Notes: generated by a model from the letters alone, not told the origin. A DNA stretch of 64,000 nucleotides from a virus (IMGVR_UViG_3300031772_000002:32001-96000), one strand, 5' to 3'; counted from the stretch's first letter, positions 1 to 64,000 are shown. Numbers and translations are program-made.

Positions 1-2
1 CA

Positions 3-167
3 TACAATCAAGACACTTCTTATATTATTAAAACATCTAAATTTATTAAAAATGGTTTAATTAAGGCGTCTTCTTATATTAATAAAAATAATTTTTTAAA
101 TAAAACACTTGTAATTAATGAACAAAAAGAATATGATTTAAAAGAAAAGTTGTTAAAACTAAAATAA
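3..167 (+). CDS. 3' end of an upstream gene (partial)
   Basis: Open frame from the window edge, YNQDTSYIIKTSK...KLLKLK*, ending TAA 165-167. Confidence 0.45.
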   Translation, partial: YNQDTSYIIKTSKFIKNGLIKASSYINKNNFLNKTLVINEQKEYDLKEKLLKLK

Positions 168-262
168 GTTAGTATATTTGTATTGTGGCTTTGTATAAAT
201 AAAAAAAATAGATAAATTAATGTAGAATAAAATTTAACATTTAATTTTAATGGAGGAATTGT

Positions 263-1168
263 ATGAGTAAAAAAACTACATTCGAAGACCATGTTAAAAT
301 AATAGAAGCTGGTCATCAAAAAGTTGCGGGTCTAAATCCAAAAACAGGAAAAATTCAAAGTTCTTTTCTTGACAAATTAGCACAAGAAATGGGATTTTCA
401 ACAGAAGATGTAATACCTGACAACACAACGGTTGCGGGTACTGATCCTAATGTTGAATCTGCTATGGATCAAGTTATTGGCGATCAACTTATTCTTTCAG
501 GCGGAGATCCTGTTGAAATAGCTGCTGGGGAAGTTCCTGCCGCTGCAACTCCTACAGATCAAAATCTTCCTATTTCAGATGGTGATTCAGTAATTACTGA
601 TGCTAATAATTTTAGCAGGGAGCCTGAAGCTGTTGCCGCTGCTGCAGTTGGTGGTGGAGGTGATGAATCAGGAAAGTCTGCTATTGAAGGACCTGTTAAC
701 GCTGAAACTATTGATGAAGAAGCTGCTAGTATTGGTGAGAAAATTGCATATGCTTTTCAAAATACTCTTGCAAAGCAAGCTGAAGATGCTGAATATTCTC
801 AGGCTCTTGAAATTTTAAAAGAGGCCGGTGTTCTTGAAGGATACAATATTCATGATGAAGGTATTGAAAAGTCAGCTTCAGGAAATATTGATTATATTGA
901 AAAAATTTCAAGTCGCCAACCTTTAACGCGCCAGGATATTATTGGAGCTGCTTATCAGGTTGTTGAGTTTGAAAAGAATGCGGCTGATGCAGAAAATAGA
1001 GGAAGAGAAGACGCTCATGCTCTTGTTGAGATGGTGGCTAAAAGTACAGAAGAGGTTTCTGCTATTGAAAAACAAGCATCGTCAGAGCAACAGGCAATAG
1101 ATAATCTTATGAAAGATCCTGCAGTTGTTAATGCAGTAAAAGTATTGAAAAGTAGAAATATAATTTAA
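263..1168 (+). CDS. Acidic prohead scaffold/core-like protein with multiple K-x-A/S motifs
   Basis: GGAGG RBS; acidic and low-complexity; DKLA, EKIA, AKQA, EKSA, EKNA, EKQA; upstream of head genes. Confidence 0.6.
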   Translation: MSKKTTFEDHVKIIEAGHQKVAGLNPKTGKIQSSFLDKLAQEMGFSTEDVIPDNTTVAGTDPNVESAMDQVIGDQLILSGGDPVEIAAGEVPAAATPTDQNLPISDGDSVITDANNFSREPEAVAAAAVGGGGDESGKSAIEGPVNAETIDEEAASIGEKIAYAFQNTLAKQAEDAEYSQALEILKEAGVLEGYNIHDEGIEKSASGNIDYIEKISSRQPLTRQDIIGAAYQVVEFEKNAADAENRGREDAHALVEMVAKSTEEVSAIEKQASSEQQAIDNLMKDPAVVNAVKVLKSRNII

Positions 1169-1189
1169 TCACAAAATTAATTAATTTTT

Positions 1190-1705
1190 GTGAGTATAAA
1201 TATGCAACAAGATATTAATATAGGTAGAATGATTTTAGATTTTATATCTTCTAAAAATTCTACTGAAAATACTGAAAAAATAGCATCAAACATTAATTTT
1301 AATGAAGCTAAAAAAATATCTGAAGGATTATTTAAAATAGCTTCATATCCATATAATGAAAATGTGTATGGATCTATTCAGGAGATAATGAAGATTGCTT
1401 CAAATTGTATTAGTTCTTTATTACAAACACTTAAAACTTCAAATTCGCAAGTTGTTGAATTAGAGAAGGCCGCTGAAATCAGATGTTTATTAGATGATAT
1501 GATTAAAAATGGACTTGTTAGTGATAATAATGTCGAAGAAAAGATAGCTGAATTAATGAAAAAAGATCATAATAATCTTTTAATATTAAAAGAAGCTATA
1601 AAACTTGCAAATAATAAAGAAAGTGAAAGTTTAATATTTGAACAAAATACTAATGAAGGATCTAAATCACGAATTAAACGTGGTATATTTGATGGTATTT
1701 TATAA
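1190..1705 (+). CDS. Helical head assembly/scaffold-like protein (repeated K-I/A-A motifs)
   Basis: EKIAS, FKIAS, MKIAS, EKAAE, EKIAE, IKLAN; position in head cluster; ATG alternative at 1202. Confidence 0.5.
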   Translation: MSINMQQDINIGRMILDFISSKNSTENTEKIASNINFNEAKKISEGLFKIASYPYNENVYGSIQEIMKIASNCISSLLQTLKTSNSQVVELEKAAEIRCLLDDMIKNGLVSDNNVEEKIAELMKKDHNNLLILKEAIKLANNKESESLIFEQNTNEGSKSRIKRGIFDGIL

Positions 1706-1767
1706 TTTTTTTTTTAACTATTAATAATTTCACCATTGTATATGGATTGAAATGATTGGAGAAACTT

Positions 1768-2229
1768 ATGCTAGATGTATTGACTCTTTTGAATAAAGTT
1801 GAGCGTGTGTCTCGTTTATTTGAACTTGACAATTTTGTTGCGGTTCCTGGAATATGGGCTGAAGTTGTTGATGATGGTTCTATTAAAAACGTTGTTACTG
1901 ATACTCCTGCTAAATGCAATAAACTTGTATTTAGTGGAGTTTCAGACAATGTTTACGAAAATAACGATACAAAGGCCGGCAGGGTAACTACCATAGAATC
2001 GCATGGTATTCGTTGTAAAGTTGATTCGGAAGGATATGATGGAACTATAAATGTTAATGATGATCTTGTTGTAGCCACAGGAGCAGGCATTGAAGGTAAA
2101 CTTGTGTCTGTAGCAGAAACAGCAGAGACAGGAATATATGAAGTTGTAGCTCGTGCTGAAGAGGTTAATGATACAGAAGGTTGGATTATATTCAGAACAT
2201 TGTCTCCTTCATATATTACATTAACGTAA
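1768..2229 (+). CDS. Putative head decoration/cement protein
   Basis: GGAG RBS then ATG 1768; small Gly/Val-rich beta-type protein between scaffold-like genes and MCP. Confidence 0.5.
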   Translation: MLDVLTLLNKVERVSRLFELDNFVAVPGIWAEVVDDGSIKNVVTDTPAKCNKLVFSGVSDNVYENNDTKAGRVTTIESHGIRCKVDSEGYDGTINVNDDLVVATGAGIEGKLVSVAETAETGIYEVVARAEEVNDTEGWIIFRTLSPSYITLT

Positions 2230-2266
2230 TTAATTATATTTGTATAAAATTCACACACTTATTAGT

Positions 2267-2299
2267 AAAAATCCCATAGTTTTAACTATGGGATTTTTT
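2267..2299 (+). terminator. Intrinsic terminator
   Basis: AAAAATCCCATAGTT-TT-AACTATGGGATTTTT perfect stem with T tract. Confidence 0.85.
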
Positions 2300-2309
2300 G
2301 GATTTTATC

Positions 2310-3734
2310 ATGACAAGAGGAATATTATTTATAGTATTTGGTGATTATTATAAATTAGCAATACAAACAATTACATATTCTCGTCAATTTACAAATCTTC
2401 CTATACAGATTATATACAATATTAAAGATCTTCCAGATTATTTAAAAATTAATAATACAATATTTACATATTCTAATCTGAATACTGAACTTAATAGACA
2501 AATAAAAACATTAATGCATTTACATTCAGTATTTGATGAAACTATTTATATTGATTGTGATGCGGTAATACAAAATTATGGCATAGAAAATGTTTTTAAA
2601 TATTTTGATGAAGGGAATGATTTACTTTTAGTAAATTATGGATTTTATAGAACTTCAGAAATTGTTCGTCGCCAATCTCCTTATACTAGTATATTTAAAA
2701 AATTTAATATTGAATCTCCTGTTTGTATATATTATGGGGCATTTATTGGATTTAAGAAAAATGATAATGTGTCTGATTTTTTTATAAAATGGAACAAAAA
2801 TTGGAAAGAAGATGGTGGTGGCAGAGAAATGCCTGCTTTATCAATGACAACACATTATACTAATGCCGTTATTAAAAATATTGAAATTAAAGACGATATA
2901 TTCATGTGGAAACCATATAATCCAAAATCTATTATACAACATGAGTTTGGAGGAGGGTCAGCCTTTTGGAAAAAATATTTTAATTTTAGTAAAAATTTAA
3001 TAGAAATTAAAAATAAAATAGAACTAGTTGAAGATATTGATAAAAATAAAATAGAATTAGTAAAAGATATTGATAAAAATAAAATAGAACTAGTTGAAGA
3101 TATTGATAAAAATAAAATAGAATTAGTAAAAGATATTAATGAAAATAAAATAAAATATAAAAATATCGATATAAAATCAAAAAATGTATTTGTAGATTGT
3201 GGATCTTTTAAAGGTGGAATCGCAAAAATTTTTAAATTAAAAAATCTTCATTATAAAGTTTTTGCTTTTGAATGTAATCCTTTTTTATCGTTAGCTATAT
3301 ATAGAAATCATATAATTAAAATTAATAAAGCTGTATGGATATATGATGGATTTGTAGATTATTATCTATCAGATGTTAGATTGGAAAATTTAAAAAATTC
3401 TTCTTTATATAAATATAATAGAAATTTAAATTTAAATACAATTAAACAATATCAGGTTCCATGTATTGATTTTAGTAATTGGTTAGGTAGTAATTTTAAT
3501 GAAAATGATAATGTAATTGTAAGAATGAATATTGCTGGCGCTGAATATGAAGTTTTAAAAAAATGTATTAATGATGGAACCATTTATTTAATTAAAAAAT
3601 TATTAGTACAATGGAGTTATAATAAAATAGATTCTATTAAACATTTACATAATGAAATATTCAATAAATTAGTTGATTTAAAAATAAATATAATAAATAA
3701 GCATATAGATCTTTATATTAATAATCAGGTATAG
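2310..3734 (+). CDS. GT-A glycosyltransferase fused by a repeat linker to an FkbM-like methyltransferase domain
   Basis: YIDCDA DxD motif; C-terminal FVDCGSFKG..FAFECNP..AVWIYDG..IDFSNWL..MNIAGAEY. Confidence 0.7.
   Translation: MTRGILFIVFGDYYKLAIQTITYSRQFTNLPIQIIYNIKDLPDYLKINNTIFTYSNLNTELNRQIKTLMHLHSVFDETIYIDCDAVIQNYGIENVFKYFDEGNDLLLVNYGFYRTSEIVRRQSPYTSIFKKFNIESPVCIYYGAFIGFKKNDNVSDFFIKWNKNWKEDGGGREMPALSMTTHYTNAVIKNIEIKDDIFMWKPYNPKSIIQHEFGGGSAFWKKYFNFSKNLIEIKNKIELVEDIDKNKIELVKDIDKNKIELVEDIDKNKIELVKDINENKIKYKNIDIKSKNVFVDCGSFKGGIAKIFKLKNLHYKVFAFECNPFLSLAIYRNHIIKINKAVWIYDGFVDYYLSDVRLENLKNSSLYKYNRNLNLNTIKQYQVPCIDFSNWLGSNFNENDNVIVRMNIAGAEYEVLKKCINDGTIYLIKKLLVQWSYNKIDSIKHLHNEIFNKLVDLKINIINKHIDLYINNQV
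3009..3140 (+). repeat. 4 x 33-bp tandem repeat (ABAB) encoding KNKIELV(E/K)DID linker
   Basis: Directly visible in DNA and protein. Confidence 0.9.
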
Positions 3735-3738
3735 TATC

Positions 3739-4623
3739 ATGAGTATTGGAATATTAGTAAGTCATACTCCTGTACACATGAATAAATATTTTTCTTCAAA
3801 AAATTTAGCAAATGCATTAAATGCAAAATTATTTCAAATAGGGATTAAAAAAATAGAAGGAATTGATCATTTAATAATTATTGGTATGAAAGGTTTAGAT
3901 ACTTATAGTAAATTAAATGATAAAAATTTTAAATCAGTATCGGTTATATTTAGTGATACAAGATTTTGCATTGAACATAAATGGTGTAATGATTATGTTA
4001 TTAAAAATAATATACCAGTTTATGCCATGCCAGATCTTAATAATTTTATACGATGTAAATATGTTCCAGCTTATCAAACAATAACATGTCCAAATATTAT
4101 TGTTGAAAAGCCAACTGATAGAACAGTTATATGCCATTCTCCTGGAATAAAATGTTTAGATAATTGGAAAGGTACAAACCAAATCGAAAAAATTGTTAAT
4201 GAATTATCAAAAGAATATAAAATAGAATATAAATTATTAACAGGTTTATCAAATGGGCAATGTATAAAAGAAAAAAGTTCTGCTCATATTTTTGTTGATC
4301 AATTAATAAAAGGAAATAAATTTGTTGATCAAAAAAGATTTGGAGGGGATATAGTATATAATGGTGGACTTGGCAAATCTGGAATAGAAGGAATGTGTTT
4401 AAGGTGTTGTGTAATTACAAGTATGGATGAAGTTGAAACAGAACCATACTTTCCGTTTCCTCCTATCGTTATAACTGATTATGATAATTTTAAAGATGAT
4501 TTAGAAAGAATTATATGCAATGTTGGTTATAGAAATTTGTTTATAGAAAAACAAAAAAAATGGGTTGATAGATATTGTAGTCCTGAATTTGTATCAATGA
4601 ATGTTTTAAGGCATATTTTATGA
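3739..4623 (+). CDS. GT-B-type glycosyltransferase
   Basis: ICHSP..WKGT..FVDQ..GGLGKSGIEGMCLRCCVI resembles the GT-B C-terminal E motif. Confidence 0.55.
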   Translation: MSIGILVSHTPVHMNKYFSSKNLANALNAKLFQIGIKKIEGIDHLIIIGMKGLDTYSKLNDKNFKSVSVIFSDTRFCIEHKWCNDYVIKNNIPVYAMPDLNNFIRCKYVPAYQTITCPNIIVEKPTDRTVICHSPGIKCLDNWKGTNQIEKIVNELSKEYKIEYKLLTGLSNGQCIKEKSSAHIFVDQLIKGNKFVDQKRFGGDIVYNGGLGKSGIEGMCLRCCVITSMDEVETEPYFPFPPIVITDYDNFKDDLERIICNVGYRNLFIEKQKKWVDRYCSPEFVSMNVLRHIL

Positions 4624-4871
4624 GTTTAAGAAGTGCATCCAAACTTAGAACTATATGTGAAGTAATTAGAGAAGTTAATGATATACTTCAAAATAAAGAA
4701 ATTCATAAAGAAATATTGCCAAAATTAATAGAAATTGAATATATGGCAAAAAAAATGGAAAAAAAACTTCTTGAATATAATAGAAATGGTTTTCCTGATT
4801 GGTGGAAAGAAAATGAAGATTATGAAAAAGATTTAGAAAAAAGGATTGATAAATCATATTTAGCAGAATAG
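4620..4871 (+). CDS. Hypothetical protein
   Basis: ATGA overlap with previous gene; 83 aa. Confidence 0.6.
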   Translation: MSLRSASKLRTICEVIREVNDILQNKEIHKEILPKLIEIEYMAKKMEKKLLEYNRNGFPDWWKENEDYEKDLEKRIDKSYLAE

Positions 4872-4879
4872 GATTAAAA

Positions 4880-5473
4880 ATGAAAGTATATATTGATTGT
4901 GGATCATACGAAGGTGGAACAATAAGAAAATTTATAAAAAGTGATTATTATTCTAATGATTTTAAAATTTATGCATTTGATCCAAATCCAAGACTAACTC
5001 AATCAAATTATTGTGATAATGTTATTTTTATTAAAAAGGCTGTTTGGACATCTAATGGTGTTATTGATTTTTATATAAATACAAAAAATACTAATAAACA
5101 ATGCGGGTCTTCCATTATTAAAGAAAAAATTACAGGATCTCTTGATAAAAAAAATCCTATAAAGGTTGATGCTATAGATTTTAGTTTATGGTTAAAAAAT
5201 AATTTTACTATTAATGATTATATTATTATACAAATGAATATTGAAGGGGCTGAATATAATGTTCTAAATAAATGTATTGATGATGGAAGTATTAATTTAA
5301 TAAATAAATTATTTGTTCAATTTCATGAAAAAAAAATATTTTTTGGAATTGATAATCATAATAAATTATTAAGGAGACTTGCAAATATAAAAGGATTATC
5401 ATTGCATATAGATAGTAAGGATCCGCTTGAACAAGAATTTTATGAGTTACACAAATGCTATACCAATGTTTAA
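4880..5473 (+). CDS. FkbM-family SAM methyltransferase
   Basis: YIDCGSYEG, YAFDPNP, KAVWTSNG, IDFSLWL, MNIEGAEY, VQFH. Confidence 0.8.
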   Translation: MKVYIDCGSYEGGTIRKFIKSDYYSNDFKIYAFDPNPRLTQSNYCDNVIFIKKAVWTSNGVIDFYINTKNTNKQCGSSIIKEKITGSLDKKNPIKVDAIDFSLWLKNNFTINDYIIIQMNIEGAEYNVLNKCIDDGSINLINKLFVQFHEKKIFFGIDNHNKLLRRLANIKGLSLHIDSKDPLEQEFYELHKCYTNV

Positions 5474-5529
5474 TAAATTATACGGGCACACCAAGAACTG
5501 CTCAATTTGGAAATGATTATTGTGGTTAA
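5455..5529 (+). pseudogene. 24-codon remnant resembling the N-terminus of the next methyltransferase
   Basis: Encodes GTPRTAQFG versus GTPRTAQIG in the 5539 ORF. Confidence 0.45.
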
Positions 5530-5538
5530 GGTGTTAAA

Positions 5539-6213
5539 ATGTCTAAATTAATAAAAATTAAAGGAACTCCACGAACAGCTCAGATTGGAAGTGAAATTGA
5601 TGGTTATAGATCATTTAGTGATAATCATAATATAGAAAGAGTTGTTGAATATCCATGGGCTTTAAAATTTTTAAAATATATTAAAAGTGGAAAAAGAGAA
5701 AAGGTATTAGATATTGGTCCAGGGCCATTTTATGTTTTTCCACAAATATTACAATATATGAATTATAATGTTGTTATTATAGATGTTGGACCATATGCTG
5801 ATAGAATTATAAAAGATGATATTTGTGAAACTAAATTATTATCAAATGAATTTAATGTTGTTTTTTGTATTAATGTAATACAATTATGTTATGATCATTT
5901 ATTAGCTATTAATAATATTCATAGAATATTAAAAAATAATGGACTTGCTGTTATTACTGCTGGTTTTAGTAAAGAAAAAAAAGATTTATCAGTTAGAGGA
6001 TATATTTGTAATAAAAATAAAGTTAAGACTAATGGGTGTTTTACAATATATCAACAAGAAGTTGATGAATGGATAAAAAAATTTTCTAAGTGTTTGGAAA
6101 TTATATATTGGAAAGCGTGGGAAACGGATTGGCATGTTGGAGATAGGCTTCCGTTTCCTATCGAATACGGAATAGATGAAGCTCAGTTAATTGGAATTAC
6201 TTTACAAAAATAA
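5539..6213 (+). CDS. Class I SAM-dependent methyltransferase
   Basis: ERVVEYPW, VLDIGPG motif I, IHRILKNNGLAVIT. Confidence 0.75.
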   Translation: MSKLIKIKGTPRTAQIGSEIDGYRSFSDNHNIERVVEYPWALKFLKYIKSGKREKVLDIGPGPFYVFPQILQYMNYNVVIIDVGPYADRIIKDDICETKLLSNEFNVVFCINVIQLCYDHLLAINNIHRILKNNGLAVITAGFSKEKKDLSVRGYICNKNKVKTNGCFTIYQQEVDEWIKKFSKCLEIIYWKAWETDWHVGDRLPFPIEYGIDEAQLIGITLQK

Positions 6214-6216
6214 ATT

Positions 6217-6825
6217 ATGGATAAAGAAAAATTTATATTAGATAGAAATACTGGAGTTTTAGATCAGATATGGGAAAGATATTTTGATAAAACGCATCCT
6301 AAACATCAACAAGTTGTAAATAGATTTAATTGGATTATTGATAGAGTACATGGCCCAAGAGTAATTGATATTGGATGCTCTAATGGATTGGGTATTTTTC
6401 TTTTTTCAAAAATAAATGATGTGGAAGAAATATATGGAATTGATATATGTGAAAAAATAATTGAAATGGCTAAAGTTAATAATTGTAATTCTAATAAAAA
6501 AATTGTTATTAAAACAGGAATGGCCGAAAAACTTGAGTTTGAAAATAGTTTTTTTGATTGTATAATAATGGGAGAAACTCTTGAGCATGTTTTTAATGAT
6601 ATAGATTCTATTTATGAGGCTTATAGGGTATTAAAAAATAAAGGTACAATTATTATAACAATTCCTGAGGGTGGAAGAATTTCAAGAAACCATCTTCGTG
6701 TATATTCAGAACAATCTATTGTTGATTTACTTACTATAACAAAATTTAAAATAATTGAAATTCATAGAATGTTATCAGGTCACGGGTCGTCTTCATATTG
6801 GATATTAATAAAAGCTATAAAATAA
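6217..6825 (+). CDS. Class I SAM-dependent methyltransferase (Methyltransf_11/25-like)
   Basis: VIDIGCSNG, YGIDI, FDCIIMGETLEHV, RVLKNKGTIIITIP. Confidence 0.85.
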   Translation: MDKEKFILDRNTGVLDQIWERYFDKTHPKHQQVVNRFNWIIDRVHGPRVIDIGCSNGLGIFLFSKINDVEEIYGIDICEKIIEMAKVNNCNSNKKIVIKTGMAEKLEFENSFFDCIIMGETLEHVFNDIDSIYEAYRVLKNKGTIIITIPEGGRISRNHLRVYSEQSIVDLLTITKFKIIEIHRMLSGHGSSSYWILIKAIK

Positions 6826-7754
6826 TGAATTATTTATTTCTTAGAGGGAAAGCAGCTGCTATATATGAAAAATCAGATATGTGGCAAAGTTTATTTATTA
6901 ATATGGTTGGTGGTAATGAAAATGGAGAAATGATATGTTATGGAAAAAAAGAATTTCATCAGGTATTAAATAATTTTAGTATTATATGCACTGATGATAT
7001 AAAAAATTATGAAGCGCCATTTGAACCAAATGTTATATTTTCAAGAGGTGGATTTGGATGGAATGATATTATTTTAAATAAATATAAATCTACAATTAAA
7101 ATTTATTATGGAGCAGGCCCTCGTTATAATCCAAAGAATGATATTTATTATGATATAATTTTAACAGATTGTAAAGAATTTTTAACTAATTGTAAATTAG
7201 ATCATAATAATTCTAAAGTAGTTCCATGGATAAAGCCTGCACATCCTGATTTTGCTCCTCCATTGTCTTATAGTCATGAATATGATATTTGTTATATTGG
7301 AAATACAAAAGAACCTAGACCACATAAGGGTCATAAGTTTGTAAAAGAAACGTGTCCTAAAAATTTAAGTATTTTACATCTTGGATATAAATCTGAAATT
7401 GATGATTTGAATAATGTAATTAATAAATTAGTATCAAGAAATGAAATGTCATATTGGATAGGTAAATGTAAAATTGGAATAATTCCATCTTTAATAGATT
7501 ATTGTCCACGTGCAATGTCTGAAATGCTTGCATGTGGCCTACCTGTTATTGCTCTTGATACAGTAAATTTTTGGCCTGAAATTTATAGAGATGTTATTGT
7601 TTTAAATAAAGAAAATTTTTGGAATGGTATAAATAAATTATTAAATTCTGATATTAATCATAAAGAAATAAGCGACACATATCAAAATGAATTATCAATT
7701 GGAGTTGCTTCAAGTTATTTAAAAAATTTAATTAATGAAAAAAAGTATGTATAA
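6825..7754 (+). CDS. GT-B (GT4-like) glycosyltransferase
   Basis: TAATG coupling at 6823-6827; HKGH and PRAMSEMLACGLPVI signature. Confidence 0.75.
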   Translation: MNYLFLRGKAAAIYEKSDMWQSLFINMVGGNENGEMICYGKKEFHQVLNNFSIICTDDIKNYEAPFEPNVIFSRGGFGWNDIILNKYKSTIKIYYGAGPRYNPKNDIYYDIILTDCKEFLTNCKLDHNNSKVVPWIKPAHPDFAPPLSYSHEYDICYIGNTKEPRPHKGHKFVKETCPKNLSILHLGYKSEIDDLNNVINKLVSRNEMSYWIGKCKIGIIPSLIDYCPRAMSEMLACGLPVIALDTVNFWPEIYRDVIVLNKENFWNGINKLLNSDINHKEISDTYQNELSIGVASSYLKNLINEKKYV

Positions 7755-7855
7755 TGTTAAAAATTAATTATATTATCTATATATGTACAAATTATTAATA
7801 ATATGTTATAATAAAAATATGTGAAACTATTTAAATTATACCAAAGGAGTTTTTT

Positions 7856-8881
7856 ATGTTAGAAACACATGCCGCCATTCAAGCTAATGAAGCTTTTATG
7901 GAAAAAATTGCCACTCTTGAGGGGCAGGCTCAGCTTTCAGAGGCAGGAAAACAGTATGTTAAAACTGAACTTCAGGAAGCAGCATTCTCACGAGCTATTG
8001 TTCCACAGGAACCAATTACTGTAGCAGATTGTCAAAGAAATGTTAATGATACATCATTGTATCTTATACGTGATATTGAACCGGATGCAGCTGCCGTAGC
8101 TGTAGATAATCTTGGAGAGCCGGATGGCCAATATGTAAAAGGCGAAAAGTATATAATACCGATCGTTAATTTTACCACAAAACGTTTTCAGATTACCTAT
8201 GAAGATCTTCGTTCGTATCAATATAAAATCACCAAACGCATTGAAGATAAATCCGTTCCTATTCTTGAAAAACTTGAAGATAAGTTTTTCCTTCGTATTT
8301 GCGGATCCGCTCTTGGCGTTGCAATTGATACCAAAAGAAAATGCGTAAAGTATGCAGGAGCAACAGCGCTTACAATTGATCAAAAAGATCTTGTAAAAAT
8401 TAAGAACACTCTTGCTTCAGGTATTAATGGCTCGGATTCAAAACGTAAAGAAGTGGGATGTATTTTAATGTGTCAGGAAGTTTTTGAGACAGCGGTATTT
8501 CTTCCAGGTGCTGGTGATGATTTTGGTAAAGACAGGGTTTTGAATGGTATTACTTCAGACACTCTTCATGGAACCAAAGTTATTAAAACCATTAAAAGTG
8601 ATATTCTTCCTGTCGGCCATATTTGGGCGTTTACAACTCCAGATTTTCTTGGTCATAATTTCTCATTAGGAGATCCTAATTTTGAAATTAAATCAAATTT
8701 TGGTCTTATTGAATGGCAGACAAAGGAATCGGTTGGTTTTAATATTGGCAATGCACTGTCTGTTGCATTACTTACACTTTTGGGTTCGGTAAATCCAGGA
8801 GGGTCAACTGATATTGAGGTTAAAGCTGACGGAATTCTTCCTGCAAATATTACAAACTATTATAAAGGTTTAAAACTGTAA
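7856..8881 (+). CDS. Major capsid protein (HK97-like fold, inferred)
   Basis: AAGGAG RBS, 341 aa, followed by strong terminator and neck genes; FSRAIVP..DIEP..LEKLEDKFFL pattern; N-terminal FMEKIA. Confidence 0.75.
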   Translation: MLETHAAIQANEAFMEKIATLEGQAQLSEAGKQYVKTELQEAAFSRAIVPQEPITVADCQRNVNDTSLYLIRDIEPDAAAVAVDNLGEPDGQYVKGEKYIIPIVNFTTKRFQITYEDLRSYQYKITKRIEDKSVPILEKLEDKFFLRICGSALGVAIDTKRKCVKYAGATALTIDQKDLVKIKNTLASGINGSDSKRKEVGCILMCQEVFETAVFLPGAGDDFGKDRVLNGITSDTLHGTKVIKTIKSDILPVGHIWAFTTPDFLGHNFSLGDPNFEIKSNFGLIEWQTKESVGFNIGNALSVALLTLLGSVNPGGSTDIEVKADGILPANITNYYKGLKL

Positions 8882-8913
8882 AAAGTTGTAATTTATTTTT
8901 TTTTGTTATCATG

Positions 8914-8950
8914 AAAGCCCAGCCCCAATTTGGAAGGGCTGGGTTTTTTT
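8914..8950 (+). terminator. Intrinsic terminator after MCP
   Basis: GCCCAGCCC...GGGCTGGGT followed by T tract. Confidence 0.85.
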
Positions 8951-8966
8951 GTTAAATAGGATAAAA

Positions 8967-9437
8967 ATGACATTAAGTGAATATAGAGTAGCTTTAAAAA
9001 ACTTTATTAAAGATCACGATATATTAAATAGATTAATAGAGTTTAAAGAAGAAAATTCAAGTAATGAATTGGATATGTATATCCATATGGCATTGGGTTT
9101 TTTAAATTCTACACCTCCAATGATTCAATCATATACTATATCTACATTTCCATTGCCATCTTTACTTATACACCAAGCATCAATTGAATGTTTAATTTCT
9201 AATGGTATAGTAATGGCTCGTAACGATCTTGCTTATAACAACGGTGGAATAAATGTAAAAATTTCTGATGGAACTCGATATCTACAGCAATTACAAACTT
9301 TATATGCTGTTGCTGATAAAGAAATAGATGTTTTAACTAAAATAAAAATAGCAATAAATATAAATGCAGGATGGGGAGGTGTTGCCTCTCCATATGCATC
9401 TTTGCATGGTTTAGAAGGAACTGTTATTGACGATTAA
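8967..9437 (+). CDS. Putative head-tail adaptor/neck protein
   Basis: Immediately after MCP; helical, with YNNGGINV motif; AGGA RBS before ATG 8967. Confidence 0.5.
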   Translation: MTLSEYRVALKNFIKDHDILNRLIEFKEENSSNELDMYIHMALGFLNSTPPMIQSYTISTFPLPSLLIHQASIECLISNGIVMARNDLAYNNGGINVKISDGTRYLQQLQTLYAVADKEIDVLTKIKIAININAGWGGVASPYASLHGLEGTVIDD

Positions 9438-9452
9438 TAAAAGGGGAGATGT

Positions 9453-10292
9453 ATGGAAAAAGTAAAAATTGTTATTGAAGATCTTCAAAAAATTGCTGAA
9501 ATGGGTAATATTTTAAATGCATTATTAAAATTAGCTGCTAAGGATGAAGAATCTAATTTTAATGAAAAATCAAATAAAGATAAGAAAAATGAAGATAGCA
9601 CTACAGATAATGAAGAAGGTGAAAGTGCTGAGGGCGAATCTACTGAAGAAGAACCTGTTGAAGATGTGGCCCAGGAAGAACAAGAAGTTGAACAACCTAT
9701 AGTTGACGCTCAAGTACCTCAAGAAACTAACACTCCTGCTCCTCAAGAAATAGGTGCTATGTCAGCAAGGGCATTTCTTGGTCCTGAAGTTTTTAATATG
9801 GCTATGCAAGGAAATCCAAATGCGCAAGATTTAATAGGTCGTGTAGCTGCTCATATTGCACAGGTTGGAACAGATTCAGCATCAAATCAAATGGATCAAA
9901 TGATTCAACAGCAATCTATGTCACAAAATGAAGGATATGCAGCCACTCCTGATGGTTATGCTCCACAAGAAGGTGGAGTAATAGATCCTAACGCTGTTCC
10001 GGTGGATCAAAATGGTGTTCCTATAGATCAAAATGCTATTCCTGTAAATTCAAATGTAGCACAGGGAGTTGTAACTCCTGAAGAAGATGTTGCTAATGAT
10101 ATAGTTCCTCCAGCAGCGCCTTCTAAAGCTTCTACAGGTTCATCTATTAAACCAAATTCAGTTAATGGTAGTCAAGTAGCATCTCAAGATCAAAATGCGG
10201 TAAAAGGCCCAGTAAACGTTAATGGGGTGAATATGTATGATGAAGAAACAGTAGCTAAATTAATTGAATTGGCTAAACAAGGACAAATTTAA
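9453..10292 (+). CDS. Acidic low-complexity virion/internal protein with K-x-A motifs
   Basis: EDLQKIA and LLKLAA near N-terminus; E/Q/P-rich; short VPVDQN repeats. Confidence 0.55.
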   Translation: MEKVKIVIEDLQKIAEMGNILNALLKLAAKDEESNFNEKSNKDKKNEDSTTDNEEGESAEGESTEEEPVEDVAQEEQEVEQPIVDAQVPQETNTPAPQEIGAMSARAFLGPEVFNMAMQGNPNAQDLIGRVAAHIAQVGTDSASNQMDQMIQQQSMSQNEGYAATPDGYAPQEGGVIDPNAVPVDQNGVPIDQNAIPVNSNVAQGVVTPEEDVANDIVPPAAPSKASTGSSIKPNSVNGSQVASQDQNAVKGPVNVNGVNMYDEETVAKLIELAKQGQI

Positions 10293-10324
10293 CAGGTAAA
10301 TTTAACTAGGTTTAAAGTTAAGTA

Positions 10325-10909
10325 ATGGAACAAAAAATAACAAAAAATTTTTCTTTTTATGAGTTTGCACCCAATCTGTTTGGTAAGGGTTGGGTTCCTG
10401 ATAGTAAATATTTGCAGTTATTAATTGTTAATCTTGCAAATAATATGCAAATAGTAAGAGATGCCATGCCTGTAAATTCATCTATTAGCATTTCATCAGG
10501 AGTAAGAAATAAAGAAGATTATGATAGACTTGTTTCAAATGGATACAATCCATCGGAAACAAGTGATCATAATTATGGTAATGCTGTATTGTTAAAATAT
10601 GGATCTGATAAATATTTAAAATATGGACCAACTTATAACTTTTCAGTTGGAGCGGCTGATTGTGTACCTAATGGAATTACTGCTAAAGAGTTATTCAATT
10701 TAACTATGGATTTAGTCATAAATAATAAATGTAAATTTGGTCAAGTTATTTATGAAAGAGATCCTGTTAGAAGAGTTGAATGGATTCATTTAGGTGGATA
10801 TGCAAAATATTATTTTAATGAATCAATAGTAAATTTAATTGATAAAAAATTATTCTTATCGAGTATAGATAGTGGAAAAACTTATCAAGAAATTAATAAA
10901 CCATTATGA
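10325..10909 (+). CDS. Peptidase M15A-like cell-wall peptidase (endolysin candidate)
   Basis: KNFSFYEF, ISSGVR, SDH..AAD, EWIH zinc-peptidase motifs. Confidence 0.7.
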   Translation: MEQKITKNFSFYEFAPNLFGKGWVPDSKYLQLLIVNLANNMQIVRDAMPVNSSISISSGVRNKEDYDRLVSNGYNPSETSDHNYGNAVLLKYGSDKYLKYGPTYNFSVGAADCVPNGITAKELFNLTMDLVINNKCKFGQVIYERDPVRRVEWIHLGGYAKYYFNESIVNLIDKKLFLSSIDSGKTYQEINKPL

Positions 10910-11742
10910 TTTTTTCATCAGTAGAAGTCATAAAAACTATAGAAAATGAATTCTTTATAGAATGGGATTTAATTCCAGACGATCCGCCAATTACTGATGA
11001 TTATATAGATAATTATTTTTTTAATATTTATTGGTCTAAACATCCTGAAAATGAATTTGAAACTATTAATGATGTTGACGGGTATCCTATCGAAATTGAT
11101 GGGTATACCGGCCCTTTATCTTATACTCATAGAATTAAACAATACGAATTTAATGTTGATCATTATTATAAAATTTTTGCTGTAAATAAAAATGATCCTA
11201 ATTATAGTTTTTTTTCTAAAGTTGTTTTTATAGGAATGCATTATAATGGTATTCATGATACCATGCGCCACGCTGAGTATATTCTTTATAATATGTATCA
11301 TGGAGAACCATGCAAACTTTACAAAAGAAAAAATACCGGAACAAGATGTAATAAATGTTGGTCCGAAGAAAGACAACAACGAACACTTTCATTTTGTGAT
11401 GTATGTAATAGCACTGGATTTATTTCAGGTTTTTTTTCACCTATTGTAGTTCAAATATCTTTCGGAGCTTCCCATAAAATATCAGTTCCTCAACAAAATT
11501 GGGAAAATGTTTTTCTTCTAAATGAAGCTAGAATGAGTAATTATCCAATTGTTCGTCCAAAAGATTTAATAGTTAATAATGATAATAATAAAAGATTTGT
11601 AATAAGTAAAGTTGATATTACTAAACTTCCAAAATTAAGCGAAAGTTCTGCAATATTATCTAAACAAAATTATATTATAAGTCAGATATTAACTATTGAT
11701 GAAATAGTTAGTAGTGATAATGAATATGATATTATTGTATAG
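10906..11742 (+). CDS. Putative head-closure/neck protein with CxxC-CxxC zinc finger
   Basis: CNKC..CDVC..GFISGF; synteny between neck and tail genes. Confidence 0.5.
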   Translation: MIFSSVEVIKTIENEFFIEWDLIPDDPPITDDYIDNYFFNIYWSKHPENEFETINDVDGYPIEIDGYTGPLSYTHRIKQYEFNVDHYYKIFAVNKNDPNYSFFSKVVFIGMHYNGIHDTMRHAEYILYNMYHGEPCKLYKRKNTGTRCNKCWSEERQQRTLSFCDVCNSTGFISGFFSPIVVQISFGASHKISVPQQNWENVFLLNEARMSNYPIVRPKDLIVNNDNNKRFVISKVDITKLPKLSESSAILSKQNYIISQILTIDEIVSSDNEYDIIV

Positions 11743-11745
11743 GAG

Positions 11746-12249
11746 TTGACTATGATTGATAACGAAAGAGAACTTGGAAAAATACAACAACAATTAGACA
11801 CTGCTGTAGAAAATATTACTTTATTACGAGATAATATTACTTTATTATTTAATAAATTAGATTCTGATTCTAAAGATACAATAAAAGAAATAGCTAAGGT
11901 TTATGAATCAGTAAATATTCATTTGCATTCATTATCTAATAAAATAGAAAATAATTCTAAGGAAACAGTTAAAGAAATTTCTAAAATTTATTCATCCCTA
12001 AATTCGCATTTGAACGTAACAAAAGAAAAAAGAGAAAATTGTGAGAAATTATTTACCTTGTTTGAAAATAGATTAAATGAACATGAAATTAAAATAGATG
12101 ATATTGATACTAACCAGCAAAGGATTGATACTAATATTGATATTTCTTTTAAAGCGGTAAAAGTTTTTGTTAGTATAATAAGTTTTATTGCTTTATTAAT
12201 AAGTATAGCATCAATGGCTATAACTTTTTTCAAGTTAATTCATAATTAA
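11746..12249 (+). CDS. Coiled-coil protein with C-terminal TM helix (holin/XhlA-like candidate)
   Basis: Heptad-rich body with one C-terminal hydrophobic helix; near the M15 peptidase. Confidence 0.4.
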   Translation: MTMIDNERELGKIQQQLDTAVENITLLRDNITLLFNKLDSDSKDTIKEIAKVYESVNIHLHSLSNKIENNSKETVKEISKIYSSLNSHLNVTKEKRENCEKLFTLFENRLNEHEIKIDDIDTNQQRIDTNIDISFKAVKVFVSIISFIALLISIASMAITFFKLIHN

Positions 12250-12308
12250 ATTTAATAACAATTTGTTTATTTTATCTTTATAGCTTATATTTATGTTGAA
12301 GGATCAGG

Positions 12309-13238
12309 ATGTCATCAGTATTAAAAAAATTTCCATTGGCTCTTATAAGTGATGCATTTATAAGTTATATACAATGGATGTTTGGAAATGAAGAGAAGGT
12401 TCCTGAATACTATAGATGGATTGCAGATGATAGGTTAAGTAAAATTCGTATATCATCACCATTTGTTATAGATAATCAAAAACCAATGAGTGCCCCATTT
12501 ATAGTAGTTGAAAGAAGTGGTTTTACATTTCAACATAATATTATAAATGATGTTAAGTCTGGATCAGAAAATACATTTGAACAAATAGAACAGGTGGTAA
12601 TATTAGATGGATTTATTAATATTATATGTGGTTCGCGGGTTGGGTCTGAGGCTTCATCATTAGCTAATTTTTTAGCTATTAATTTACAATCTGATAGACA
12701 TGGAATTATGGATGCTTTAAAATTTTTACGTAATATGAATTGTGTTGATATTGGACCTGAAACACCTGTAGTTATTAATACTGAAGTAAGAAGATATGAA
12801 GTTGTATTGCGTATTTCTGCATCAATACAACTTGGGTGGTTAAACGTATTAAGAGAGCCTGAATTATGGAATTCAGTATCTATATTTGCAGTAAATAAAG
12901 AATCTACAACATTTTCTGAAAATGGAGTGGTTGAAAAAGATAAAGATATATTGTATGATAATAGTAAAAGTTTTGGATTTGAAGAAGATGATGATCCAAG
13001 ACTAAATGAAAAAGAATTATCAAATGGATATTATTATATTAAATTTAATGAAAATCCACAGTTATATCCTATTGATAGTATAAAAGATAAAAATACATTA
13101 AAATTATTAACTCATAATGATTATAATGAACCTATACCATGGGTAGCTCCTGATAATGCTGATGATGTTAAATATGAATTATATTGGAATTGTATACATT
13201 TAACAGGCGAAATACCAAATAATAACCAAGGAGAATAG
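12309..13238 (+). CDS. Putative tail terminator/completion protein
   Basis: Directly upstream of sheath; PFIVVERSG motif. Confidence 0.5.
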   Translation: MSSVLKKFPLALISDAFISYIQWMFGNEEKVPEYYRWIADDRLSKIRISSPFVIDNQKPMSAPFIVVERSGFTFQHNIINDVKSGSENTFEQIEQVVILDGFINIICGSRVGSEASSLANFLAINLQSDRHGIMDALKFLRNMNCVDIGPETPVVINTEVRRYEVVLRISASIQLGWLNVLREPELWNSVSIFAVNKESTTFSENGVVEKDKDILYDNSKSFGFEEDDDPRLNEKELSNGYYYIKFNENPQLYPIDSIKDKNTLKLLTHNDYNEPIPWVAPDNADDVKYELYWNCIHLTGEIPNNNQGE

Positions 13239-13241
13239 AAA

Positions 13242-15803
13242 ATGGCTACAACATATCAAGGACCAAATGTTTCAGTAACTCAACAGTTTGTTACAAGTCC
13301 AGGCGCAATTGCTGTGGAAGATATTCCATCTGCAATAGTTGCTACTGCATTTGATGTGTATCTTAATGAATTGATTGGATCATCATATGGAATTAAAGAT
13401 AATGTTTTAGAATGGGGTGTTGAAAAAGTAGTATATAATAAAGATGTTATTAATAAAAGAGCATACGATTTTTATCCTGTAAAAGTAAAAGGATCTTCAC
13501 CATTTGGAAATATTGATCTTGATATAGATAGTGATAATATATCAGAAGATGGTATTTCTATTGGATATGATGATAATTATACAGTTCCAAACACAGAACA
13601 AGTAGAAGGGGAATGCGAAGGTATAATTCCTTATTATAGAAAAGAAGGGGTTTCAGGTGAAGTTAAAATTCTTGCTTCTGATCTTAAAACGATTTTAATT
13701 ACTGACGGAGCTGTAGTTACTTCAAAAATTAAAACAGGTCAAAATGTTTTTATTAATATTAGTGATGCTTGGACATTTGTAGGAACGGTTGCTAATATTA
13801 GTACCGACGAAACAAAAATAAATCTTCAAAAAGCTTATTCTGCTGCTATACTTAATGGTGAAGGAATTGTTGTTGGAGCTCATAATGTTTCGACTATTGA
13901 TATTCCTAATACATTGTATGATGTAAATGCGAAATTTGTAACTAATAAAGTTAAAATTGGAGATGTATTATATTTATCATCATTAGCAATTTCAGATTCA
14001 ATAGATACTCCAATTCAAGTAAGCGTAACTTCAGTATTAAATGAAAATACATTAAAATTTAATACTATTCCGCTTGATACAGGCAGGGTTGATTATTCAT
14101 TTACTCAATACAAGGCATTTGAACAAACTCCATTTTCTACTCTTTATTTAAGTTATTATACCATTAAAAGATATCTTGGATTTTCTCAAAACTATGGATT
14201 AAAACTCGTTGGCGACGCTTCAATTGTAGAGAAAATAAATGATTATTCATTTAGTATTACAGACACTGGCGGGTTAGCTCCAGTGCTTTCTGCAGGAGAT
14301 TTATTTTTAGTAACTACTGCCATTATAGATGATGGTGTTGACGAACGTACTATTGACAATATAAGATTATATCGTATTAATACTATTGTTAAAAGTGGTG
14401 AAGTTTATACTATCACTACAAATTCAGTTATATATAAATCGGTAGTGTCTCCTAATGATACTAAGTTTATTACCGGAGATTTTTTAACTGCATGGCATCC
14501 TAAAATTGAAAGTGATATTCTTTCTGATTTTCGTGCAGTAAGAACTGAAGAAATTGGAGTTGTAAAACGTATCGCAAGTTTGAAAGATATTACCGATGCG
14601 TGGTCAAATGATGGTAGTATTAATTTACATAATGAGTTGGCTTTTATGGCTTCTGCAGCTTTTTCTCAATCAGGACAACAAGTTTTATATGGTGTTCATG
14701 TTGATGCTACTGAAAATAATCTATCTGAACAATATGCAGAAGCTCTTGAGGAGCTTAAACTTTATGATGTATATAGCCATACATTTGGAACTACCGATGT
14801 GGGTGTTAATGCTCTTGCGGGGCCATATTGTGATGAACAGTCTGAACCTTACGAAGGTCATGAACGTATTGCCACTGTAGTTTATGATGAAAATGATATT
14901 TATTTAATGGGATCAGATGATGGCAGTATTGATGAATCTACAGGAGTTATAACTATAAATGGATCCTTTGATCCTGTTTCTGCTGGAATAACAGTTAATG
15001 ACATTGTTGAAATATATGATGTTGATGGTGAACTTGTTACAACTGTTAATGTTATTGCAACTCCAGATTCAGAAACTCCTTTTGAAATACAAACAGATTA
15101 TAGTGGAGATTCAATAACTACTCCAAGTTTTAAATTCATGAGTGGACGAAAAGATAATCAAGCAATTAAAATAGCCGCTATAGATTATGGGAATCGTAGA
15201 GTTAAAGTGTTGTGGCCAGGATGGTTTTATGGATATTATAATAGTATCCAGTATCTTCTTCCTCCATATTATATCTCTGCAGCAATTGTTGGATTGGATT
15301 CAGGAGTAGTAGTTTCTCAATCATTTACAAATATGAATTTTAGCATACCAGGAATAGCTAATATTTCATTAAAAACAAATCATTATTTTAAGAAATCTCA
15401 ACTTGATGAAATTGGAGGCAGTGGAGTTGATGTTATGATTCAGGATGTATCTCCAAGCCAATCAATTAAGTCAAGACATGATTTAACTTCAAATATGGAT
15501 GCTGTAGAATATAGAGAGCATTCTATTACTAAACAGGCGGATGTTGCTGCGAAAACATTACGATCAGCTATAAATCCATATGTTGGAAAGTATAATATTA
15601 CTAACGATTTATTGAAATTTATAGCGTCTGTATGTGGAATAGTATCAACAACACTTACCAGAAAAGGAATTTTGCAATCACTTTATGTAAAATCAATTGC
15701 TCGTGATGAAGTTATTGCTGATAAAATTAATATTGTATGCGAAGCAACTGTATTTGTTGCGGGTAATTATTATGACATTACATTGATTATTAAATCACGT
15801 TAA
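13242..15803 (+). CDS. Contractile tail sheath protein
   Basis: 853 aa; N-terminal YQGPNVSV; C-terminal sheath-like YYISAAIVG..RHDLT..EHSITKQAD..YVGKYNI. Confidence 0.8.
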   Translation: MATTYQGPNVSVTQQFVTSPGAIAVEDIPSAIVATAFDVYLNELIGSSYGIKDNVLEWGVEKVVYNKDVINKRAYDFYPVKVKGSSPFGNIDLDIDSDNISEDGISIGYDDNYTVPNTEQVEGECEGIIPYYRKEGVSGEVKILASDLKTILITDGAVVTSKIKTGQNVFINISDAWTFVGTVANISTDETKINLQKAYSAAILNGEGIVVGAHNVSTIDIPNTLYDVNAKFVTNKVKIGDVLYLSSLAISDSIDTPIQVSVTSVLNENTLKFNTIPLDTGRVDYSFTQYKAFEQTPFSTLYLSYYTIKRYLGFSQNYGLKLVGDASIVEKINDYSFSITDTGGLAPVLSAGDLFLVTTAIIDDGVDERTIDNIRLYRINTIVKSGEVYTITTNSVIYKSVVSPNDTKFITGDFLTAWHPKIESDILSDFRAVRTEEIGVVKRIASLKDITDAWSNDGSINLHNELAFMASAAFSQSGQQVLYGVHVDATENNLSEQYAEALEELKLYDVYSHTFGTTDVGVNALAGPYCDEQSEPYEGHERIATVVYDENDIYLMGSDDGSIDESTGVITINGSFDPVSAGITVNDIVEIYDVDGELVTTVNVIATPDSETPFEIQTDYSGDSITTPSFKFMSGRKDNQAIKIAAIDYGNRRVKVLWPGWFYGYYNSIQYLLPPYYISAAIVGLDSGVVVSQSFTNMNFSIPGIANISLKTNHYFKKSQLDEIGGSGVDVMIQDVSPSQSIKSRHDLTSNMDAVEYREHSITKQADVAAKTLRSAINPYVGKYNITNDLLKFIASVCGIVSTTLTRKGILQSLYVKSIARDEVIADKINIVCEATVFVAGNYYDITLIIKSR

Positions 15804-15844
15804 TATATATATATATAAATTGAAATAATCTAGGAGGAAATTTT

Positions 15845-16639
15845 ATGGGAAACCCTATTAATTTAGATAGCTTAGTTGATCTTAGTGGTGGGTGGGATTG
15901 GAAAAATAAACATGTCTCACAGGCTTATATTGACAAGACAGGATTTCAAGCTAACAAACAAGGTATAGCTATAAACGATATAGTTGAATCTGGAACTGTT
16001 TTAATATGTGCAGGACCTGCTGATTTTGAGCAAGCTCTTTCAGGATCTGTAGGTATTAGAATAGTTCCAATAGGTCTTGTTGACACTGCTCAAATAAGTA
16101 TGTCTAAACCACTTAGTAGAATATTTGAAATTGGCTCTCGATTAAGTTATTTAATACCAGGGAAAACTGTTGGAGCCATAAATATGAGTAGAGTGTTTTT
16201 TGATGGCGCCAATATATTAAAAGCTTTATATATGGGAGAGGTAAAGGCTGATTATTCTACTGTAGATAAAAAGTTTGCTAAATTTATGTCTAATAAATAT
16301 TTAGACTCTTCAGGTAATGAAAGTTATCAAGAGTTTGAACCAATAGGTTCTGGTCAAATGTCTATAAATTTAGCTTCTTCATTTTTTGATCAACCAACTG
16401 GACTTGCCTTTTACTTTAAAGATCAGCAAAGTGATACGGTAAGTCAAATTTATTTTGAAGGATGCAGAATCAGTACTCATCAACTTGGTATTTCAGCAGC
16501 AATGAATGTGTTGTCTGAGGGAGTATCTATTGAATTTATTAGAGTTAGGCCAATTAATACAGCAGCTTCGTATGATTATATAAAAGGTACAAATCTTGCT
16601 GATGTTAATATCATATCTCCTTTAATTAATAAAGGATAG
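15845..16639 (+). CDS. Tail tube protein
   Basis: Follows sheath; PIGLV..IFEIGS..YFEGCRI..EGVSIEF. Confidence 0.75.
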   Translation: MGNPINLDSLVDLSGGWDWKNKHVSQAYIDKTGFQANKQGIAINDIVESGTVLICAGPADFEQALSGSVGIRIVPIGLVDTAQISMSKPLSRIFEIGSRLSYLIPGKTVGAINMSRVFFDGANILKALYMGEVKADYSTVDKKFAKFMSNKYLDSSGNESYQEFEPIGSGQMSINLASSFFDQPTGLAFYFKDQQSDTVSQIYFEGCRISTHQLGISAAMNVLSEGVSIEFIRVRPINTAASYDYIKGTNLADVNIISPLINKG

Positions 16640-16662
16640 TAATTTTAGTGAATTTAATAGCT

Positions 16663-16694
16663 AAAAAAAAGGTCACTTAAAATGTGGCCTTTTT
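16663..16694. terminator. Bidirectional intrinsic terminator at a convergence point
   Basis: A8-GGTCAC-loop-GTGGCC-T5. Confidence 0.75.
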
Positions 16695-17175
16695 AGTCTT
16701 ACCTTAAATTGATTAGATGGCTCTATTCGGAAGAGTCACATCCATCATTTCCCAACGTCTTGGTGGTAACATCAGATCCGCGACGCGGCGCCACACCAAC
16801 GGAACCAGAAGTCGTTGCTCCTTGGGCTTTTGGCAGTCGCCATCGATTTAATATCCTCCAAGTTGATAAATTTCTCTTATACACCTATTCTGTTATAACT
16901 TGGAGGATATTAAATAAAAATTGAAGAATGGAGAAACTCCATTCTATTCAACTCTAAGACTTGTACAAACTTCACTTGATTCGATATAATACTTATAGAA
17001 TTGAACTCCCAGACCGTGGAGGATTATCCTACTAACTAATAAAATTACTCCTGGTGGGTATTTTTAACTTTCAATTTATATGGTTACATATTTCGCATAT
17101 TATTTTCTGACTAATATAAATTGAAAGTTAAAAAAAATAATAAATGGCGATACGCCATTAAAATTTCTTTGTACA
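16695..17175 (-). ncRNA. Candidate structured RNA transcription unit
   Basis: Between promoter 17181-17209 and terminator; no convincing ORF; two tandem units of small hairpin plus 19-21-bp stem with 32-nt loop. Confidence 0.4.
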
Positions 17176-17180
17176 TTAAT

Positions 17181-17209
17181 ATTATTACAAAAAAAACATA
17201 TAAATAACA
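17181..17209 (-). promoter_or_regulatory. Conserved early-type promoter
   Basis: TGTTAT-N17-AATAAT with TG extension. Confidence 0.55.
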
Positions 17210-18127
17210 TCAATTGACTTTGTAAGGTTTTGATATTATTTCAGATAATTCTGGACCTTTCCAATATGGTAAAATCCATTGCTTTCTTCTTAAAGTTAAT
17301 TTTTCTCCATAAGCTTGATTTGTCCAATGGCCCCTGACTATAAATCTTTTATCTATAGTTCTATGCTTAGAACTATTTAAAGATTTATAATCTTTTGGAG
17401 TTGTTAAATATATATAAGTATTAGTAATTTTTTTATTTTTACTATTACTTTTAACATTTGTTTTTCGTGTACATATTTTTTGCACACAACCATTGTCAAC
17501 CCTTTCATTAATATACATTACTGTATTATAAAATATATTAACAACTTTTTGAGTTTCATTTTTTGTTATTCTTATGTCCAAATCTTTTGCTATTGGATGT
17601 ATTTGCTTTTCATACATTTCTTTAATAACATTATCTTTTTTTAAATTTAACCAAATATAATCCAGACCAGTATCTATATCTAATATTTTTACACCAGGGA
17701 CTATGGCCGATATTGAAATATCCCATTCAATATTATGAACATAGCCATCAATACTAATTAGTTTAGAATTTTTAGTTGCAGTTTCTTTATCAATATAAAG
17801 AATATTATATACATTTGTTTTTCTTCCATCACTAAAAAATACGTCAAACATTGGGTTTTCGCTTTCTATCATAAAGCACCCAAAAGGATATTGAAAATCA
17901 TTTGGTGTATAATTAAGATTAATATCTGTATTATTAAAAGCTTCAACAAGATCTGATGATAATTTAAAAGTTTTAGATCCTGTCATTTGCCATATTTTTA
18001 TTTTATTTAGTAATGATAAATACATGAATATTAATTCTGCTGTTTTAAAATTTTTACTATATTGATTATATTGATTTAATGAATTGGCAAAATTTTCTAA
18101 TATTTCCATTCTCTTAATTATATTCAT
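17210..18127 (-). CDS. Phage hypothetical protein with C-terminal VRGHW..Q.YG..WI.PYWKG motif
   Basis: 305-aa ORF with RBS; C-terminal motif recurrent in phage proteins. Confidence 0.7.
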   Translation of the reverse strand: MNIIKRMEILENFANSLNQYNQYSKNFKTAELIFMYLSLLNKIKIWQMTGSKTFKLSSDLVEAFNNTDINLNYTPNDFQYPFGCFMIESENPMFDVFFSDGRKTNVYNILYIDKETATKNSKLISIDGYVHNIEWDISISAIVPGVKILDIDTGLDYIWLNLKKDNVIKEMYEKQIHPIAKDLDIRITKNETQKVVNIFYNTVMYINERVDNGCVQKICTRKTNVKSNSKNKKITNTYIYLTTPKDYKSLNSSKHRTIDKRFIVRGHWTNQAYGEKLTLRRKQWILPYWKGPELSEIISKPYKVN

Positions 18128-18153
18128 TTATTTTCCTTTTGTAAATTTTTTTT

Positions 18154-18525
18154 TTAAATATTTTCTACTATTTCTGTTATATGTATTGGTTCAGTTTCAA
18201 TATTTATTGAGGTATTTTTAATTAATCCTTTCCAATATACCATTCTATCAGTAACACACGCAGTTAATATATCAATAGTTCCATTCCATTTTTTTACCAA
18301 TTCTATGTATTTAAATTGTATATCAATTTCGTCTAAATCATCTTCATAAAAAATTGGAGTAATATCAAAAATTTCTATACAATATGCATTAAGACTTTTT
18401 ACCGCTTCACATAATTTTTTTATTCTATTAACTAGATTTTCATTCATTACAATTAGAGCGCTGTTAGGATAGCCACTGCAATAATGATCAGAAACATAAA
18501 TTCTTTTAATAAAAGTTTTATCCAT
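18154..18525 (-). CDS. Hypothetical protein
   Basis: ORF with AAGGA RBS. Confidence 0.7.
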   Translation of the reverse strand: MDKTFIKRIYVSDHYCSGYPNSALIVMNENLVNRIKKLCEAVKSLNAYCIEIFDITPIFYEDDLDEIDIQFKYIELVKKWNGTIDILTACVTDRMVYWKGLIKNTSINIETEPIHITEIVENI

Positions 18526-18537
18526 TTTATTCCTTTT

Positions 18538-18608
18538 AAAAAGTACGAGTTTTAGTATTAATTGGGGACGAGGTGAGATTATTTAATACATAAAACGTCG
18601 TACTTTTA
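18538..18608. other. Long imperfect intergenic hairpin (possible RNase III/processing site)
   Basis: AAAAGTACGA-GTTTTA-GTATTAA pairs with TTAATAC-ATAAAAC-TCGTACTTTT. Confidence 0.45.
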
Positions 18609-18615
18609 ATTTAAT

Positions 18616-19209
18616 TTATTTATTCAATAATTTTTTACGAATTCTTTTCCCACCACAATCTTCAGTATTTATAGCAGGACACGAATTACAAGCAGTTAAA
18701 CCATTCATTTGAATTAGCCAACATTCACTTGTTAAACTTCCCTGATTTATTTTTTTTTCATTAGTTATTTTTAGAGTTCCATTATCAACAATTCCATCAG
18801 ACATTGTAAAACAATTTGAATTTTCTCTTCCCCTAAGAATATCTCTACCAGTTAAATTATTTTTATATTTTGGTAAAGATAATTCTTCTTCTATATTATC
18901 AAATGATTCTGATATTTTAAATTTTGATTCTTCTAAACAGTTCCTTCCTTCAATATTAAAATATGGAATAAATAATCCAATGTTATAAAGGTATAATATT
19001 TTATCTTTAATTGTTTTATAATTTTTTTTTAATTCATCTGGAAATGTTTCAAAAATGTCTAATGACAATATTGAAACCAATACTTCCAACATGGAAAGTT
19101 TTTCTGTTATTTTATTTGTTTTAAGTTCAATTAAAAAATGAATTTTGAAATCAACAGTTTTTTGTTGATTACTTAAAAAAATATTTTTTTGTATTTCTCT
19201 AAAATGCAT
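18616..19209 (-). CDS. Hypothetical protein, C-terminal Cys cluster
   Basis: C..C-xx-C..CGG. Confidence 0.65.
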   Translation of the reverse strand: MHFREIQKNIFLSNQQKTVDFKIHFLIELKTNKITEKLSMLEVLVSILSLDIFETFPDELKKNYKTIKDKILYLYNIGLFIPYFNIEGRNCLEESKFKISESFDNIEEELSLPKYKNNLTGRDILRGRENSNCFTMSDGIVDNGTLKITNEKKINQGSLTSECWLIQMNGLTACNSCPAINTEDCGGKRIRKKLLNK

Positions 19210-19286
19210 CTTTTATTCCCTTTCTTTTGATTAAAAAAAAATATTTTATATATATATTAATAATTAAGTTAAACCAATCTATAATA

Positions 19287-19315
19287 GTTATTTCATAATT
19301 TTGTTAATAATAACT
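19287..19315 (-). promoter_or_regulatory. Conserved early-type promoter
   Basis: AGTTAT-N17-AATAAC, TG-extended. Confidence 0.5.
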
Positions 19316-19353
19316 AAACATATCCTACTGCTATGTAATTCATTTATAAATTT

Positions 19354-19815
19354 TCAATCCAATATTGCTGAACAATTTCCGAAGCACTTACCATTTTCAA
19401 TAATGTATTCATTGCATTCTTGACAAATATTTTTAACTATATATTCTTTTGCTTCTAAATCATAATAAGTAATATACTGTTCCACTAAACATCCTTTGCC
19501 ATTATAATCATAACTTGTTACTTCAAACGGATGTCCAAGTTTTTTGTTATATTTACACGATGTTTTAATTATTATTCCGTCGCCCCATTCACTTGTAAAT
19601 TCTGCATCAACTATTTCACTATCCTCTTTTTTTTTATTATTATTAGAATAGTATTTACAAATTGAAGCAATAAACTCTGGAATATAATTAATTGGAAATT
19701 GTTCTGATATTTCTTTTTTAATTATTAGTTCCAATAGTTCATTTGTTGCTTTTCTTATTGAACATATTTTGTTCAAATAGCATGCATAACAATTAAAATA
19801 TTTTTTTTCTTCCAT
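19354..19815 (-). CDS. Hypothetical Cys-rich protein
   Basis: ORF track; CxxC pairs. Confidence 0.6.
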   Translation of the reverse strand: MEEKKYFNCYACYLNKICSIRKATNELLELIIKKEISEQFPINYIPEFIASICKYYSNNNKKKEDSEIVDAEFTSEWGDGIIIKTSCKYNKKLGHPFEVTSYDYNGKGCLVEQYITYYDLEAKEYIVKNICQECNEYIIENGKCFGNCSAILD

Positions 19816-19819
19816 ACTT

Positions 19820-20089
19820 TTATCCTTTGATATATGATTTTGATTTTAGTGAATCTATTTTATTACAATTAAGATCATGAATAATGATATCAATTATAAA
19901 ATTTTTATCCATTTGATTTTTTTCTGCCAAATCAATAAAAGTATTCAGATCATAAAATGCTTTTATTCCTTTATATTCTTGGAAATACATCATAGATAAA
20001 ATAATGTCTATGGTATTAATTTCTGTACATTTTGTATATTCTAATATTTTTTTTTCTATAGTAAGAATATCATCATATCCGGGTTTCAT
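19820..20089 (-). CDS. Hypothetical protein
   Basis: AAGGA RBS. Confidence 0.6.
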   Translation of the reverse strand: MKPGYDDILTIEKKILEYTKCTEINTIDIILSMMYFQEYKGIKAFYDLNTFIDLAEKNQMDKNFIIDIIIHDLNCNKIDSLKSKSYIKG

Positions 20090-20546
20090 TTTTTTTCCTT
20101 ATATTAAATAAATTTTTTCATTACCAACTGAAATTTCGTACAACGGTTCGCTAAATGGCTGATAGTTGCCGCATTCGCTCAACCAAATCTTTAACATTCG
20201 CTATATCACAATCCTTAATATGAATATCAGAAAGTTCGTTTGCAAAAGCGTCAATTTCATTCTTTAGCTGCTGTGCGCTGTTGGCAATTTCTACAACACG
20301 TTTCAGAGCTTGCCATGCGTCCTTTAATTTTACACCATAGTTCAATTGCGGAAATTCAGATTCTATGATTGATAGTGCCTCTTTACCAGAAAGCATGGTA
20401 AACTCCTTTCAAAAAATTTAAGAGCAAAATTGAAGTTAATTTAGCAAATGTATACAGTCGGAACAGCATTGCATACTTTTTGAGTTTCATTTTTTTTCCT
20501 TATATTAAATAAATTTTTTCGTTACCAACTGAAATTTCGTACAACG
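20083..20546. repeat. 63-bp direct repeat (20083-20145 and 20484-20546, 1 mismatch)
   Basis: On the minus strand each copy starts at CGTTGTAC and runs through RBS and ATGAAAC. Confidence 0.9.
20151..20396 (-). CDS. Cassette ORF, hypothetical
   Basis: AAGGAG RBS; reads into the attC-like site at SAQQLK. Confidence 0.65.
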   Translation of the reverse strand: MLSGKEALSIIESEFPQLNYGVKLKDAWQALKRVVEIANSAQQLKNEIDAFANELSDIHIKDCDIANVKDLVERMRQLSAI

Positions 20547-20595
20547 TTCCACAAACGGGCGAAGTTCTCGCCTATAATTCTAACTCCATAGTCAA

Positions 20596-20796
20596 CTACG
20601 GGTATTTTGTCATTTGTGTGTTATCAGCTGCAAACTGGATTACCGTATCTTCCAACATGGCCTGAAACGAAGTTACGATAGTTTCAAGTTCGTTGGTTTC
20701 AAGATTATTTACATAAGAAGAAGTCATTCCATTAAGTCGTAAAACTCGTTTCATGCGAACACGCCAGCGAGCTTCATCCGAAGAATATTTAGTCAT
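20596..20796 (-). CDS. Cassette ORF, hypothetical
   Basis: AGGAAG RBS, ATG 20796; ends in site (ADNTQMTK). Confidence 0.6.
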   Translation of the reverse strand: MTKYSSDEARWRVRMKRVLRLNGMTSSYVNNLETNELETIVTSFQAMLEDTVIQFAADNTQMTKYP

Positions 20797-20872
20797 AAAA
20801 CTTCCTTTCTTGGCATCGCCTATAAACAAAAAATGCAGTTTATTGACACTAATTTAGCAAACGTATATAGTG

Positions 20873-21085
20873 CTACTTTCCTAACTGTACACAATTTCCA
20901 TTTAAACACTGATTTTTTGATCCAAGTGCATAACCGCATTCGGAACAGCATTGCATACTTTTCTGGTTATATGATACAGAATGGGCGCCATATTTAGAGT
21001 ACTGTTGCGTAAATATCAAATAACCGCACCATACTCCAAAACCAAATATTGGAATTAATAACAGAAATAATATAATGAATATCAT
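20873..21085 (-). CDS. Cassette ORF: TM helix plus Cys-rich C-terminus
   Basis: GGAGG RBS; YNQKSMQCCSECG..C..C. Confidence 0.6.
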   Translation of the reverse strand: MIFIILFLLLIPIFGFGVWCGYLIFTQQYSKYGAHSVSYNQKSMQCCSECGYALGSKNQCLNGNCVQLGK

Positions 21086-21112
21086 ATGCAGCCTCCAAAG
21101 TTTTACATAATA

Positions 21113-21141
21113 AAAAAAAGAATGAATAAAAATTCATTCTT
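21113..21141 (-). terminator. Intrinsic terminator
   Basis: AAGAATGAAT/ATTCATTCTT stem plus T tract on minus strand. Confidence 0.5.
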
Positions 21142-21149
21142 ATAGGAAG

Positions 21150-21332
21150 CTATTGAATAAGACATGAGCTTCCGTTTTTTTTTAAAAACCAAAACGACAA
21201 TTTTCCCCCTAGAAAATTAAAATCCTTTGAAGAAAAATACTTTTTATTTATGGGGTTTATCTTCCCATAAATTAAAAAGGCTTTTTTAATTAACTTATTT
21301 TTTTTTTTATTAAAAATTATTGATTTTAACAT
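21150..21332 (-). CDS. Small basic hypothetical protein
   Basis: AAGGA RBS; behind promoter 21379-21407. Confidence 0.5.
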   Translation of the reverse strand: MLKSIIFNKKKNKLIKKAFLIYGKINPINKKYFSSKDFNFLGGKLSFWFLKKNGSSCLIQ

Positions 21333-21378
21333 AAAAAAATCCTTTTAATTGTTAATACTTAATTGTATTAACATAATA

Positions 21379-21407
21379 TTTATACCATAATTTTCATAAT
21401 AATAACG
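21379..21407 (-). promoter_or_regulatory. Conserved early-type promoter
   Basis: CGTTAT-N17-TATAAA with TGG extension. Confidence 0.6.
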
Positions 21408-21429
21408 TATATAATTGTTTCTATTTATT

Positions 21430-21792
21430 TTATAAATTTGATTTTGATTTTATATCCACAATCGTTGGTTCCATATTAGGTAACGGTTTCAGTTTAGGAA
21501 CTATTTTATTTTCATCAACTGTTACAATAGGAATGCCACTTTTTGGTTCAGACCATTTGCCTATTTTAAGTAACTCATTTTTCCAAACAGCTGAAACTTC
21601 GTCAGAGCAATGAGCAACCGCATCAGCCCATGTAACACCACGTCCATATGTTGATTGAAACCATATCTGATATGGTAATGATTGTGCATTATGTGGTTGT
21701 GTGGAATTGTGTAAAGTTGCACATACTTGGCAGGTCCCTGCTTTCGATGGTAACATAAACATTGGCATAAAGTTCCAATTCCTTTCTTTCAA
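21430..21792 (-). CDS. Phage hypothetical protein (CxxC..H..PHN..TWADA.AHC)
   Basis: Metal-binding-like motif pattern; start uncertain. Confidence 0.65.
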   Translation of the reverse strand: MKERNWNFMPMFMLPSKAGTCQVCATLHNSTQPHNAQSLPYQIWFQSTYGRGVTWADAVAHCSDEVSAVWKNELLKIGKWSEPKSGIPIVTVDENKIVPKLKPLPNMEPTIVDIKSKSNL

Positions 21793-21844
21793 AATATTAA
21801 AATTTTGTTTAAACTATTTGTGAAATTCTTGATATATATGATAC

Positions 21845-22078
21845 TTAACAACCATCTTTGTCATCTTTGTAACCATACAAAGACCACATTCCCATACACA
21901 TAACTCCTTTTTTAAGTTTATCGCATATAAATGTAGATCCAACGACAGGATCAATAACAATTCTTGAAGATTTAATAATTTTGTTAATTTGTAACGTATA
22001 GACATATAACTCGGCGGTACTGTTATCCTCTAATACGGTTACGTCCAAAATACAACCGTCTTCGTGATATTCAGCCAC
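21845..22078 (-). CDS. Hypothetical protein
   Basis: GTG start with AAGGA RBS. Confidence 0.5.
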   Translation of the reverse strand: MAEYHEDGCILDVTVLEDNSTAELYVYTLQINKIIKSSRIVIDPVVGSTFICDKLKKGVMCMGMWSLYGYKDDKDGC

Positions 22079-22181
22079 AAATTATTCCTTTCTTGTGAAG
22101 GTCTATCAAATTAGAATCTTATATAATAACTCCATAAAAAAAATTTATTTCTCCAAGCGTTTGCCAAATGGATGCCGTTGC

Positions 22182-22379
22182 TCACCGAAGCGGGATACGG
22201 CAATCAGGACAATTTTTCATCCACGGATACTCTATTGACAAATCCTGATGGTTCTTCGAGCAATGGCATTCCTTTGGCTGTTGCTGGCTGTGCTGCGCTG
22301 ACTCCTTAGTGTCGTGCGCGGCAGTATCTTCGATGATGCGTCTCAATATTTTTTTACACTGATCTTTCGTAACAAGCAT
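22182..22379 (-). CDS. Cassette ORF with C-terminal CxC..CxxC
   Basis: GAGGA RBS; QQQPKECHC..CPDC lies in site 22152-22286. Confidence 0.6.
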   Translation of the reverse strand: MLVTKDQCKKILRRIIEDTAAHDTKESAQHSQQQPKECHCSKNHQDLSIEYPWMKNCPDCRIPLR

Positions 22380-22436
22380 ACATCCTCATTTTCTTGCCAC
22401 GCCTATAAATGGTTCGGCGTAGCATTGACAGCAACT

Positions 22437-22820
22437 TTATAAATGGTGCTGTTGTAGACAAGTAATAGCTGCTTTGATATGATTAACTGCGTTATCTACT
22501 TGTAAACAGCGCAAATAAGCCAATGCATCGTTTAGGTCTGCAATGGCATCCATTTGTGTTTGGTTGGTGGGTTTAAATTTTTCTTCCACTAGTAATTCCA
22601 ACAATCTCTTTTGTCCAGGAGTTACATTTATTTTATTATCTATTGCCCATCTACTAATAATTTCATATATTTTAATATGTAATTGTTGTAAGATAGATTG
22701 ACAATTTCCATCGAGACTGCGTTGAGTCTCGATGTCATACCGATATCCACACTCATCACACAATTCCCACATATCATTCCATAAATGATCTATCTCTTTT
22801 TGACAATTTCTGCATTTCAT
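22437..22820 (-). CDS. Cassette ORF, N-terminal zinc ribbon
   Basis: ATGA overlap at 22817-22820; CRNC..CDECG; PTNQTQMDAI at site arm. Confidence 0.6.
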   Translation of the reverse strand: MKCRNCQKEIDHLWNDMWELCDECGYRYDIETQRSLDGNCQSILQQLHIKIYEIISRWAIDNKINVTPGQKRLLELLVEEKFKPTNQTQMDAIADLNDALAYLRCLQVDNAVNHIKAAITCLQQHHL

Positions 22821-23278
22821 AATAAATTTCCAATCTTTTTTTTGGAACGAAACCAAGGTATTTTTTTATCTTGTGGATTGTCAGATGAGGAACTACCAGT
22901 TATAATTTTCGGATGTTTGCGATATACCTTATAACCAAGACTATTACATTTTGATACAGACAAACCTATCAAATTTACAACTGCGTCAACACCAAATTCT
23001 TTCGATACAACTATATCTCCACTAATGCATTTTCCTTTCTTAACAAGTTTCATTTCTTTTCTCAATCTCAAATCGAACCTCCTATAAAATTTATTTTTAC
23101 CGTTCGTTTTTTCTTCTACGCCACACCTTGCGTATTCTATTTTTATTAATTTAATCACACCAGAAAAAACTTCATCGTTACATTCATTTTCTACAAATGC
23201 AACTATTTCTTTTTTTGATTTACCTTTTAGTAACGTTTCTTTGTCTGTGTCAAATTCAAATGTAATCCATAATTTCAT
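22817..23278 (-). CDS. Hypothetical protein
   Basis: ATG 23278 after GGAAAAG. Confidence 0.55.
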   Translation of the reverse strand: MKLWITFEFDTDKETLLKGKSKKEIVAFVENECNDEVFSGVIKLIKIEYARCGVEEKTNGKNKFYRRFDLRLRKEMKLVKKGKCISGDIVVSKEFGVDAVVNLIGLSVSKCNSLGYKVYRKHPKIITGSSSSDNPQDKKIPWFRSKKKIGNLL

Positions 23279-23356
23279 ATTTTCTTTTCCAGCACGGATG
23301 ATGTTTATTAGAATAAAGAAGGCTCCCACACAACGTTTGACAAATGTATGCCGAGC

Positions 23357-23572
23357 CTACCCGTAAACCTCAGAATGCGACTTACCGCAACGAATACACG
23401 AACCGCTATTAAGATCGAACTGGTGCTGACATGGTATACTTTGTTTGTTGGTGGATATAAATTTTTCCACCTCAGCTTTCAGTTTTCCGTACTTCGCTAC
23501 GACATCGGCGTGTACGGATTCTGGTAACTCCAACGCAAGGCATCTAACTACCTTATCAAATTCGGCAAACAT
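23357..23572 (-). CDS. Cassette ORF with C-terminal C-x-H..CxxC
   Basis: GGAGG RBS; STNKQSIPC at site arm. Confidence 0.65.
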   Translation of the reverse strand: MFAEFDKVVRCLALELPESVHADVVAKYGKLKAEVEKFISTNKQSIPCQHQFDLNSGSCIRCGKSHSEVYG

Positions 23573-23625
23573 ATAACCTCCAGAGAAAACGGTTTTTCGC
23601 ACAACGTTTGACAAATACACGCTGT

Positions 23626-23817
23626 TTAGTCACGATGATTAGACATACAATCGACACAATAATGATACTCTGCTATTTCATCACAATCGTCGCACTTAAT
23701 AGATGGCGTACTTTGTTTGCTTAAGATGTAATTCCACGCTTCTAATGCAACGCCACGACCGTAACTTTGATTTTTGCCATACTTATCGTTAAACCACTGC
23801 TCGAAATTTTCTGCCAT
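23626..23817 (-). CDS. Cassette ORF with C-terminal CxxC..CxxC
   Basis: FEQWF..AW N-module; SKQSTP at site arm. Confidence 0.65.
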   Translation of the reverse strand: MAENFEQWFNDKYGKNQSYGRGVALEAWNYILSKQSTPSIKCDDCDEIAEYHYCVDCMSNHRD

Positions 23818-23847
23818 ATATACAACCTTTCTATATAGTTCCTTAAT

Positions 23848-24108
23848 TTATTTTTTTTTGTTTGTATTAAAGAATTTTATTTTCTCTTCTTTCTTCTCCC
23901 ACACTTTACAATTTCTATAAATACCTGAATTGTCAGAATATCTTATTATTTTTCGTTTTTTGATAATGATATAATCTGTTACACACGCAGGTAAAGATAT
24001 TAATTTAGGCAAAGGAAATTTACACTCTCCATTACATCTCGAATGTTCACCTATTGAAAAAGGAGTCCAATCCGGTTCGTATTTGCACGTTAAACATATT
24101 TTATACAT
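23848..24108 (-). CDS. Hypothetical Cys-rich protein
   Basis: CLTCKY..GEC..C..W. Confidence 0.6.
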   Translation of the reverse strand: MYKICLTCKYEPDWTPFSIGEHSRCNGECKFPLPKLISLPACVTDYIIIKKRKIIRYSDNSGIYRNCKVWEKKEEKIKFFNTNKKK

Positions 24109-24121
24109 TTTGATATCCTAT

Positions 24122-24478
24122 TTAAATTTTAATAATGTTATTTACTAAAATTTTTTTTAAAAATTTATTAATTATATCTTGATTTACTTTTTCATATTTA
24201 AAGAGATCATATAAATTAGTAGATTCACTGTTTGCAGTTGTTCTTAACTTTATTCCTTCTTTTCCTTTTATCCAATATCTACAGAAATATCCTGAATATG
24301 ATTTTGAAGTTATAAAGCCATATTCAATATACGAATCTTCTATTATATTAAATTCATCTATTGCATGGCCAGGAACATATGCAATTTGATATCCTGTTTC
24401 AATTTTTGAAAGTTGCTCTTGACTTAAACTACTTAATTTTTGCATTTGCATAACATTCATAAAAACTCCAATTTTCAT
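24122..24478 (-). CDS. Hypothetical protein
   Basis: YVPGHA..EYGFIT..FCRYW..LRTTANSE. Confidence 0.65.
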   Translation of the reverse strand: MKIGVFMNVMQMQKLSSLSQEQLSKIETGYQIAYVPGHAIDEFNIIEDSYIEYGFITSKSYSGYFCRYWIKGKEGIKLRTTANSESTNLYDLFKYEKVNQDIINKFLKKILVNNIIKI

Positions 24479-24647
24479 CCGTTCATTATAATTTAAAAAG
24501 CATAATAATTTTGTACAATGTGTGATAAATGTACTGTCGTTTTAATTTAATATCTCTTACTTTCCAATAATTTTGAATTCCAAAAAATACCTTAGTGTAA
24601 TCCGCATTGCATAACGCCGGTGTTGTGCGCTGATTTTCGCGCTTTCC

Positions 24648-24905
24648 TTAGTGTACTCCCGGCGCTCTTTCTGTTTCATCCTCCATGAAATCAAACTGAC
24701 CCATTGCTACCTTTGCCCGTTTGTACGCATCGAAACATCCGCCATAAATTCCATCTTCTTCCGCACCCCATGATTCGATACCACGGAGTAGTCCGCTTAT
24801 AATTTCCATTAATTCCGTGACCGGCATATATGCCTCGCATTTCCGATGATGCGATAACAACGGCAATCGTCCATCGCTCGCCCAATTTTTGCATTCGCAT
24901 TCCAT
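24648..24905 (-). CDS. Cassette ORF, hypothetical
   Basis: GC-rich; flanked by complementary cassette ends. Confidence 0.65.
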   Translation of the reverse strand: MECECKNWASDGRLPLLSHHRKCEAYMPVTELMEIISGLLRGIESWGAEEDGIYGGCFDAYKRAKVAMGQFDFMEDETERAPGVH

Positions 24906-24988
24906 GTTTTTTCTCTTTCTTGCGCCGGGCTATAATAGTTCTTCAGCGCGAAAATTTGCGTACAACGTATAACAAATGTACGCCGTGT

Positions 24989-25195
24989 CTACCGCTTAGG
25001 AAAACAAGTCCACGCACGAGTATAAATTGTGTCATGAATGTAAACAGTATCTGGACACGAACATGGCGTACTTTTTTTGTTGTAAGATGTGTTTTTAATT
25101 ACCTTAATGTCAGAGGCAATATCACGGATGTTTATTATCGCAGTGATACTTCCAATAAGCAAAAAGATAAATAACAAAACCGAACCTGCTCTCAT
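24989..25195 (-). CDS. Cassette ORF with N-terminal signal/TM helix
   Basis: YNKKSTPC at arm of site 24960-25085. Confidence 0.6.
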   Translation of the reverse strand: MRAGSVLLFIFLLIGSITAIINIRDIASDIKVIKNTSYNKKSTPCSCPDTVYIHDTIYTRAWTCFPKR

Positions 25196-25210
25196 ATTGC
25201 CGCCTATAAA

Positions 25211-25414
25211 TTAAAGATTTAAAACATTACTTTCTGCGGGCGCACTCTTTCTTATTGCTAAATATTCCATTAAACACCGTCTGATTGTTAACGAATATAC
25301 TGCCAACGATGGTAGTTTTATCAAATCATTTTTCATAAAATTTGTTATTGCACCAATTGATTCCTGTATATCTTCAATGGTGGTAATTTCACCAGATTTG
25401 TCTATTATATTCAT
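25211..25414 (-). CDS. Hypothetical protein
   Basis: AAGGA RBS. Confidence 0.6.
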   Translation of the reverse strand: MNIIDKSGEITTIEDIQESIGAITNFMKNDLIKLPSLAVYSLTIRRCLMEYLAIRKSAPAESNVLNL

Positions 25415-25468
25415 TTTCCTTTCCTTTCTTATGTCCGCTTATAAATAAGTTTTGCGAGTGCAAATGGT

Positions 25469-25798
25469 TTACAACGGTTTATAAACGTCTGATAGTTCGC
25501 GCAGTTCGTTGACGGCATTATCTACCGCCATAGGATCAGCGGTACGATACGAAATTTCAAGTCCATCTGCAATAGCGCGAATTTTGGCTTGCAGTTGTTG
25601 TACGTCTGTAAGCTTTTTTACATTAGCGTACCGTTCGCACTCTTCATTAAGAGCACGAGTGTTAGGCTCATCTTCTCTATAAGGACAATTTTTGTCTTCA
25701 CCGTCACAGTCGTCTCTATCAATAGCACATACTGTTTTTGATTTACTTTTTACTTCTACAATTTTAACTAAAATAGTCTCTATTTTTTTGCAAGTCAT
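25469..25798 (-). CDS. Cassette ORF, hypothetical
   Basis: VQQLQAKI at site arm; stop codon inside the distal GTTGTAA box. Confidence 0.6.
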   Translation of the reverse strand: MTCKKIETILVKIVEVKSKSKTVCAIDRDDCDGEDKNCPYREDEPNTRALNEECERYANVKKLTDVQQLQAKIRAIADGLEISYRTADPMAVDNAVNELRELSDVYKPL

Positions 25799-25840
25799 AT
25801 TAATATCCTTAATTGTTTACAAATTAATAACATAAATAAA

Positions 25841-25868
25841 AGGTTCGTGTATATAAACACACGAACCT
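25841..25868 (-). terminator. Hairpin/terminator
   Basis: AGGTTCGTGT-8nt-ACACGAACCT. Confidence 0.55.
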
Positions 25869-25904
25869 ATTATTAATTATATAATTATTTTTTTTTAAAT
25901 TTAA

Positions 25905-26513
25905 TTAAATATTTCTCCACTTATTATCAATATATTGGAACAACTGCCTATCATTATAAGTAATGATAGGGGCTCCTTTTACTATTCTAACTAACTTATA
26001 AGTTTTATCGATTGGCATCAAATACATACCTCCGACAATACTTGCCTTAGCAGTTTCACAATTCTCAAAGAAATTAATAATTTCTTTACTCATATACCCA
26101 GATCCTTTAGTGATTTCAATCATAACAGAAAATCCAGATACTTCCCATTTATCAATTTCTTTTTTTTGTTTATTATATTTCATTATATACCCCTCTTCTT
26201 GGGAGCCGTCTCTTTCACTAAATCTTATAGTTGACGGTCTTGCAATACCCCCTTCCAATTCTTCATCAATTCGTGCATCTTGAATTTCATTGTTATTAAA
26301 TCCTGGTTTACCAGAATTTTTTAATATAGGAGTTTTAACAAATATAGGATTATTAGACTCTTTACTATCATCCTTTTCATTCTCTGTATAGGCAGGATAT
26401 TCAATAGCTTCATTAGTATTAATTTCTAAATTATTATTATTTTCTTCATTAACCAAATTTAACATTGGGTTGTTTTCTTCTAAAACACTATCTTCATTTA
26501 AATTTTCATTCAT
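25905..26513 (-). CDS. Hypothetical protein, acidic N-terminus
   Basis: AGGAG RBS. Confidence 0.7.
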   Translation of the reverse strand: MNENLNEDSVLEENNPMLNLVNEENNNNLEINTNEAIEYPAYTENEKDDSKESNNPIFVKTPILKNSGKPGFNNNEIQDARIDEELEGGIARPSTIRFSERDGSQEEGYIMKYNKQKKEIDKWEVSGFSVMIEITKGSGYMSKEIINFFENCETAKASIVGGMYLMPIDKTYKLVRIVKGAPIITYNDRQLFQYIDNKWRNI

Positions 26514-26871
26514 GAGATTTCAACTCCTTATAAATTGTTTCAAAAATATCGTCTATTACATCCTTTATTATTTCTTTTTTAATAATTATAAAAATAGGAT
26601 AATCAAGATTTAAAACCATAGTTGGATCTATCAATCCAATATCACATTCATTTCCTAAATATTTATTAAGAAAAAATATCATATTTTGTATTGTAATATC
26701 GTTAACAGCTATATGATATTCTCCTTTTAAAACATTATTTATATAAACTTTTCTAACTGTAAATTGACTATAATAAGAATATCCATAAGTAATATTTTCA
26801 GGTATTATATTTAAAGTAATGTTTTTTAATTTATCATTTAGTTGAAGATTATCATTTTGATCGCTTTCCAT
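26506..26871 (-). CDS. Hypothetical protein
   Basis: GGAGG RBS. Confidence 0.65.
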   Translation of the reverse strand: MESDQNDNLQLNDKLKNITLNIIPENITYGYSYYSQFTVRKVYINNVLKGEYHIAVNDITIQNMIFFLNKYLGNECDIGLIDPTMVLNLDYPIFIIIKKEIIKDVIDDIFETIYKELKSHE

Positions 26872-27046
26872 TACTCACCTCCAATTTAATATTAAACATT
26901 GCAGGAGATTTGTTATAAGTTTTTATAAATAACTCTAACATTTCCTGCATTGTTTTTCTATGGTTTTTCTTAACTATTTTTTTAAATTTGTCCCTATCGA
27001 TTCTTGATAGTTTCAAATTTAATATTACTATATCTATTTTTTTCAT
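26852..27046 (-). CDS. Small basic ribbon-helix-helix-like DNA-binding protein
   Basis: LNLKL..RDKFKK..TMQEML..FI..Y pattern. Confidence 0.45.
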   Translation of the reverse strand: MKKIDIVILNLKLSRIDRDKFKKIVKKNHRKTMQEMLELFIKTYNKSPAMFNIKLEVSNGKRSK

Positions 27047-27141
27047 AATATATATAATATAATATAAAATATAATAAAATATATGATATAAATTTAAAAA
27101 AAATAAGAAATTATTACAAATATATATAAACTTCTATTTTT

Positions 27142-27423
27142 TTATTCTTTTTTTTTGAATTCTTTGATAGTGTTAGTATTTTCCACTATGCTAATTGCAA
27201 TTATGTTTAATGTGGAATTAATTCTTTCTAAATTAGAATTTAAATTATTAAAACATTTTATTATACTATCCATATTATTTCCAATAGTATCATTAATATT
27301 ATTCATAGTTTCGCCAACGTCATGAAATGAATTATTAATATCATTAATGTGTTCTGTCGTTATTTCAATGTTTTCAAATAAATTAATGGCAGAATCAATA
27401 ATATCATTTATTCCTTCTATCAT
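27142..27423 (-). CDS. Coiled-coil hypothetical protein
   Basis: AAGGAG RBS; heptad pattern. Confidence 0.6.
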   Translation of the reverse strand: MIEGINDIIDSAINLFENIEITTEHINDINNSFHDVGETMNNINDTIGNNMDSIIKCFNNLNSNLERINSTLNIIAISIVENTNTIKEFKKKE

Positions 27424-27443
27424 ACTTGCTCCTTTAAATAAAA

Positions 27444-27575
27444 TTATAATTCAATTTCTATATTATTAGAATTATTATTATTATTATTATTATTATTTAT
27501 TTTTTCTATTAATAATTCTAACTCTTCTGTCAATTCTTGTAATTCCAAAATATTAAATAAATCCTTTTCTTCCAT
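27444..27575 (-). CDS. 43-aa acidic peptide with (AAT)9 poly-Asn tract
   Basis: AGGAG RBS; MEEKDLFNIL..NNNNNNNNN; below ORF-track cutoff. Confidence 0.4.
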   Translation of the reverse strand: MEEKDLFNILELQELTEELELLIEKINNNNNNNNNSNNIEIEL

Positions 27576-27590
27576 TAATTAATTACTCCT

Positions 27591-27629
27591 TTGACATACT
27601 ACCCGCCCTGAAGGACGAGGTTTTACGGG
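27591..27629 (-). mobile_element. IS200/IS605-type end remnant (minimal PATE-like element)
   Basis: CCCGTAAAACCTCGTCCTTCAGGGCGGGTAGTATGTCAA: subterminal hairpin plus TCAA end. Confidence 0.6.
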
Positions 27630-28781
27630 CTATTGGATAATTTGATTATCAATTTTAGAATCTTTTATATATTTACAATTAACATCAAAATATTTAATTA
27701 TATGTTGTATAATTTTTTTAGAAGCGTCTCCATATCCATACATATTATTTATATAATTTAATTTATTATTATTAATATCATTTAGAGTTAAATATATTGC
27801 ATGAATTATTTGTTCAATATGATTGGGATTAACAATTTTATTCCAACCTAATTCAACAGTTTCAGTCCATTCTGTTTCTTCACGTAAAGTAACACAGGGT
27901 ACTTTATGAAAATAAGCTTCCTTTTGTATTCCCCCAGAATCAGTAATAATTAAATTTGCATTATTCTCAAGAGATATCATATCAAAAAATCCAACTGGTT
28001 CTATAATCAAAATATTTGACATAAGTGAGGTGTAATTAAAATGATAAATCATCTTGCTGGTACGAGGATGCATAGGTAAAATTATATTAATTTTTTTTGC
28101 AAGAGTATTTAAAATTGTAAATATATTAAATAATTTATCTTTATTGTCAACATTTTCAGCCCTATGTATTGTAGCAAGAATATAATTTTTACTTTTTATA
28201 TTTAGATCGGTTAATATTTTGCTTATTTTATTTGCTTTGTTAGTATATTTTAATGCTATATCATACATTACATCTCCAACATAAAAAACATTTTTATTAA
28301 TTTTTTCTTCTTCTAAATTATTAGAAGCTAAACTGGTAGGGGTAAAAAGTAATGTAGATAATTTATCAGTAATAATTCTATTTTTTTCTTCTAGCATTCT
28401 TATATTATAACTTCTTAAACCTGCTTCAATATGTGCTATTGGAATGTTTAATTGAGATGAGATTAAAGCACCAGCTAAAGTGGAATTAGTATCTCCATAT
28501 AATAATACTAAATCTGGTTTTTCTACACAAAGAATTTCTTCTATACCTATCATCATTTTTCCAATTTGATTTCCATATGATTTTTCAATAATATTAAGAT
28601 TATATTTTGGTTTAGGTATATTAAGTTCTTCAAAAAATAATTTAGACATATTTTCATTATAATGTTGACCAGTGTTTAATATTATTTCATTAAGTAAAGA
28701 TTCTTTTTTAATTTCTTCCGATATAATTGAAGCTTTTATAAACTGAGGTCTAGTTCCAATTATAGTAATAATTTTTTTCAT
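27630..28781 (-). CDS. wecB: UDP-N-acetylglucosamine 2-epimerase (non-hydrolysing)
   Basis: GTRPQFIK, NTGQHY, YGDTNSTLAG, HIEAGLRS, TIHRAEN, TDSGGIQKEA. Confidence 0.95.
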   Translation of the reverse strand: MKKIITIIGTRPQFIKASIISEEIKKESLLNEIILNTGQHYNENMSKLFFEELNIPKPKYNLNIIEKSYGNQIGKMMIGIEEILCVEKPDLVLLYGDTNSTLAGALISSQLNIPIAHIEAGLRSYNIRMLEEKNRIITDKLSTLLFTPTSLASNNLEEEKINKNVFYVGDVMYDIALKYTNKANKISKILTDLNIKSKNYILATIHRAENVDNKDKLFNIFTILNTLAKKINIILPMHPRTSKMIYHFNYTSLMSNILIIEPVGFFDMISLENNANLIITDSGGIQKEAYFHKVPCVTLREETEWTETVELGWNKIVNPNHIEQIIHAIYLTLNDINNNKLNYINNMYGYGDASKKIIQHIIKYFDVNCKYIKDSKIDNQIIQ

Positions 28782-28812
28782 TCAAATCCTTTCAATTAAT
28801 TAATTTAATAAT

Positions 28813-28854
28813 TAAAAAAAGACTTAATTATATAATTTAATTAAATCTTTTTTT
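28813..28854. terminator. AT-rich hairpin terminator
   Basis: A-tract-GACTTAATT..AATTAAATC-T-tract. Confidence 0.45.
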
Positions 28855-28934
28855 GACATACCCCCCGTCCTGAAGAACGAGGATTCCTGAGACTTATCGA
28901 GTCCCGCAGCCAATATATTATTTGCAGCATTTAT
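28853..28934 (-). mobile_element. 3' remnant of tnpB with IS200/IS605 right end (omega/reRNA region)
   Basis: Translates INAANNILAAG (TnpB C-terminal NAA.NI motif), then GGAATCCTCGTTCTTCAGGACGGGGGGTATGTCAA. Confidence 0.7.
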
Positions 28935-28937
28935 ATA

Positions 28938-28966
28938 ATTATACCAGATTTTTATTTTAAATAACA
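28938..28966 (-). promoter_or_regulatory. Conserved early-type promoter
   Basis: TGTTAT-N17-TATAAT with TGG extension. Confidence 0.7.
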
Positions 28967-28968
28967 TA

Positions 28969-29988
28969 TTATAATCCATGTTGGATTAAATAATCATTCG
29001 ATATTACTTTAAAAGATATTTTATCATTATTATAATAAAGTCTAAACACCATTCCTTCTTGAAAATAATTTGGAGATAATTTACTTTTTGTATTAGCTAA
29101 TGATAATAATTCATCGCAAGAATGATTAAGTATAAAATTATCATTAATTATAGGAACCATTTTTAAACCTAAATTTTTTACAAATTCTATCATTTCATCA
29201 AGTAATAAATATTTACTATTTAAAATATCAAAAACATAAAAACTAAAAAAATCAACATCTTTTAATTTAAGTCTATTTTTTTGAATACCAGGCCCGGAAG
29301 TTTCTCCTTGAATTGCATAACCATTTGGAAATTTATTTGAAAGATCATATTTTTTAGCTAATATCCAAAAAATATTTTTGTTACTTTCTTTAAATTCATA
29401 ATTATGCCCACAGACCCCAAATGCATTATCATATTTATAAAAAGTTGAAGAAGTGCCATCAATTTTTTCAGTAATATAAAATCTATTGTTTTTATATAAT
29501 TCTAATAAAGGAATACAATTTTGTATTCTTTCTTCATTAGTTATAGGTATAAAACCAGGCATCCTTCCTTTTGCATCTCCAGATATACTTGCGTCTAAAG
29601 GAGGATTGTATTTATAAATATTTAAAATTTCAGACACATCGGTATTTGTTTCAATATCTTTATTAATTTCAGGAAATACACTTAATGGAAGAGCAAGCCC
29701 TTGAGATATTTGACCTTTTAATTTAATAGTTTTTAAACGATAACCTTCAACTTCTTTTCCATTATCAATTATACTTTTTTTAAGTGTAGAACCTTTATTC
29801 ATAAAACTATATTGTTCAACATTTGGAAGCAATGAATCAATTTCATGATATATACATTTATCACCAACTTTAAATTCATTTTTTCTTACAACACATTTCC
29901 ATCCTTTTATATAAACCATTTCTATATTATCTGCCCCTTCTATTGAAGTCAGATTATTAATAACCTGAATAGTAGCAAGTCTTCTCAT
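28969..29988 (-). CDS. ATP-dependent RNA ligase, Rnl2/DRB0094 family
   Basis: RRLATI..IEGADNIE..EIDS..ISQGL N-module; TEKIDGTS, QGE, EGMV, SFKVIS. Confidence 0.9.
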   Translation of the reverse strand: MRRLATIQVINNLTSIEGADNIEMVYIKGWKCVVRKNEFKVGDKCIYHEIDSLLPNVEQYSFMNKGSTLKKSIIDNGKEVEGYRLKTIKLKGQISQGLALPLSVFPEINKDIETNTDVSEILNIYKYNPPLDASISGDAKGRMPGFIPITNEERIQNCIPLLELYKNNRFYITEKIDGTSSTFYKYDNAFGVCGHNYEFKESNKNIFWILAKKYDLSNKFPNGYAIQGETSGPGIQKNRLKLKDVDFFSFYVFDILNSKYLLLDEMIEFVKNLGLKMVPIINDNFILNHSCDELLSLANTKSKLSPNYFQEGMVFRLYYNNDKISFKVISNDYLIQHGL

Positions 29989-30318
29989 TTAACCTTCCTT
30001 TTTTTTAATTTTATATTTTGATTTAATCAACTTAATCATTTTTTCATTTTTTAACACAAATTCTCCCATTCGACAATTAGTATTTTTTCGTTCTATTTGT
30101 ACATAATTAAAACACGGAGTTTTTTTATACCAAGGGAATTTATGAATGCCACATAAAAATTCCCCTGGAACATTACCTGTAATATGTCTGCATCTTTGAT
30201 TTGTAGGTTTATATTCAATATTTTCTTCTCTCTCAACACTTTTTCGTGGACCCAAATTTTTTAATACTATTACGACATCATATGTTATACAACAATATCC
30301 ACAATGCAAGCAGATCAT
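29989..30318 (-). CDS. YkgJ-like Cys-cluster protein
   Basis: GAGG RBS; CLHCGYCC..CRHI..CGIH..PC. Confidence 0.6.
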   Translation of the reverse strand: MICLHCGYCCITYDVVIVLKNLGPRKSVEREENIEYKPTNQRCRHITGNVPGEFLCGIHKFPWYKKTPCFNYVQIERKNTNCRMGEFVLKNEKMIKLIKSKYKIKKKEG

Positions 30319-30347
30319 TTTATTACCTCTTATTAGTGAACAAAATA

Positions 30348-30602
30348 TCAAACAAGCAACGAGGGGCACAACCTTACTTCCTCAGCCTCCCCATTCATTA
30401 ATACTAAACTTTTGATATTTATAAATTTACTTTTAGAGGAATTTATATAACTTGCAAACCAAATTTTATAACCCCTCTTTTCATAAGATATTTTTAGTTT
30501 CTTTATATATTCACAAGCTTCTTTTACAGATTTTATATCAATTGCATATCCTATGTCTCGCGATCCGTCTTTATCTATTATTCCCCAATATAATTTTCCC
30601 AT
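30348..30602 (-). CDS. Hypothetical protein (paralogue of 31544-31762)
   Basis: MGKLYWGI..YEKRGYKIWFA. Confidence 0.7.
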   Translation of the reverse strand: MGKLYWGIIDKDGSRDIGYAIDIKSVKEACEYIKKLKISYEKRGYKIWFASYINSSKSKFINIKSLVLMNGEAEEVRLCPSLLV

Positions 30603-30677
30603 ATTTTCCTCCTAAATGTCAATTCTATTATTGCTTTGATTGAGTATAAAAGTATCATCGTGGTTTAATCCTTAGTT

Positions 30678-31349
30678 TTATTCTATTTTTTCTATTATTG
30701 TTCCATAAATAACTCCTAAATAAATATAATGGAGTCTTTTATATTCTTGCATGACAGTTGAGCGATACTCTCCAATATAAGTTTTGTCGCTTACTATTTT
30801 GACAGATACTAAAGGTCCCCCAATATATTTTTTTACAGCTATTTCAAGAAGGGAATCAACTTCTTTTAATGTGGTATCGCTTTTGATATTTTCAGAAAAA
30901 TATGTGAATCCAATAACTAGATTAATCAATTCATTCCACAGAGTTATGTTCTCCACATATTTAATACCTAATTTACTAGCAATCTCTTTACCGGTTGATT
31001 CAAGAATTTGAGCAATTCCTTTTGCTCCTTTTTCTGATCTTAATCCAACTTCAAAATTGGACTCGATTCTAATTAATGCTGGATAAATTTCCCAAGGAAC
31101 ATTATAAATTGCTGAAAAATCTTCAAAAATATATGAATAATATTTTGCCTCATACGAAGACAGTTTTGGATATGCTATAATTAAAGATTTTTGCATATTC
31201 AATAACTTCTGTTCTTTGTCCTTGTATTGTTCAATTTTCTTTTCATAAATTTGACAATTGCATTGTTTATGTGAAAAATATTTATTATACCATATATAAT
31301 ATGTTGATAAAAAAATAACTATAAAACTTATAATTAAAAAATATTTCAT
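30678..31349 (-). CDS. SLT-domain lytic transglycosylase with N-terminal TM anchor
   Basis: ALIRIESNF..SEKGAKGIAQI..N..G..Y. Confidence 0.85.
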   Translation of the reverse strand: MKYFLIISFIVIFLSTYYIWYNKYFSHKQCNCQIYEKKIEQYKDKEQKLLNMQKSLIIAYPKLSSYEAKYYSYIFEDFSAIYNVPWEIYPALIRIESNFEVGLRSEKGAKGIAQILESTGKEIASKLGIKYVENITLWNELINLVIGFTYFSENIKSDTTLKEVDSLLEIAVKKYIGGPLVSVKIVSDKTYIGEYRSTVMQEYKRLHYIYLGVIYGTIIEKIE

Positions 31350-31543
31350 TATTATAATTCCTTAGTTAAAAATTTATATAAAAATAATTTTATGGCTTAT
31401 TGCCCATTGTGCATTATATAATTCATTAGTACTTTTATTAATTTTTTCCCGAATACATTCATTTAATAATGTTTCAAATTCTTCTATTTCTACTGTATTG
31501 AGAGTTCCGTTATTTATATTAATTCTAATTTTAAATTTAATTA

Positions 31544-31762
31544 TCATAAGCATTCCTTTCTTTTGATATTTATAAATTTACTTTCAGGAGAATCTTTATA
31601 GTTTGCAAACCAAATTTTATAACCCCTTTTTTCATAAAATATTTTTAGTTTTTTTATACGTTTACAAGCTTCTTTTAAAGATTTTACATAAATTAAATCG
31701 CCTACATCTCGCGATCCGTATGAATTGTCTTTGTCAACTATTCCCCAATGTAATTTCCCCAT
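31544..31762 (-). CDS. Hypothetical protein (paralogue of 30348-30602)
   Basis: MGKLHWGI..YEKRGYKIWFA. Confidence 0.7.
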   Translation of the reverse strand: MGKLHWGIVDKDNSYGSRDVGDLIYVKSLKEACKRIKKLKIFYEKRGYKIWFANYKDSPESKFINIKRKECL

Positions 31763-31778
31763 ATTTTTCTCCTATAAA

Positions 31779-32168
31779 TTATTTTTTTTTAATTTCATTA
31801 ACTATTTTAAATTTCCATTCAAAATTAAGTTTAATATTATCTTTAATTAACTCTTTAATAGAAATATAACCTAATTCAAATGTTTCTTCTAAATTATACA
31901 TTCCAAAAGCTTCTGTTTGATTTTCTTTATTATCTTTTTCTATTATATACCAATTAATTATTGTAAGACTAGAAGGTAAATTTTTAAAATAATGCAGATA
32001 TATTACTGCATTATTTTTATTGCCATATTGTTCATTAACTATTGGCATATCATTAAAAATTTTTTCAAATTTGTTTATTTTATCTTTAATTTCTTTTTCT
32101 TTTTCTCTTTTTTCTAATTCTTCAATTTGTTGTTTACAAACAAATTGATAAAAAATTTTTGGTATCAT
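31779..32168 (-). CDS. DUF2958-like protein
   Basis: LHYF..WYIIE.D..AFG..ELGYISI.EL. Confidence 0.65.
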   Translation of the reverse strand: MIPKIFYQFVCKQQIEELEKREKEKEIKDKINKFEKIFNDMPIVNEQYGNKNNAVIYLHYFKNLPSSLTIINWYIIEKDNKENQTEAFGMYNLEETFELGYISIKELIKDNIKLNFEWKFKIVNEIKKK

Positions 32169-32804
32169 ATAATTTTCCTTATTCTTTTTTATTTTAAGAT
32201 GCGCCGGTTCAGTAAGTATATTTTAATATGAATTTTTTGTAAATTATTATTTTTTTTTTACGAGATTTATTTTTTTTTACGATTTTTCTTACTAATTTTA
32301 TTTATTTGGTTTATATCAAATGAATTTGAATTTTGATAATAAGAATCATTTCTAAATATTTCTTTCGACATAGATGTCATTGTCATTGTTAATAAAAATG
32401 CTAAATTTTTTTTCATTCACTTTGTCCCTATTCTTATTATAACTAAAAATTTGTTAAAAATTATTTTAATTTTTTTGCCAATATAATAAGCAATATTATT
32501 ATTATAATAATGCCTATTATTCCAATATAGCATGTTATTTCAACAGTTCCCCAAAGTAAGCGTTCCCAAGATATTATTTTAAATGGACTCCAGTCTAATG
32601 TTATTATTATCATAATTTTTGTCCTTAAAAATTTTAATATTAATTAAAAAAAAAGAAATTAATAATCCGAATTTGCCCTGTAACAATTGGCCTGTTATTA
32701 ATTTCAAAAAAAACTACGCAAGAGTTTTTTTTAATTCAATATTGTAATAACAATATTTATTGTTATTACAATATAAGGAATGGCAAACGCCATTCCTAAA
32801 ATCC

Positions 32805-32960
32805 TTAACATAACTCTTCAACAGAGGCCATTTCTTTGGCCTTAAAAGCCAAATAATTTGAAATCATTAAGGCAAATGAGTTGACAGTTTTCTCAAACTC
32901 CTCAACCAGATCTTCCATTTCAGCCACTAACTCTCTTAACAAATCAATTTGATTTTTCAT
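32805..32960 (-). CDS. 51-aa acidic helical peptide
   Basis: GGGGGA RBS behind promoter 33000-33028; MKNQIDLLRELVAEMEDLVEEF... Confidence 0.55.
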   Translation of the reverse strand: MKNQIDLLRELVAEMEDLVEEFEKTVNSFALMISNYLAFKAKEMASVEELC

Positions 32961-32999
32961 AAATCCCCCAAGTTTAGAGTTAATTTAGCATACACTGTA

Positions 33000-33028
33000 G
33001 TTATACCATGTTTTTGACAATAATAACA
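33000..33028 (-). promoter_or_regulatory. Conserved early-type promoter
   Basis: TGTTAT-N17-TATAAC with TGG extension. Confidence 0.7.
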
Positions 33029-33083
33029 TACAATGTTAACATTCTTAATATTATGAAAATCAAAATTTTAATTATAGTGATAG

Positions 33084-33109
33084 CAAAAAAAATGGGTATT
33101 AAACCCATT
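33084..33109 (-). terminator. Terminator of the pilin operon
   Basis: AATGGGT/ACCCATT stem plus T tract. Confidence 0.6.
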
Positions 33110-33123
33110 CTAAAACGATGTAC

Positions 33124-34551
33124 TTACATCATTTTATTGCTCCACGAACTCGCTCTGAACGAGTTCATGAATCTATCCGCTCCCGCACGAGCGGACATTT
33201 CCTTGTCCAGAACTCTCGCCACAGGGATTCCAGGGGCCGAGATGGTACCGTTAACCAACCTTGGATCGGCGTTGTATATTGGAATAAGGCCGCCATCTCC
33301 GGTGGCACTTCCATAAGTGCTCGCAGGAGCTCTCATGGAAGTACCACCGTACAAGGAGATGTTCCTTGTATAAGACCCAGAAACATTCCTATAATGACCC
33401 TGAAACATAACCCTGAGAGTGTCCTGTGCAAATAAATAGCCATACACACGATTGTCAGCACTATTATCTTTGAAGTCATAGTTGCTGACAAGAGACGAAT
33501 CGAGAATGGAAATGTCACCCCCTGACACTAATGCTAAGGCATCTCTTGATTTTGTAAGATCTAATTCTTTATATAAGATCTTCCCTATAATGACGATGTC
33601 CTTTCTTGTTGTCACTATAGTGAGTCTCCCCTCAAGAATTCCATACACCAATACTATTTGGTTAGTTTTTACAATGGGATTTTGTAAAATCGAAACATTA
33701 GAGACCCATGTCTGCCATGTTTTCCCAAGAATTGACTTTCTCCTTAGATCGAAAACCTTATTCTTTAATACTATCATGACGGAATCAAATCCGTCAGCGA
33801 TACTATAATTGTAAGTAGTACCGGAAAAAGACGCAGGAGTCACATTTTGTACATCGATTTTATTGACGAATTCATAGTTTGGAAACCTCTCTTCGAACCA
33901 ATTGGCTGGTGGCTTGTCTGAAGCAGACTTATCAAAACGTGTAATTCCGTTTTGATAAATGACAGGGTAATTAACCCTATCAACTTGAGTTAGTGAGGCT
34001 GGAGGTTTTAGGAACCTCCTTGCAGAAGTAAGAAGCCCAGTTACATGGGCGCCACCACCCATAAAACTAGCGACTCTTACATTGCCGTTTGTATGGTAAT
34101 CGCCATTAATTATTTTTGATACCCACAACGACGCTGCGGTTCCAGTATCGTTCTCAAACAAAGTCCAGTACTGCATGCTTTTAAAATTGGTTATAATTTC
34201 AGAAGAATTTATAATAGTAGAATTTGGAAGTAAACAAGTAGACAAAATGCTCTCTGAATAGAGAGGATCAGATATTTCTGTCCCCACTATACTCACAGAC
34301 GGAGTAAGTCCATTAACATCTCCTAAGCTTAGGATTGTACAGTCAATTGATCCACCCGTTTGAACCAATGATAAATAGCGGAATCCAACATTAACACCTG
34401 CTTCATTTGCCCAGAAACTTTTAATGGAATCTGCCGTTCTTTTATTTCTATCGCTATCGATAGAAATAAATTTCACGAACCCTGTGCAAAGTATCAAAAT
34501 CATTGCAGAAAAGACAGTAAAGAAAATTAAAGTACTTCCTTTATTATTCAT
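33124..34551 (-). CDS. PilX/GspK-like large minor pilin
   Basis: NKG|STLI class III-like signal with hydrophobic helix lacking E5; FWANEAG; ING.YHTNG; C-terminal Y.ADPRL..PG. Confidence 0.7.
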   Translation of the reverse strand: MNNKGSTLIFFTVFSAMILILCTGFVKFISIDSDRNKRTADSIKSFWANEAGVNVGFRYLSLVQTGGSIDCTILSLGDVNGLTPSVSIVGTEISDPLYSESILSTCLLPNSTIINSSEIITNFKSMQYWTLFENDTGTAASLWVSKIINGDYHTNGNVRVASFMGGGAHVTGLLTSARRFLKPPASLTQVDRVNYPVIYQNGITRFDKSASDKPPANWFEERFPNYEFVNKIDVQNVTPASFSGTTYNYSIADGFDSVMIVLKNKVFDLRRKSILGKTWQTWVSNVSILQNPIVKTNQIVLVYGILEGRLTIVTTRKDIVIIGKILYKELDLTKSRDALALVSGGDISILDSSLVSNYDFKDNSADNRVYGYLFAQDTLRVMFQGHYRNVSGSYTRNISLYGGTSMRAPASTYGSATGDGGLIPIYNADPRLVNGTISAPGIPVARVLDKEMSARAGADRFMNSFRASSWSNKMM

Positions 34552-34561
34552 AAATACTCCT

Positions 34562-34966
34562 TTAAATTTTGTATGTTATCACAGTTGTCAGATCAATCGA
34601 AGTCAACTGTGGTTGATTGTAGTCAATAGTCACTTTTATTTTCTTGCTAGGAACTATTATAGATCCCTCGACATAATCTATTGAAGTTACCTCTACTCTA
34701 ATAGAAGAACTCTTCAGATTTCTCCATATCTGTTTGTTTGGAATTATAACAACCCCTACGTTCAAATTAAGATATGCCGGTCCCGGAGCATACTTAGGCT
34801 GTTCCAAAATAGACTGGGCAAGTTTGTAGGCTTTCGCCTCAAACATCATCCTCTTGTTTACAAGAGACCCACCACCTACAATTGTAATTATTGCCATGCA
34901 TGTAATCATGGCAATGGTCAGAGAAACCATTAATTCAATTAAAGTAAAACCTTTATTGTTTTTCAT
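34562..34966 (-). CDS. Type IV minor pilin (PilV/GspI-like) with N-methylation site
   Basis: KG|FTLIELMVSLTI prepilin motif. Confidence 0.85.
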   Translation of the reverse strand: MKNNKGFTLIELMVSLTIAMITCMAIITIVGGGSLVNKRMMFEAKAYKLAQSILEQPKYAPGPAYLNLNVGVVIIPNKQIWRNLKSSSIRVEVTSIDYVEGSIIVPSKKIKVTIDYNQPQLTSIDLTTVITYKI

Positions 34967-35023
34967 AAAAACTCCTTAAATCTGTGAGGAAAATATTGAA
35001 CAATCATTCAATTGTTCATTATA

Positions 35024-35052
35024 GTTATACCAGATAATAACGGTTAATAACT
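35024..35052 (-). promoter_or_regulatory. Conserved early-type promoter driving the pilin pair
   Basis: AGTTAT-N17-TATAAC with TGG extension. Confidence 0.7.
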
Positions 35053-35111
35053 AAAAAAAAGCGTATTTGTTAATACGCTTTTAAACATAATTATTCGTTG
35101 TCAATAAAATT

Positions 35112-35339
35112 TTAATAAATTATAAATTTATACTTCTTTTTTTTCAATATTTTTGCTTTAACAATACATACAGAAAATTTACTAAATTTTTTTTTACTAC
35201 CTGTATATATAGGATCAGAAAAGATGCAATCTTCATAAGTTAAATTTAAAACATTAATACAAAAATATTCTACAACAGATTGTATTTCAGTAGTAAATCT
35301 AAAAATATTTTTATTTTTAGGTATTATTAAATCGATCAT
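35112..35339 (-). CDS. Hypothetical protein
   Basis: AGGGGA RBS. Confidence 0.55.
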   Translation of the reverse strand: MIDLIIPKNKNIFRFTTEIQSVVEYFCINVLNLTYEDCIFSDPIYTGSKKKFSKFSVCIVKAKILKKKKYKFIIY

Positions 35340-35366
35340 AGCATCCCCTTAATTTAACTATTTTTA

Positions 35367-35582
35367 TTATACAACTTCAAACCAATGATATTTAGTTTTC
35401 ATTGGTATATAATTTTTAGGTGATTTTTTTCCACATGATTTACAAATCTTATTTGGAATAACATTGATATGAAAATTATCATCATCGTATCCATAACTTT
35501 CTTCTTTTTCACCACAATGTTCACATATATAAATTGCATTAAAATCTCTTCTCAGTATATTTATAATTTTTTCTATCTTCAT
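35367..35582 (-). CDS. Small zinc-finger phage protein
   Basis: RRDF..CEHCG..GYDD.NFH.NVIP..CKSCG. Confidence 0.7.
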   Translation of the reverse strand: MKIEKIINILRRDFNAIYICEHCGEKEESYGYDDDNFHINVIPNKICKSCGKKSPKNYIPMKTKYHWFEVV

Positions 35583-35623
35583 TTAAAACATATTCCTTTG
35601 TTATAAATTAGTATATTAATAAT

Positions 35624-35899
35624 ATGATAATTATGATACTTGTTGTTATATTTTTATCTATTTTAATAATATTATTATTATTTAGTTATAATAATAGATC
35701 AATTAAAAAGGTAGAGAAATTTCTTATTTTATATAATATAAAATATAAAAAATGGTATGATATGAATAAAAAAGAACTTGTAATCACACCACTTGTAGAT
35801 CATTTTATTTTTGATTATTATGGAGAATTTAAACATGTTGAATTTAATGAAATTGATTTAGATGAAGAGTCTTTTAATAAAATTAAATTGATTAATTAA
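35624..35899 (+). CDS. Small membrane-anchored protein (lone + strand gene in the island)
   Basis: N-terminal TM helix; TATATT 7 nt before ATG; no RBS. Confidence 0.5.
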   Translation: MIIMILVVIFLSILIILLLFSYNNRSIKKVEKFLILYNIKYKKWYDMNKKELVITPLVDHFIFDYYGEFKHVEFNEIDLDEESFNKIKLIN

Positions 35900-36374
35900 T
35901 ATTTCTAATTATTTCTTCAATTTTATATAATGTATTTTTTTCAATTATCATATTTTTTCTATTTTGATAATACCATGGTTTGATATCAAGTTTACCATTT
36001 ATTGAAAGGCCAGCCCCAATCCAATCTGCAATCATTTCCTTTATATATAATTTAGGAATTGGAATTGAATTTAATCCTCCACTGTCTTTTACTATTACCC
36101 AATAATTCCAATGATGTTTGTTATTTTTTTGATGATGCCACCATGCTTTATCAAACAGTAATATTTGTTTTTCCGAAAGACTTTGTGAATTTTTTCTTTG
36201 TAATCCGTTTGGATAATAAAATCTATTAGCATAAGGAAAAAATTCTGATGGAAGAAATTTACTCCAATCATGAATAATTCCTAGCCATAATGGGCATTTT
36301 GTAATTTTACACGCTTTAAGTACAAATAATTTATGTTTTATTAAATATATAAAATAGTTAATATATTGTTTCAT
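35892..36374 (-). CDS. DUF5662-like HD-type protein
   Basis: HK..V..HDWSKF.PSEF..AWWHHQ..N.HHW..EMIADW. Confidence 0.7.
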   Translation of the reverse strand: MKQYINYFIYLIKHKLFVLKACKITKCPLWLGIIHDWSKFLPSEFFPYANRFYYPNGLQRKNSQSLSEKQILLFDKAWWHHQKNNKHHWNYWVIVKDSGGLNSIPIPKLYIKEMIADWIGAGLSINGKLDIKPWYYQNRKNMIIEKNTLYKIEEIIRNIN

Positions 36375-36403
36375 TTTTTTTCCTTTGTTAATAGTTTTTA
36401 ATG

Positions 36404-36661
36404 TTATATATTGGTACAATATGGCCCTTTATTGAATGTACTAAAATTAATATTTATAACATTTACATTCTTTATTACTTGTTCTAAACTTCCATTTGCT
36501 TGAAAATACTCTAATTCATTATCAATATAATCTTTAACATTTTTAGGATTAGTTTCAACATCACCATCTAATATCAATAATTCTAATTTAGAATCATTAA
36601 CATTTGAAATTGCACTTTGAATAATTCCATCCTTAATAAATAAAATCAATTTAATTTTCAT
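36404..36661 (-). CDS. Hypothetical protein
   Basis: AAGGAG RBS. Confidence 0.6.
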   Translation of the reverse strand: MKIKLILFIKDGIIQSAISNVNDSKLELLILDGDVETNPKNVKDYIDNELEYFQANGSLEQVIKNVNVININFSTFNKGPYCTNI

Positions 36662-36868
36662 AAATCTCCTTTTATAAATAAAAAATAGATTAGTGGAAGA
36701 GGTTTAATTTATCTGGCGGTCATTCACCCAGATATGCAATAGTTTAAATAATGACCACTATTGTTTTGCTATATACTTTCACTAACCATTGATGGATATT
36801 AAGTAAACTATCCATAATTATTATTTCAGTTATTTATTAATAATAACAAATTAATTTAAAAAATCTTT

Positions 36869-36897
36869 ATATAACCAAATAATAACTGTTAATAACT
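36869..36897 (-). promoter_or_regulatory. Conserved early-type promoter (variant -10)
   Basis: AGTTAT-N17-TTATAT with TGG. Confidence 0.5.
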
Positions 36898-36954
36898 AAA
36901 AAAAAGCGTATTTGTTAATACGCTTTTAAATTTATTATTAATAAATAAACAATT

Positions 36955-37434
36955 TTATTTTATTTTAAATGGCGGTAAAATAAAATCATTCTTATTAAAT
37001 AATATTTTATCTAGTCTACTTTTTAATAATATAGAAGAATGGTCCTTATCATATTTATCTACAATTTTTTTAATTTGATAATTAAATATTAATACTTCTG
37101 TATTAACAGAACATATATAAGTAACTGGTTTTTTAATTTTAGGATTCCAAAATGAACTATAATTATCATATATTCCACCACCATCTTGATAATGCTGATA
37201 ACTCATTTTATTTTTTATACAAAATAAGCATAAATTATCACACATTGCATAGTTACTAACTCCACACCAATTTATTGGTTTATTATTTTTAATTAAATCA
37301 TAAAGTTCTTTTGAATTAACAGGTCCTGATTCAATATTTATAATATCAGATTTTAATGTATTAAGAAAATCATTAACTTTTATAGCTGATAATATTCCAC
37401 CAATTTTAATCGATAAATTTAAATGTTCACTCAT
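36955..37434 (-). CDS. Hypothetical protein
   Basis: ATGA overlap with upstream gene. Confidence 0.65.
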   Translation of the reverse strand: MSEHLNLSIKIGGILSAIKVNDFLNTLKSDIINIESGPVNSKELYDLIKNNKPINWCGVSNYAMCDNLCLFCIKNKMSYQHYQDGGGIYDNYSSFWNPKIKKPVTYICSVNTEVLIFNYQIKKIVDKYDKDHSSILLKSRLDKILFNKNDFILPPFKIK

Positions 37435-37847
37435 ATAACTATGCCATCATTTTGATTTTCTTCTTCGCATTCTTTTTTTTCTTCTATTTCTTTTGGTAAG
37501 CCCAATTTATCCCATACCTCATCTTCAACAAAAGCTGCTCTTTTATCTTTAATAGAATCACCAAATATTTTTTCTGCAGCATCGACCTTTATAACTACTA
37601 TTTTTCCTGTTCTATATGGATTTTCTTGATCTGTTTTATTTTCTACTGAAATAAGCATAACGCCCATATTCATATATTCTTTACATTTATCACATGGCTC
37701 TTTATTCCAAACAGCTTTACGTGGAGCTTCAATATCTCCTTTTAACATTCCAGGAATAATGATTTCATTTTTATCACCCCCACATAGGAAACACACTGAC
37801 ATTGAAGGATTCAATCCATATTTTTTACTTATTCTAATTTTTTTCAT
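37431..37847 (-). CDS. Zinc-finger phage protein
   Basis: GGAGG RBS; GLNPS..CFLCG..PCDKC. Confidence 0.7.
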   Translation of the reverse strand: MKKIRISKKYGLNPSMSVCFLCGGDKNEIIIPGMLKGDIEAPRKAVWNKEPCDKCKEYMNMGVMLISVENKTDQENPYRTGKIVVIKVDAAEKIFGDSIKDKRAAFVEDEVWDKLGLPKEIEEKKECEEENQNDGIVI

Positions 37848-37883
37848 TAAACCTCCGTTTAAATTAAAAAAAACTAATGATTT

Positions 37884-38066
37884 TTATTTTTGATTTGAAA
37901 TTATTAAGTCTAACTTTTTGTTTATTACTTGTAATAATTCAAGATTTAGTTTTGAAATTTCAATAACAATTTCATTTTGTTTACCAATAAGTTTATTTTG
38001 TTTACTAAGCATTTCTATTATAAAATTTAAGTTTTTATTAATAAGATTTTCTATTTCTATCGACAT
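37884..38066 (-). CDS. Small coiled-coil protein
   Basis: AAGGA RBS before ATG 38066. Confidence 0.45.
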   Translation of the reverse strand: MSIEIENLINKNLNFIIEMLSKQNKLIGKQNEIVIEISKLNLELLQVINKKLDLIISNQK

Positions 38067-38098
38067 AATTGTTTTATTATCCTTGGTTAAATTTTTAA

Positions 38099-38353
38099 TT
38101 AAATTCCTGTACCTTGGCATGAAGGACAGCATACATCCGCTCCTTGATTTGATAATATCCCAGATCCTTTACATCTAGGGCATACACTGTTAGGAAGTGG
38201 GCACTCTTTAGGTATTGATTTTGAAATTTTTAATTCTTTATTTTCTTTAAATAGTTTTCTCATTTTAACATGTCTACATAATTTTTGATCATTTGAAACA
38301 TGTCCACAATCAAAACAACTAGTAATTTTTTTTCCTTCATAAATTTTTACCAT
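38099..38353 (-). CDS. Cys-rich protein with DnaJ-like CxxCxGxG repeats
   Basis: CPRCKGSG..CPSCQGTG. Confidence 0.6.
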   Translation of the reverse strand: MVKIYEGKKITSCFDCGHVSNDQKLCRHVKMRKLFKENKELKISKSIPKECPLPNSVCPRCKGSGILSNQGADVCCPSCQGTGI

Positions 38354-38385
38354 ATTATTAAAATCCTTTCTTAAAAAAAATAAAT

Positions 38386-38595
38386 TTAAATAGGAAGGCG
38401 CCATTTAATATCATGAAAAACTATTTTTAAATAATTTTTTTTAGATAAAAATGGAATTTTGTATATATAACCTATTTCAATATCCCACCAATAATGCCAA
38501 GCTAATAGTTCTCCGCAATCGGAGCATTTTAACCATTTGCGTTGATTAAATAACAATTTTTTTATTTTTTGTTTAAATTGTACATATTTTATCAT
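38386..38595 (-). CDS. Hypothetical protein
   Basis: Overlapping operon; CSDCG; start uncertain. Confidence 0.45.
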   Translation of the reverse strand: MIKYVQFKQKIKKLLFNQRKWLKCSDCGELLAWHYWWDIEIGYIYKIPFLSKKNYLKIVFHDIKWRLPI

Positions 38596-38752
38596 TCTTG
38601 CTACACCTTCCATTTATCGTTTTTGATAAACAATCTTTTTGTTTATCACATGTAGGCATATTAATAGTTTCATTAATTAAAGAACAGTATTCGGCAGTGT
38701 CTTTATGGCGACATTTGTTGTATTGAATACATTTAACGTCAGTGCATTTCAT
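38573..38752 (-). CDS. Small Cys-rich protein
   Basis: GGAGG RBS; multiple Cys. Confidence 0.5.
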   Translation of the reverse strand: MKCTDVKCIQYNKCRHKDTAEYCSLINETINMPTCDKQKDCLSKTINGRCSKNDKICTI

Positions 38753-38776
38753 AAAAACCTCCAACATTAATTTTAT

Positions 38777-39112
38777 TTAAAAAGAATAATCATAATATTC
38801 ATTTCTATATCCTATTGAAAGATAGGAGCCACCTTTTGATTTCCAACCATTTTTAGTTAGTCTAAATATTTTTTTTTCATTATTTGTATTTACAAAATAT
38901 TTATATTCTTGAACTTCAGATATTCCGTTATTATCGGTACGAACAGAGTCATCGTATTGAAAAACAATTTTATTTTTTAAAACTTCAACTATAGTTCCGG
39001 CTCTTCTGTCCGTATAAAGACATTCGGTTGCCCCTGTATTGATTTCAATTTTTTTAGGAAATTTTTCAGTTAATATAACATTAACTAAAGATCCGGCATT
39101 TTTTAAATTCAT
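38777..39112 (-). CDS. Phage hypothetical protein
   Basis: AAGGAG RBS; GAT..TDR.AGTI..GYR.EYYDYSF. Confidence 0.7.
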   Translation of the reverse strand: MNLKNAGSLVNVILTEKFPKKIEINTGATECLYTDRRAGTIVEVLKNKIVFQYDDSVRTDNNGISEVQEYKYFVNTNNEKKIFRLTKNGWKSKGGSYLSIGYRNEYYDYSF

Positions 39113-39148
39113 TACATCTCCTTTAAAAAGTAAATAATGTATATATTA

Positions 39149-39177
39149 ATTATGTCATATTTTTTAAAAGAATAACA
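39149..39177 (-). promoter_or_regulatory. Conserved early-type promoter opening the island
   Basis: TGTTAT-N17-CATAAT, TG-extended. Confidence 0.6.
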
Positions 39178-39250
39178 TTATTATTAATATAATTGCATTT
39201 TTAATAGAAATCAATTATATTTCTATATAAAATCTATAAAAGGAGGAAGT

Positions 39251-40042
39251 GTGATTGAACAAAAACCAAAACCATCAGGTGTATTTTCAAAACCAAATAT
39301 TCAATTATCTAATTCTGAACAACCAAGTAATTTAAAATCAGAATCAGAAATAAAAAAAGTTGATTTTAAAGAACCGTCACTTAATAACGAAACAAGTAAA
39401 TCAATAATTAATAAAACCGATACGACATCTGAAGATAATAAAACTTATGACGATATCGAAAAAATAAATAAAAATTTCGATAAAGGTTTGGATGATTCGT
39501 TGTATGATGATATTGATGTTAATTCCGATGATCTTAAAATAGCGGAAAAAATTTTATTTGATGGATATGCCGAAACTGATGTTTCTATTGCTAATTTTCC
39601 TGATAATAAATTTACAATATGTTCTACAAGTGCAGAAGAGATAGATTTGATACAAGAAATAATATTTGATATTTGTAAAGAACATGAAACTAATGATGAT
39701 AGGATAGACATGCCTCAAACAAATATACGAGCTATGAATAATGCTTTATTTATAGCGATATCATATAGAGGAATGAATAAAAAAGAGTTATGTGAAAATC
39801 CTATAGAACATTTAAATACTATTAAAAAAGCTATTATTAAAGTTGATTCATTTATTAATGATGGCAATATAAAAGCTGCCAAAGAATTAAAAGATAGTTT
39901 AAAAAAATCATTACGAAATAGAGTTTCTAAAGTAAGAAGACTTTCTACCCCTGTCATTGATTTTATTTCTAATGAAAAAAATAAATTTGATAAAAAAATA
40001 TCTAAAATATTTTCAATGAAGAATATTATCCCAAAATCATAG
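39251..40042 (+). CDS. Tail assembly chaperone (gpG-like)
   Basis: AGGAGG RBS; ends in slippery C CCA AAA; upstream of tape measure. Confidence 0.65.
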   Translation: MIEQKPKPSGVFSKPNIQLSNSEQPSNLKSESEIKKVDFKEPSLNNETSKSIINKTDTTSEDNKTYDDIEKINKNFDKGLDDSLYDDIDVNSDDLKIAEKILFDGYAETDVSIANFPDNKFTICSTSAEEIDLIQEIIFDICKEHETNDDRIDMPQTNIRAMNNALFIAISYRGMNKKELCENPIEHLNTIKKAIIKVDSFINDGNIKAAKELKDSLKKSLRNRVSKVRRLSTPVIDFISNEKNKFDKKISKIFSMKNIIPKS

Positions 40043-40332
40043 GGACCGGAACAGGCGCAGCTCGTGCATATTTTTTATTTAAAGGTTTAAAATTTGAATA
40101 TGATTCGATATTAGAAAGTATAGCTATATCAGTTTACTCAAGAGAAAAACAAATTCAATATATGGCTCCTTTATTTTCTATAGCCGGTCCAGATGATAAA
40201 ATGCGCCTAATGAATTCATATCATAGTTGTGTATTTCCTGAAGATAAATTTAACGATGAGTTGTATTTAAAGAAAGTCAAAAGCACAATGGAAAGATTGC
40301 GCAATATAGAATTTGTAGTTAAACCAATTTAA
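40030..40332 (+). CDS. -1 frameshift extension (gpGT-like) of the tail chaperone
   Basis: Heptamer CCCAAAA 40030-40036; -1 frame open for 98 codons (IIGTGTGAARAYF...VVKPI*) with no own RBS/start at its 5' end. Confidence 0.7.
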   Translation, partial: PKIIGTGTGAARAYFLFKGLKFEYDSILESIAISVYSREKQIQYMAPLFSIAGPDDKMRLMNSYHSCVFPEDKFNDELYLKKVKSTMERLRNIEFVVKPI

Positions 40333-40341
40333 AGGAGGCAT

Positions 40342-40971
40342 ATGAAAGAAAAAATAGCGGCTTTTATGCATTACTTATGGATTGCACGGATGGAATATTT
40401 ATTATCAATGATTGAAGAAATTGATAAAATTTCAATACTTGATGAAAATGAAACTTCTTATACAATTATTAAACAAAATATAATTAATAATTGGAAAAAA
40501 TTAATGGAGACCGATTATAACGACCTTGATGAAGAACAAAAAGAATATAATCGTAATCAAGCCGATACATTATTTAAATATATTATTGAAATAGAAAAAG
40601 ATAGAGAAAATTCTGATGATAATATTGAAAGTGAAAATGGTAATCAAGAAAAAAACCAACTTCTTGAAAAAATTACATTTGGAGAAAAAATTAAAAGTTT
40701 AAGAATTAAAAATAATATAGACCAATCATCACTTGCTGAAATTATTGGCGTTACTCAAAGCGCCATATCACAATTTGAAAATAATATAAGAATACCATCA
40801 GAAGAAAATATTATGAAGTTATCTGAAATATTTAATAATGAATTAGAACTTGATGATATTCCTGAATCAAATTTTATTAAATGTATGAGATTTTTTAAAA
40901 CATTAAATCAAAAACAAATTTCATTATTATATGATGTTGCATGTCAATTTAAAATTTCTAATGGAAATTAG
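40342..40971 (+). CDS. XRE-type HTH regulator with N-terminal RyR-repeat-like module
   Basis: FGEKIKSLR..Q..LAE.IGV.QSAISQFEN..R.P; N-terminal Y.DL.EEQKEYNR.QA. Confidence 0.7.
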   Translation: MKEKIAAFMHYLWIARMEYLLSMIEEIDKISILDENETSYTIIKQNIINNWKKLMETDYNDLDEEQKEYNRNQADTLFKYIIEIEKDRENSDDNIESENGNQEKNQLLEKITFGEKIKSLRIKNNIDQSSLAEIIGVTQSAISQFENNIRIPSEENIMKLSEIFNNELELDDIPESNFIKCMRFFKTLNQKQISLLYDVACQFKISNGN

Positions 40972-40974
40972 TTT

Positions 40975-41184
40975 ATGGATAAATGCGATAAGTGTGGAGT
41001 TATTCTTATAGATAAAAGAAAAAGAAAATTAAGAAGCTGCGCTCATTATCCTATAATTATTGAACAAGATAATAGAAAATGTATAATTTCATTTGGTTCA
41101 GATAAAAATAGGATAAATATTAAAACATCTAATAATTTTAATACATGTTTTAATAGTTTAATTTTAAATAAGGAGGAATTGTGA
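40975..41184 (+). CDS. Hypothetical protein
   Basis: CDKCG..CAHYP. Confidence 0.5.
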   Translation: MDKCDKCGVILIDKRKRKLRSCAHYPIIIEQDNRKCIISFGSDKNRINIKTSNNFNTCFNSLILNKEEL

Positions 41185-41435
41185 TTGATATAATAATAAA
41201 TATTGATGAAACTAAAATTAAAAGATGGGGAGCTATTTATATTGATTCTTTTGTTGTAAATAAAGGAACGATGAATTTTGGAAATGTATTAACTCCTGGA
41301 TATGAATTTATAAATATTGAAAAATTTCCCGCTTTATCATTTAAAATTCAATCTAGTAACAAAAATAAGCAACCTAATCTTATTTTAAATTCAAATGCTA
41401 CTAAATTAAATAATAAAAAAAATAAAAAAAAATAA
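41181..41435 (+). CDS. Hypothetical protein
   Basis: AGGAGG RBS, GTG start. Confidence 0.55.
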   Translation: MIDIIINIDETKIKRWGAIYIDSFVVNKGTMNFGNVLTPGYEFINIEKFPALSFKIQSSNKNKQPNLILNSNATKLNNKKNKKK

Positions 41436-41484
41436 AAAGACAATAACTTAAATTGTTTATAATTAAATAATTTATATTTATACA

Positions 41485-41763
41485 ATGTATAACAATTCAT
41501 TTAATGAATATTCAAATTTAAAAATTGTTCCATTCCCTGTATTTCAAGCCCATTGCGGGGAAAGGAAATTTATTTATTCCGGTAAGCCTGGAAATTTTCA
41601 TGTAAATTGTAGTATTGATGGTAGTCCTAATAAATGCAATGGATTGGTATGTCCTGTATGGAATTCCAATCGTGTTAGAGATATTATTGAAAGTCAATCT
41701 TTACGTGATATTAATATTGCCCTTAAATTAAAAGGTGAAAATGGTAATGAACTAAAAATATAA
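41485..41763 (+). CDS. Hypothetical protein
   Basis: TATATT 7 nt upstream of ATG, possibly leaderless. Confidence 0.5.
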   Translation: MYNNSFNEYSNLKIVPFPVFQAHCGERKFIYSGKPGNFHVNCSIDGSPNKCNGLVCPVWNSNRVRDIIESQSLRDINIALKLKGENGNELKI

Positions 41764-42021
41764 TTAAAATATTTAATAGCTAAAAAAAATAATGCCATAT
41801 CAATAATATTAATTGAATATGGCATTTTTTCTTGAGCCAAGCCCTGAGACTCAAGAATTAAAAAAAAGATATATATGAGAGTAGCCATAGGAGTATGGAT
41901 GGCTTACTCTCACAATATATCAATATTAGGTACTCCTCACAAGTACCTAAAATGAATTTTGCTATATAAAATGTAGGATATAATTTTTGGACCATGCCAA
42001 TAAAATTATACCCTACAACTG

Positions 42022-42351
42022 TTACGCAGCCTTTTCCTTCTTTTCCCTCAGCAAAGGAGCCACATGTTTCGCCAGTTCAGCGTACTGATCATTTAGCAGC
42101 TTATGCGAGTCGTCTACTGCTTTTTTTTCCAAATTTCTTTCTGCAATGTCCTCTTTTTCTACTGCGATTTTAAACTTCGCGATGGCTTTTGGGACATCGC
42201 TTCCTGCCTTATCAACAATATCTTTCAAGAATTTTTGTAAATTCTCTTCGTCAATAAGTGGTTTTGCAAAATTTTTACCAACTGCAACCCCTGCCATAAA
42301 TCCAACCGTTCCTGCTCCGACACCAACTGCAACATGCGTTAAGATACTCAT
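42022..42351 (-). CDS. Membrane-anchored hypothetical protein (Gly-rich N-terminal helix)
   Basis: AGGAG RBS; behind promoter 42428-42456. Confidence 0.7.
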   Translation of the reverse strand: MSILTHVAVGVGAGTVGFMAGVAVGKNFAKPLIDEENLQKFLKDIVDKAGSDVPKAIAKFKIAVEKEDIAERNLEKKAVDDSHKLLNDQYAELAKHVAPLLREKKEKAA

Positions 42352-42427
42352 AACTACTCCTTTTAAAAAAAATTAAATAACTATCCTCCATTTAGAGGTT
42401 GGTTAACATTTTAAACTGTACATTATA

Positions 42428-42456
42428 GTTATACCAGTTTTTTTTCAAAAATAACA
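42428..42456 (-). promoter_or_regulatory. Conserved early-type promoter
   Basis: TGTTAT-N17-TATAAC with TGG extension. Confidence 0.7.
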
Positions 42457-42563
42457 TGTTTAATGATTGTTTCGACTGTATACTATAATTGTTGAGGAAG
42501 ATGTGTTTTTGTTGTATATTATCTATATATAATCATTTTAATAATTTACCAAGGTGAACATAA

Positions 42564-45500
42564 ATGCCAATACCTGAAGAAGGAATAGGTCCGGTAAATT
42601 ACGCCCGTCCTGAGATGAATCCCTTTGCAGCTCTTGATAACACTATTAGATATAACGATATGATTAAAAATCAAATCATATCTCAATATCAACAAAATGC
42701 TATTAGTCCTGCTTCATTATCTATGCAGCAACAAAGAATGGTTGCTACTGATCCTAAATATCAATATGGAGTTGAAGGTGGTCAAGATACCAGAACATAC
42801 CAAAGAAATGCAGAACTTGCTAAGATGTCATATAGCTCAATGGCTGCAAATGCTACTTTAGGAATGGCAACATATGGTATTGCATCTCCTTTTGGAGCCG
42901 TAGCGTCAACATTTTTAAAAACAACTGCTTTAAGATATGTTCCTTTTGCTCCAACCATTTTAGGCGGGATGGCGCTTCCAATGGCCGCTGCTGCAGCCCT
43001 TGCATATATTCCTGGAAAAGCTATTAACCAAGCGGTAGAGCGTCAAAGGTTTATTCATTCAACAGCTTCTGATATTGAACAATACAGAGAGGGTCTTGGA
43101 TTTAATTCTCCATTAGGGATTGGTTCAGCAACTAATCTTGCTGAAAGTTTACAAAGAACAATGTATCAAGGCGGTTTTTTTAATACTGAACAACAATCAA
43201 GAATTCATAAAATTGGTTTATCAAATAATATGATTTCATCCCGTGGAGGAAAGGCGGGAGGAACTATTCAACAGTATGAAAAGAATTTTATTGAATTGAG
43301 AGATACTACTGCTGAAGTTGTTAAATTGTTAAAAACTACTATAGAGGGCGGAATGTCTGTAATGAAAGAACTGCAACAGTCAGGCTTCTCTGTAGGGGCT
43401 ATTAAAGGCCAAATAAGACAGGCTAAAGCTTTTGGCAATCTAACAGGTCTTGGTTCACAAAACATGCTACAAATAGGCGCCGCCGGAGCCGCATCAGTAC
43501 AGGGAACTCCATGGTCAGCTTCAGTTGGAGCATCAATGTATCAATCAGGAGCAGCTCAAGCTGCCACTATTGCAAATGCCAATAGATCTGGAGCTTATGC
43601 AGTACAGAGAGTTGGAGGAACTGCCGCTGCAGGAGCAATGATAGCTACAGCACAAATGAATGTATTATCATCAGGTCTTGGAACTCGTGGGGTCGCGTAT
43701 GCGATGAATACAAATGGGACTATTGATAATTCTCGAATGGCTAGATTATTATCAGGAAAAGCAAGTGCTTATGAAATAGAATCAGGAGCAAGTCAACGAG
43801 GGTATGGAATGGGGATATCCGGTAGAGCATTGTTTGAACGTAATAAAGAAGATTTTTTAAATAATCTATCAGACGAAGGCCGGGTTGCAATGACCCAGCA
43901 ATTATTTCAAAAATGGGGAACCCAAAGATATGGTACTGAAGAAGCTAAAGCATGGGTTTTTGCAGGAAAATATACGAATGATATTCGGGAACAAAGGCTT
44001 TTATCAGAATCTTTATTAAGACCTAAAGGTTTTGATAGAATGATGGCTGAAAATGAAGCTGTTACGGCTGGATTGCAATTAAAAGGATCAAGAAGGGATT
44101 TTCTTCCAACCCCTTCAATAATGACAAGATTTGGAGAAAGAACATTATATGAATCTCAAAGAATTACTGCAGGTATTGGAAGTGTGTTTGCATTGCCTGA
44201 ACAGGCTTTTAATTATGTAAGAGATTTAACTCCATTTGCAAAAACTCCTTATGTAAATTTAGAAACTATTACCAGAAATAAATATGGACTTAATGTTAAT
44301 TTACAAGCAGGTATGGCAGAACGTTTATCAGGATTAACCACTAAGGATATCTCAGAAATACCAACCATTCCTCGTATAAAAAATCTTAAAGCTGAAACTG
44401 GAATGGATTTAGAAAAAATGTTATCTGTAGGGGTCATAAAAACTAAAGTAAACATTTATGGAAGGCAATCACAACAATATGGAGGAACAGGAGGGGCGTT
44501 ACCTATAATTGGACAAAAAGATGTTTATACAAATAAAGGATCAACCTCTGAAGAAATGCAAATTGTATTTGATGCTATAAATAATCAATTATATGGAGAT
44601 GGAACTAATTGGACAAAAAATCGTAAAGTTCGTAAAATAAGTGGAGTTAAAGAACTTTCTGATGAAGAGGCTCGTAAGGCTGGAGAAACTGCTTTATCTA
44701 CAGCAGGAGCAAGTCAACAAGCGACAAGTTATAAATTTAATAATGCTCAATCAATATTATCTACTGCTCTTGAAAAAGCCCCAGGATTAACTTTAAAAGC
44801 AGTTTCAGATTATGAAAGACAATTACGTTCAGCTTACAGAGAAGGCAAGCCGTTAGATAAAGGAATTATTGCGGAAGGATTAACTACAGATTTACAAAGA
44901 AAAGTTCTTACTAAATTTGAAGCAGAAATTGCAAATGTAAAAACTAAAGATCTTTCTACACTTCAAGGAAAAGTATTTGATGTAAAACGTATTAAAAAAG
45001 AAGCTACTGAACAAATATATAGTGAAGGTTTAGGGTTTAAAATGGAATTTGTAACATCACAAAGTCAGTTTGGTGGTGGTTCTATGCAAGAAACTAAAGA
45101 AACTACTAAATCTAAAAAATTGATGGAAAGAATTGTTGGTTCTAATTTAGATACTCCTCAAAAGCAAGAAGAGGGTTTAAAAAAATTATTAGCCATAACA
45201 GATATGGCCGAACAAAAACTTGATGGTGGAGTTGCATTTAGAAATCTTGCAAAAAAATTAGAAATGACTACTACAGAATTAGAAAAGAAACGTAATCAGT
45301 GGCAAAAAACAGTATCTACTGTTATTGATGCAAAAGATGTAAAACTTGCATATGCTGAAGTACAAGTACCTGGGGCTTTTCGTATTCAGGAACATATAAG
45401 AAAAAATCAACCTGAAGTTTCCAGGGCTTCAATTAATACGGCTGGTGCATTTGTTAGAGGAGCATTGTCATTTGCTGAATTAAAAAAATCACCTGATGCT

Positions 45501-45884
45501 CTTGAAGCTTTACTTTCTTCATCAATAATGGGAAGAGAAACCTTTATGGCTGCAGGAGTTGCTGGAACTTTACCTGTAGCTTTAGTGACAGGAGATACTG
45601 AAGTTGCTAAAAAAGTTACCAGAGATATGGAAAGAAGAAGATATATTGAAGAAACTCTTAAATGGACAGAGGCAGTAAAAACAGGAGGAAAAAGTCTTAA
45701 ATTAGAAAAGGGTGAAACAAAATTAACTACTCAAGAAATATTAATGAATAAAGAAATGGCAATATCACAACAACATGAATTTGAATCTAATCCTTCATAT
45801 TCTGAATCTAGTCGTGATAAAACTAATTATGCAAATGTACAACCTCCAATATTAAATTATTGGAATAATAAGTGGGTTTTATAA
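42564..45884 (+). CDS. Tape measure protein
   Basis: 1106 aa, A/G/Q-rich helical with hydrophobic segments; after chaperone, before baseplate. Confidence 0.7.
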   Translation: MPIPEEGIGPVNYARPEMNPFAALDNTIRYNDMIKNQIISQYQQNAISPASLSMQQQRMVATDPKYQYGVEGGQDTRTYQRNAELAKMSYSSMAANATLGMATYGIASPFGAVASTFLKTTALRYVPFAPTILGGMALPMAAAAALAYIPGKAINQAVERQRFIHSTASDIEQYREGLGFNSPLGIGSATNLAESLQRTMYQGGFFNTEQQSRIHKIGLSNNMISSRGGKAGGTIQQYEKNFIELRDTTAEVVKLLKTTIEGGMSVMKELQQSGFSVGAIKGQIRQAKAFGNLTGLGSQNMLQIGAAGAASVQGTPWSASVGASMYQSGAAQAATIANANRSGAYAVQRVGGTAAAGAMIATAQMNVLSSGLGTRGVAYAMNTNGTIDNSRMARLLSGKASAYEIESGASQRGYGMGISGRALFERNKEDFLNNLSDEGRVAMTQQLFQKWGTQRYGTEEAKAWVFAGKYTNDIREQRLLSESLLRPKGFDRMMAENEAVTAGLQLKGSRRDFLPTPSIMTRFGERTLYESQRITAGIGSVFALPEQAFNYVRDLTPFAKTPYVNLETITRNKYGLNVNLQAGMAERLSGLTTKDISEIPTIPRIKNLKAETGMDLEKMLSVGVIKTKVNIYGRQSQQYGGTGGALPIIGQKDVYTNKGSTSEEMQIVFDAINNQLYGDGTNWTKNRKVRKISGVKELSDEEARKAGETALSTAGASQQATSYKFNNAQSILSTALEKAPGLTLKAVSDYERQLRSAYREGKPLDKGIIAEGLTTDLQRKVLTKFEAEIANVKTKDLSTLQGKVFDVKRIKKEATEQIYSEGLGFKMEFVTSQSQFGGGSMQETKETTKSKKLMERIVGSNLDTPQKQEEGLKKLLAITDMAEQKLDGGVAFRNLAKKLEMTTTELEKKRNQWQKTVSTVIDAKDVKLAYAEVQVPGAFRIQEHIRKNQPEVSRASINTAGAFVRGALSFAELKKSPDALEALLSSSIMGRETFMAAGVAGTLPVALVTGDTEVAKKVTRDMERRRYIEETLKWTEAVKTGGKSLKLEKGETKLTTQEILMNKEMAISQQHEFESNPSYSESSRDKTNYANVQPPILNYWNNKWVL

Positions 45885-46771
45885 TGAGTTTAAAATCAAT
45901 TCAATACGCATCTAATTTAGAAGAATTGTTACGTCCATATAATACAGGATTGGTTCCTCATAATCATAATCTTGCTTCAATTGTTTTATATACTAATGAA
46001 GAACAGGATTATGATCTTTTTAGAGATCACACTAAAGAATATGATTATTTTGATAATTTAAATGAATATGTTTCACAACTTGAAACTGCTGCTATTACAC
46101 AAGGAGGGAATATACAGCCTGATAATATTTCATCAGGTAAAGTTCCAATTATAAATCTTGATAATAATCCTAGTCATGTTAAAAATTCTCCTTCCCGTCC
46201 TTATTATGGAGTGTTTAATAATTTTTCTTTAATTAAAGTTACTGAGCAATTTGGAGAAATTGTTAAAGTGCAACAAAATTTTACAGAAGGATGGAATGCT
46301 TTTTTCTTTGGAGAAAAACCGATAATATTTAGTTTTAACGGAATATTTATTGATAGTAAAGACTATCCGTATTATCAGGAATTTATGATTGCATATGGAA
46401 AATATTTAGCAGGAAGAAAATGTGTTGAAAATAAAATGCAGATGAAAATTATATTTGATGGTAAAATAGTTGATGGATATATGATTAGTATAATGACCAG
46501 TTCTGATGCTCAAAATGAATTAATAAAATCTTTTGAATTTAGTGTTCTTGTTAGAAATGTAAAATGGGTAAGAATGAATTTAATTAAAGTAAAAAGTGGA
46601 AATGGAGATGATATTAGGTATCAGGAAGAGCTTAATGGATTGACAAATCAATATAGATATATAGATCCTTCATTTGTTGATAAACTTAATATGGTCGATC
46701 CTGTAGGAAATAAAAATATACAATATCCAGGTAATGTCAATACCATCAATGATACAGGATCAATAGCATAA
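45884..46771 (+). CDS. Putative baseplate hub/tube-initiator protein
   Basis: TAATG coupling to TMP; FFFGEKP..F.G..D motif. Confidence 0.5.
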   Translation: MSLKSIQYASNLEELLRPYNTGLVPHNHNLASIVLYTNEEQDYDLFRDHTKEYDYFDNLNEYVSQLETAAITQGGNIQPDNISSGKVPIINLDNNPSHVKNSPSRPYYGVFNNFSLIKVTEQFGEIVKVQQNFTEGWNAFFFGEKPIIFSFNGIFIDSKDYPYYQEFMIAYGKYLAGRKCVENKMQMKIIFDGKIVDGYMISIMTSSDAQNELIKSFEFSVLVRNVKWVRMNLIKVKSGNGDDIRYQEELNGLTNQYRYIDPSFVDKLNMVDPVGNKNIQYPGNVNTINDTGSIA

Positions 46772-46774
46772 ACT

Positions 46775-49528
46775 ATGGCTAGTAAAAAAGGTTATAATTA
46801 TCAATTTAGATTATACATGGAAGGTGTTCATATTCCTTTTCATGGAGCAGTTATTTCATGCACTCCAAATGGGGTAGAAGCTAATATTAATTTGTGGGCA
46901 AATAAAGAATTGTTAGATCTTAAGCCCAAAACAGCAGTTCAAATTATTTATCGTGAATGGCACAAAAAACCTTCAGAAGCAAAGTGGCTTATAGCTTTTG
47001 ATGGATTTTTATCAAGTTTTTATAAAGTAGATCAGGCGGGTGAAGGTAATAATATATCATTAGTATGTCGTGATTTCAGAATGGATATACGTAGAGCTCC
47101 TGCAGCAATAGCATGGGAAGCTGACGATCCACTTACCCCTAAAACTTTTTATAATGAGATGGGATTGTTTCAAACATTTGTTATTAAGGGGGTTACAAAA
47201 TCAGGACAACCAGGAACGGATATACGTATTTATGATAGTGGAGATCTGGCGCCATTAAGTTACACTCTTAGTTTAATTGCAGGAAGCGCTTTTGGAGGAT
47301 CGTATGCAACTAAACATAATACCCATGTAAAAGGAGAATCGACATATCAAAAACAATTTACCGATGTTACCCCAACAATTCAACAACCGGCAACTAAAAC
47401 GGAAACTAAAAAAGATACTTCTGATGGTGTTGCTAATTGTGGATTTTTTTTAGATGCTATTGTTCGTGGATTATGGGTTGAAGCTGTCGGAGGAACATCT
47501 GTTGGTTCGTTTTTAAATAAACGAATCCGTCTTGATAAAAGATTTTTAATACCTGTCAATGTATCTGGTTATAACTTCTGGAAACGTCAATCTGCGGCAG
47601 TTAATATAGGATCCCATCTAATGGGCAATGCAAGATTTACAAGTCTTGAAGCGGCTATAATGAATCTTGCAGGCGTATTTTCAACGCGGGTTTATTCGTG
47701 CAATACGCCTTCATTAATTTCAATTGATAATGATAGTCCTGCTGTTGATTATATAATGGATAGAAGAGTAAGAAATTTTATTTTAGGTAAAGGATCAAAA
47801 GAGTTTGGTGGTAAATATATTCTTAATGAATCTATGTTATTGCCTCCTCTTGAATTTACCGCTCCTCCTAACTGTAATTTTATATTTCCTCCAATGTGTA
47901 ATCGTGTTGAATGGCAATATGATACTGATGTTGATATTACACGAGGGGTATATGAACAGATTAGTTTATTATCAACTCCTGGAAGTGACGGTCTTGCTGC
48001 GGCTAGAATTCAAGTTCCTAATGCTTTATTTAATATTATGAATAAAAATCCTAAAGATGAATTTAAAAGAAGAAAACCTCCTCTTACATTAGAAGAAAGG
48101 TATAAAGGTATTAATGTAGAATTTGGAAGTGTTTCAGTAGAGCTTGCATGTAATGATGCTTCTTCTATAATTCAAAAAAGATATGTAAGTGATAAGGATG
48201 GAAAAAAAATTGATTTAAAAATAGATGAATTGAAAAAATTAAAAGATAAAGTGGAAAGTGGAACATGGATTCCTAAAGATAAATCAGCAGTTGATTATAG
48301 TAAAGAAATAGAACAAAAACAAAAAGAAAAAAAAGAAATTAAATTATTAAAAAGTAAAGGTTTTGAGCCTTTAATGACCAATGCTCTTAAACATCATGCC
48401 GTATTAAAATTTCTTAATTCTAAATATGCAGGTAGAGTTGTTGTTGTTGATATGGCTTTTAATCCTTTTATTATGAGTGGGTTTCCTGGAGTTATTGTGT
48501 CGGATAATAATGAGTATGGAAAAAATTCATCAAAAACTATTCTTGGTATGGTACAAGTAGTTCGGCATACCATATCTATATCGAGCGCGGGAGGAGACGC
48601 TAATACGTCGGTAACAATGAATAACGCTCGTTTTGAAGACGAGCCTACAGATGTCGATTTATATGGATACCCATTGTATATTAAAGAAACAAATCCTGAA
48701 GACGCTATGATTGACATTAAAACATTCAAACACATAAATAGTAAAGGAGAATATGTAAAGCATTATGTTACAGAACCTAAAACCCCTGTGGAAGATGTAA
48801 AGTTTGAAACTAAAGATATTCCTAAAAGTAAAGCTTATGATCTTATTGATAAGTCAATTAATTCTGAAGGTTATAAGTATGCTAAAGACTTACTAAGCCT
48901 TACGTTACAAGATTATTTAAGTGGAAAAGTAAATCAAATTTATATAGATGAAACATATGAACCTACTCGTATATGTAAATTTTATCAGGATGTATTTCAA
49001 CACACTGAATTGCATTTTATGATAGGGCGTACTACTATTAAAGATGACTCTGGAAAAGATAAGGAAATTTACTTTACTTATGATTCTATTCATGAAGGAT
49101 TGGAAAAATTACGAATAAACAGACCTGATTTACTTTCAGACTATTCTGCATGCATGAGTTTTACCGAAAGAAATATTTGTTCAGCAGATGCATTTTTTCA
49201 AGGAATTATCGGCCTTTCAATAGAATCTTCAAAAGATTACAAAGGTAATATTTTTAAAGATGCTAATGATAATATTATAACTAAATATTTTTGTAATCAA
49301 TCTGATTTTATTCATCAGGATGTATACGAAAGATATTATGGAGTGTCAACTGATGATTATAATAATAAGAATTTTAATTTAAAAAAAGAAAATGGAGGAG
49401 ATATGACTGGTCCAGGCCAATTTAGCAGTATTCGTGAAAATTCTCCTGTTACTGCTTATATTAAAGAAAGAAGAGACGCTGTTGAAATATATCTTACTGA
49501 AGTATTAAAACGAGTGAGTTCAATATGA
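46775..49528 (+). CDS. Large baseplate hub protein (gp27/gp44-like)
   Basis: RLYMEGV..FDG..L.CRD N-terminus; FNP..GFP..G.V..V.H late motif. Confidence 0.6.
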   Translation: MASKKGYNYQFRLYMEGVHIPFHGAVISCTPNGVEANINLWANKELLDLKPKTAVQIIYREWHKKPSEAKWLIAFDGFLSSFYKVDQAGEGNNISLVCRDFRMDIRRAPAAIAWEADDPLTPKTFYNEMGLFQTFVIKGVTKSGQPGTDIRIYDSGDLAPLSYTLSLIAGSAFGGSYATKHNTHVKGESTYQKQFTDVTPTIQQPATKTETKKDTSDGVANCGFFLDAIVRGLWVEAVGGTSVGSFLNKRIRLDKRFLIPVNVSGYNFWKRQSAAVNIGSHLMGNARFTSLEAAIMNLAGVFSTRVYSCNTPSLISIDNDSPAVDYIMDRRVRNFILGKGSKEFGGKYILNESMLLPPLEFTAPPNCNFIFPPMCNRVEWQYDTDVDITRGVYEQISLLSTPGSDGLAAARIQVPNALFNIMNKNPKDEFKRRKPPLTLEERYKGINVEFGSVSVELACNDASSIIQKRYVSDKDGKKIDLKIDELKKLKDKVESGTWIPKDKSAVDYSKEIEQKQKEKKEIKLLKSKGFEPLMTNALKHHAVLKFLNSKYAGRVVVVDMAFNPFIMSGFPGVIVSDNNEYGKNSSKTILGMVQVVRHTISISSAGGDANTSVTMNNARFEDEPTDVDLYGYPLYIKETNPEDAMIDIKTFKHINSKGEYVKHYVTEPKTPVEDVKFETKDIPKSKAYDLIDKSINSEGYKYAKDLLSLTLQDYLSGKVNQIYIDETYEPTRICKFYQDVFQHTELHFMIGRTTIKDDSGKDKEIYFTYDSIHEGLEKLRINRPDLLSDYSACMSFTERNICSADAFFQGIIGLSIESSKDYKGNIFKDANDNIITKYFCNQSDFIHQDVYERYYGVSTDDYNNKNFNLKKENGGDMTGPGQFSSIRENSPVTAYIKERRDAVEIYLTEVLKRVSSI

Positions 49529-50247
49529 AAACAAACACTACTATTGATAAAATTTATTTTAATTCTTTTTATGATGAACTTCAAAATATTGAAAAGAATG
49601 CTGGATTTGCAAAAGCATTAGGCACTGGGGCATTAATATGGGGAGGTATAGTAGGACCAGTGGCAACTCCTCAAATTATTGCTATGAAACAAAATGCACC
49701 AATTGTACGTAGTTTTGTAAATACAATGCAATCTGGTACTGTAAATGCTAGAAATATTATTAATAAATATGATCCTGGAACTATTCCATTAACATCTAAA
49801 AGCCAACTTGATACTGCTCAAATTGATAAGGCATCGAAAGCTATTGCAGGTTCTCAAATTAATAAATCAAATAAATTTACTAATACATTTTTTGTACCAG
49901 GAATAAAAGGAAACAGATATATTGTTTCACCAGAATTAACAGACTCAGCTATTATTGGTCACGAATTAGGTCATAGCAAGCATTATCAACAACTTTCTAA
50001 AAATAAAGATTTAAAAACAGGTTTAAAATTATTTAAAAAATATCCTACAGTTAATAGAGAAATAATGGCTAATCAAATGGCTCCAATTAAATCAAGTAAT
50101 TATAATAAGATAATGAATCCAGCATTTAAAACATATAAAAATATTAATACTGCAAACAAATTTACAAAAGGTATAGCTGGATCAGAATTTAGTTTAGGTT
50201 TAATTGCTTTAGGAAAAATGTTAATTAAGCGTAGAAAATTTAAATAA
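49525..50247 (+). CDS. Putative zinc metalloprotease with FYDEL..EKNA leader
   Basis: IIGHELGH..E..AN; hydrophobic helices at both ends. Confidence 0.55.
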   Translation: MKTNTTIDKIYFNSFYDELQNIEKNAGFAKALGTGALIWGGIVGPVATPQIIAMKQNAPIVRSFVNTMQSGTVNARNIINKYDPGTIPLTSKSQLDTAQIDKASKAIAGSQINKSNKFTNTFFVPGIKGNRYIVSPELTDSAIIGHELGHSKHYQQLSKNKDLKTGLKLFKKYPTVNREIMANQMAPIKSSNYNKIMNPAFKTYKNINTANKFTKGIAGSEFSLGLIALGKMLIKRRKFK

Positions 50248-50249
50248 AT

Positions 50250-50942
50250 ATGACTATTGAACAAGATCAAATAATGGAATGGCAAAAAACTAAAGATCCA
50301 AAGATCTTTACTGAATTAATTATTAAATACAGACCGGTTGTTAATAAAGTTGTAAATCAATACAGAACAGTTGGTGTATCTTCTGAAACATTAAGAACCG
50401 AAGCCACTGCGCAACTTATTAAATCATTTAAAACATATAAACCATCATATGAAACGCAACCAATAACACATATATGGAATAATTTAAAAAAAGTTCAAAG
50501 AGTTGCTTCTGTTAGTTTAATGTCAGGGCATATACCTGAAAATAGAGCGTTAAAAAAATCAACGTTTACTATTGTTAAAGATAATTTAATTGATAAACTT
50601 GGATACGAACCAAGTACTATAGAAATGGCTGACGAACTTGGATGGAGTAAAAAAGAAGTTGCTCGAATGACAAGTGAACTTGGAGGAGAGGCTTCTTATT
50701 CAAAAATGAAATATGATTACTATGGGTCTGTGGTAAATCCTGAAAATCCAGACAAAGCCCTTGCCGATTATTTATATCAAGAACTTACCGGTAAAGATAG
50801 AGTTATATTTGAACATACATTTGGATATGCCGGAAAACCTATATTAAATAATAAAGAAATTGCTGATAAATTAAATGTAAATGAAATGTGGATTCATCGT
50901 GCAAAAACAAGATTGGCAGAAAAAATAAAATCATATCGTTGA
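50250..50942 (+). CDS. Phage sigma70-family (group 3-like) sigma factor
   Basis: Region 2-like helix; LGYEPS..EMADELGWS..EV region 3; region 4 NKEIADKLNV. Confidence 0.75.
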   Translation: MTIEQDQIMEWQKTKDPKIFTELIIKYRPVVNKVVNQYRTVGVSSETLRTEATAQLIKSFKTYKPSYETQPITHIWNNLKKVQRVASVSLMSGHIPENRALKKSTFTIVKDNLIDKLGYEPSTIEMADELGWSKKEVARMTSELGGEASYSKMKYDYYGSVVNPENPDKALADYLYQELTGKDRVIFEHTFGYAGKPILNNKEIADKLNVNEMWIHRAKTRLAEKIKSYR

Positions 50943-50953
50943 AAGAATAAAAT

Positions 50954-51163
50954 ATGTTACAAGAAATTTATAATACTTCATTTATTAATGAACTTGAAAA
51001 AATTGCTGTATCACATGACATGAAGAGAATTATTTTACAAAGAAAATTAAATAGATATGTTGATGAACAGAAAAAAAATGTAAATGAACGTTTCTATAAA
51101 AAAGCAATTAGAAGATTTGTTATAAAAAGAATATTATCAGCATTGTCAAAAGTTAATTATTAG
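50954..51163 (+). CDS. Small basic protein with FINELEKIA leader
   Basis: MLQEIYNTSFINELEKIA. Confidence 0.6.
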   Translation: MLQEIYNTSFINELEKIAVSHDMKRIILQRKLNRYVDEQKKNVNERFYKKAIRRFVIKRILSALSKVNY

Positions 51164-51174
51164 GATAATTTATA

Positions 51175-52719
51175 ATGGCTAAAGAATTTGCATTAGGTCT
51201 TCCGTCAAAAACACGTTTTGATCCAATCGATCAGAAAGGTAAAACTCGTCTTGTTATTCAAGAACATGATGCAACTACCAAACATTACGATATGAGATTA
51301 AAAGATAAAGGGGTGGCTCATAGTTGGGTTATACGTTATCTTCCTGGAGAAAAGCAGAAAATTCTTGCAATACAACAACCAACACATTTGTCAAGATATA
51401 TGAATTTTGAAGGAACAATTCCTGAAGGATATGGAGCCGGAACTGTTAAAAAAATATACGATCAAAAAGTTAAAGTTCTTTCTGCTACAGATGATAAAAT
51501 TAAAATGACATTGCCTGAAGGCAATTTTACCATGATACGACCAAAAGGATTTAGTGGAAAACAATGGTTAATGATTAAAAATTCTAGTATAAAAAATCCT
51601 ATTACATCAAAACCTAAATATAAAGTTATTGCTGAACCTATTGATTATTCTGATGAAAATAAAATACTTCAGCCAAAGGTAGATGGGGCGCATAGTATTT
51701 TTGAATTAAAATCTAACGATGTAAATAATATTTACTCATATCGAATAAGTAAAAAAACTGGAAAGCCTATAGATCATACCGATCAACTTCCTCATTTAAG
51801 AGATTTAAAAATTCCTAAATCACTTGATGGAACTATATTGAGAGGTGATCTATACGGGAAAACAACAATCGGTCCATTGCCTGCCGAACAAATAAGTGGA
51901 ATTCTTAATTCAAGTGTTAATAAAAGTATTGAAAGGCAAAAACAACTCACTCGTCTTAAACCTTATATTTTTGATATTGTTAAATTTAAAGGCAAAGATG
52001 TTTCAAAAGAAGATTATTCAAATAAACTTAAAATGATGAAAGAAGTAGAATCTAAAATACCTGAAATGCGAGTTGCTGAAACTGCAACAACTCCACATGA
52101 AAAAAGAAGACTTTTTAATATGATAAAAACTCAAAGACATCCTGACACATCTGAAGGTGTAGTTGAATGGGATTTAAACGCTCCAGGAGGCTCACCAATG
52201 AAACAAAAATTCAGAGATACCCATGATGTCTATATTAAAAGTATATACCCTGCAATAGAACAGAAAAGCGGTAAAGAGAAAAAAGAAGCTGGTGGATTTG
52301 AATATAGTTTAACTCCTCGCGGTGAAATAGTTGGAAGTGTAGGAACAGGATTTACTCAAAAAAAAAGAAAAGATATGCTTGCACATCCTGAAAGTTATAT
52401 TGGAATGGTAGCACGAGTTAAATCTCCACATCAATATGAATCTGGTGCATTAAGAGCTCCGGCATTTTATACTATGGATATAGAAAAAAATTTAAATAAA
52501 GTTGCTAATATTAATAAAGGAGTTTTCATGAACAATTTATTTAATGAAAGTTTAGTTAAAGAATTTCAAAAAATAGCTATGTCTTCAAGATTCTATCAAG
52601 GCGTTTTAAAAAAAGTTAAATGGAATGATCCAAGAAGATCAACATTTGTTGGTGGATTATATAAATCTTTAGTTAAAGAAACTGGCGGATTGCCTAAAAA
52701 AGTTATTTTAAATAAATAA
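51175..52719 (+). CDS. LigD 3'-phosphoesterase domain fused to ATP-dependent DNA ligase
   Basis: QEH.A..HYD.RL..SW..H..Y..FEG.IPEGYGAG.V; KVDG adenylation motif, FDI, EGVV, K.K, OB-fold VGTGF..LRAP. Confidence 0.85.
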   Translation: MAKEFALGLPSKTRFDPIDQKGKTRLVIQEHDATTKHYDMRLKDKGVAHSWVIRYLPGEKQKILAIQQPTHLSRYMNFEGTIPEGYGAGTVKKIYDQKVKVLSATDDKIKMTLPEGNFTMIRPKGFSGKQWLMIKNSSIKNPITSKPKYKVIAEPIDYSDENKILQPKVDGAHSIFELKSNDVNNIYSYRISKKTGKPIDHTDQLPHLRDLKIPKSLDGTILRGDLYGKTTIGPLPAEQISGILNSSVNKSIERQKQLTRLKPYIFDIVKFKGKDVSKEDYSNKLKMMKEVESKIPEMRVAETATTPHEKRRLFNMIKTQRHPDTSEGVVEWDLNAPGGSPMKQKFRDTHDVYIKSIYPAIEQKSGKEKKEAGGFEYSLTPRGEIVGSVGTGFTQKKRKDMLAHPESYIGMVARVKSPHQYESGALRAPAFYTMDIEKNLNKVANINKGVFMNNLFNESLVKEFQKIAMSSRFYQGVLKKVKWNDPRRSTFVGGLYKSLVKETGGLPKKVILNK

Positions 52720-52771
52720 TTTATCATATTATTAATTATATTTAATTAATAAACATTAGGAAGGAGGTTGT

Positions 52772-53269
52772 ATGATGAAGATTGGCCAGGCATTAAAATT
52801 AGCAATGAGTAATACACAATATCTTGAAAAAATAGCTATGATTATGATTCCATTGACACAAGGACAGATTCGGGCTCCCTGGTTTAAAATAGATGATGAA
52901 ACCAGACAGAAGCTTGTAGATAGGGCAAAACCAATGCCGGTTAGACACAGTTTGATTGGTGGGGCTGTTGGTGTGGCTACCGGAGCTACGATTGGATCTC
53001 GGCTTGGTTGGCGTGGAGCCTTAATTGGTGGTACTAGTCTTGGATTGTTAGGCGGGGCTTTAGGATATGCAGGCGGCAAGCATCAGCAGGGTTTTGCATC
53101 AAAGTCGAAATATTATTCTCCATATCAAAGAACGCCCATAGGCGTTGGATTTGCGTCAAGCAAAGAATCTGTAAACAGGGCCGCTGCCAAATTGATTGAA
53201 AATATCAAAAGAAACGATTTAAAAGGATTTTCAGGAATTAGTTTTTCCAAGCAGATTAGCGACGAATAA
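52772..53269 (+). CDS. Glycine-zipper membrane protein with YLEKIA motif
   Basis: GGAGG RBS; GxxxG repeats. Confidence 0.65.
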   Translation: MMKIGQALKLAMSNTQYLEKIAMIMIPLTQGQIRAPWFKIDDETRQKLVDRAKPMPVRHSLIGGAVGVATGATIGSRLGWRGALIGGTSLGLLGGALGYAGGKHQQGFASKSKYYSPYQRTPIGVGFASSKESVNRAAAKLIENIKRNDLKGFSGISFSKQISDE

Positions 53270-53332
53270 TTTTTAGTGATTAATTATATTATTAATTATA
53301 TTTAATTAATAAACATTAGAAAGGATCTTATT

Positions 53333-53568
53333 ATGTTTCAAAAAATTTATAAAGATTCATTTAAAAATGAACTTGAAAAAATTGCTTTATCAACAGAAGG
53401 GGTTGAGGATAACCTTAGTACTGTATTAACCCCAGAACAACTAAATCAAACTGAAAAATTGGGGGTTAATACAGTACTGCTGCTGAAAAAAATCCATTTG
53501 GACCTTGTACGGCGGCATCCCTTGGATCTACAGCTTTATTAGCAGCTTCTATATTAGGTAGAAAATAA
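53333..53568 (+). pseudogene. Internally deleted, frameshifted duplicate of the 53603 gene
   Basis: Matches 5' and 3' ends of 53603-54016; 17-bp inverted repeat at the junction. Confidence 0.7.
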
Positions 53569-53602
53569 AATTTAAATAATAAACATTAGAAAGGATATCA
53601 TT

Positions 53603-54016
53603 ATGTTTCAAAAAATTTATGAAGATGCATTTAAAGATGAACTTGAAAAAATTGCTTTATCAACAGAAGGAGTTGAAGATAGACTTGGTGCTATATTAAC
53701 TCCAGAACAATTAATTCAAGCTGAAGAATTGATTGCAAGGGCTAAAGAAAAAAGTTTTATTTTAAGACATCCATGGCTTACTGGATTTGGAACTTTAGGC
53801 ATTGCTCCTGCAATTGCTAATGAAAACGCATATAATAAAATTAGTAGAACAATGATTAGAACAAATCCCGATATCAAAGAAATACAAAAAAACATAGTAG
53901 CCAAAGAGCATGAATTAGATCTTGCTGCTGAAAAAAATCCATTTGGACCTCGCACTGCGGCATCCCTTGGATCTACAGCTTTATTAGCAGCTTCTATTCT
54001 AGGCAATAGAAGATAA
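53603..54016 (+). CDS. ELEKIA-leader protein with hydrophobic segments
   Basis: MFQKIYEDAFKDELEKIA. Confidence 0.7.
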   Translation: MFQKIYEDAFKDELEKIALSTEGVEDRLGAILTPEQLIQAEELIARAKEKSFILRHPWLTGFGTLGIAPAIANENAYNKISRTMIRTNPDIKEIQKNIVAKEHELDLAAEKNPFGPRTAASLGSTALLAASILGNRR

Positions 54017-54046
54017 AATTTAAATAAGGTAAGCAATAGGTATGTT

Positions 54047-54934
54047 ATGAATAAAAAAGCTTATAATATTGATCTTAAAGTAGGAGATGTGGTTCTTGGA
54101 GGTAAATTTAAGAATCAACGAATGATTGTTGAAAAATTTGGAACTAACGATATAGGACAGCCAACAATAAATGATAAAAGTTTGTTGGCTGTTCGTATTG
54201 AAAAAACTTTACCTAATAGTAAAAAAAGTTCTGAAACTTTAGCACAAGAATTAAATAATATAGCAGGAAATGAATCTGAAGTAAATAAAACTGCTTTTAT
54301 GAAATTTCCTAACTTTAAAAAATCTTTTCAAACTTTATATGGTTTAGGTCCTGAAGGATTTTCACGAAAAGCAATTGAATATGGAAAAACATTAGGAGAT
54401 ACACTAAATCAAAAAATTATTAAAAAAATAAAACCTGAAGCACATGCAAATTTAATAGAAGCTTTAAAAGGAATGAAAAATCCTGAGCTTGTTAAAATGT
54501 ATAAAGAGAATAAAATTTCACCTGATTTATTACGTAACTATTTAAATAAAAAAAGCATTGAATCTTCTGTATCAACATTTAAAGAATCAATTCCTGCATT
54601 GGCTATATCATTACCTGTTGGAGTTGGATCAATTTATGGTGGGAAAAAATTATTGGATAAATATCGTAAACAAAATCCTAAAATGGAAAAAATTTCATCA
54701 AATATTTTGTTTAAACCAAGTTTATGGAATGAATCTATTAAAAAAATACTTAAATCTACAGCAACAAATACTACATTAAATACTGAATCAACTTTAGATT
54801 TAGATAAATACTATAATAAAAATAAAAAACAAAATTTTAAAATTACAAAAACTTCGTCATTAAATTTAAATAATATTTATCGTAATTCATTATATGATGA
54901 ATTGACAAAAATGTCAAAATTAGGTAGAAAATAA
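54047..54934 (+). CDS. Multi-module protein punctuated by K-x-A/S motifs
   Basis: NKKA, NKTA, EKIS, TKTS, LYDELTKMS; GD.VLGGKFKN..GQPTIN module. Confidence 0.65.
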   Translation: MNKKAYNIDLKVGDVVLGGKFKNQRMIVEKFGTNDIGQPTINDKSLLAVRIEKTLPNSKKSSETLAQELNNIAGNESEVNKTAFMKFPNFKKSFQTLYGLGPEGFSRKAIEYGKTLGDTLNQKIIKKIKPEAHANLIEALKGMKNPELVKMYKENKISPDLLRNYLNKKSIESSVSTFKESIPALAISLPVGVGSIYGGKKLLDKYRKQNPKMEKISSNILFKPSLWNESIKKILKSTATNTTLNTESTLDLDKYYNKNKKQNFKITKTSSLNLNNIYRNSLYDELTKMSKLGRK

Positions 54935-54956
54935 AATTTAAAGAAAGGATGTTATT

Positions 54957-55372
54957 ATGTTTCAAAAAATTTATAAAGATGCATTTAAAGATGAGCTTGA
55001 AAAAATTGCTTTGTCAACTATTGGAGATATTAGTAGATCAATATTTGGTTATCATAATCTTAATGAAATATCTAAAAAAATTAATATTCCTAAAAAAATG
55101 TAGAATCTTATTATCATGGTTTACGCACTCCTAATAAATTATTATATTCCAATGAAGATGTAGAAAAAGATATTAAAGATATATGGCAAAAAAAAGAAAA
55201 ATATGATAAAATACGCAATGAGTCAGGATTATTTAATACTCAGCCTGGAAGCGATGAAGAATATAAAGTTATGAAAATGTATGGAAAGCAAATGGATAAT
55301 GATTTATCAGATTATGAGAATACTAAACAAAATTTATTAAAAAAATATGTAAATATTAAAAGTAAAAAGTAA
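54957..55372 (+). pseudogene. ELEKIA-leader gene interrupted by a frameshift in an A7 run
   Basis: MFQKIYKDAFKDELEKIALST..PKKM* at 55103; -1 frame open 55097-55372. Confidence 0.65.
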
Positions 55373-55406
55373 AAAATAAAAAATAAAAATTATTATTGGA
55401 TATCAA

Positions 55407-57431
55407 ATGGCTCCTCCAAGAAAAGCTTGCGAAATTGTTTTAAACATAGAACTTGCGTATGCTAAATTATTAGATACTATACAAGATATTTTAAAAAAAA
55501 TACAAACCATTATTGATTTAAAATCAAAAATAAAATACGGATTTATAGATATTGCCGATGCAGTAGGAGCAGATATAGTAGCGGCTATTGGAAGCATAGC
55601 CGCATCTGTATCAAAATCTATATTAGGTTCTATTTCAGGAATGGCTGCTGCCATTCTTGAATCTATATTATCAAGTTTATTATCAATACTTTTATCTGCT
55701 CCAACCGCTATTTTCTCGTTTATTGCAATACCGCACAGCCAGGCAAGGCAGGCTGCTCATATTGAAAGAGAATGTATATTAAGAGCATTAGAGAATGTAC
55801 GGTTAATATTATCTATAATTTCAAAATGGACCGACGGATTTAGTGGTGGAAAATTTTATGAACAAATGAAAAATGCATTGCCTTACATATCTAAAGCTAT
55901 ACAAATTTCTGTTGAATTATTAATAGATCTTGATAAAGACGAAGCAATATTAAATGAATCCAAGTATAATGCTATGCTTGACAATATACAAATGGCTGAA
56001 GATATTACAAAACCAATGTCTATAATAGATTCAAAGTTCGGATTAACACGGGCAATGGAACAAAGAAGGGATGAAATTTATAATAAACTTACTATAGAGA
56101 TAAATAATACTTACAATAAAAAACGCAATAAACTTACTGAAGAATTTCAAAAACAGATGTTAGAGATTGGATCAGGTCCTGATTTAAATTACGCAATTAA
56201 AACAGAAAGCATTCGCAATAAATATTCATTTAATCGTTCTGTTATTGAAACGGAAAGAAAAGAAAAATTACAACTTGCTTCTTTACAAGCCACTACTCAG
56301 GCAAGTATAGATGGAAGCGCTTATGTTAAAGCAATTAAAGGATTAGGGGCTGAATTTGTATATGATATGGAAATATTACTTAAAACAATTAAAAGTTTAG
56401 CATCTAATATTTCTAAAGCATATGTTGAAAACAAAAGATGCCAACGTATGTGTCATGCGATATATACAATTAGAGAATTAATTTCTAATCTTATTAATGA
56501 ACTTATTTATTTAATAAGAAAAACAACTATTGGTTCGGTTAAAGTGGCTTCAAAATCAATAGACTCAGCTCAAACATTACTTGAGGTTGTTTATGATAAA
56601 TTTACTTCATGCATTGATAGATATGAAGATGTTACATCAAAAATAAGTGATATTGAAATGTCTTTAACTGTAGTGGCTGGAAATGAATTATTATTATCTT
56701 CAGAAGCAGTTCTTAACAGCACCATTACCAGGAGTTTAATAGATCATATTAATTCGGATGATGTATTAAAAGAGGCTAATAAAGATTTTGAAGAATTTTA
56801 TAAAAAACTTGAAGATATACCTGATTGGGATGGAAAGAAAAATGTATGGGCTGTACAAACTATTGGACTGGCAGCAAGCCCTTATGTTAAATTAACAACA
56901 GATTCGGCAACGTTAGTAATAAGAGTTCCGTCATTATCATTTTCTAATAGTCGTACTGATCGTCAGGAATTAATTCAATTCATGATGGATCTTCAAAGAA
57001 CATTCAATACTATTCTTGTTCATAATTTATATGTTACTGAAGTTCTTAATTCATATACTCCTTATATGTCCTCAGAAATTGGAAATTTAATGAGAATACT
57101 TTCTAACGCAGGACTACTTGAAACTTTTGCTAATGGATTAAGTATTGTGGCGACTATAAGTGATATAACTAAAAACATTATTAAAAGTGGTATAGATTCT
57201 TTTGCAGTTACATCTGAAAATTGTATGTCATCATATCCAGATTTATATAAAAGTCCTGATGCAGCAAGGGCTTCAGCTTTATTTAAATATAATATGCCTG
57301 CCAGAACAGCTGATTTAAGTTTTCTTAAAAAATGTGAAGATAGAGATTATGATCGAATTGGAGTTCAAACATATATTAAAAATATTAATTTTAATAATAT
57401 GATTAATGAAGAAGATTTGGTTGAAAGTTAA
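55407..57431 (+). CDS. Large helical virion-associated protein, function unknown
   Basis: 674 aa; hydrophobic A/S/I segment; next to baseplate genes. Confidence 0.65.
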   Translation: MAPPRKACEIVLNIELAYAKLLDTIQDILKKIQTIIDLKSKIKYGFIDIADAVGADIVAAIGSIAASVSKSILGSISGMAAAILESILSSLLSILLSAPTAIFSFIAIPHSQARQAAHIERECILRALENVRLILSIISKWTDGFSGGKFYEQMKNALPYISKAIQISVELLIDLDKDEAILNESKYNAMLDNIQMAEDITKPMSIIDSKFGLTRAMEQRRDEIYNKLTIEINNTYNKKRNKLTEEFQKQMLEIGSGPDLNYAIKTESIRNKYSFNRSVIETERKEKLQLASLQATTQASIDGSAYVKAIKGLGAEFVYDMEILLKTIKSLASNISKAYVENKRCQRMCHAIYTIRELISNLINELIYLIRKTTIGSVKVASKSIDSAQTLLEVVYDKFTSCIDRYEDVTSKISDIEMSLTVVAGNELLLSSEAVLNSTITRSLIDHINSDDVLKEANKDFEEFYKKLEDIPDWDGKKNVWAVQTIGLAASPYVKLTTDSATLVIRVPSLSFSNSRTDRQELIQFMMDLQRTFNTILVHNLYVTEVLNSYTPYMSSEIGNLMRILSNAGLLETFANGLSIVATISDITKNIIKSGIDSFAVTSENCMSSYPDLYKSPDAARASALFKYNMPARTADLSFLKKCEDRDYDRIGVQTYIKNINFNNMINEEDLVES

Positions 57432-57473
57432 AATAGAATGGATTTATTCATATTTTAGAACTATTTTATAATT

Positions 57474-57947
57474 ATGGATATTGACTTCTCTACTATTATA
57501 AATTCAAGTTCTTCTACAACACCATCTTCTGGTTTTGAAATTTCTATATTAGACAATCCTAAAGGTGTAGAAGGAAACAGGGCATTATTAAATAGATTTG
57601 AAATAACATTTTTAACTCAATTGAAAAGTTTTTTAATTAATGATAAAATTGTATTAGATACTTTTGGAGGAGATGCTGATAAATTTATTAATCGCCCCTC
57701 TGTTTTAAACAATATTCAAAGTATTGCTGCGGCTATATCAGTATCAATAGATCAAACTATTAAATCAATGAAAAGCGATGAGCCTGAAAAAATACCAGAT
57801 ACTGAAAAAATACTTAACGCAAATTTATTAAGTATTGATGTTGTAGAAGGAGTAGTAGTGGCACAAATTGAAGTCATTCCAGTTAATGTTGAACCGTATA
57901 GTAATTTAATATTTAATCTTCCGATTATTAATAGAACGGAATTTTAA
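57474..57947 (+). CDS. Baseplate wedge protein, gp25-like
   Basis: Size, FLTQ.S motif and C-terminal beta strands; directly before baseplate J. Confidence 0.55.
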   Translation: MDIDFSTIINSSSSTTPSSGFEISILDNPKGVEGNRALLNRFEITFLTQLKSFLINDKIVLDTFGGDADKFINRPSVLNNIQSIAAAISVSIDQTIKSMKSDEPEKIPDTEKILNANLLSIDVVEGVVVAQIEVIPVNVEPYSNLIFNLPIINRTEF

Positions 57948-57949
57948 TC

Positions 57950-60949
57950 ATGTTTAATTTTTGGTATTTCTTAAGAAAAAAATGGTCGGAATATTCAGAG
58001 GCTCGTGGTCAAAAGGGAACATTGATTGACGATCTTGCTATTAAACCAACCGGATTGGTAATGTCTGATTTTTATAATTTACTAGTTAATCAAAGAAAAA
58101 TAAATAATATAAGTCAATGGAAAGGAATGTCAGATTCGGATCTTGACGCTTTTGGTGGTAAGTTTTTTATTCCAAGAATTAATGGTGGGTTTGCGTTTGG
58201 TATAGCAAGAATATGGTTTAATTCAAAAATTGATATTATCATTACTGAAAATGCCAGGTTTGTATCCACCAATGGACTTCAATATGTTATTACTCAACCT
58301 GGGTATATTAGTAAAAATTCTTTCAAAATATCTACCGATAGAATAGCTTTATTTTATATAGATGTTCCTATTACCGCAGCCGCTAAAGGGGTTGGATATA
58401 ATATTAATTCTGGAGAAATTTCTCAACTTATCAATATTGATTTCGAATATCATTCAGTTACAAATTTAAATCCTTTAATTGATGGTTCTAAATATGAATC
58501 AAATCAAGAATATTATAATAGATTGTATTATTCAATTAATGATCGTGGAATGATGAATCAAAAAAGTTTAAATGTATTCCTTCCTCAATTTTTTCCAAAT
58601 ATAAAAGCTATGTATATATCCGGTTCCGGTGATAGATATATGAATAGAGATTTAATAGCAGGATTTGATAGCTCGGAACAATTTAATAAAGTTGATTATC
58701 TTGGAAAAACAAATGGTGACAATATTGTAAAACATATAGCTTTTTATGGTATATTTCCACCAAATGCAGGAAGTGTAATGCATGATAGATATTGGGGTCC
58801 CCACTCTGATATATCTGCCTATGAATATCCTTTAACTATAGACCAGGCGGTTAGTGATTTTAATCCTTCAGATAACAATGTTTTTAAAAGTGATCCTGCA
58901 TTTTTAGGTTTTCCATTAGATCAAGAGTTTACAGATGAAATGTATCGAGGGATTTATTTTAATGATTATAAACGTTTCTTTGAACATAAAACAGGATATC
59001 TTTTTAATATTGATGATGAAGAAATAAGTTATGATAAAATATTACCAGGTGACAATTGGATATATGGAGCCTGTGGACGAAGCAATAGATATGTTGGAAA
59101 TCTTCAAGAAGGTTTAGGGGCTATTGATGTTATAAATATGTCAACTAATATTATAAATTTATGTGGAGGGTCATCTGAATCATTATCAATAAGTAAAGAC
59201 ATTTTAAAAAGAACTGGAATTAAATTAACTGGCTTATTTACATTTCCAGAACCTGATGAAGAAGGAGTTCTTAATAGCAATCTGCAAATGATGGTTGGGG
59301 GTGTAAATGAAACAAGTATTGTTGACGGATACACTGGAATAGGCTTTGGAATCAGAATGATTGACGCTTATCAACCTGATGATATTAATGCTTTAAATGC
59401 AGTTATTTATTTTGCTCATTCTGAAAAGTACGGAACAACCCAAATATACGCCACTGATGATGATATTAATGATCATATATCAATATCTAATATGGGGGCA
59501 TTAGCTGAAAAACAATTTAAAATACAACCAGGAGTCGAATATAGTTTTGAATTTATTATATATGATGATCTTCATTTAACATTATTAATAAATAAAACCT
59601 CACAACTTGTTGGTTTAGATCCAGATGAGCATGAAAATATTTTACATTTTGAACTTCCTAAAAAGATTTTAAATATATTCTCTGATTCAAGTAAAGGTGG
59701 TATACTTAGTATTGACTCTACCCGTTATGGAACTATGATGAAAATTACTTTAGATACAAAATCTTTATTAGCTTCAAAAATGTGGTCAGTAATTAGTTTA
59801 AAAGCGTTTGATATTAATCCTGAACGAGCAATGGCATTATTTGCTATAAATGTTTTAAATATTGAATCTCCCATTACAATATATACGCGAGCGTATGGAA
59901 ATAGTGCTGTTGGGAATTCTCAATCAGATGGATATCGTGCATTAATATGGGATAAAGAATCACAAACTGTAACTTCAATCAATTCTGAATTAAATCGTGG
60001 AGGATGGATAGAGGCTAATGGAATTTCAGACGTTAGCAGTTCAAAAAAAACATTAACTGGATTATTAAGCCATACTATAAATAATATTGATAGATACGTT
60101 GTTGAAAATAGATTTGGTAAAAATATTTTCTTATTATTTATTACGTCAGGAGCATCGAAGCCTACTATTCGATATAATGGTGATTTACGAGATAATATTC
60201 AATCTTTATTAAGAGTTGATTATATAAAGATTGAAAGTGAAAATTTATCTATGTATCATGCAAACAATAAAGCGGATATATATGTAGCAACTTTAAGTAA
60301 TTTAGAAGAATACAAATCAGTAATTACTACATTAAGAAAAAATTCAAGTGATACATATTTTGAAATGAATTCAGAAAATTGTTCAATGCCTATATTAGAA
60401 ATAATATCAATAACTACAGGAGAAACTTTTGATTTAAATAATATTATTTCTGAAAGTGAATATACAATAGTCGATGCTGATTTAAATTTTATGGGGTCTT
60501 CATTGGAAGTAAAAAGAATATCATTAAATGAATCCAATTCCAATACAATTACTGTTGAATATAAATCTTATCCTGAAATTGAAAATATACAGAATTATTT
60601 TGATGATTCAATATATAAAAAAATATATGGTAATATTTTAGTTAAACATAAATATCCATGCGATTTAAATATATCATTATTTTTTACAGGAATAGGAACG
60701 GAAGATAATATTATTAGTGAAGTAAAAAGTTATGTTGATAACAATATTGATGGAATATTTATTATTAAAAATTTAATAAGTAATTTATATAATAAAGGTC
60801 TTGTTAATAATATTAAAGAACCTGTTACTATTTTATATAGTAAATTTGATGATGAATTAAATATTGAAACTGGTTCATTTACTGATCAATTAGAAATACG
60901 TTCTATTGATTTTTTTCGTATTATTAATATTTCAGCTCAAAGGTTGTAA
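57950..60949 (+). CDS. Baseplate J/gp6-like wedge protein with large insertion
   Basis: GTL.DDL.IKP, R..G..A.G, G.GYNI..GEI, VTN..G...ES..EY..R. Confidence 0.75.
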   Translation: MFNFWYFLRKKWSEYSEARGQKGTLIDDLAIKPTGLVMSDFYNLLVNQRKINNISQWKGMSDSDLDAFGGKFFIPRINGGFAFGIARIWFNSKIDIIITENARFVSTNGLQYVITQPGYISKNSFKISTDRIALFYIDVPITAAAKGVGYNINSGEISQLINIDFEYHSVTNLNPLIDGSKYESNQEYYNRLYYSINDRGMMNQKSLNVFLPQFFPNIKAMYISGSGDRYMNRDLIAGFDSSEQFNKVDYLGKTNGDNIVKHIAFYGIFPPNAGSVMHDRYWGPHSDISAYEYPLTIDQAVSDFNPSDNNVFKSDPAFLGFPLDQEFTDEMYRGIYFNDYKRFFEHKTGYLFNIDDEEISYDKILPGDNWIYGACGRSNRYVGNLQEGLGAIDVINMSTNIINLCGGSSESLSISKDILKRTGIKLTGLFTFPEPDEEGVLNSNLQMMVGGVNETSIVDGYTGIGFGIRMIDAYQPDDINALNAVIYFAHSEKYGTTQIYATDDDINDHISISNMGALAEKQFKIQPGVEYSFEFIIYDDLHLTLLINKTSQLVGLDPDEHENILHFELPKKILNIFSDSSKGGILSIDSTRYGTMMKITLDTKSLLASKMWSVISLKAFDINPERAMALFAINVLNIESPITIYTRAYGNSAVGNSQSDGYRALIWDKESQTVTSINSELNRGGWIEANGISDVSSSKKTLTGLLSHTINNIDRYVVENRFGKNIFLLFITSGASKPTIRYNGDLRDNIQSLLRVDYIKIESENLSMYHANNKADIYVATLSNLEEYKSVITTLRKNSSDTYFEMNSENCSMPILEIISITTGETFDLNNIISESEYTIVDADLNFMGSSLEVKRISLNESNSNTITVEYKSYPEIENIQNYFDDSIYKKIYGNILVKHKYPCDLNISLFFTGIGTEDNIISEVKSYVDNNIDGIFIIKNLISNLYNKGLVNNIKEPVTILYSKFDDELNIETGSFTDQLEIRSIDFFRIINISAQRL

Positions 60950-60966
60950 CATTAAAGAAGGTGAAA

Positions 60967-63861
60967 ATGGCTTGGAATAAAAGTACATGGCAAGACGTTA
61001 TAGGAACTGAAATTTCAAAATCTACTGTTACTTTTGGAAATTCTGTTACTGGAGTTATTAATACAAATTTAGCGTCTCCATTAAAATTTTTAAATTTATC
61101 AATACGATGTGAAGTTTTGTTTGGGGGATCTCCTGATGGGAATGCTGAAATAAAAGTATATGGACGAGACGTTCTTGGCGGAGATGAAAGTGATACAATA
61201 CCAATTTATAGACAAGACATTGAATTTGTTACATCAGATTCTCAAATAATTACCCTACCTAACATTGACACTTCAAGTATTGATAGTTTACAAATAGAAG
61301 TTTTAAATAAAGATACCACTGATAGTATTGATGTGTGGGTATCATTTATGTATGGATATATTGATGCAGTTGCCGGATCAAGTCCTGACGAAACTGTTAA
61401 AATATCATACAATGATACAACAAAAGATTATTTAGAAAATAAAATTGTAGGAGATACTGGAGTTATAGAAATTTCAGTTCTTGGTGAGTCTTTATATGAA
61501 ACTCTTAAAGTTTCATTAAACTCAACGAAATTATCTAATTGGGATAGTGCTTATGGATGGGGCGATCATTCTGTTGAGGGGTATTTGAAGTCATTTATAG
61601 AAACTGATCCTATTTTTTCTGCATGGCTTGCATACCCTCCTGCGCTGTCAGAATTTATTAATGATGTAGGGTATTTAACTGCCGAAACAGATCCTGATTT
61701 TAATTCATGGTTAAGTGGTGTAACTCCTGCTAATTGGGATTCTGCTTATGGATGGGGAGATCATTCAATTCAAGGATATTTAAAATCATTTATAGAGGTT
61801 GATCCTGTTTTCATGGCATGGTTAAGTTATCCTCCTGCAATATCAGAATTTATAAATGATTTAGGATATTTAACTGCAGAAACTGATCCTGATTTTAATT
61901 CATGGCTGTCAGGAGTAACTCCAGCTAATTGGGATTCCGCATATGGATGGGGAGATCATTCTATTCAAGGATATCTTAAATCCTTTACTGAAACTGATCC
62001 TATTTTTTCTGCATGGTTAAGTTACCCTCCTGCACTATCTGAATTTACAAATGATTTAGGATATTTAATTGCGGAAACAGATCCTGATTTTAATTCATGG
62101 TTAGGTACTGTTACTCCTGCTAATTGGGATTCTGCATATGGATGGGGCGATCATTCTATTCAAGGATATTTAAAATCTTTTATAGAATCAGATCCAGTAT
62201 TTATTGATTGGTTAAGTTACCCACCATCATTATCTGAATTTACAAATGATTTAGGATATTTAACTGCCGAAACAGACCCTGACTTTAATTCATGGTTAGG
62301 AGGAGTAACTCCAGCCAATTGGGACTCTGCTTATGGATGGGGAGATCACTCTATTCAAGGATATCTTAAATCATATATTGAAACAGATCCAGTTTTTACA
62401 GATTGGTTAAGTTATCCACCATCTTTATCTGAATTTACAAATGATTTAGGATATTTAACTGCAGAAACTGATCCAGATTTTAATTCATGGTTATCTGGAG
62501 TTACTCCTGCAAATTGGGATTCTGCATATGGATGGGGTGATCATTCTATTCAAGGATATCTTAAATCTTTTATAGAATCGGATCCAGTATTTATTGATTG
62601 GTTAAGTTACCCTCCTGCACTATCTGAATTTACAAATGATTTAGGATATTTAATTGCGGAAACAGATCCTGATTTTAATTCATGGTTAGGTACTGTTACT
62701 CCTGCTAATTGGGATTCTGCATATGGATGGGGAGATCACTCCGTTGAAGGATATCTTAAATCATATATTGAAACAGATCCAGTTTTTACAGATTGGTTAA
62801 ATTATCCTCCTGCACTATCAGAATTTACAAATGATGTAGGGTATCTTACTGCAGAAACCGATCCTGATTTTAATTCATGGCTAGGAGGGGTAACTCCTAC
62901 TAATTGGGATTCTGCTTACGGATGGGGAGATCATTCCATCCAAGGTTATCTTAAATCATATGTAGAGACTGATCCTATCTTTTCCGCATGGTTAAGCTAT
63001 CCTCCTGCATTATCTGAATTTACTAATGATATGTCATTCATTACTGCAGAAACCGATCCTGATTTTAATTCTTGGTTAGGAGGAGTAACTCCTGCTAATT
63101 GGGATTCTGCATATGGATGGGGAGATCATTCAATTCAAGGATATTTAAAATCTTTTACTGAAACAGATCCTATCTTTTCTGCATGGCTAAGCTACCCTCC
63201 GTCTTTGTCTGAATTTACTAACGATATGTCATTTATTACTGCAGAAACAGATCCTGATTTTAATTCTTGGTTAGGAGGAGTAACTCCTGCTAATTGGGAT
63301 TCCGCTTATGGATGGGGAGATCATTCTATTCAGGGATATATTAAATCATTTGATGATTATTATCAGGAGAGATTAATTTTAGCAGAAGAATTTCAAAATC
63401 CTAACAATGCAGATTGGGTAGTTAATGTTTTAGCTCCACTCTCTGCTGATGATAATAATAATGGACTTAATGTAAGATTATTTGATGATACTGCAAACGA
63501 AGGAATAGGATTTGATATTTTTATTCCTTCATTTGCAACTAATATTGTTTTAAAGTTTAAATCACGAGCAATAACTGCCCCTGCAGGAACTAAAAAAGTT
63601 GATTTAGGATTATATTTTAGATCAATTCCAGATAATGCAGCAGTTGATGCGTGGAGCGCTAAAAAAAATATTACTGGAATAATATCAATTCCAACAAATG
63701 AATATTTTCAATATGATACTACAACAATATCACTAGCAACATTAGGAATAACAAGTAATAGATATACTCAATTTGAAATAATTAGAGACGCAGCTGACGA
63801 AGCAAATGATGATTTAGTAGGAGACTGGGCTTTATTATCTATGATAGTTTCATTTACATAA
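60967..63861 (+). CDS. Tail fibre-like virion protein with 65-aa tandem repeats
   Basis: DYLENKI..G motif; repeats of WDSAYGWGDH..GYL / ETDP.F..W / SEF.ND.GY. Confidence 0.7.
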   Translation: MAWNKSTWQDVIGTEISKSTVTFGNSVTGVINTNLASPLKFLNLSIRCEVLFGGSPDGNAEIKVYGRDVLGGDESDTIPIYRQDIEFVTSDSQIITLPNIDTSSIDSLQIEVLNKDTTDSIDVWVSFMYGYIDAVAGSSPDETVKISYNDTTKDYLENKIVGDTGVIEISVLGESLYETLKVSLNSTKLSNWDSAYGWGDHSVEGYLKSFIETDPIFSAWLAYPPALSEFINDVGYLTAETDPDFNSWLSGVTPANWDSAYGWGDHSIQGYLKSFIEVDPVFMAWLSYPPAISEFINDLGYLTAETDPDFNSWLSGVTPANWDSAYGWGDHSIQGYLKSFTETDPIFSAWLSYPPALSEFTNDLGYLIAETDPDFNSWLGTVTPANWDSAYGWGDHSIQGYLKSFIESDPVFIDWLSYPPSLSEFTNDLGYLTAETDPDFNSWLGGVTPANWDSAYGWGDHSIQGYLKSYIETDPVFTDWLSYPPSLSEFTNDLGYLTAETDPDFNSWLSGVTPANWDSAYGWGDHSIQGYLKSFIESDPVFIDWLSYPPALSEFTNDLGYLIAETDPDFNSWLGTVTPANWDSAYGWGDHSVEGYLKSYIETDPVFTDWLNYPPALSEFTNDVGYLTAETDPDFNSWLGGVTPTNWDSAYGWGDHSIQGYLKSYVETDPIFSAWLSYPPALSEFTNDMSFITAETDPDFNSWLGGVTPANWDSAYGWGDHSIQGYLKSFTETDPIFSAWLSYPPSLSEFTNDMSFITAETDPDFNSWLGGVTPANWDSAYGWGDHSIQGYIKSFDDYYQERLILAEEFQNPNNADWVVNVLAPLSADDNNNGLNVRLFDDTANEGIGFDIFIPSFATNIVLKFKSRAITAPAGTKKVDLGLYFRSIPDNAAVDAWSAKKNITGIISIPTNEYFQYDTTTISLATLGITSNRYTQFEIIRDAADEANDDLVGDWALLSMIVSFT
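61537..63351 (+). repeat. 195-bp tandem repeat, 9 full copies plus a partial copy
   Basis: TGGGA(T/C) anchors at 61540, 61735, ..., 63295. Confidence 0.95.
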
Positions 63862-63877
63862 TTCTATAGTATTTTTT

Positions 63878-64000
63878 ATGAATATCGATGAATTAAAAGA
63901 ATATTGTGATCATTTTGATGAAATTAATTTTCTTTATGATAAAACGCTTGAAGTTATTAATTTGCTTCCTGAACAATATCCAATTTTAGAAATTGGAACA
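63878..64000 (+). CDS. 5' partial class I SAM methyltransferase
   Basis: MNIDELK..PILEIGT (start of motif I) running off the window edge. Confidence 0.5.
   Translation, partial: MNIDELKEYCDHFDEINFLYDKTLEVINLLPEQYPILEIGT

Follow-up and report, generated by a model that had tools for sequence, protein, structure and literature searches.

In bacterial integrons the attC sites carry their extrahelical bases on the R''-L'' arm, with strand exchange in R' (PMC2727003), and the integrase IntI is distinguished by an additional domain around patch III (PMC9668308, citing Messier and Roy 2001). CALINs, i.e. clusters of attC sites, with sites active with IntI1 are known in virulent phages (PMC9892861). 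For T4-type phages, gene shuffling at PeSL repeats has been documented together with mini-circles (PMC2839356). A description of a system of the kind presented below was not found in the searchable literature.

We analysed a window of 64,000 nucleotides, i.e. the whole stretch of DNA under study, which belongs to a complete phage genome of 164 kb. Its minus strand carries, between 20.1 and 25.8 kb, what we take with a probability of roughly 70% to be an orphan mobile-cassette array of a phage-resident integron-like gene-capture system. The array is 5.7 kb long and is organized as follows:

20137..25798, minus strand: cassette array, about 11 small ORFs of higher GC with 3' sites or site remnants, low-GC ORFs between them
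25905..26871, minus strand: two anchor genes (121 aa and 202 aa) immediately upstream of the array
20064..20560, minus strand: cassette of ORF 20151-20396, with a 63-96-nt direct repeat on both sides (20064-20159 and 20465-20560) that starts at a GTTGTAC box

The arrangement of the repeat-flanked cassette is identical in a related contig (L118). GC contents of the cassette ORFs lie at 0.36-0.47 compared to 0.20-0.29 for the backbone; around the sites the values are 0.33-0.37 against 0.21-0.25 in the flanks, in agreement with the higher local GC noticed in the first-pass annotation. In a search of the whole 164-kb genome the box motifs are confined to 20.1-25.6 kb and all lie on the minus strand. 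Rfam, which itself holds no attC covariance model, gave no matches in the window.

To define the sites we applied a geometric descriptor to the phage genome, with shuffled genomes at equal threshold as control, and a covariance model (R1) derived from sites of other contigs only, the window sites being left out. Four sites of about 11 are intact and pass testing by one or the other means; some seven further ones are decayed remnants:

24960..25085, minus strand: site e1 at the 3' end of ORF 24989-25195, full geometry
23328..23453, minus strand: site e3 at the 3' end of ORF 23357-23572, full geometry, descriptor score 11
22151..22286, minus strand: site e4b at the 3' end of ORF 22182-22379, 3' box GCTTGG
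20539-20626, minus strand: site at the 3' end of ORF 20596-20796, 5' box decayed to GATAAC, R1 score 32.5 bits
23599..23725, minus strand: degenerate site e2 at the 3' end of ORF 23626-23817
22437..22570, minus strand: degenerate site at the 3' end of ORF 22437-22820, then the junction TAAAG|TTG
24506..24643, minus strand: hybrid decayed site after ORF 24648-24905, GCACAAC and ..TTGTAC boxes, arms unpaired
20840-20965, minus strand: remnant e6 at the 3' end of ORF 20873-21085
20430-20485, minus strand: remnant e7, a collapsed copy without the loop
25469..25482, minus strand: bare 3' box AACCGTTGTAA, overlapping the stop codon of ORF 25469-25798
20141-20152, minus strand: bare GTTGT box

The descriptor recovers e1 and e3 as full sites, two in the phage genome compared to 0-1 per shuffled genome. 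R1 matches three window sites in the 164-kb genome and nothing else, namely e1 (37.6 bits, E 4e-8; descriptor score 14), e4b (27.4 bits, E 3.5e-5) and the site at 20539-20626, a member of a subfamily of ~85-nt sites known from other phages. The model does not detect e3 and gives no significant score for e6 and e7. The sites e1 and e3 are the two hairpins quoted in the first-pass annotation (25085-24960 and 23453-23328); both are present exactly as described, with ..ACAAC and GTTGT.. boxes, an unpaired spacer and one bulged base on the gene-distal arm. Its count of 8-10 hairpins was generous, as the sites beyond the intact four, the hybrid one being counted here as 24506-24630, are decayed or half sites. 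In e2 the 3' arm and the GTTGTGC box are preserved while the 5' box and the distal stem have decayed, and 16-17 nt of the 3' arm are shared with e3. The two copies of a 22-nt inverted repeat lie on either side of ORF 24648-24905 (24945-24966 and 24622-24643), and the bare box at 25469-25482 has no convincing 5' partner.

Comparison of the sites reveals a common geometry comprising an ACAAC/GTTGT helix, a small bulge, a 6-bp helix, a bulge of 1-3 nt and a variable stem-loop, with compensatory changes. In e1 this reads TACAAC, a 6-bp helix, an 11-bp helix, a 72-nt loop with the stop codon, a 1-nt bulge and GTTGTAC. Sites are 56-160 nt long and reside at the 3' end of the cassette, overlapping its last codons and stop codon. 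The terminal helix of 5-7 bp is formed by (Y)ACAAC with GTTGT(R), boxes that pair in e1, e3 and at least 15 sites of relatives; compared to the attC consensus RYYYAAC / GTTRRRY, core position 5 is mostly T, not R. Every intact site has the 1-3-nt bulge and the longer spacer on the L'-R' arm, beside GTTG. In at least nine sites the helix sequences differ and the spacing is constant. An alignment of ten sites has 79% of cells paired, compared to 30-35% in slid controls, and both sides have changed in 15 of 26 pairs; the covariation score is 0.39 versus 0.14 for shuffled alignments, a value attained in none of 500 shuffles, although these counts, like the strand bias given below, are not fully independent because sites within a subfamily are homologous. 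Folding energies vary, from -26.2 kcal/mol (z = -4.1) for the bottom-strand DNA of e4b to modest z-scores of about -2.5 and 0 for the long-loop sites e1 and e3. Thus, the support for the window sites comes from geometry, the covariance model and comparative breakpoints, not from folding energy.

The mobility of the cassettes is evident from 12 near-identical metagenomic contigs with flanks that are 96-99% identical. Single cassettes have been gained, lost or replaced among these relatives, with at least 13 breakpoints at the 3' box and the crossover mapped to G|TTG. The slot 3' of e1 is filled by four different cassette sets across the window and the 12 relatives, and in the relatives three different downstream cassettes are joined to e1 exactly after GTTG. 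Relatives with and without a restriction-alleviation (Lar) cassette also occur; the cassette has the same five nucleotides, CGTTG, at both flanks, and this pair excludes a crossover at the 5' box. The cassette at 23346-23600 is missing in seven contigs (L118-L122, L128 and L129) and present in L124 and L125; the junction lies inside the shared box, and e2 is the point of gain or loss. In L118 the e4b cassette is swapped for another ORF with both breakpoints at boxes, and the site at 20539-20626 has its breakpoint against the same contig at 20546. Downstream of the degenerate site at 22437-22570 we find three different cassettes (that of the window, that of L118 and that of L121). The cassette start at the ORF of the hybrid site (24648-24905 region) is preceded by a different cassette in L126, so that one cassette start occurs after two different upstream cassettes, and all turnover events fit a single crossover in G|TTG. 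A three-gene module that ends exactly at a site is 87% identical to a module of an unrelated phage with a GC content of 46%. The first-pass annotation had proposed an integron-like array of mobile cassettes with attC-like hairpins, and breaks at the GTT box between relatives with differing cassettes, named beforehand as the decisive check, are indeed what the comparison returned.

Such turnover might also arise by homologous or microhomology recombination or by template switching as in PeSL shuffling, the boxes being regulatory or replication repeats and no dedicated recombinase being involved. We consider this unlikely, yet it is the alternative that survives best. It agrees with the phage itself having no recombinase and with longer direct repeats of 16-17, 22 and 63 nt around some cassettes. 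Other breakpoints in the region, at 24593 (right-hand, hybrid site), 23993/23915, 21959/21804 and 19318, lie outside the boxes and look like ordinary indels. However, the common core at several junctions is merely 4-5 nt, and the bulge geometry is kept across unrelated helix sequences. The sigma-70 promoter and terminator of a PeSL are not found: the boxes are not promoters, start codons follow 10-28 nt after some of them, no T-run terminator lies 3' of the hairpins, and the loop consists of coding sequence and the stop codon. Repeat shuffling also leaves aside the tight linkage of these arrays to one recombinase clade and a conserved box in six lineages.

This linkage was found outside the phage under study. 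Its complete genome has no PF00589 (tyrosine recombinase) gene, which extends the earlier observation that the window contains no integrase, nor does it contain an attI-like box above chance level. Six other phage-like lineages (L140, L151, L152/153, L154/155, L156 and L157) encode a XerA-like recombinase of 273-312 aa, with 51-88% mutual identity, directly upstream of such arrays. All 25 R1 matches in these lineages lie downstream of the recombinase on the same strand; besides these there is one weak match on the other strand. After the recombinase stop codon come first a conserved box (..CATAACTTAG|TT) and next the variable cassettes; nucleotide homology between lineages stops at or within 9 nt after the GTT of this box, and exactly there for L151 and L152. 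In L151, homologues of both anchor genes (25905-26871) are found immediately upstream of the recombinase; apart from these two, no gene of the 15-kb L151 locus has a match in the window genome. Because of this match the window array looks like an orphan. The suggestion that the integrase is provided from elsewhere is in line with a dedicated recombinase heading the same kind of array in other phages, which may act on the window array in trans. The array-linked enzyme could instead be a lysogeny integrase with its attP by chance beside an accessory-gene region.

An origin of the array as a true attC cluster, taken up from a bacterial integron and acted on by the IntI of a host, is distinctly improbable. 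The AAC/GTT boxes, unpaired spacer, bulged base, variable loop and G|TT crossover would fit this origin, as would the favoured folding of the bottom strand and the CALINs of virulent phages mentioned above. However, bulges and the longer spacer share an arm with the crossover box, opposite to the attC definition. The array-linked recombinase aligns with VchIntIA in two pieces, with ~36 aa missing where the IntI-specific domain would lie. Its score on TIGR02249 is 149 bits (cut-off 265), and its best NCBIfam match is the XerA-type family NF040815 (202 bits, below the cut-off of 220); every catalytic motif can be aligned, and in sequence it is closest to XerA (4a8e, 5hxy). R1 gives no match on phage TJE1, although TJE1 carries canonical attC sites. 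Among those found, homologous cassettes and sites are all in phage-like contigs, none next to an intI gene. The first-pass annotation had correctly pointed out a bulge polarity opposite to that of class 1 attC sites. This remark matters since sites and recombinase fail two defining features of true integrons, with extrahelical bases off the R''-L'' arm and no IntI-specific domain. Thus, the locus works like an integron, as had been claimed, but the identification with canonical attC sites and IntI does not hold.

Transposition of the cassettes as IS200/IS605-type (PATE-like) single-strand units by the phage's own Y1 HUH transposase is very improbable. The genome does encode a Y1 TnpA (E 3e-43) beside TnpB, and a TnpB insertion is located inside the array of one relative. 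Enzymes of this class recognise bulged hairpins and cut at a short motif nearby, and in the cassette sites, which are single-strand hairpins too, a base is extrahelical and the 5' box is the complement of the cut site. Yet the ends of the resident IS605 element (window 27600) are short GC-rich hairpins with 4-nt loops that do not resemble the cassette sites, there is one site per cassette instead of a left and right end pair, and the arrays of other lineages are linked to a tyrosine recombinase and not to a Y1 gene. The crossover lies within the helix, as with tyrosine recombinases. The action of a Xer-type enzyme on a hairpin that mimics a duplex has a precedent in XerCD, which uses the attP hairpin of CTX phage.

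The non-coding strand gives the more stable fold in 32 of 37 sites (p = 7e-6, again with homologous sites among them), with 99 G.T pairs versus 46, and coding-strand mismatches comprise 24 A.C versus 6 G.T. Better folding as DNA of the non-coding strand argues against a role in mRNA. Hairpins that act in mRNA processing, stability or translational coupling and merely mark gene boundaries are hardly credible, since their transcribed orientation around the stop codon and their covariation stand against a strand preference opposite to that predicted for RNA structure, A.C mismatches four times commoner than the G.U type, and exact G|TTG breakpoints that this role leaves unexplained.

In the integron-like system that we favour, a cassette would consist of a small higher-GC ORF, or a few ORFs, with a 3' recombination site. 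The site hairpin would form as single-stranded DNA of the non-coding strand, and the recombinase is expected to exchange strands at G|TTG of the 3' box, so that cassettes are inserted, excised or replaced as units. A complete platform would comprise the XerA-like tyrosine recombinase gene, the attI-like box and the array, all on the same strand. The phage studied here may have kept the array and the two anchor genes, its recombinase and attI-like box being absent; its cassettes may depend on a co-infecting relative or a resident element for movement in trans, or may be swapped by recombination with other arrays. As the genome has neither recombinase nor attI-like box, turnover in this lineage could be ordinary inter-array recombination. 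Several regional breakpoints off the boxes, the few intact sites, e3 being missed by R1 and the weak z-scores count against the explanation.

The cargo probably consists of early host-takeover or anti-defence genes. More generally, we think it fairly probable that phages carry their own class of integron analogue, with a XerA-like recombinase lacking the IntI domain, an attI-like G|TT box and bottom-strand hairpins with bulges mirroring those of attC. Through such systems unrelated phages (GC 29% to 46%) would trade small genes for counter-defence and host takeover, and the window would hold an orphan array that is still turning over in nature.

In PeSL-bearing phages (Arbiol et al. 2010, PMC2839356), too, repeats border small ORFs that are not essential, within an early region that is hyperplastic, and it is at the repeats that insertions, deletions or replacements distinguish close relatives. 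PeSLs combine a sigma-70 promoter with a terminator stem-loop and recombine by homology (PMC2839356), whereas the phage sites described here have neither element and show a 4-5-nt core, a covarying hairpin geometry and a linked recombinase. With IS200/IS605 ends and PATEs, elements of a type present in this phage, they share single-strand hairpins, an extrahelical base and a cut near the hairpin foot; those elements, however, depend on a HUH Y1 enzyme, have two ends that differ from each other and hairpins that are short and tight, and are cut in their single-stranded flanks. Kinship with XerA relates the array-linked recombinase to the archaeal XerA/dif system, yet XerA/dif and XerCD/CTX attP serve whole-replicon integration or dimer resolution at one site and form no multi-cassette arrays. 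The CALINs of virulent phages (Qi et al. 2023, PMC9892861) are likewise integrase-less clusters of cassette sites in lytic-type phages, with anti-restriction functions among the cargo. Those sites were called by attC models and recombined by IntI1, and the work reported no phage recombinase clade linked to them and no turnover at the population level (PMC9892861); TJE1, in which R1 has no match, is one of these phages. Bacterial integrons resemble the phage platform in combining a recombinase gene, an attI-like box and a one-directional array of small cassettes with structured 3' sites. The AAC/GTT terminal boxes, spacer, bulged bases, variable loop and G|TT crossover are also common to both, the more stable calculated fold of the phage sites is that of the non-coding (bottom) strand, which is the folded one in integrons, and arrays without a recombinase exist in integrons too. 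Unlike in integrons, the phage recombinase is XerA-like, has no IntI-specific domain and is transcribed in the direction of the array. The phage sites mirror attC in having the bulges on the crossover arm, their spacer forms a 3-nt bulge on one side instead of a two-sided bubble, they extend 20-40 codons into the ORF, and the platform resides in phage genomes.

The virus record, of which the window is bases 32001-96000, is complete (164,446 bp, with direct terminal repeats), and its array forms a minus-strand block of small ORFs with a GC content of 0.33-0.37 versus 0.21-0.25 in the flanks, in agreement with the higher local GC noted in the first-pass annotation. Scanning the whole genome, we find left-box, right-box and GTTGT motifs restricted to 20.1-25.6 kb and always on the minus strand. 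A search of the window for tRNA genes and Rfam matches returned neither.

Array and principal sites in the window
20137-25798, minus strand: array of small-gene cassettes, each with a hairpin site or a remnant at its 3' end
24960-25085, minus strand: hairpin site e1; 37.6 bits with R1, a covariance model of the cassette sites
23328-23453, minus strand: hairpin site e3
20539-20626: weaker hairpin; 32.5 bits with R1
22151-22286: weaker hairpin; 27.4 bits with R1

Sites e1 and e3, the two hairpins quoted in that annotation, are present letter for letter. Both are matched by a geometric descriptor (CAAC...GTTG, a spacer of 1-3 nt versus 4-6 nt, a 4-5-bp helix, one bulged base in the 3' arm and a further helix) that finds 0-1 sites in shuffled genomes, both strands summed; a very strict version caught e3 alone and the relaxed one was adopted. 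R1 was trained on ten sites, none from the window, and used with the default search, which recovers long-loop sites that are dropped when filters are off. Over the 164-kb genome it gives no matches beyond the three scored in the list. Apart from e1 and e3 the hairpins are weaker, two being backed by R1 and the rest being decayed sites or bare 3' boxes. Because most of these others are decayed or reduced to boxes, the earlier count of 8-10 hairpins holds when remnants are included and fails for intact sites.

On the coding strand, intact sites start with (Y)ACAAC, followed by 1-2 nt, a 5-6-bp helix and then a 4-14-bp helix. The loop of 16-120 nt contains the stop codon; behind it the second helix closes, a bulge of 1-3 nt follows, the first helix closes in turn, and (c)AAAC and GTTGT(R) come last. 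The spacing is constant among sites while the helix sequences are wholly different. In the alignment of the ten non-window sites, 79% of cells are paired (slid controls, ~30-35%), both-side changes occur in 15 of 26 pairs, and the covariation score is 0.39 versus 0.14 in shuffles, reached by 0/500. The reading frame of the 5' box varies from cassette to cassette, and its conservation is therefore not at the peptide level.

A separate motif, TTTATAGGC(G/C)G, recurs on the minus strand (20817-20825, 22400-22408, 25201-25209, 25436-25444 and 20569-20577); it sits just before cassette start codons and, in an 85-nt site subfamily, at the stop codon within the loop. It also occurs in the contigs L140, L133 and L121, is common to unrelated phages, and is a candidate ribosome-binding region, phage-polymerase promoter or part of the site. 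We considered TAnnTTTG in the 3' arm as a Bacteroidota -7 promoter and rejected it, since the phage's own conserved promoters are of the sigma-70 extended -10 type, TAnnTTTG is confined to the array and some start codons lie too near the box.

No close relative of the window phage was found among isolated phages, and neither blastn with the region nor tblastn with two cassette proteins matched an isolated phage. Single-protein locus searches (one flanking gene; the recombinase) returned no close viral relatives, and the 16-nt box pattern gave single chance matches only across IMG/VR. By exact-protein look-ups we reached twelve metagenomic contigs from this phage lineage with flanks 96-99% identical, in which gene order varies one cassette at a time. 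The slot after e1 holds a single 85-aa ORF in the window and three other ORFs in most relatives; in L118 and L119 a Lar restriction-alleviation ORF precedes those three, and in L126 there are six ORFs, the last being the window's own. The Lar cassette is bounded by CGTTG on each side, and CGTTG is single where Lar is absent. One cassette start, that of the window, lies behind e1 there but behind a different site in L126; a second is joined to ..CCG|TTG in one contig and to ..AGC|TTG in another contig. Taken together, the relatives' junctions place the predicted crossover within G|TTG and rule out exchange at the 5' ACAAC box. The 23346-23600 cassette, which the window has in common with L124 and L125, is missing from seven contigs (L118-L122, L128, L129), and its junction lies within the shared box. 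The comparison proposed in the first-pass annotation, cassette gain and loss at GTT boxes among relatives, gives at least 13 boundaries falling at boxes. Breakpoints at 24593, 23993/23915, 21959/21804 and 19318 are ordinary indels and not of the box type. A 410-aa TnpB (OrfB_IS605), absent from the window, is inserted within the array of L118 (L118:12214-13446) and L119 at window position 21385/21386. Outside the array, a 383-aa Epimerase_2 (wecB-like) gene (27598-28705) occurs in the window and in L120, L121, L124 and L125 but not in L118 or L126; this polymorphism is not at a cassette box.

The sites extend beyond this lineage. L126 and the unrelated phage contig L133 (GC 46%), which has two such sites, have in common a block of three genes at 87% identity, and the identity stops exactly at the site. 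The viral contig L139, found with a pattern from the L126/L133 site subfamily, carries three sites in 1 kb, and L140, a 9.3-kb contig of a metagenome-assembled genome, carries at least eight on one strand. The complete window genome lacks any PF00589 gene, in line with the absence of an integrase recorded earlier for the window. In L140 the first cassette is immediately preceded by a codirectional gene for a 288-aa tyrosine recombinase. It is nearest to XerA (NF040815, 202 bits; PDB 4a8e, 5hxy), and its alignment with the Vibrio integron integrase falls into two segments, lacking ~36 residues at the extra domain that defines IntI (PMC9668308). The clade of this recombinase counts about 45 proteins at 50% identity or more. 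Homologues 51-88% identical occur in five further phage-like contigs, which encode RecT, a terminase-like protein, portal, holin and ligase. R1 has 25 matches in the six recombinase lineages, all downstream of the recombinase and on its strand, versus one weak match on the opposite strand. In all six, a conserved box ending ..AACTTAGTT stands right after the recombinase stop codon (overlapping it in L156), and the sequences diverge beyond it; nucleotide homology of L140 with L151 and L152 ends exactly after its GTT. On gene order, recombinase, conserved box and cassettes have the layout of an integrase, a putative attI site and a cassette array. L156 additionally encodes an Acb2/Tad1-like gene (1698-2063) upstream of the recombinase, and its cassette region holds an N6/N4 DNA methyltransferase (12739-13578).

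Shuffling of the cassettes by PeSL-type homologous recombination (PMC2839356) fits in part: it agrees with the hyperplastic setting and with a few longer repeats around cassettes, but is at odds with cores of 4-5 nt, with a bulge geometry that is conserved and with the link to a recombinase. The recombinase could also be a lysogeny integrase with its attP adjoining an accessory region, a reading against which the divergence directly after GTT in six lineages speaks.

With respect to the integrase-like layout, the window array looks orphaned. In the L151 locus (15 kb, 23 genes) 2/23 genes match the window genome, both directly upstream of the L151 recombinase, and in the window the array follows immediately downstream of their homologues (25905-26871). 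A recombinase at the junction between anchor gene and array is absent in all ten related contigs covering it, and attI-like boxes in the window do not exceed chance. A 10-of-12 match to the attI-like box at 25989-26000 (minus strand), ~90 nt short of the stop codon of the 202-aa anchor gene in which it lies, may mean nothing, as such matches occur in the window at chance level.

Each A.C mismatch on one strand corresponds to a G.T wobble on its complement. Non-Watson-Crick cells on the coding strand comprise 24 A.C versus six G.T, counts not fully independent because sites of one subfamily are related. With DNA energy parameters, 32/37 sites, again partly related and not fully independent, fold more stably on the non-coding strand (mean gap -2.2 kcal/mol, binomial p 7e-6), which has 99 G.T pairs versus 46 on the coding strand. 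The non-coding strand folds into a nearly continuous hairpin with 3-nt and 1-nt bulges, both on its 5' arm. Strand bias and fold together argue for single-stranded DNA rather than mRNA as the likely substrate, and the bias contradicts a role of the hairpins as RNA.

Mobilisation of the IS200/IS605 type is contradicted by ends unlike the sites and by the single site per cassette. The genome carries IS605 (Y1 TnpA and TnpB) and IS607 (serine TnpA) far from the array; their Y1 transposase and serine recombinase were set aside as the cassette enzyme on account of the dissimilar ends and missing array linkage. Outside the window, a complete IS605-type element with divergent Y1 tnpA (137 aa) and tnpB (403 aa) lies at G000:C1:144308-147670 of the virus record, its ends being short GC-rich hairpins of the same type as an orphan end at window ~27600, and a serine-recombinase gene (PF00239) lies at G000:C1:12176-12541.

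Cassette ORFs encode 63-202 aa at a GC content of 0.36-0.52 (backbone 0.20-0.29), and many end in CxxC...CxxC tails encoded within the site loop. Pfam and PHROGs gave no matches for the window cassette proteins, and the only family match among relatives' cassettes is Lar restriction alleviation. Counter-defence genes are plausible candidates for the cargo. Just beyond the array, a 305-aa ORF (17210-18127, minus strand), whose copy in relatives has a precomputed AcrVA2-like Pfam match (PF26125), suggests an anti-CRISPR-type gene.

Our literature search yielded integrons, phage CALINs, archaeal integrons and PeSLs, and no description of a Xer-like recombinase heading hairpin-site arrays in phages; its coverage was incomplete, so this is no proof of novelty. 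If our reading is correct, the platform resides in phages, has a recombinase clade to itself and shows a site geometry in mirror image. The hyperplastic early regions long noted in large phages would then have a mechanism, and the hopping of small anti-defence genes between unrelated phages an explanation. Gene capture at hairpin sites would have evolved or branched off outside the IntI family. Engineering would gain a further recombination system that is structure-specific, and comparison of two natural solutions would make the role of extrahelical bases in strand and polarity testable.

Integrons, the textbook case of structure-specific gene capture, have been treated as cellular devices, with phages known to carry only occasional fragments of them. 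Tetrasphaera phage TJE1 has attC sites recombined by IntI1 (PMC9892861); R1 gave no matches in this phage, our single negative control. The system described here shares with integrons the AAC/GTT boxes, a crossover at G|TT, a folded site closing each cassette at its 3' end, a predicted folding preference for the non-coding strand, arrays that run in one direction and the occurrence of some arrays with no integrase. It differs in that the linked recombinase has no IntI domain. Moreover, attC by definition has its extrahelical bases on the R''-L'' arm and exchanges in R' (PMC2727003), whereas here the bulges lie on the exchanged arm, a polarity opposite to class 1 attC, as the first-pass annotation had remarked.

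Follow-up and report, generated by a model that had tools for sequence, protein, structure and literature searches.

A phage accessory-gene cassette array with putative attC-like recombination hairpins inside coding sequences

The window analysed here, a stretch of 64,000 nucleotides from a 164-kb phage genome, contained an array of ~18 small co-oriented genes. We interpret it, with confidence and doubt evenly balanced, as a phage accessory-gene cassette array with attC-like recombination hairpins inside coding sequence. The array was packed between positions 20138 and 25798 of the minus strand, which carries all array elements described below, its onset following a terminator hairpin (25841-25868). 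Its GC content was 31-36 %, against ~23 % in the adjoining flanks. Eleven of its genes displayed a two-armed element in which an inner helix, bordered by outer cores (..CAAC and GTTG..), closes a loop of 20 to 110 nt, the sites being 60 to 161 nt long. Two layers were superposed in these elements: the arms were kept as nucleic acid, and the loop was ordinary coding sequence. As far as sequence comparison can establish it, N-modules and hairpin-encoded tails have naturally reassorted; that the hairpin is the thing recombined is inferred. The observation made in the preliminary description was confirmed and its interpretation largely supported.

When the whole 164-kb genome was scanned, element motifs were found clustered in this array only. 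The distal box CATTTGTCAAACGTTGT had five matches at up to three mismatches (0.25 expected from shuffles), every one on the minus strand, and all boxes were located between 20138 and 25798. Strong ribosome sites (TTATAGGAGG) preceded the array genes and no internal promoters were found; the 34 promoter-like sites hardly differed from the 29.7 expected by chance and none was linked to boxes. Neither T-run terminators nor any promoter/terminator signature were encountered at the element sites, and Rfam gave no match within the window. Three predicted ORF starts were overlong; the ATGs preceded by Shine-Dalgarno sequences are at 23572, 22820 and 20796.

The first arm was read through by nine (about ten) ORFs in two recurring frames, as had been described. 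Linker peptides of the first frame were ANSAQQLK, QQQPKECHC and DVQQLQAK, those of the second STNKQSIPC, LSKQSTPS, SYNKKSTPC, SYNQKSMQC, ADNTQMTKYP and PTNQTQMDA. An identical DNA arm (..ATGCCATTGC..) yielded DAIA in one gene and ECHC in another. Stop codons, which the preliminary description had placed in the loop or distal box, were located in the loop or where the distal arm begins. The five Cys-rich tails and the two similar helical tails (ORFs 20151-20396 and 25469-25798) that it had reported also proved real, the latter being joined by a third member in ORF 22437-22820.

Elements from the array onset were as follows. In the 109-aa gene (ORF 25469-25798), the element at 25469-25603 had both arms translated (QQLQAKIRAIA and ELRELSD); loop and arms together build a two-helix tail, and the stop codon overlaps GTTGTAA. 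The 68-aa membrane-anchored gene (ORF 24989-25195) ended in a Cys-rich tail encoded at 24960-25085, the best-paired zinc-class site of the window. The 85-aa gene (ORF 24648-24905) was followed on its 3' side by a collapsed, untranslated mini-site (24592-24628). Cys-rich tails were also encoded by elements 23599-23721 (63-aa gene, ORF 23626-23817, CDDC..CVDC), 23328-23453 (71-aa gene, ORF 23357-23572) and 22151-22286 (65-aa gene, ORF 22182-22379), the last with its arm in the other frame (ECHC), while element 22429-22569 of the 127-aa gene (ORF 22437-22820) specified a helical tail. A variant element at 20844-20972 provided the 70-aa gene (ORF 20873-21085) with the tail CCSEC..C-x4-C; an empty copy of it at 20431-20490 shared both of its arms and had a 19-nt loop without the zinc-ribbon coding insert. 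Between them stood a short-loop element (20539-20626) in the 66-aa gene (ORF 20596-20796), which ends six codons beyond the core. The final site (20138-20286), in the 81-aa gene (ORF 20151-20396), encoded a helical tail of a different loop class. A 96-nt leader starting with GTTGTACGAAATTTCAG (20064-20159) spans the ribosome site up to ATGAAAC and has a second copy at 20465-20560. An AT-rich resident gene of 153 aa (19354-19815) displayed the same build, with a YNKK linker followed by a Cys-rich tail.

Loop codons were under purifying selection, loop pS reaching 0.42-0.64 and pN only 0.055-0.059, with pN/pS of ~0.14 for four-Cys tails and ~0.13 for two-helix tails. The proposal of the preliminary description would have been refuted by loop-encoded tails without coding constraint, which was not the case. 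Loops of the four-Cys type contained 3.9 Cys in frame versus 0.9 out of frame, and in-frame stops interrupted the loop in only 5 of 46 sites, compared with 24 and 44 for the two alternative frames, the translation itself being inferred. The loop product is a four-Cys module of ~30 aa or, with translated arms, a two-helix module of ~40 aa. Loops could not be aligned with each other, and 50 proteins formed 40 tail clusters.

The arms were constrained as nucleic acid and folded best as the antisense DNA strand. Cognate arms of 12 sites paired at -13.6 kcal/mol versus -8.8 kcal/mol for non-cognate ones, and none of 20,000 permutations was as strong; tested as single hairpins, just two to four of the ten window hairpins exceeded shuffled controls. 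The inner helix was 9-17 bp long and co-varying, with a fixed one-base bulge, and 4-5 unpaired bases (AAAC) preceded GTTG. Among 46 unique zinc-class sites, eight of nine helix positions were paired in 83-98 % (46-83 % in partner-shuffled controls), seven of these eight exceeding all 1000 shuffles, and several Watson-Crick pair types occurred at each position. Position 6 was A.C in 45 of the 46; this fixed pair is A.C in the sense and G.T in the antisense strand. The helical class displayed a compensatory switch from TTCGCGC/GCGCGAA to TACGCGC/GCGCGTA and a second one from CTGCA.AGCC to CTAAA.GGCT, the distal arm having changed to match. Codon choice was rigid as well: Asn before the arm was AAC in 42 of 46 sites, without a single AAT (background 58 AAT and 48 AAC), 25 of 27 sites used ACG for Thr (background 13 of 93), and Pro was CCA in 38 of 38, though CCG would mend the mismatch. 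In three genes with unrelated N-modules, pS was 0 in the proximal arm and 0.64 in the loop. In 61 of 63 sites (45 of 46 plus 16 of 17) the antisense hairpin was more stable than its sense counterpart, which argues against an mRNA structure. Most of the evidence for the reading given here comes from sites that were retrieved by DNA pattern and are mutually related.

It had also been proposed that the site doubles as a joint between shuffled protein domains, which would fail if N- and C-parts always occurred together in homologues. They did not. N-module w109 was found with three loop classes (P0005/6, P0007 and P0016) and, conversely, the helical tail family followed at least 106 unrelated N-part families, being C-terminal in 138 of 142 proteins. 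Four zinc-type tails each stood behind two or three unrelated N-modules, and identical four-Cys tails were found after N-modules without mutual relationship. The N-module of the 127-aa gene was coupled with another hairpin in P0004, the switch occurring directly after ..CCACCAAC. In L114, a close relative of the phage, the N-module of the 70-aa gene was swapped at the arm, and the first 83 codons of the resident 153-aa gene were fused to the tail of the 70-aa gene, sharing with the hairpin partner only ..AAAC (~4 nt).

Close relatives also differed by gain and loss of cassettes, often exactly between G and TTG of the distal core. Synteny with L035, L036 and L114, whose flanks were 97-99 % identical, ended at 24962, 23601/23345 and 22435, all of them at this position. 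In L035 it stopped at GTTGT (24962), the cassette of the 85-aa gene being exchanged for 778 nt of other cassettes. L035 and L036 lacked the complete cassette 23346-23600, the junction lying within two 17-nt boxes; synteny with L035 and L114 stopped between AAAG and TTG (22435), and L114 had 1.5 kb in place of the cassette of the 65-aa gene. Cassette TTGTATGCCATAAACC.. was encountered after two unrelated hairpins, its junction immediately before TTG. Box-end breakpoints between G and TT are equally expected from homologous exchange.

Of the proposed joint, the reassortment was upheld, both tests that had been suggested being favourable, while it is only inferred that the hairpin serves a dedicated recombinase and is more than a homology patch. 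In the model that we favour, the folded element would be an attC-like, structure-specific recombination site. Whole cassettes would be moved by exchange at the GTTG core; the CAAC core lies in a flexible linker, where exchange could couple any N-module with any hairpin-encoded tail. For the enzyme, three candidates are conceivable: an integron-type integrase supplied by the host, a phage enzyme that has escaped recognition, or a strand-annealing recombinase acting on the frozen arms. A tyrosine recombinase was detected neither by profile PF00589 in the complete 164-kb genome (control genomes all matched) nor among 70 proteins encoded next to related arrays. When the genomes of 185,579 species were searched with a two-arm pattern, the matches were chance-like only (purH and similar), and no host integron carrying such sites emerged. 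The site type was present in ~60 metagenomic and 3 viral contigs; the carrier phage contigs were of differing types (27-41 % GC), the arrays were surrounded by phage genes, and relatives of the cassette proteins were phage-only. The phage encodes an IS200/IS605 TnpA, which was not seen in other array-bearing contigs. IS200/IS605 TnpA acts on single-stranded hairpins. No published description of translated recombination hairpins was found in the literature.

Arms might alternatively be short homology patches between which general or relaxed homologous recombination (annealing of the ERF/Red type) swaps the interior, the hairpin being kept for other reasons, as at PeSL-like boundaries. This is possible but doubtful. 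N-side junctions were spread from about -50 to +16 nt around the AAC core instead of falling on one fixed bond, and some lay 8-50 nt upstream of it, so that shuffling is not strictly site-specific. This scatter, a counterpoint to a site-specific model, fits homologous exchange in a conserved patch. In the same direction point an 8-codon linker module (EEKFTSTN, EENGSSHN, EALKPSHN and others) common to unrelated N-modules, one junction inside the distal arm (22171, comparison with L114), the genes for ERF, Sipho_Gp157, RusA and NinG adjoining related arrays, and the swaps driven by PeSLs that are documented in phage hyperplastic regions (PMC2839356, PMC4122927). However, mere homology patches would not require a co-varying helix, a fixed mismatch or a bias towards the antisense strand, the fusion partners in L114 share only ~4 nt, and no promoter/terminator signature exists at the sites. 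Proximal and distal arms moreover stay matched, which implies that crossovers rarely occur between them, despite this being where most identical sequence lies.

The hairpin could also be a small non-autonomous mobile element, of the type of Rickettsia RPEs or ORF-bearing MITEs, inserting at AAC/GTT near gene 3' ends; since it carries an open frame, the target gene would survive. The segment from CAAC to GTTG is indeed the exact unit kept across contexts, with N-modules varying upstream and cassettes downstream; AAC flanks both sides (..CAAC[..]AAAC GTTG), the filled copy 20844-20972 coexists with the almost empty 20431-20490, translated fusions of MITEs and RPEs are known (PMC2229807), and a TnpA is at hand in this phage. 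We nevertheless hold this origin to be quite unlikely: MITE copies share their interior while the loops here are mutually unrelated and selected as protein, and TnpA does not accompany the other arrays.

A role in gene expression (mRNA stability, RNase processing or translational coupling in a polycistronic early transcript), with incidental mosaicism, appears very unlikely. Although the sites end genes of one operon-like array without internal promoters, and a ribosome reaching its stop codon would open the distal arm, the helix of the sense strand, that of the mRNA, is the less stable one and contains 23 A.C mismatches versus 8 G.T, in addition to the fixed one; the core breakpoints would also be left unexplained. 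That the array is an ordinary integron fragment (CALIN, a cluster of attC sites without an integrase) captured from a host chromosome and merely carried along, as has been reported for 17 phages, is hardly tenable. Its co-oriented small ORFs, AAC..GTT cores, site lengths and GC above that of the phage fit, and virulent phages do carry CALINs (five of six phage attC sites tested being recombined by IntI1; Qi et al. 2023, PMC9892861), but no bacterial genome among the 185,579 species scanned displayed this site type, the neighbours and protein relatives are of phage origin, and R' consensus and bulge side are non-canonical.

The attC-like recombination hairpin proposed here nonetheless resembles integrons and CALINs in its promoterless, co-oriented small genes with an imperfect inverted repeat 3' of each, its AAC..GTT outer cores and variable loop, and its structure being conserved over sequence. 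Two attC criteria, a hairpin of ~55-141 nt conserved in structure rather than sequence and a cassette boundary between G and TT of R' (24962, 23601/23345 and 22435), were met; a nearby IntI was not, the complete phage being devoid of integrase, and CALINs need none in cis. Canonical attC sites carry extra-helical bases on the R''-L'' arm. Here they were on the opposite, distal L'-R' arm (bulge GGCGTAC-A-TTTG and the 4-5 unpaired AAAC). R' was GTTG(T/G)RY instead of GTTRRRY, with mostly T at position 5 (GTTGTAC, GTTGTGC, GTTGTGT), and R'' heptamers seldom matched RYYYAAC, although the AAC and GTT triplets were kept in nearly all sites. The site is not a canonical attC. ORFs furthermore traverse it, its loop being a selected protein module, and the proximal core is a second place of exchange. 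The better folding of the antisense strand agrees with the rule for integrons, where recombination uses the bottom strand (PMC13108822), as regards folding only, recombination being inferred. The resident-gene fusion in L114, with its bare ..AAAC overlap, is reminiscent of the GWT secondary sites used by integron integrases (bioRxiv 10.1101/2022.09.11.507474).

PeSLs (promoter-early stem-loops) of T4-like phages are short conserved motifs bounding swapped or indel genes in the variable regions of these large virulent phages, an integron-like modular shuffling without integrase (Arbiol 2010; Comeau 2014). Like them, the present motifs lie where variable regions of close relatives (L035, L036, L114) begin to differ by indels or replacements. 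PeSLs, however, are intergenic terminator-plus-promoter units using homologous recombination, a composite absent here, where the helix closes over 20-110 nt of coding sequence and junctions are also found inside genes. Rickettsia RPEs and ORF-bearing bacterial MITEs are likewise translated palindromic repeats (reviewed in PMC2229807), consisting of 100-170 bp of hairpin-forming DNA in frame within genes. Their copies share one interior in scattered genes, whereas here the arms alone are shared, diverse domains under selection fill the interiors, and the elements are arrayed at gene 3' ends. The pilE/pilS system of Neisseria has one expressed locus and silent donor copies, with RecA-dependent conversion. 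There too, conserved segments bracket variable coding ones and guide exchange towards combinatorial variants; in the present array, by contrast, all copies are expressed genes that differ from one another, and the bracketing segments fold into a hairpin.

Eleven genes of the array at 20138-25798, which is read on the minus strand, displayed a two-part motif, with a proximal arm of the type ..CAAC-AAACAAAGTAYGCCATG.. inside the ORF and a distal arm of the type ..GGCRTACATTTGTCAAAC-GTTGT.. at the stop codon or just past it. The reading favoured here is that of an attC-like, structure-specific recombination site that is also translated as protein, recombination itself being inferred. The distal box gave five matches at three mismatches or fewer versus 0.25 expected, on one strand only, and no clusters of the motif were encountered elsewhere in the phage genome. 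The linker peptides and the two reading frames in which the ORFs cross the arm, as well as the five Cys-rich and the similar helical tails, were recovered as the preliminary description had reported them. Taken singly, the hairpins of the window were weak; as a set, pairing of proximal arms with their own distal arms reached -13.6 kcal/mol versus -8.8 kcal/mol with other arms, and none of 20,000 permutations was as good.

The record containing the window was a complete phage of 164,446 bp with terminal repeats and a GC content of ~27 %, in which the minus strand carried every gene from 17 to 39 kb of the window. The array was composed of ~18 small genes and displayed a GC content of 31-36 %, that of the adjoining flanks being ~23 %. 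It lay downstream of a strong terminator hairpin (25841-25868), which consisted of a perfect 12-bp stem with a T-run behind it on both strands and immediately preceded the first gene of the array. This hairpin is probably a bidirectional terminator delimiting the array as a separate unit. Gene 25905-26513, in the array flank, had no match in the viral contigs searched. Further products of the window phage were a baseplate wedge protein, a UDP-GlcNAc 2-epimerase-like protein (27630-28781), an RNA ligase bearing a PHA02142 OB domain (28969-29988) and a LigD-like ligase, with a LigD-type phosphoesterase and an ATP-dependent ligase (51175-52719). A T4-like label was dropped for want of matches to Gp23 (the Gp23 control was silent) and to RecA/UvsX.

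A motif, TTTATAGGCG or TTATAGGAGG, was found 5-25 nt upstream of cassette start codons (25445, 25210, 22409, 20826 and 20578, and many loci on other contigs). It also occurred in many unrelated phages, was not accompanied by a sigma-70-like promoter and is probably a common ribosome-binding region. Two copies of a 96-nt leader, 401 nt apart (20064-20159 and 20465-20560), ran from GTTGTACGAAATTTCAG.. across the ribosome site as far as ATGAAAC. The coding sequence behind the two copies differed, which resembles the insertion of a unit just past the start codon.

Judged by sequence alone, the loops are coding. In the zinc class, whose loops code for four-Cys tails, each loop displayed on average 3.9 Cys and 1.33 CxxC in frame, against 0.9 and 0.03 in other frames; stop codons were present in 5 of the 46 loops in frame, versus 24 and 44 in the two other frames. 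Close relatives among the four-Cys tails differed mainly by synonymous changes (pN/pS 0.14, few pairs), and pN/pS of helical loops, which with their arms code for a two-helix tail, was 0.09-0.13. Neither PHROGs nor Pfam assigned the cassette proteins or their tails to a family, and the label 'zinc ribbon' therefore rests solely on the CxxC..CxxC pattern. Single-sequence AlphaFold models were of low confidence (mean pLDDT 63 and 52) and lent only weak support to a predicted arrangement in which a floppy linker at the arm connects a helical N-part with a separate tail.

The arms, for their part, are constrained as nucleic acid. Among 46 unique sites of the zinc class, the Asn codon preceding the arm was AAC in 42 and AAT in none (background AAT 58, AAC 48), Thr was ACG in 25 out of 27 cases (background 13 out of 93) and Pro was invariably CCA (38 out of 38; background 24 out of 71). 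Eight of the nine bases following AAAGT were paired to distal-arm bases in 83-98 % of these sites versus 46-83 % in a shuffled-partner control, seven positions exceeding all 1000 shuffles, and several Watson-Crick pair types were encountered at each helix position. The ninth position was A.C in 45 of the 46 sites, where a synonymous CCG would restore pairing. The helical class was gathered by protein similarity and was therefore unbiased as to DNA. Three of its genes with unrelated N-modules (the protein part before the arm) did not differ in the proximal arm (pS 0 over 22 sites), loop pS being 0.64; seven genes displayed two arm variants, each with corresponding distal-arm changes, and the switch from TTCGCGC/GCGCGAA to TACGCGC/GCGCGTA was seen twice.

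The hairpin itself was the module common to different contexts. A profile of the helical tail matched 134 cluster representatives, the match ending six residues or fewer from the C-terminus in 138 out of 142 proteins, and the preceding parts formed 106 unrelated families. The N-module of gene 25469-25798 (109 aa) was encountered with three loop classes between the same arms (related proteins P0005/6, P0007 and P0016), and a single loop class stood behind no fewer than five different N-modules. Among zinc-class tails, four each followed two to three unrelated N-modules, and one N-end (..VLAQQTNN) preceded four different tails. Identity ended downstream at GTTG in every case compared; its upstream limit lay 0 to ~50 nt before the AAC core, frequently preceded by a shared linker of eight codons. 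Claims on N-modules rest on DNA-level pairs inspected by eye, a clustering of N-modules being too loose (cluster N02).

Contigs L035, L036 and L114, found through protein look-ups, belonged to the same lineage as the window phage, with flanks 97-99 % identical. Relative to L035 and L036, synteny was lost after GTTGT at 24962 and a second time between AAAG and TTG at 22435, and cassette 23346-23600 was present in the window only, its junction lying within two 17-nt boxes. The L035 cassette following the break at 22435 was also found behind an unrelated zinc-type hairpin in another contig (L097), with the same TTG start. In L114, 1.5 kb took the place of the 22182 cassette, and units 20596, 20383 and 20151 were likewise replaced. 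At 860-1185 of this contig, the first 83 codons of resident gene 19354-19815 replaced the N-module of gene 20873-21085 and were fused to its tail, the partners sharing only ..AAAC at the joint. The resident gene is AT-rich and encodes 153 aa; since it displays the same build, with a YNKK linker ahead of a Cys-rich tail, it may be an old family member that has been ameliorated. Junctions at 22154-22162 and L035:5133-5141 read ..G-C-TTG.. rather than ..G-TTG.., the extra C falling exactly at the presumed crossover point. A 17.6-kb contig of the lineage (IMGVR_UViG_3300037137_001381, 97 % identical) ended at 20116, the array edge, which suggests that assemblies break at this point owing to heterogeneity of the population.

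The array had no blastn match in 50,697 phage records. The 17-mer box gave 29 single matches in IMG/VR, approximately the chance number, which included two real arrays (L007 and L013), and the two-arm DNA pattern matched 3 viral and 68 metagenomic contigs. Five matches of this pattern to bacterial contigs (Crocinitomicaceae purH, Psychromonas, Chitinophaga) were treated as chance, the matched sequences being long host genes that lacked the stop and Cys patterns; apart from these, the search yielded no bacterial genome with a site. Related arrays comprised two to nine sites, and the phages carrying them had a GC content of 36-41 %. Next to these arrays lay RusA, Dam, ERF, Sipho_Gp157, NinG, Lar, Tad3 and terminase genes, with no tyrosine recombinase among them. 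At L121:170-406, at L122:127-558 and in members of alignment A2, arrays adjoined genes for Lar restriction alleviation, the Tad3 Thoeris inhibitor, Dam, N6/N4 methylases, NinG and RusA. Given this proximity to anti-defence and nin-region genes, cassette proteins may counter host defences early in infection.

Under the favoured reading of a translated recombination site, exchange at the GTTG core would move cassettes, and exchange at the CAAC core, within the linker, would re-pair N-modules and tails. A fuller proposal is possible but rather doubtful: phage-specific recombination without an integron integrase, in which the antisense hairpin would serve as crossover site and the sense strand as linker and C-terminal domain, and an as yet unrecognised recombinase would allow phages to combine over 100 N-modules and dozens of tails, zinc-type or helical, in the manner of exon shuffling. 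Outside the window, the phage carried an IS200/IS605-type Y1 transposase beside TnpB (G000:C1, 145808-147394), a serine recombinase beside TnpB (IS607-like; 12176-13613) and a third TnpB (1197-1388). The Y1 enzyme works on single-stranded hairpins; no link between this transposase and the array was found, and neither Y1 transposase, serine recombinase nor TnpB was seen with other arrays.

Homologous exchange via frozen arms, similar to that at the promoter-early stem-loops of T4-like phages (PMC4122927), is still a serious rival, since a PF00589 search of the complete phage returned nothing, bacterial sites were lacking, and the sites differ from those of canonical integrons in their R' (GTTG(T/G)RY), in carrying the bulge and an unpaired AAAC on the distal arm and in their scattered N-side junctions. 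It leaves unexplained the helix, the fixed mismatch and a strand bias: besides the fixed pair, non-Watson-Crick pairs on the sense strand were 23 A.C versus 8 G.T (p = 0.011), sense A.C pairs being G.T wobbles on the antisense strand. Of the two strands, the antisense one formed the stabler hairpin in 45 of the 46 sites of the zinc class and in 16 out of 17 others, which argues against mRNA structure. Terminators were rejected because T-runs are absent from the sites, and a DGR was rejected because neither a template repeat nor adenine-specific variation was present.

Should crossover take place at the hairpin, domain shuffling in phage proteins would be more than what random illegitimate joins leave behind, being channelled by a site embedded in coding sequence. 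Hundreds of small ORFan phage proteins, many adjoining anti-defence genes (Tad3, Lar, Dam), could resolve into an N-module and a standard tail, and integron-like cassette logic would extend to phages devoid of integrase. The sites also constitute a clean natural case of overlapping codes, in which one set of bases specifies both protein and DNA structure and the fixed G.T/A.C pair is synonymously mutable. As a possible tool, the system may lead to a new structure-specific recombinase and to recombination sites that can be translated.

CALINs, clusters of attC sites without an integrase, were already published in phages (PMC9892861), as were translated palindromic repeats (PMC2229807); the literature searched yielded no account of hairpin sites in which the loop encodes a swappable protein domain under selection. 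In integrons, attC recombines ~1000 times better through its bottom strand than through its top strand, and the antisense-folding preference of the window-type sites has the same orientation as this bottom-strand rule (PMC13108822).
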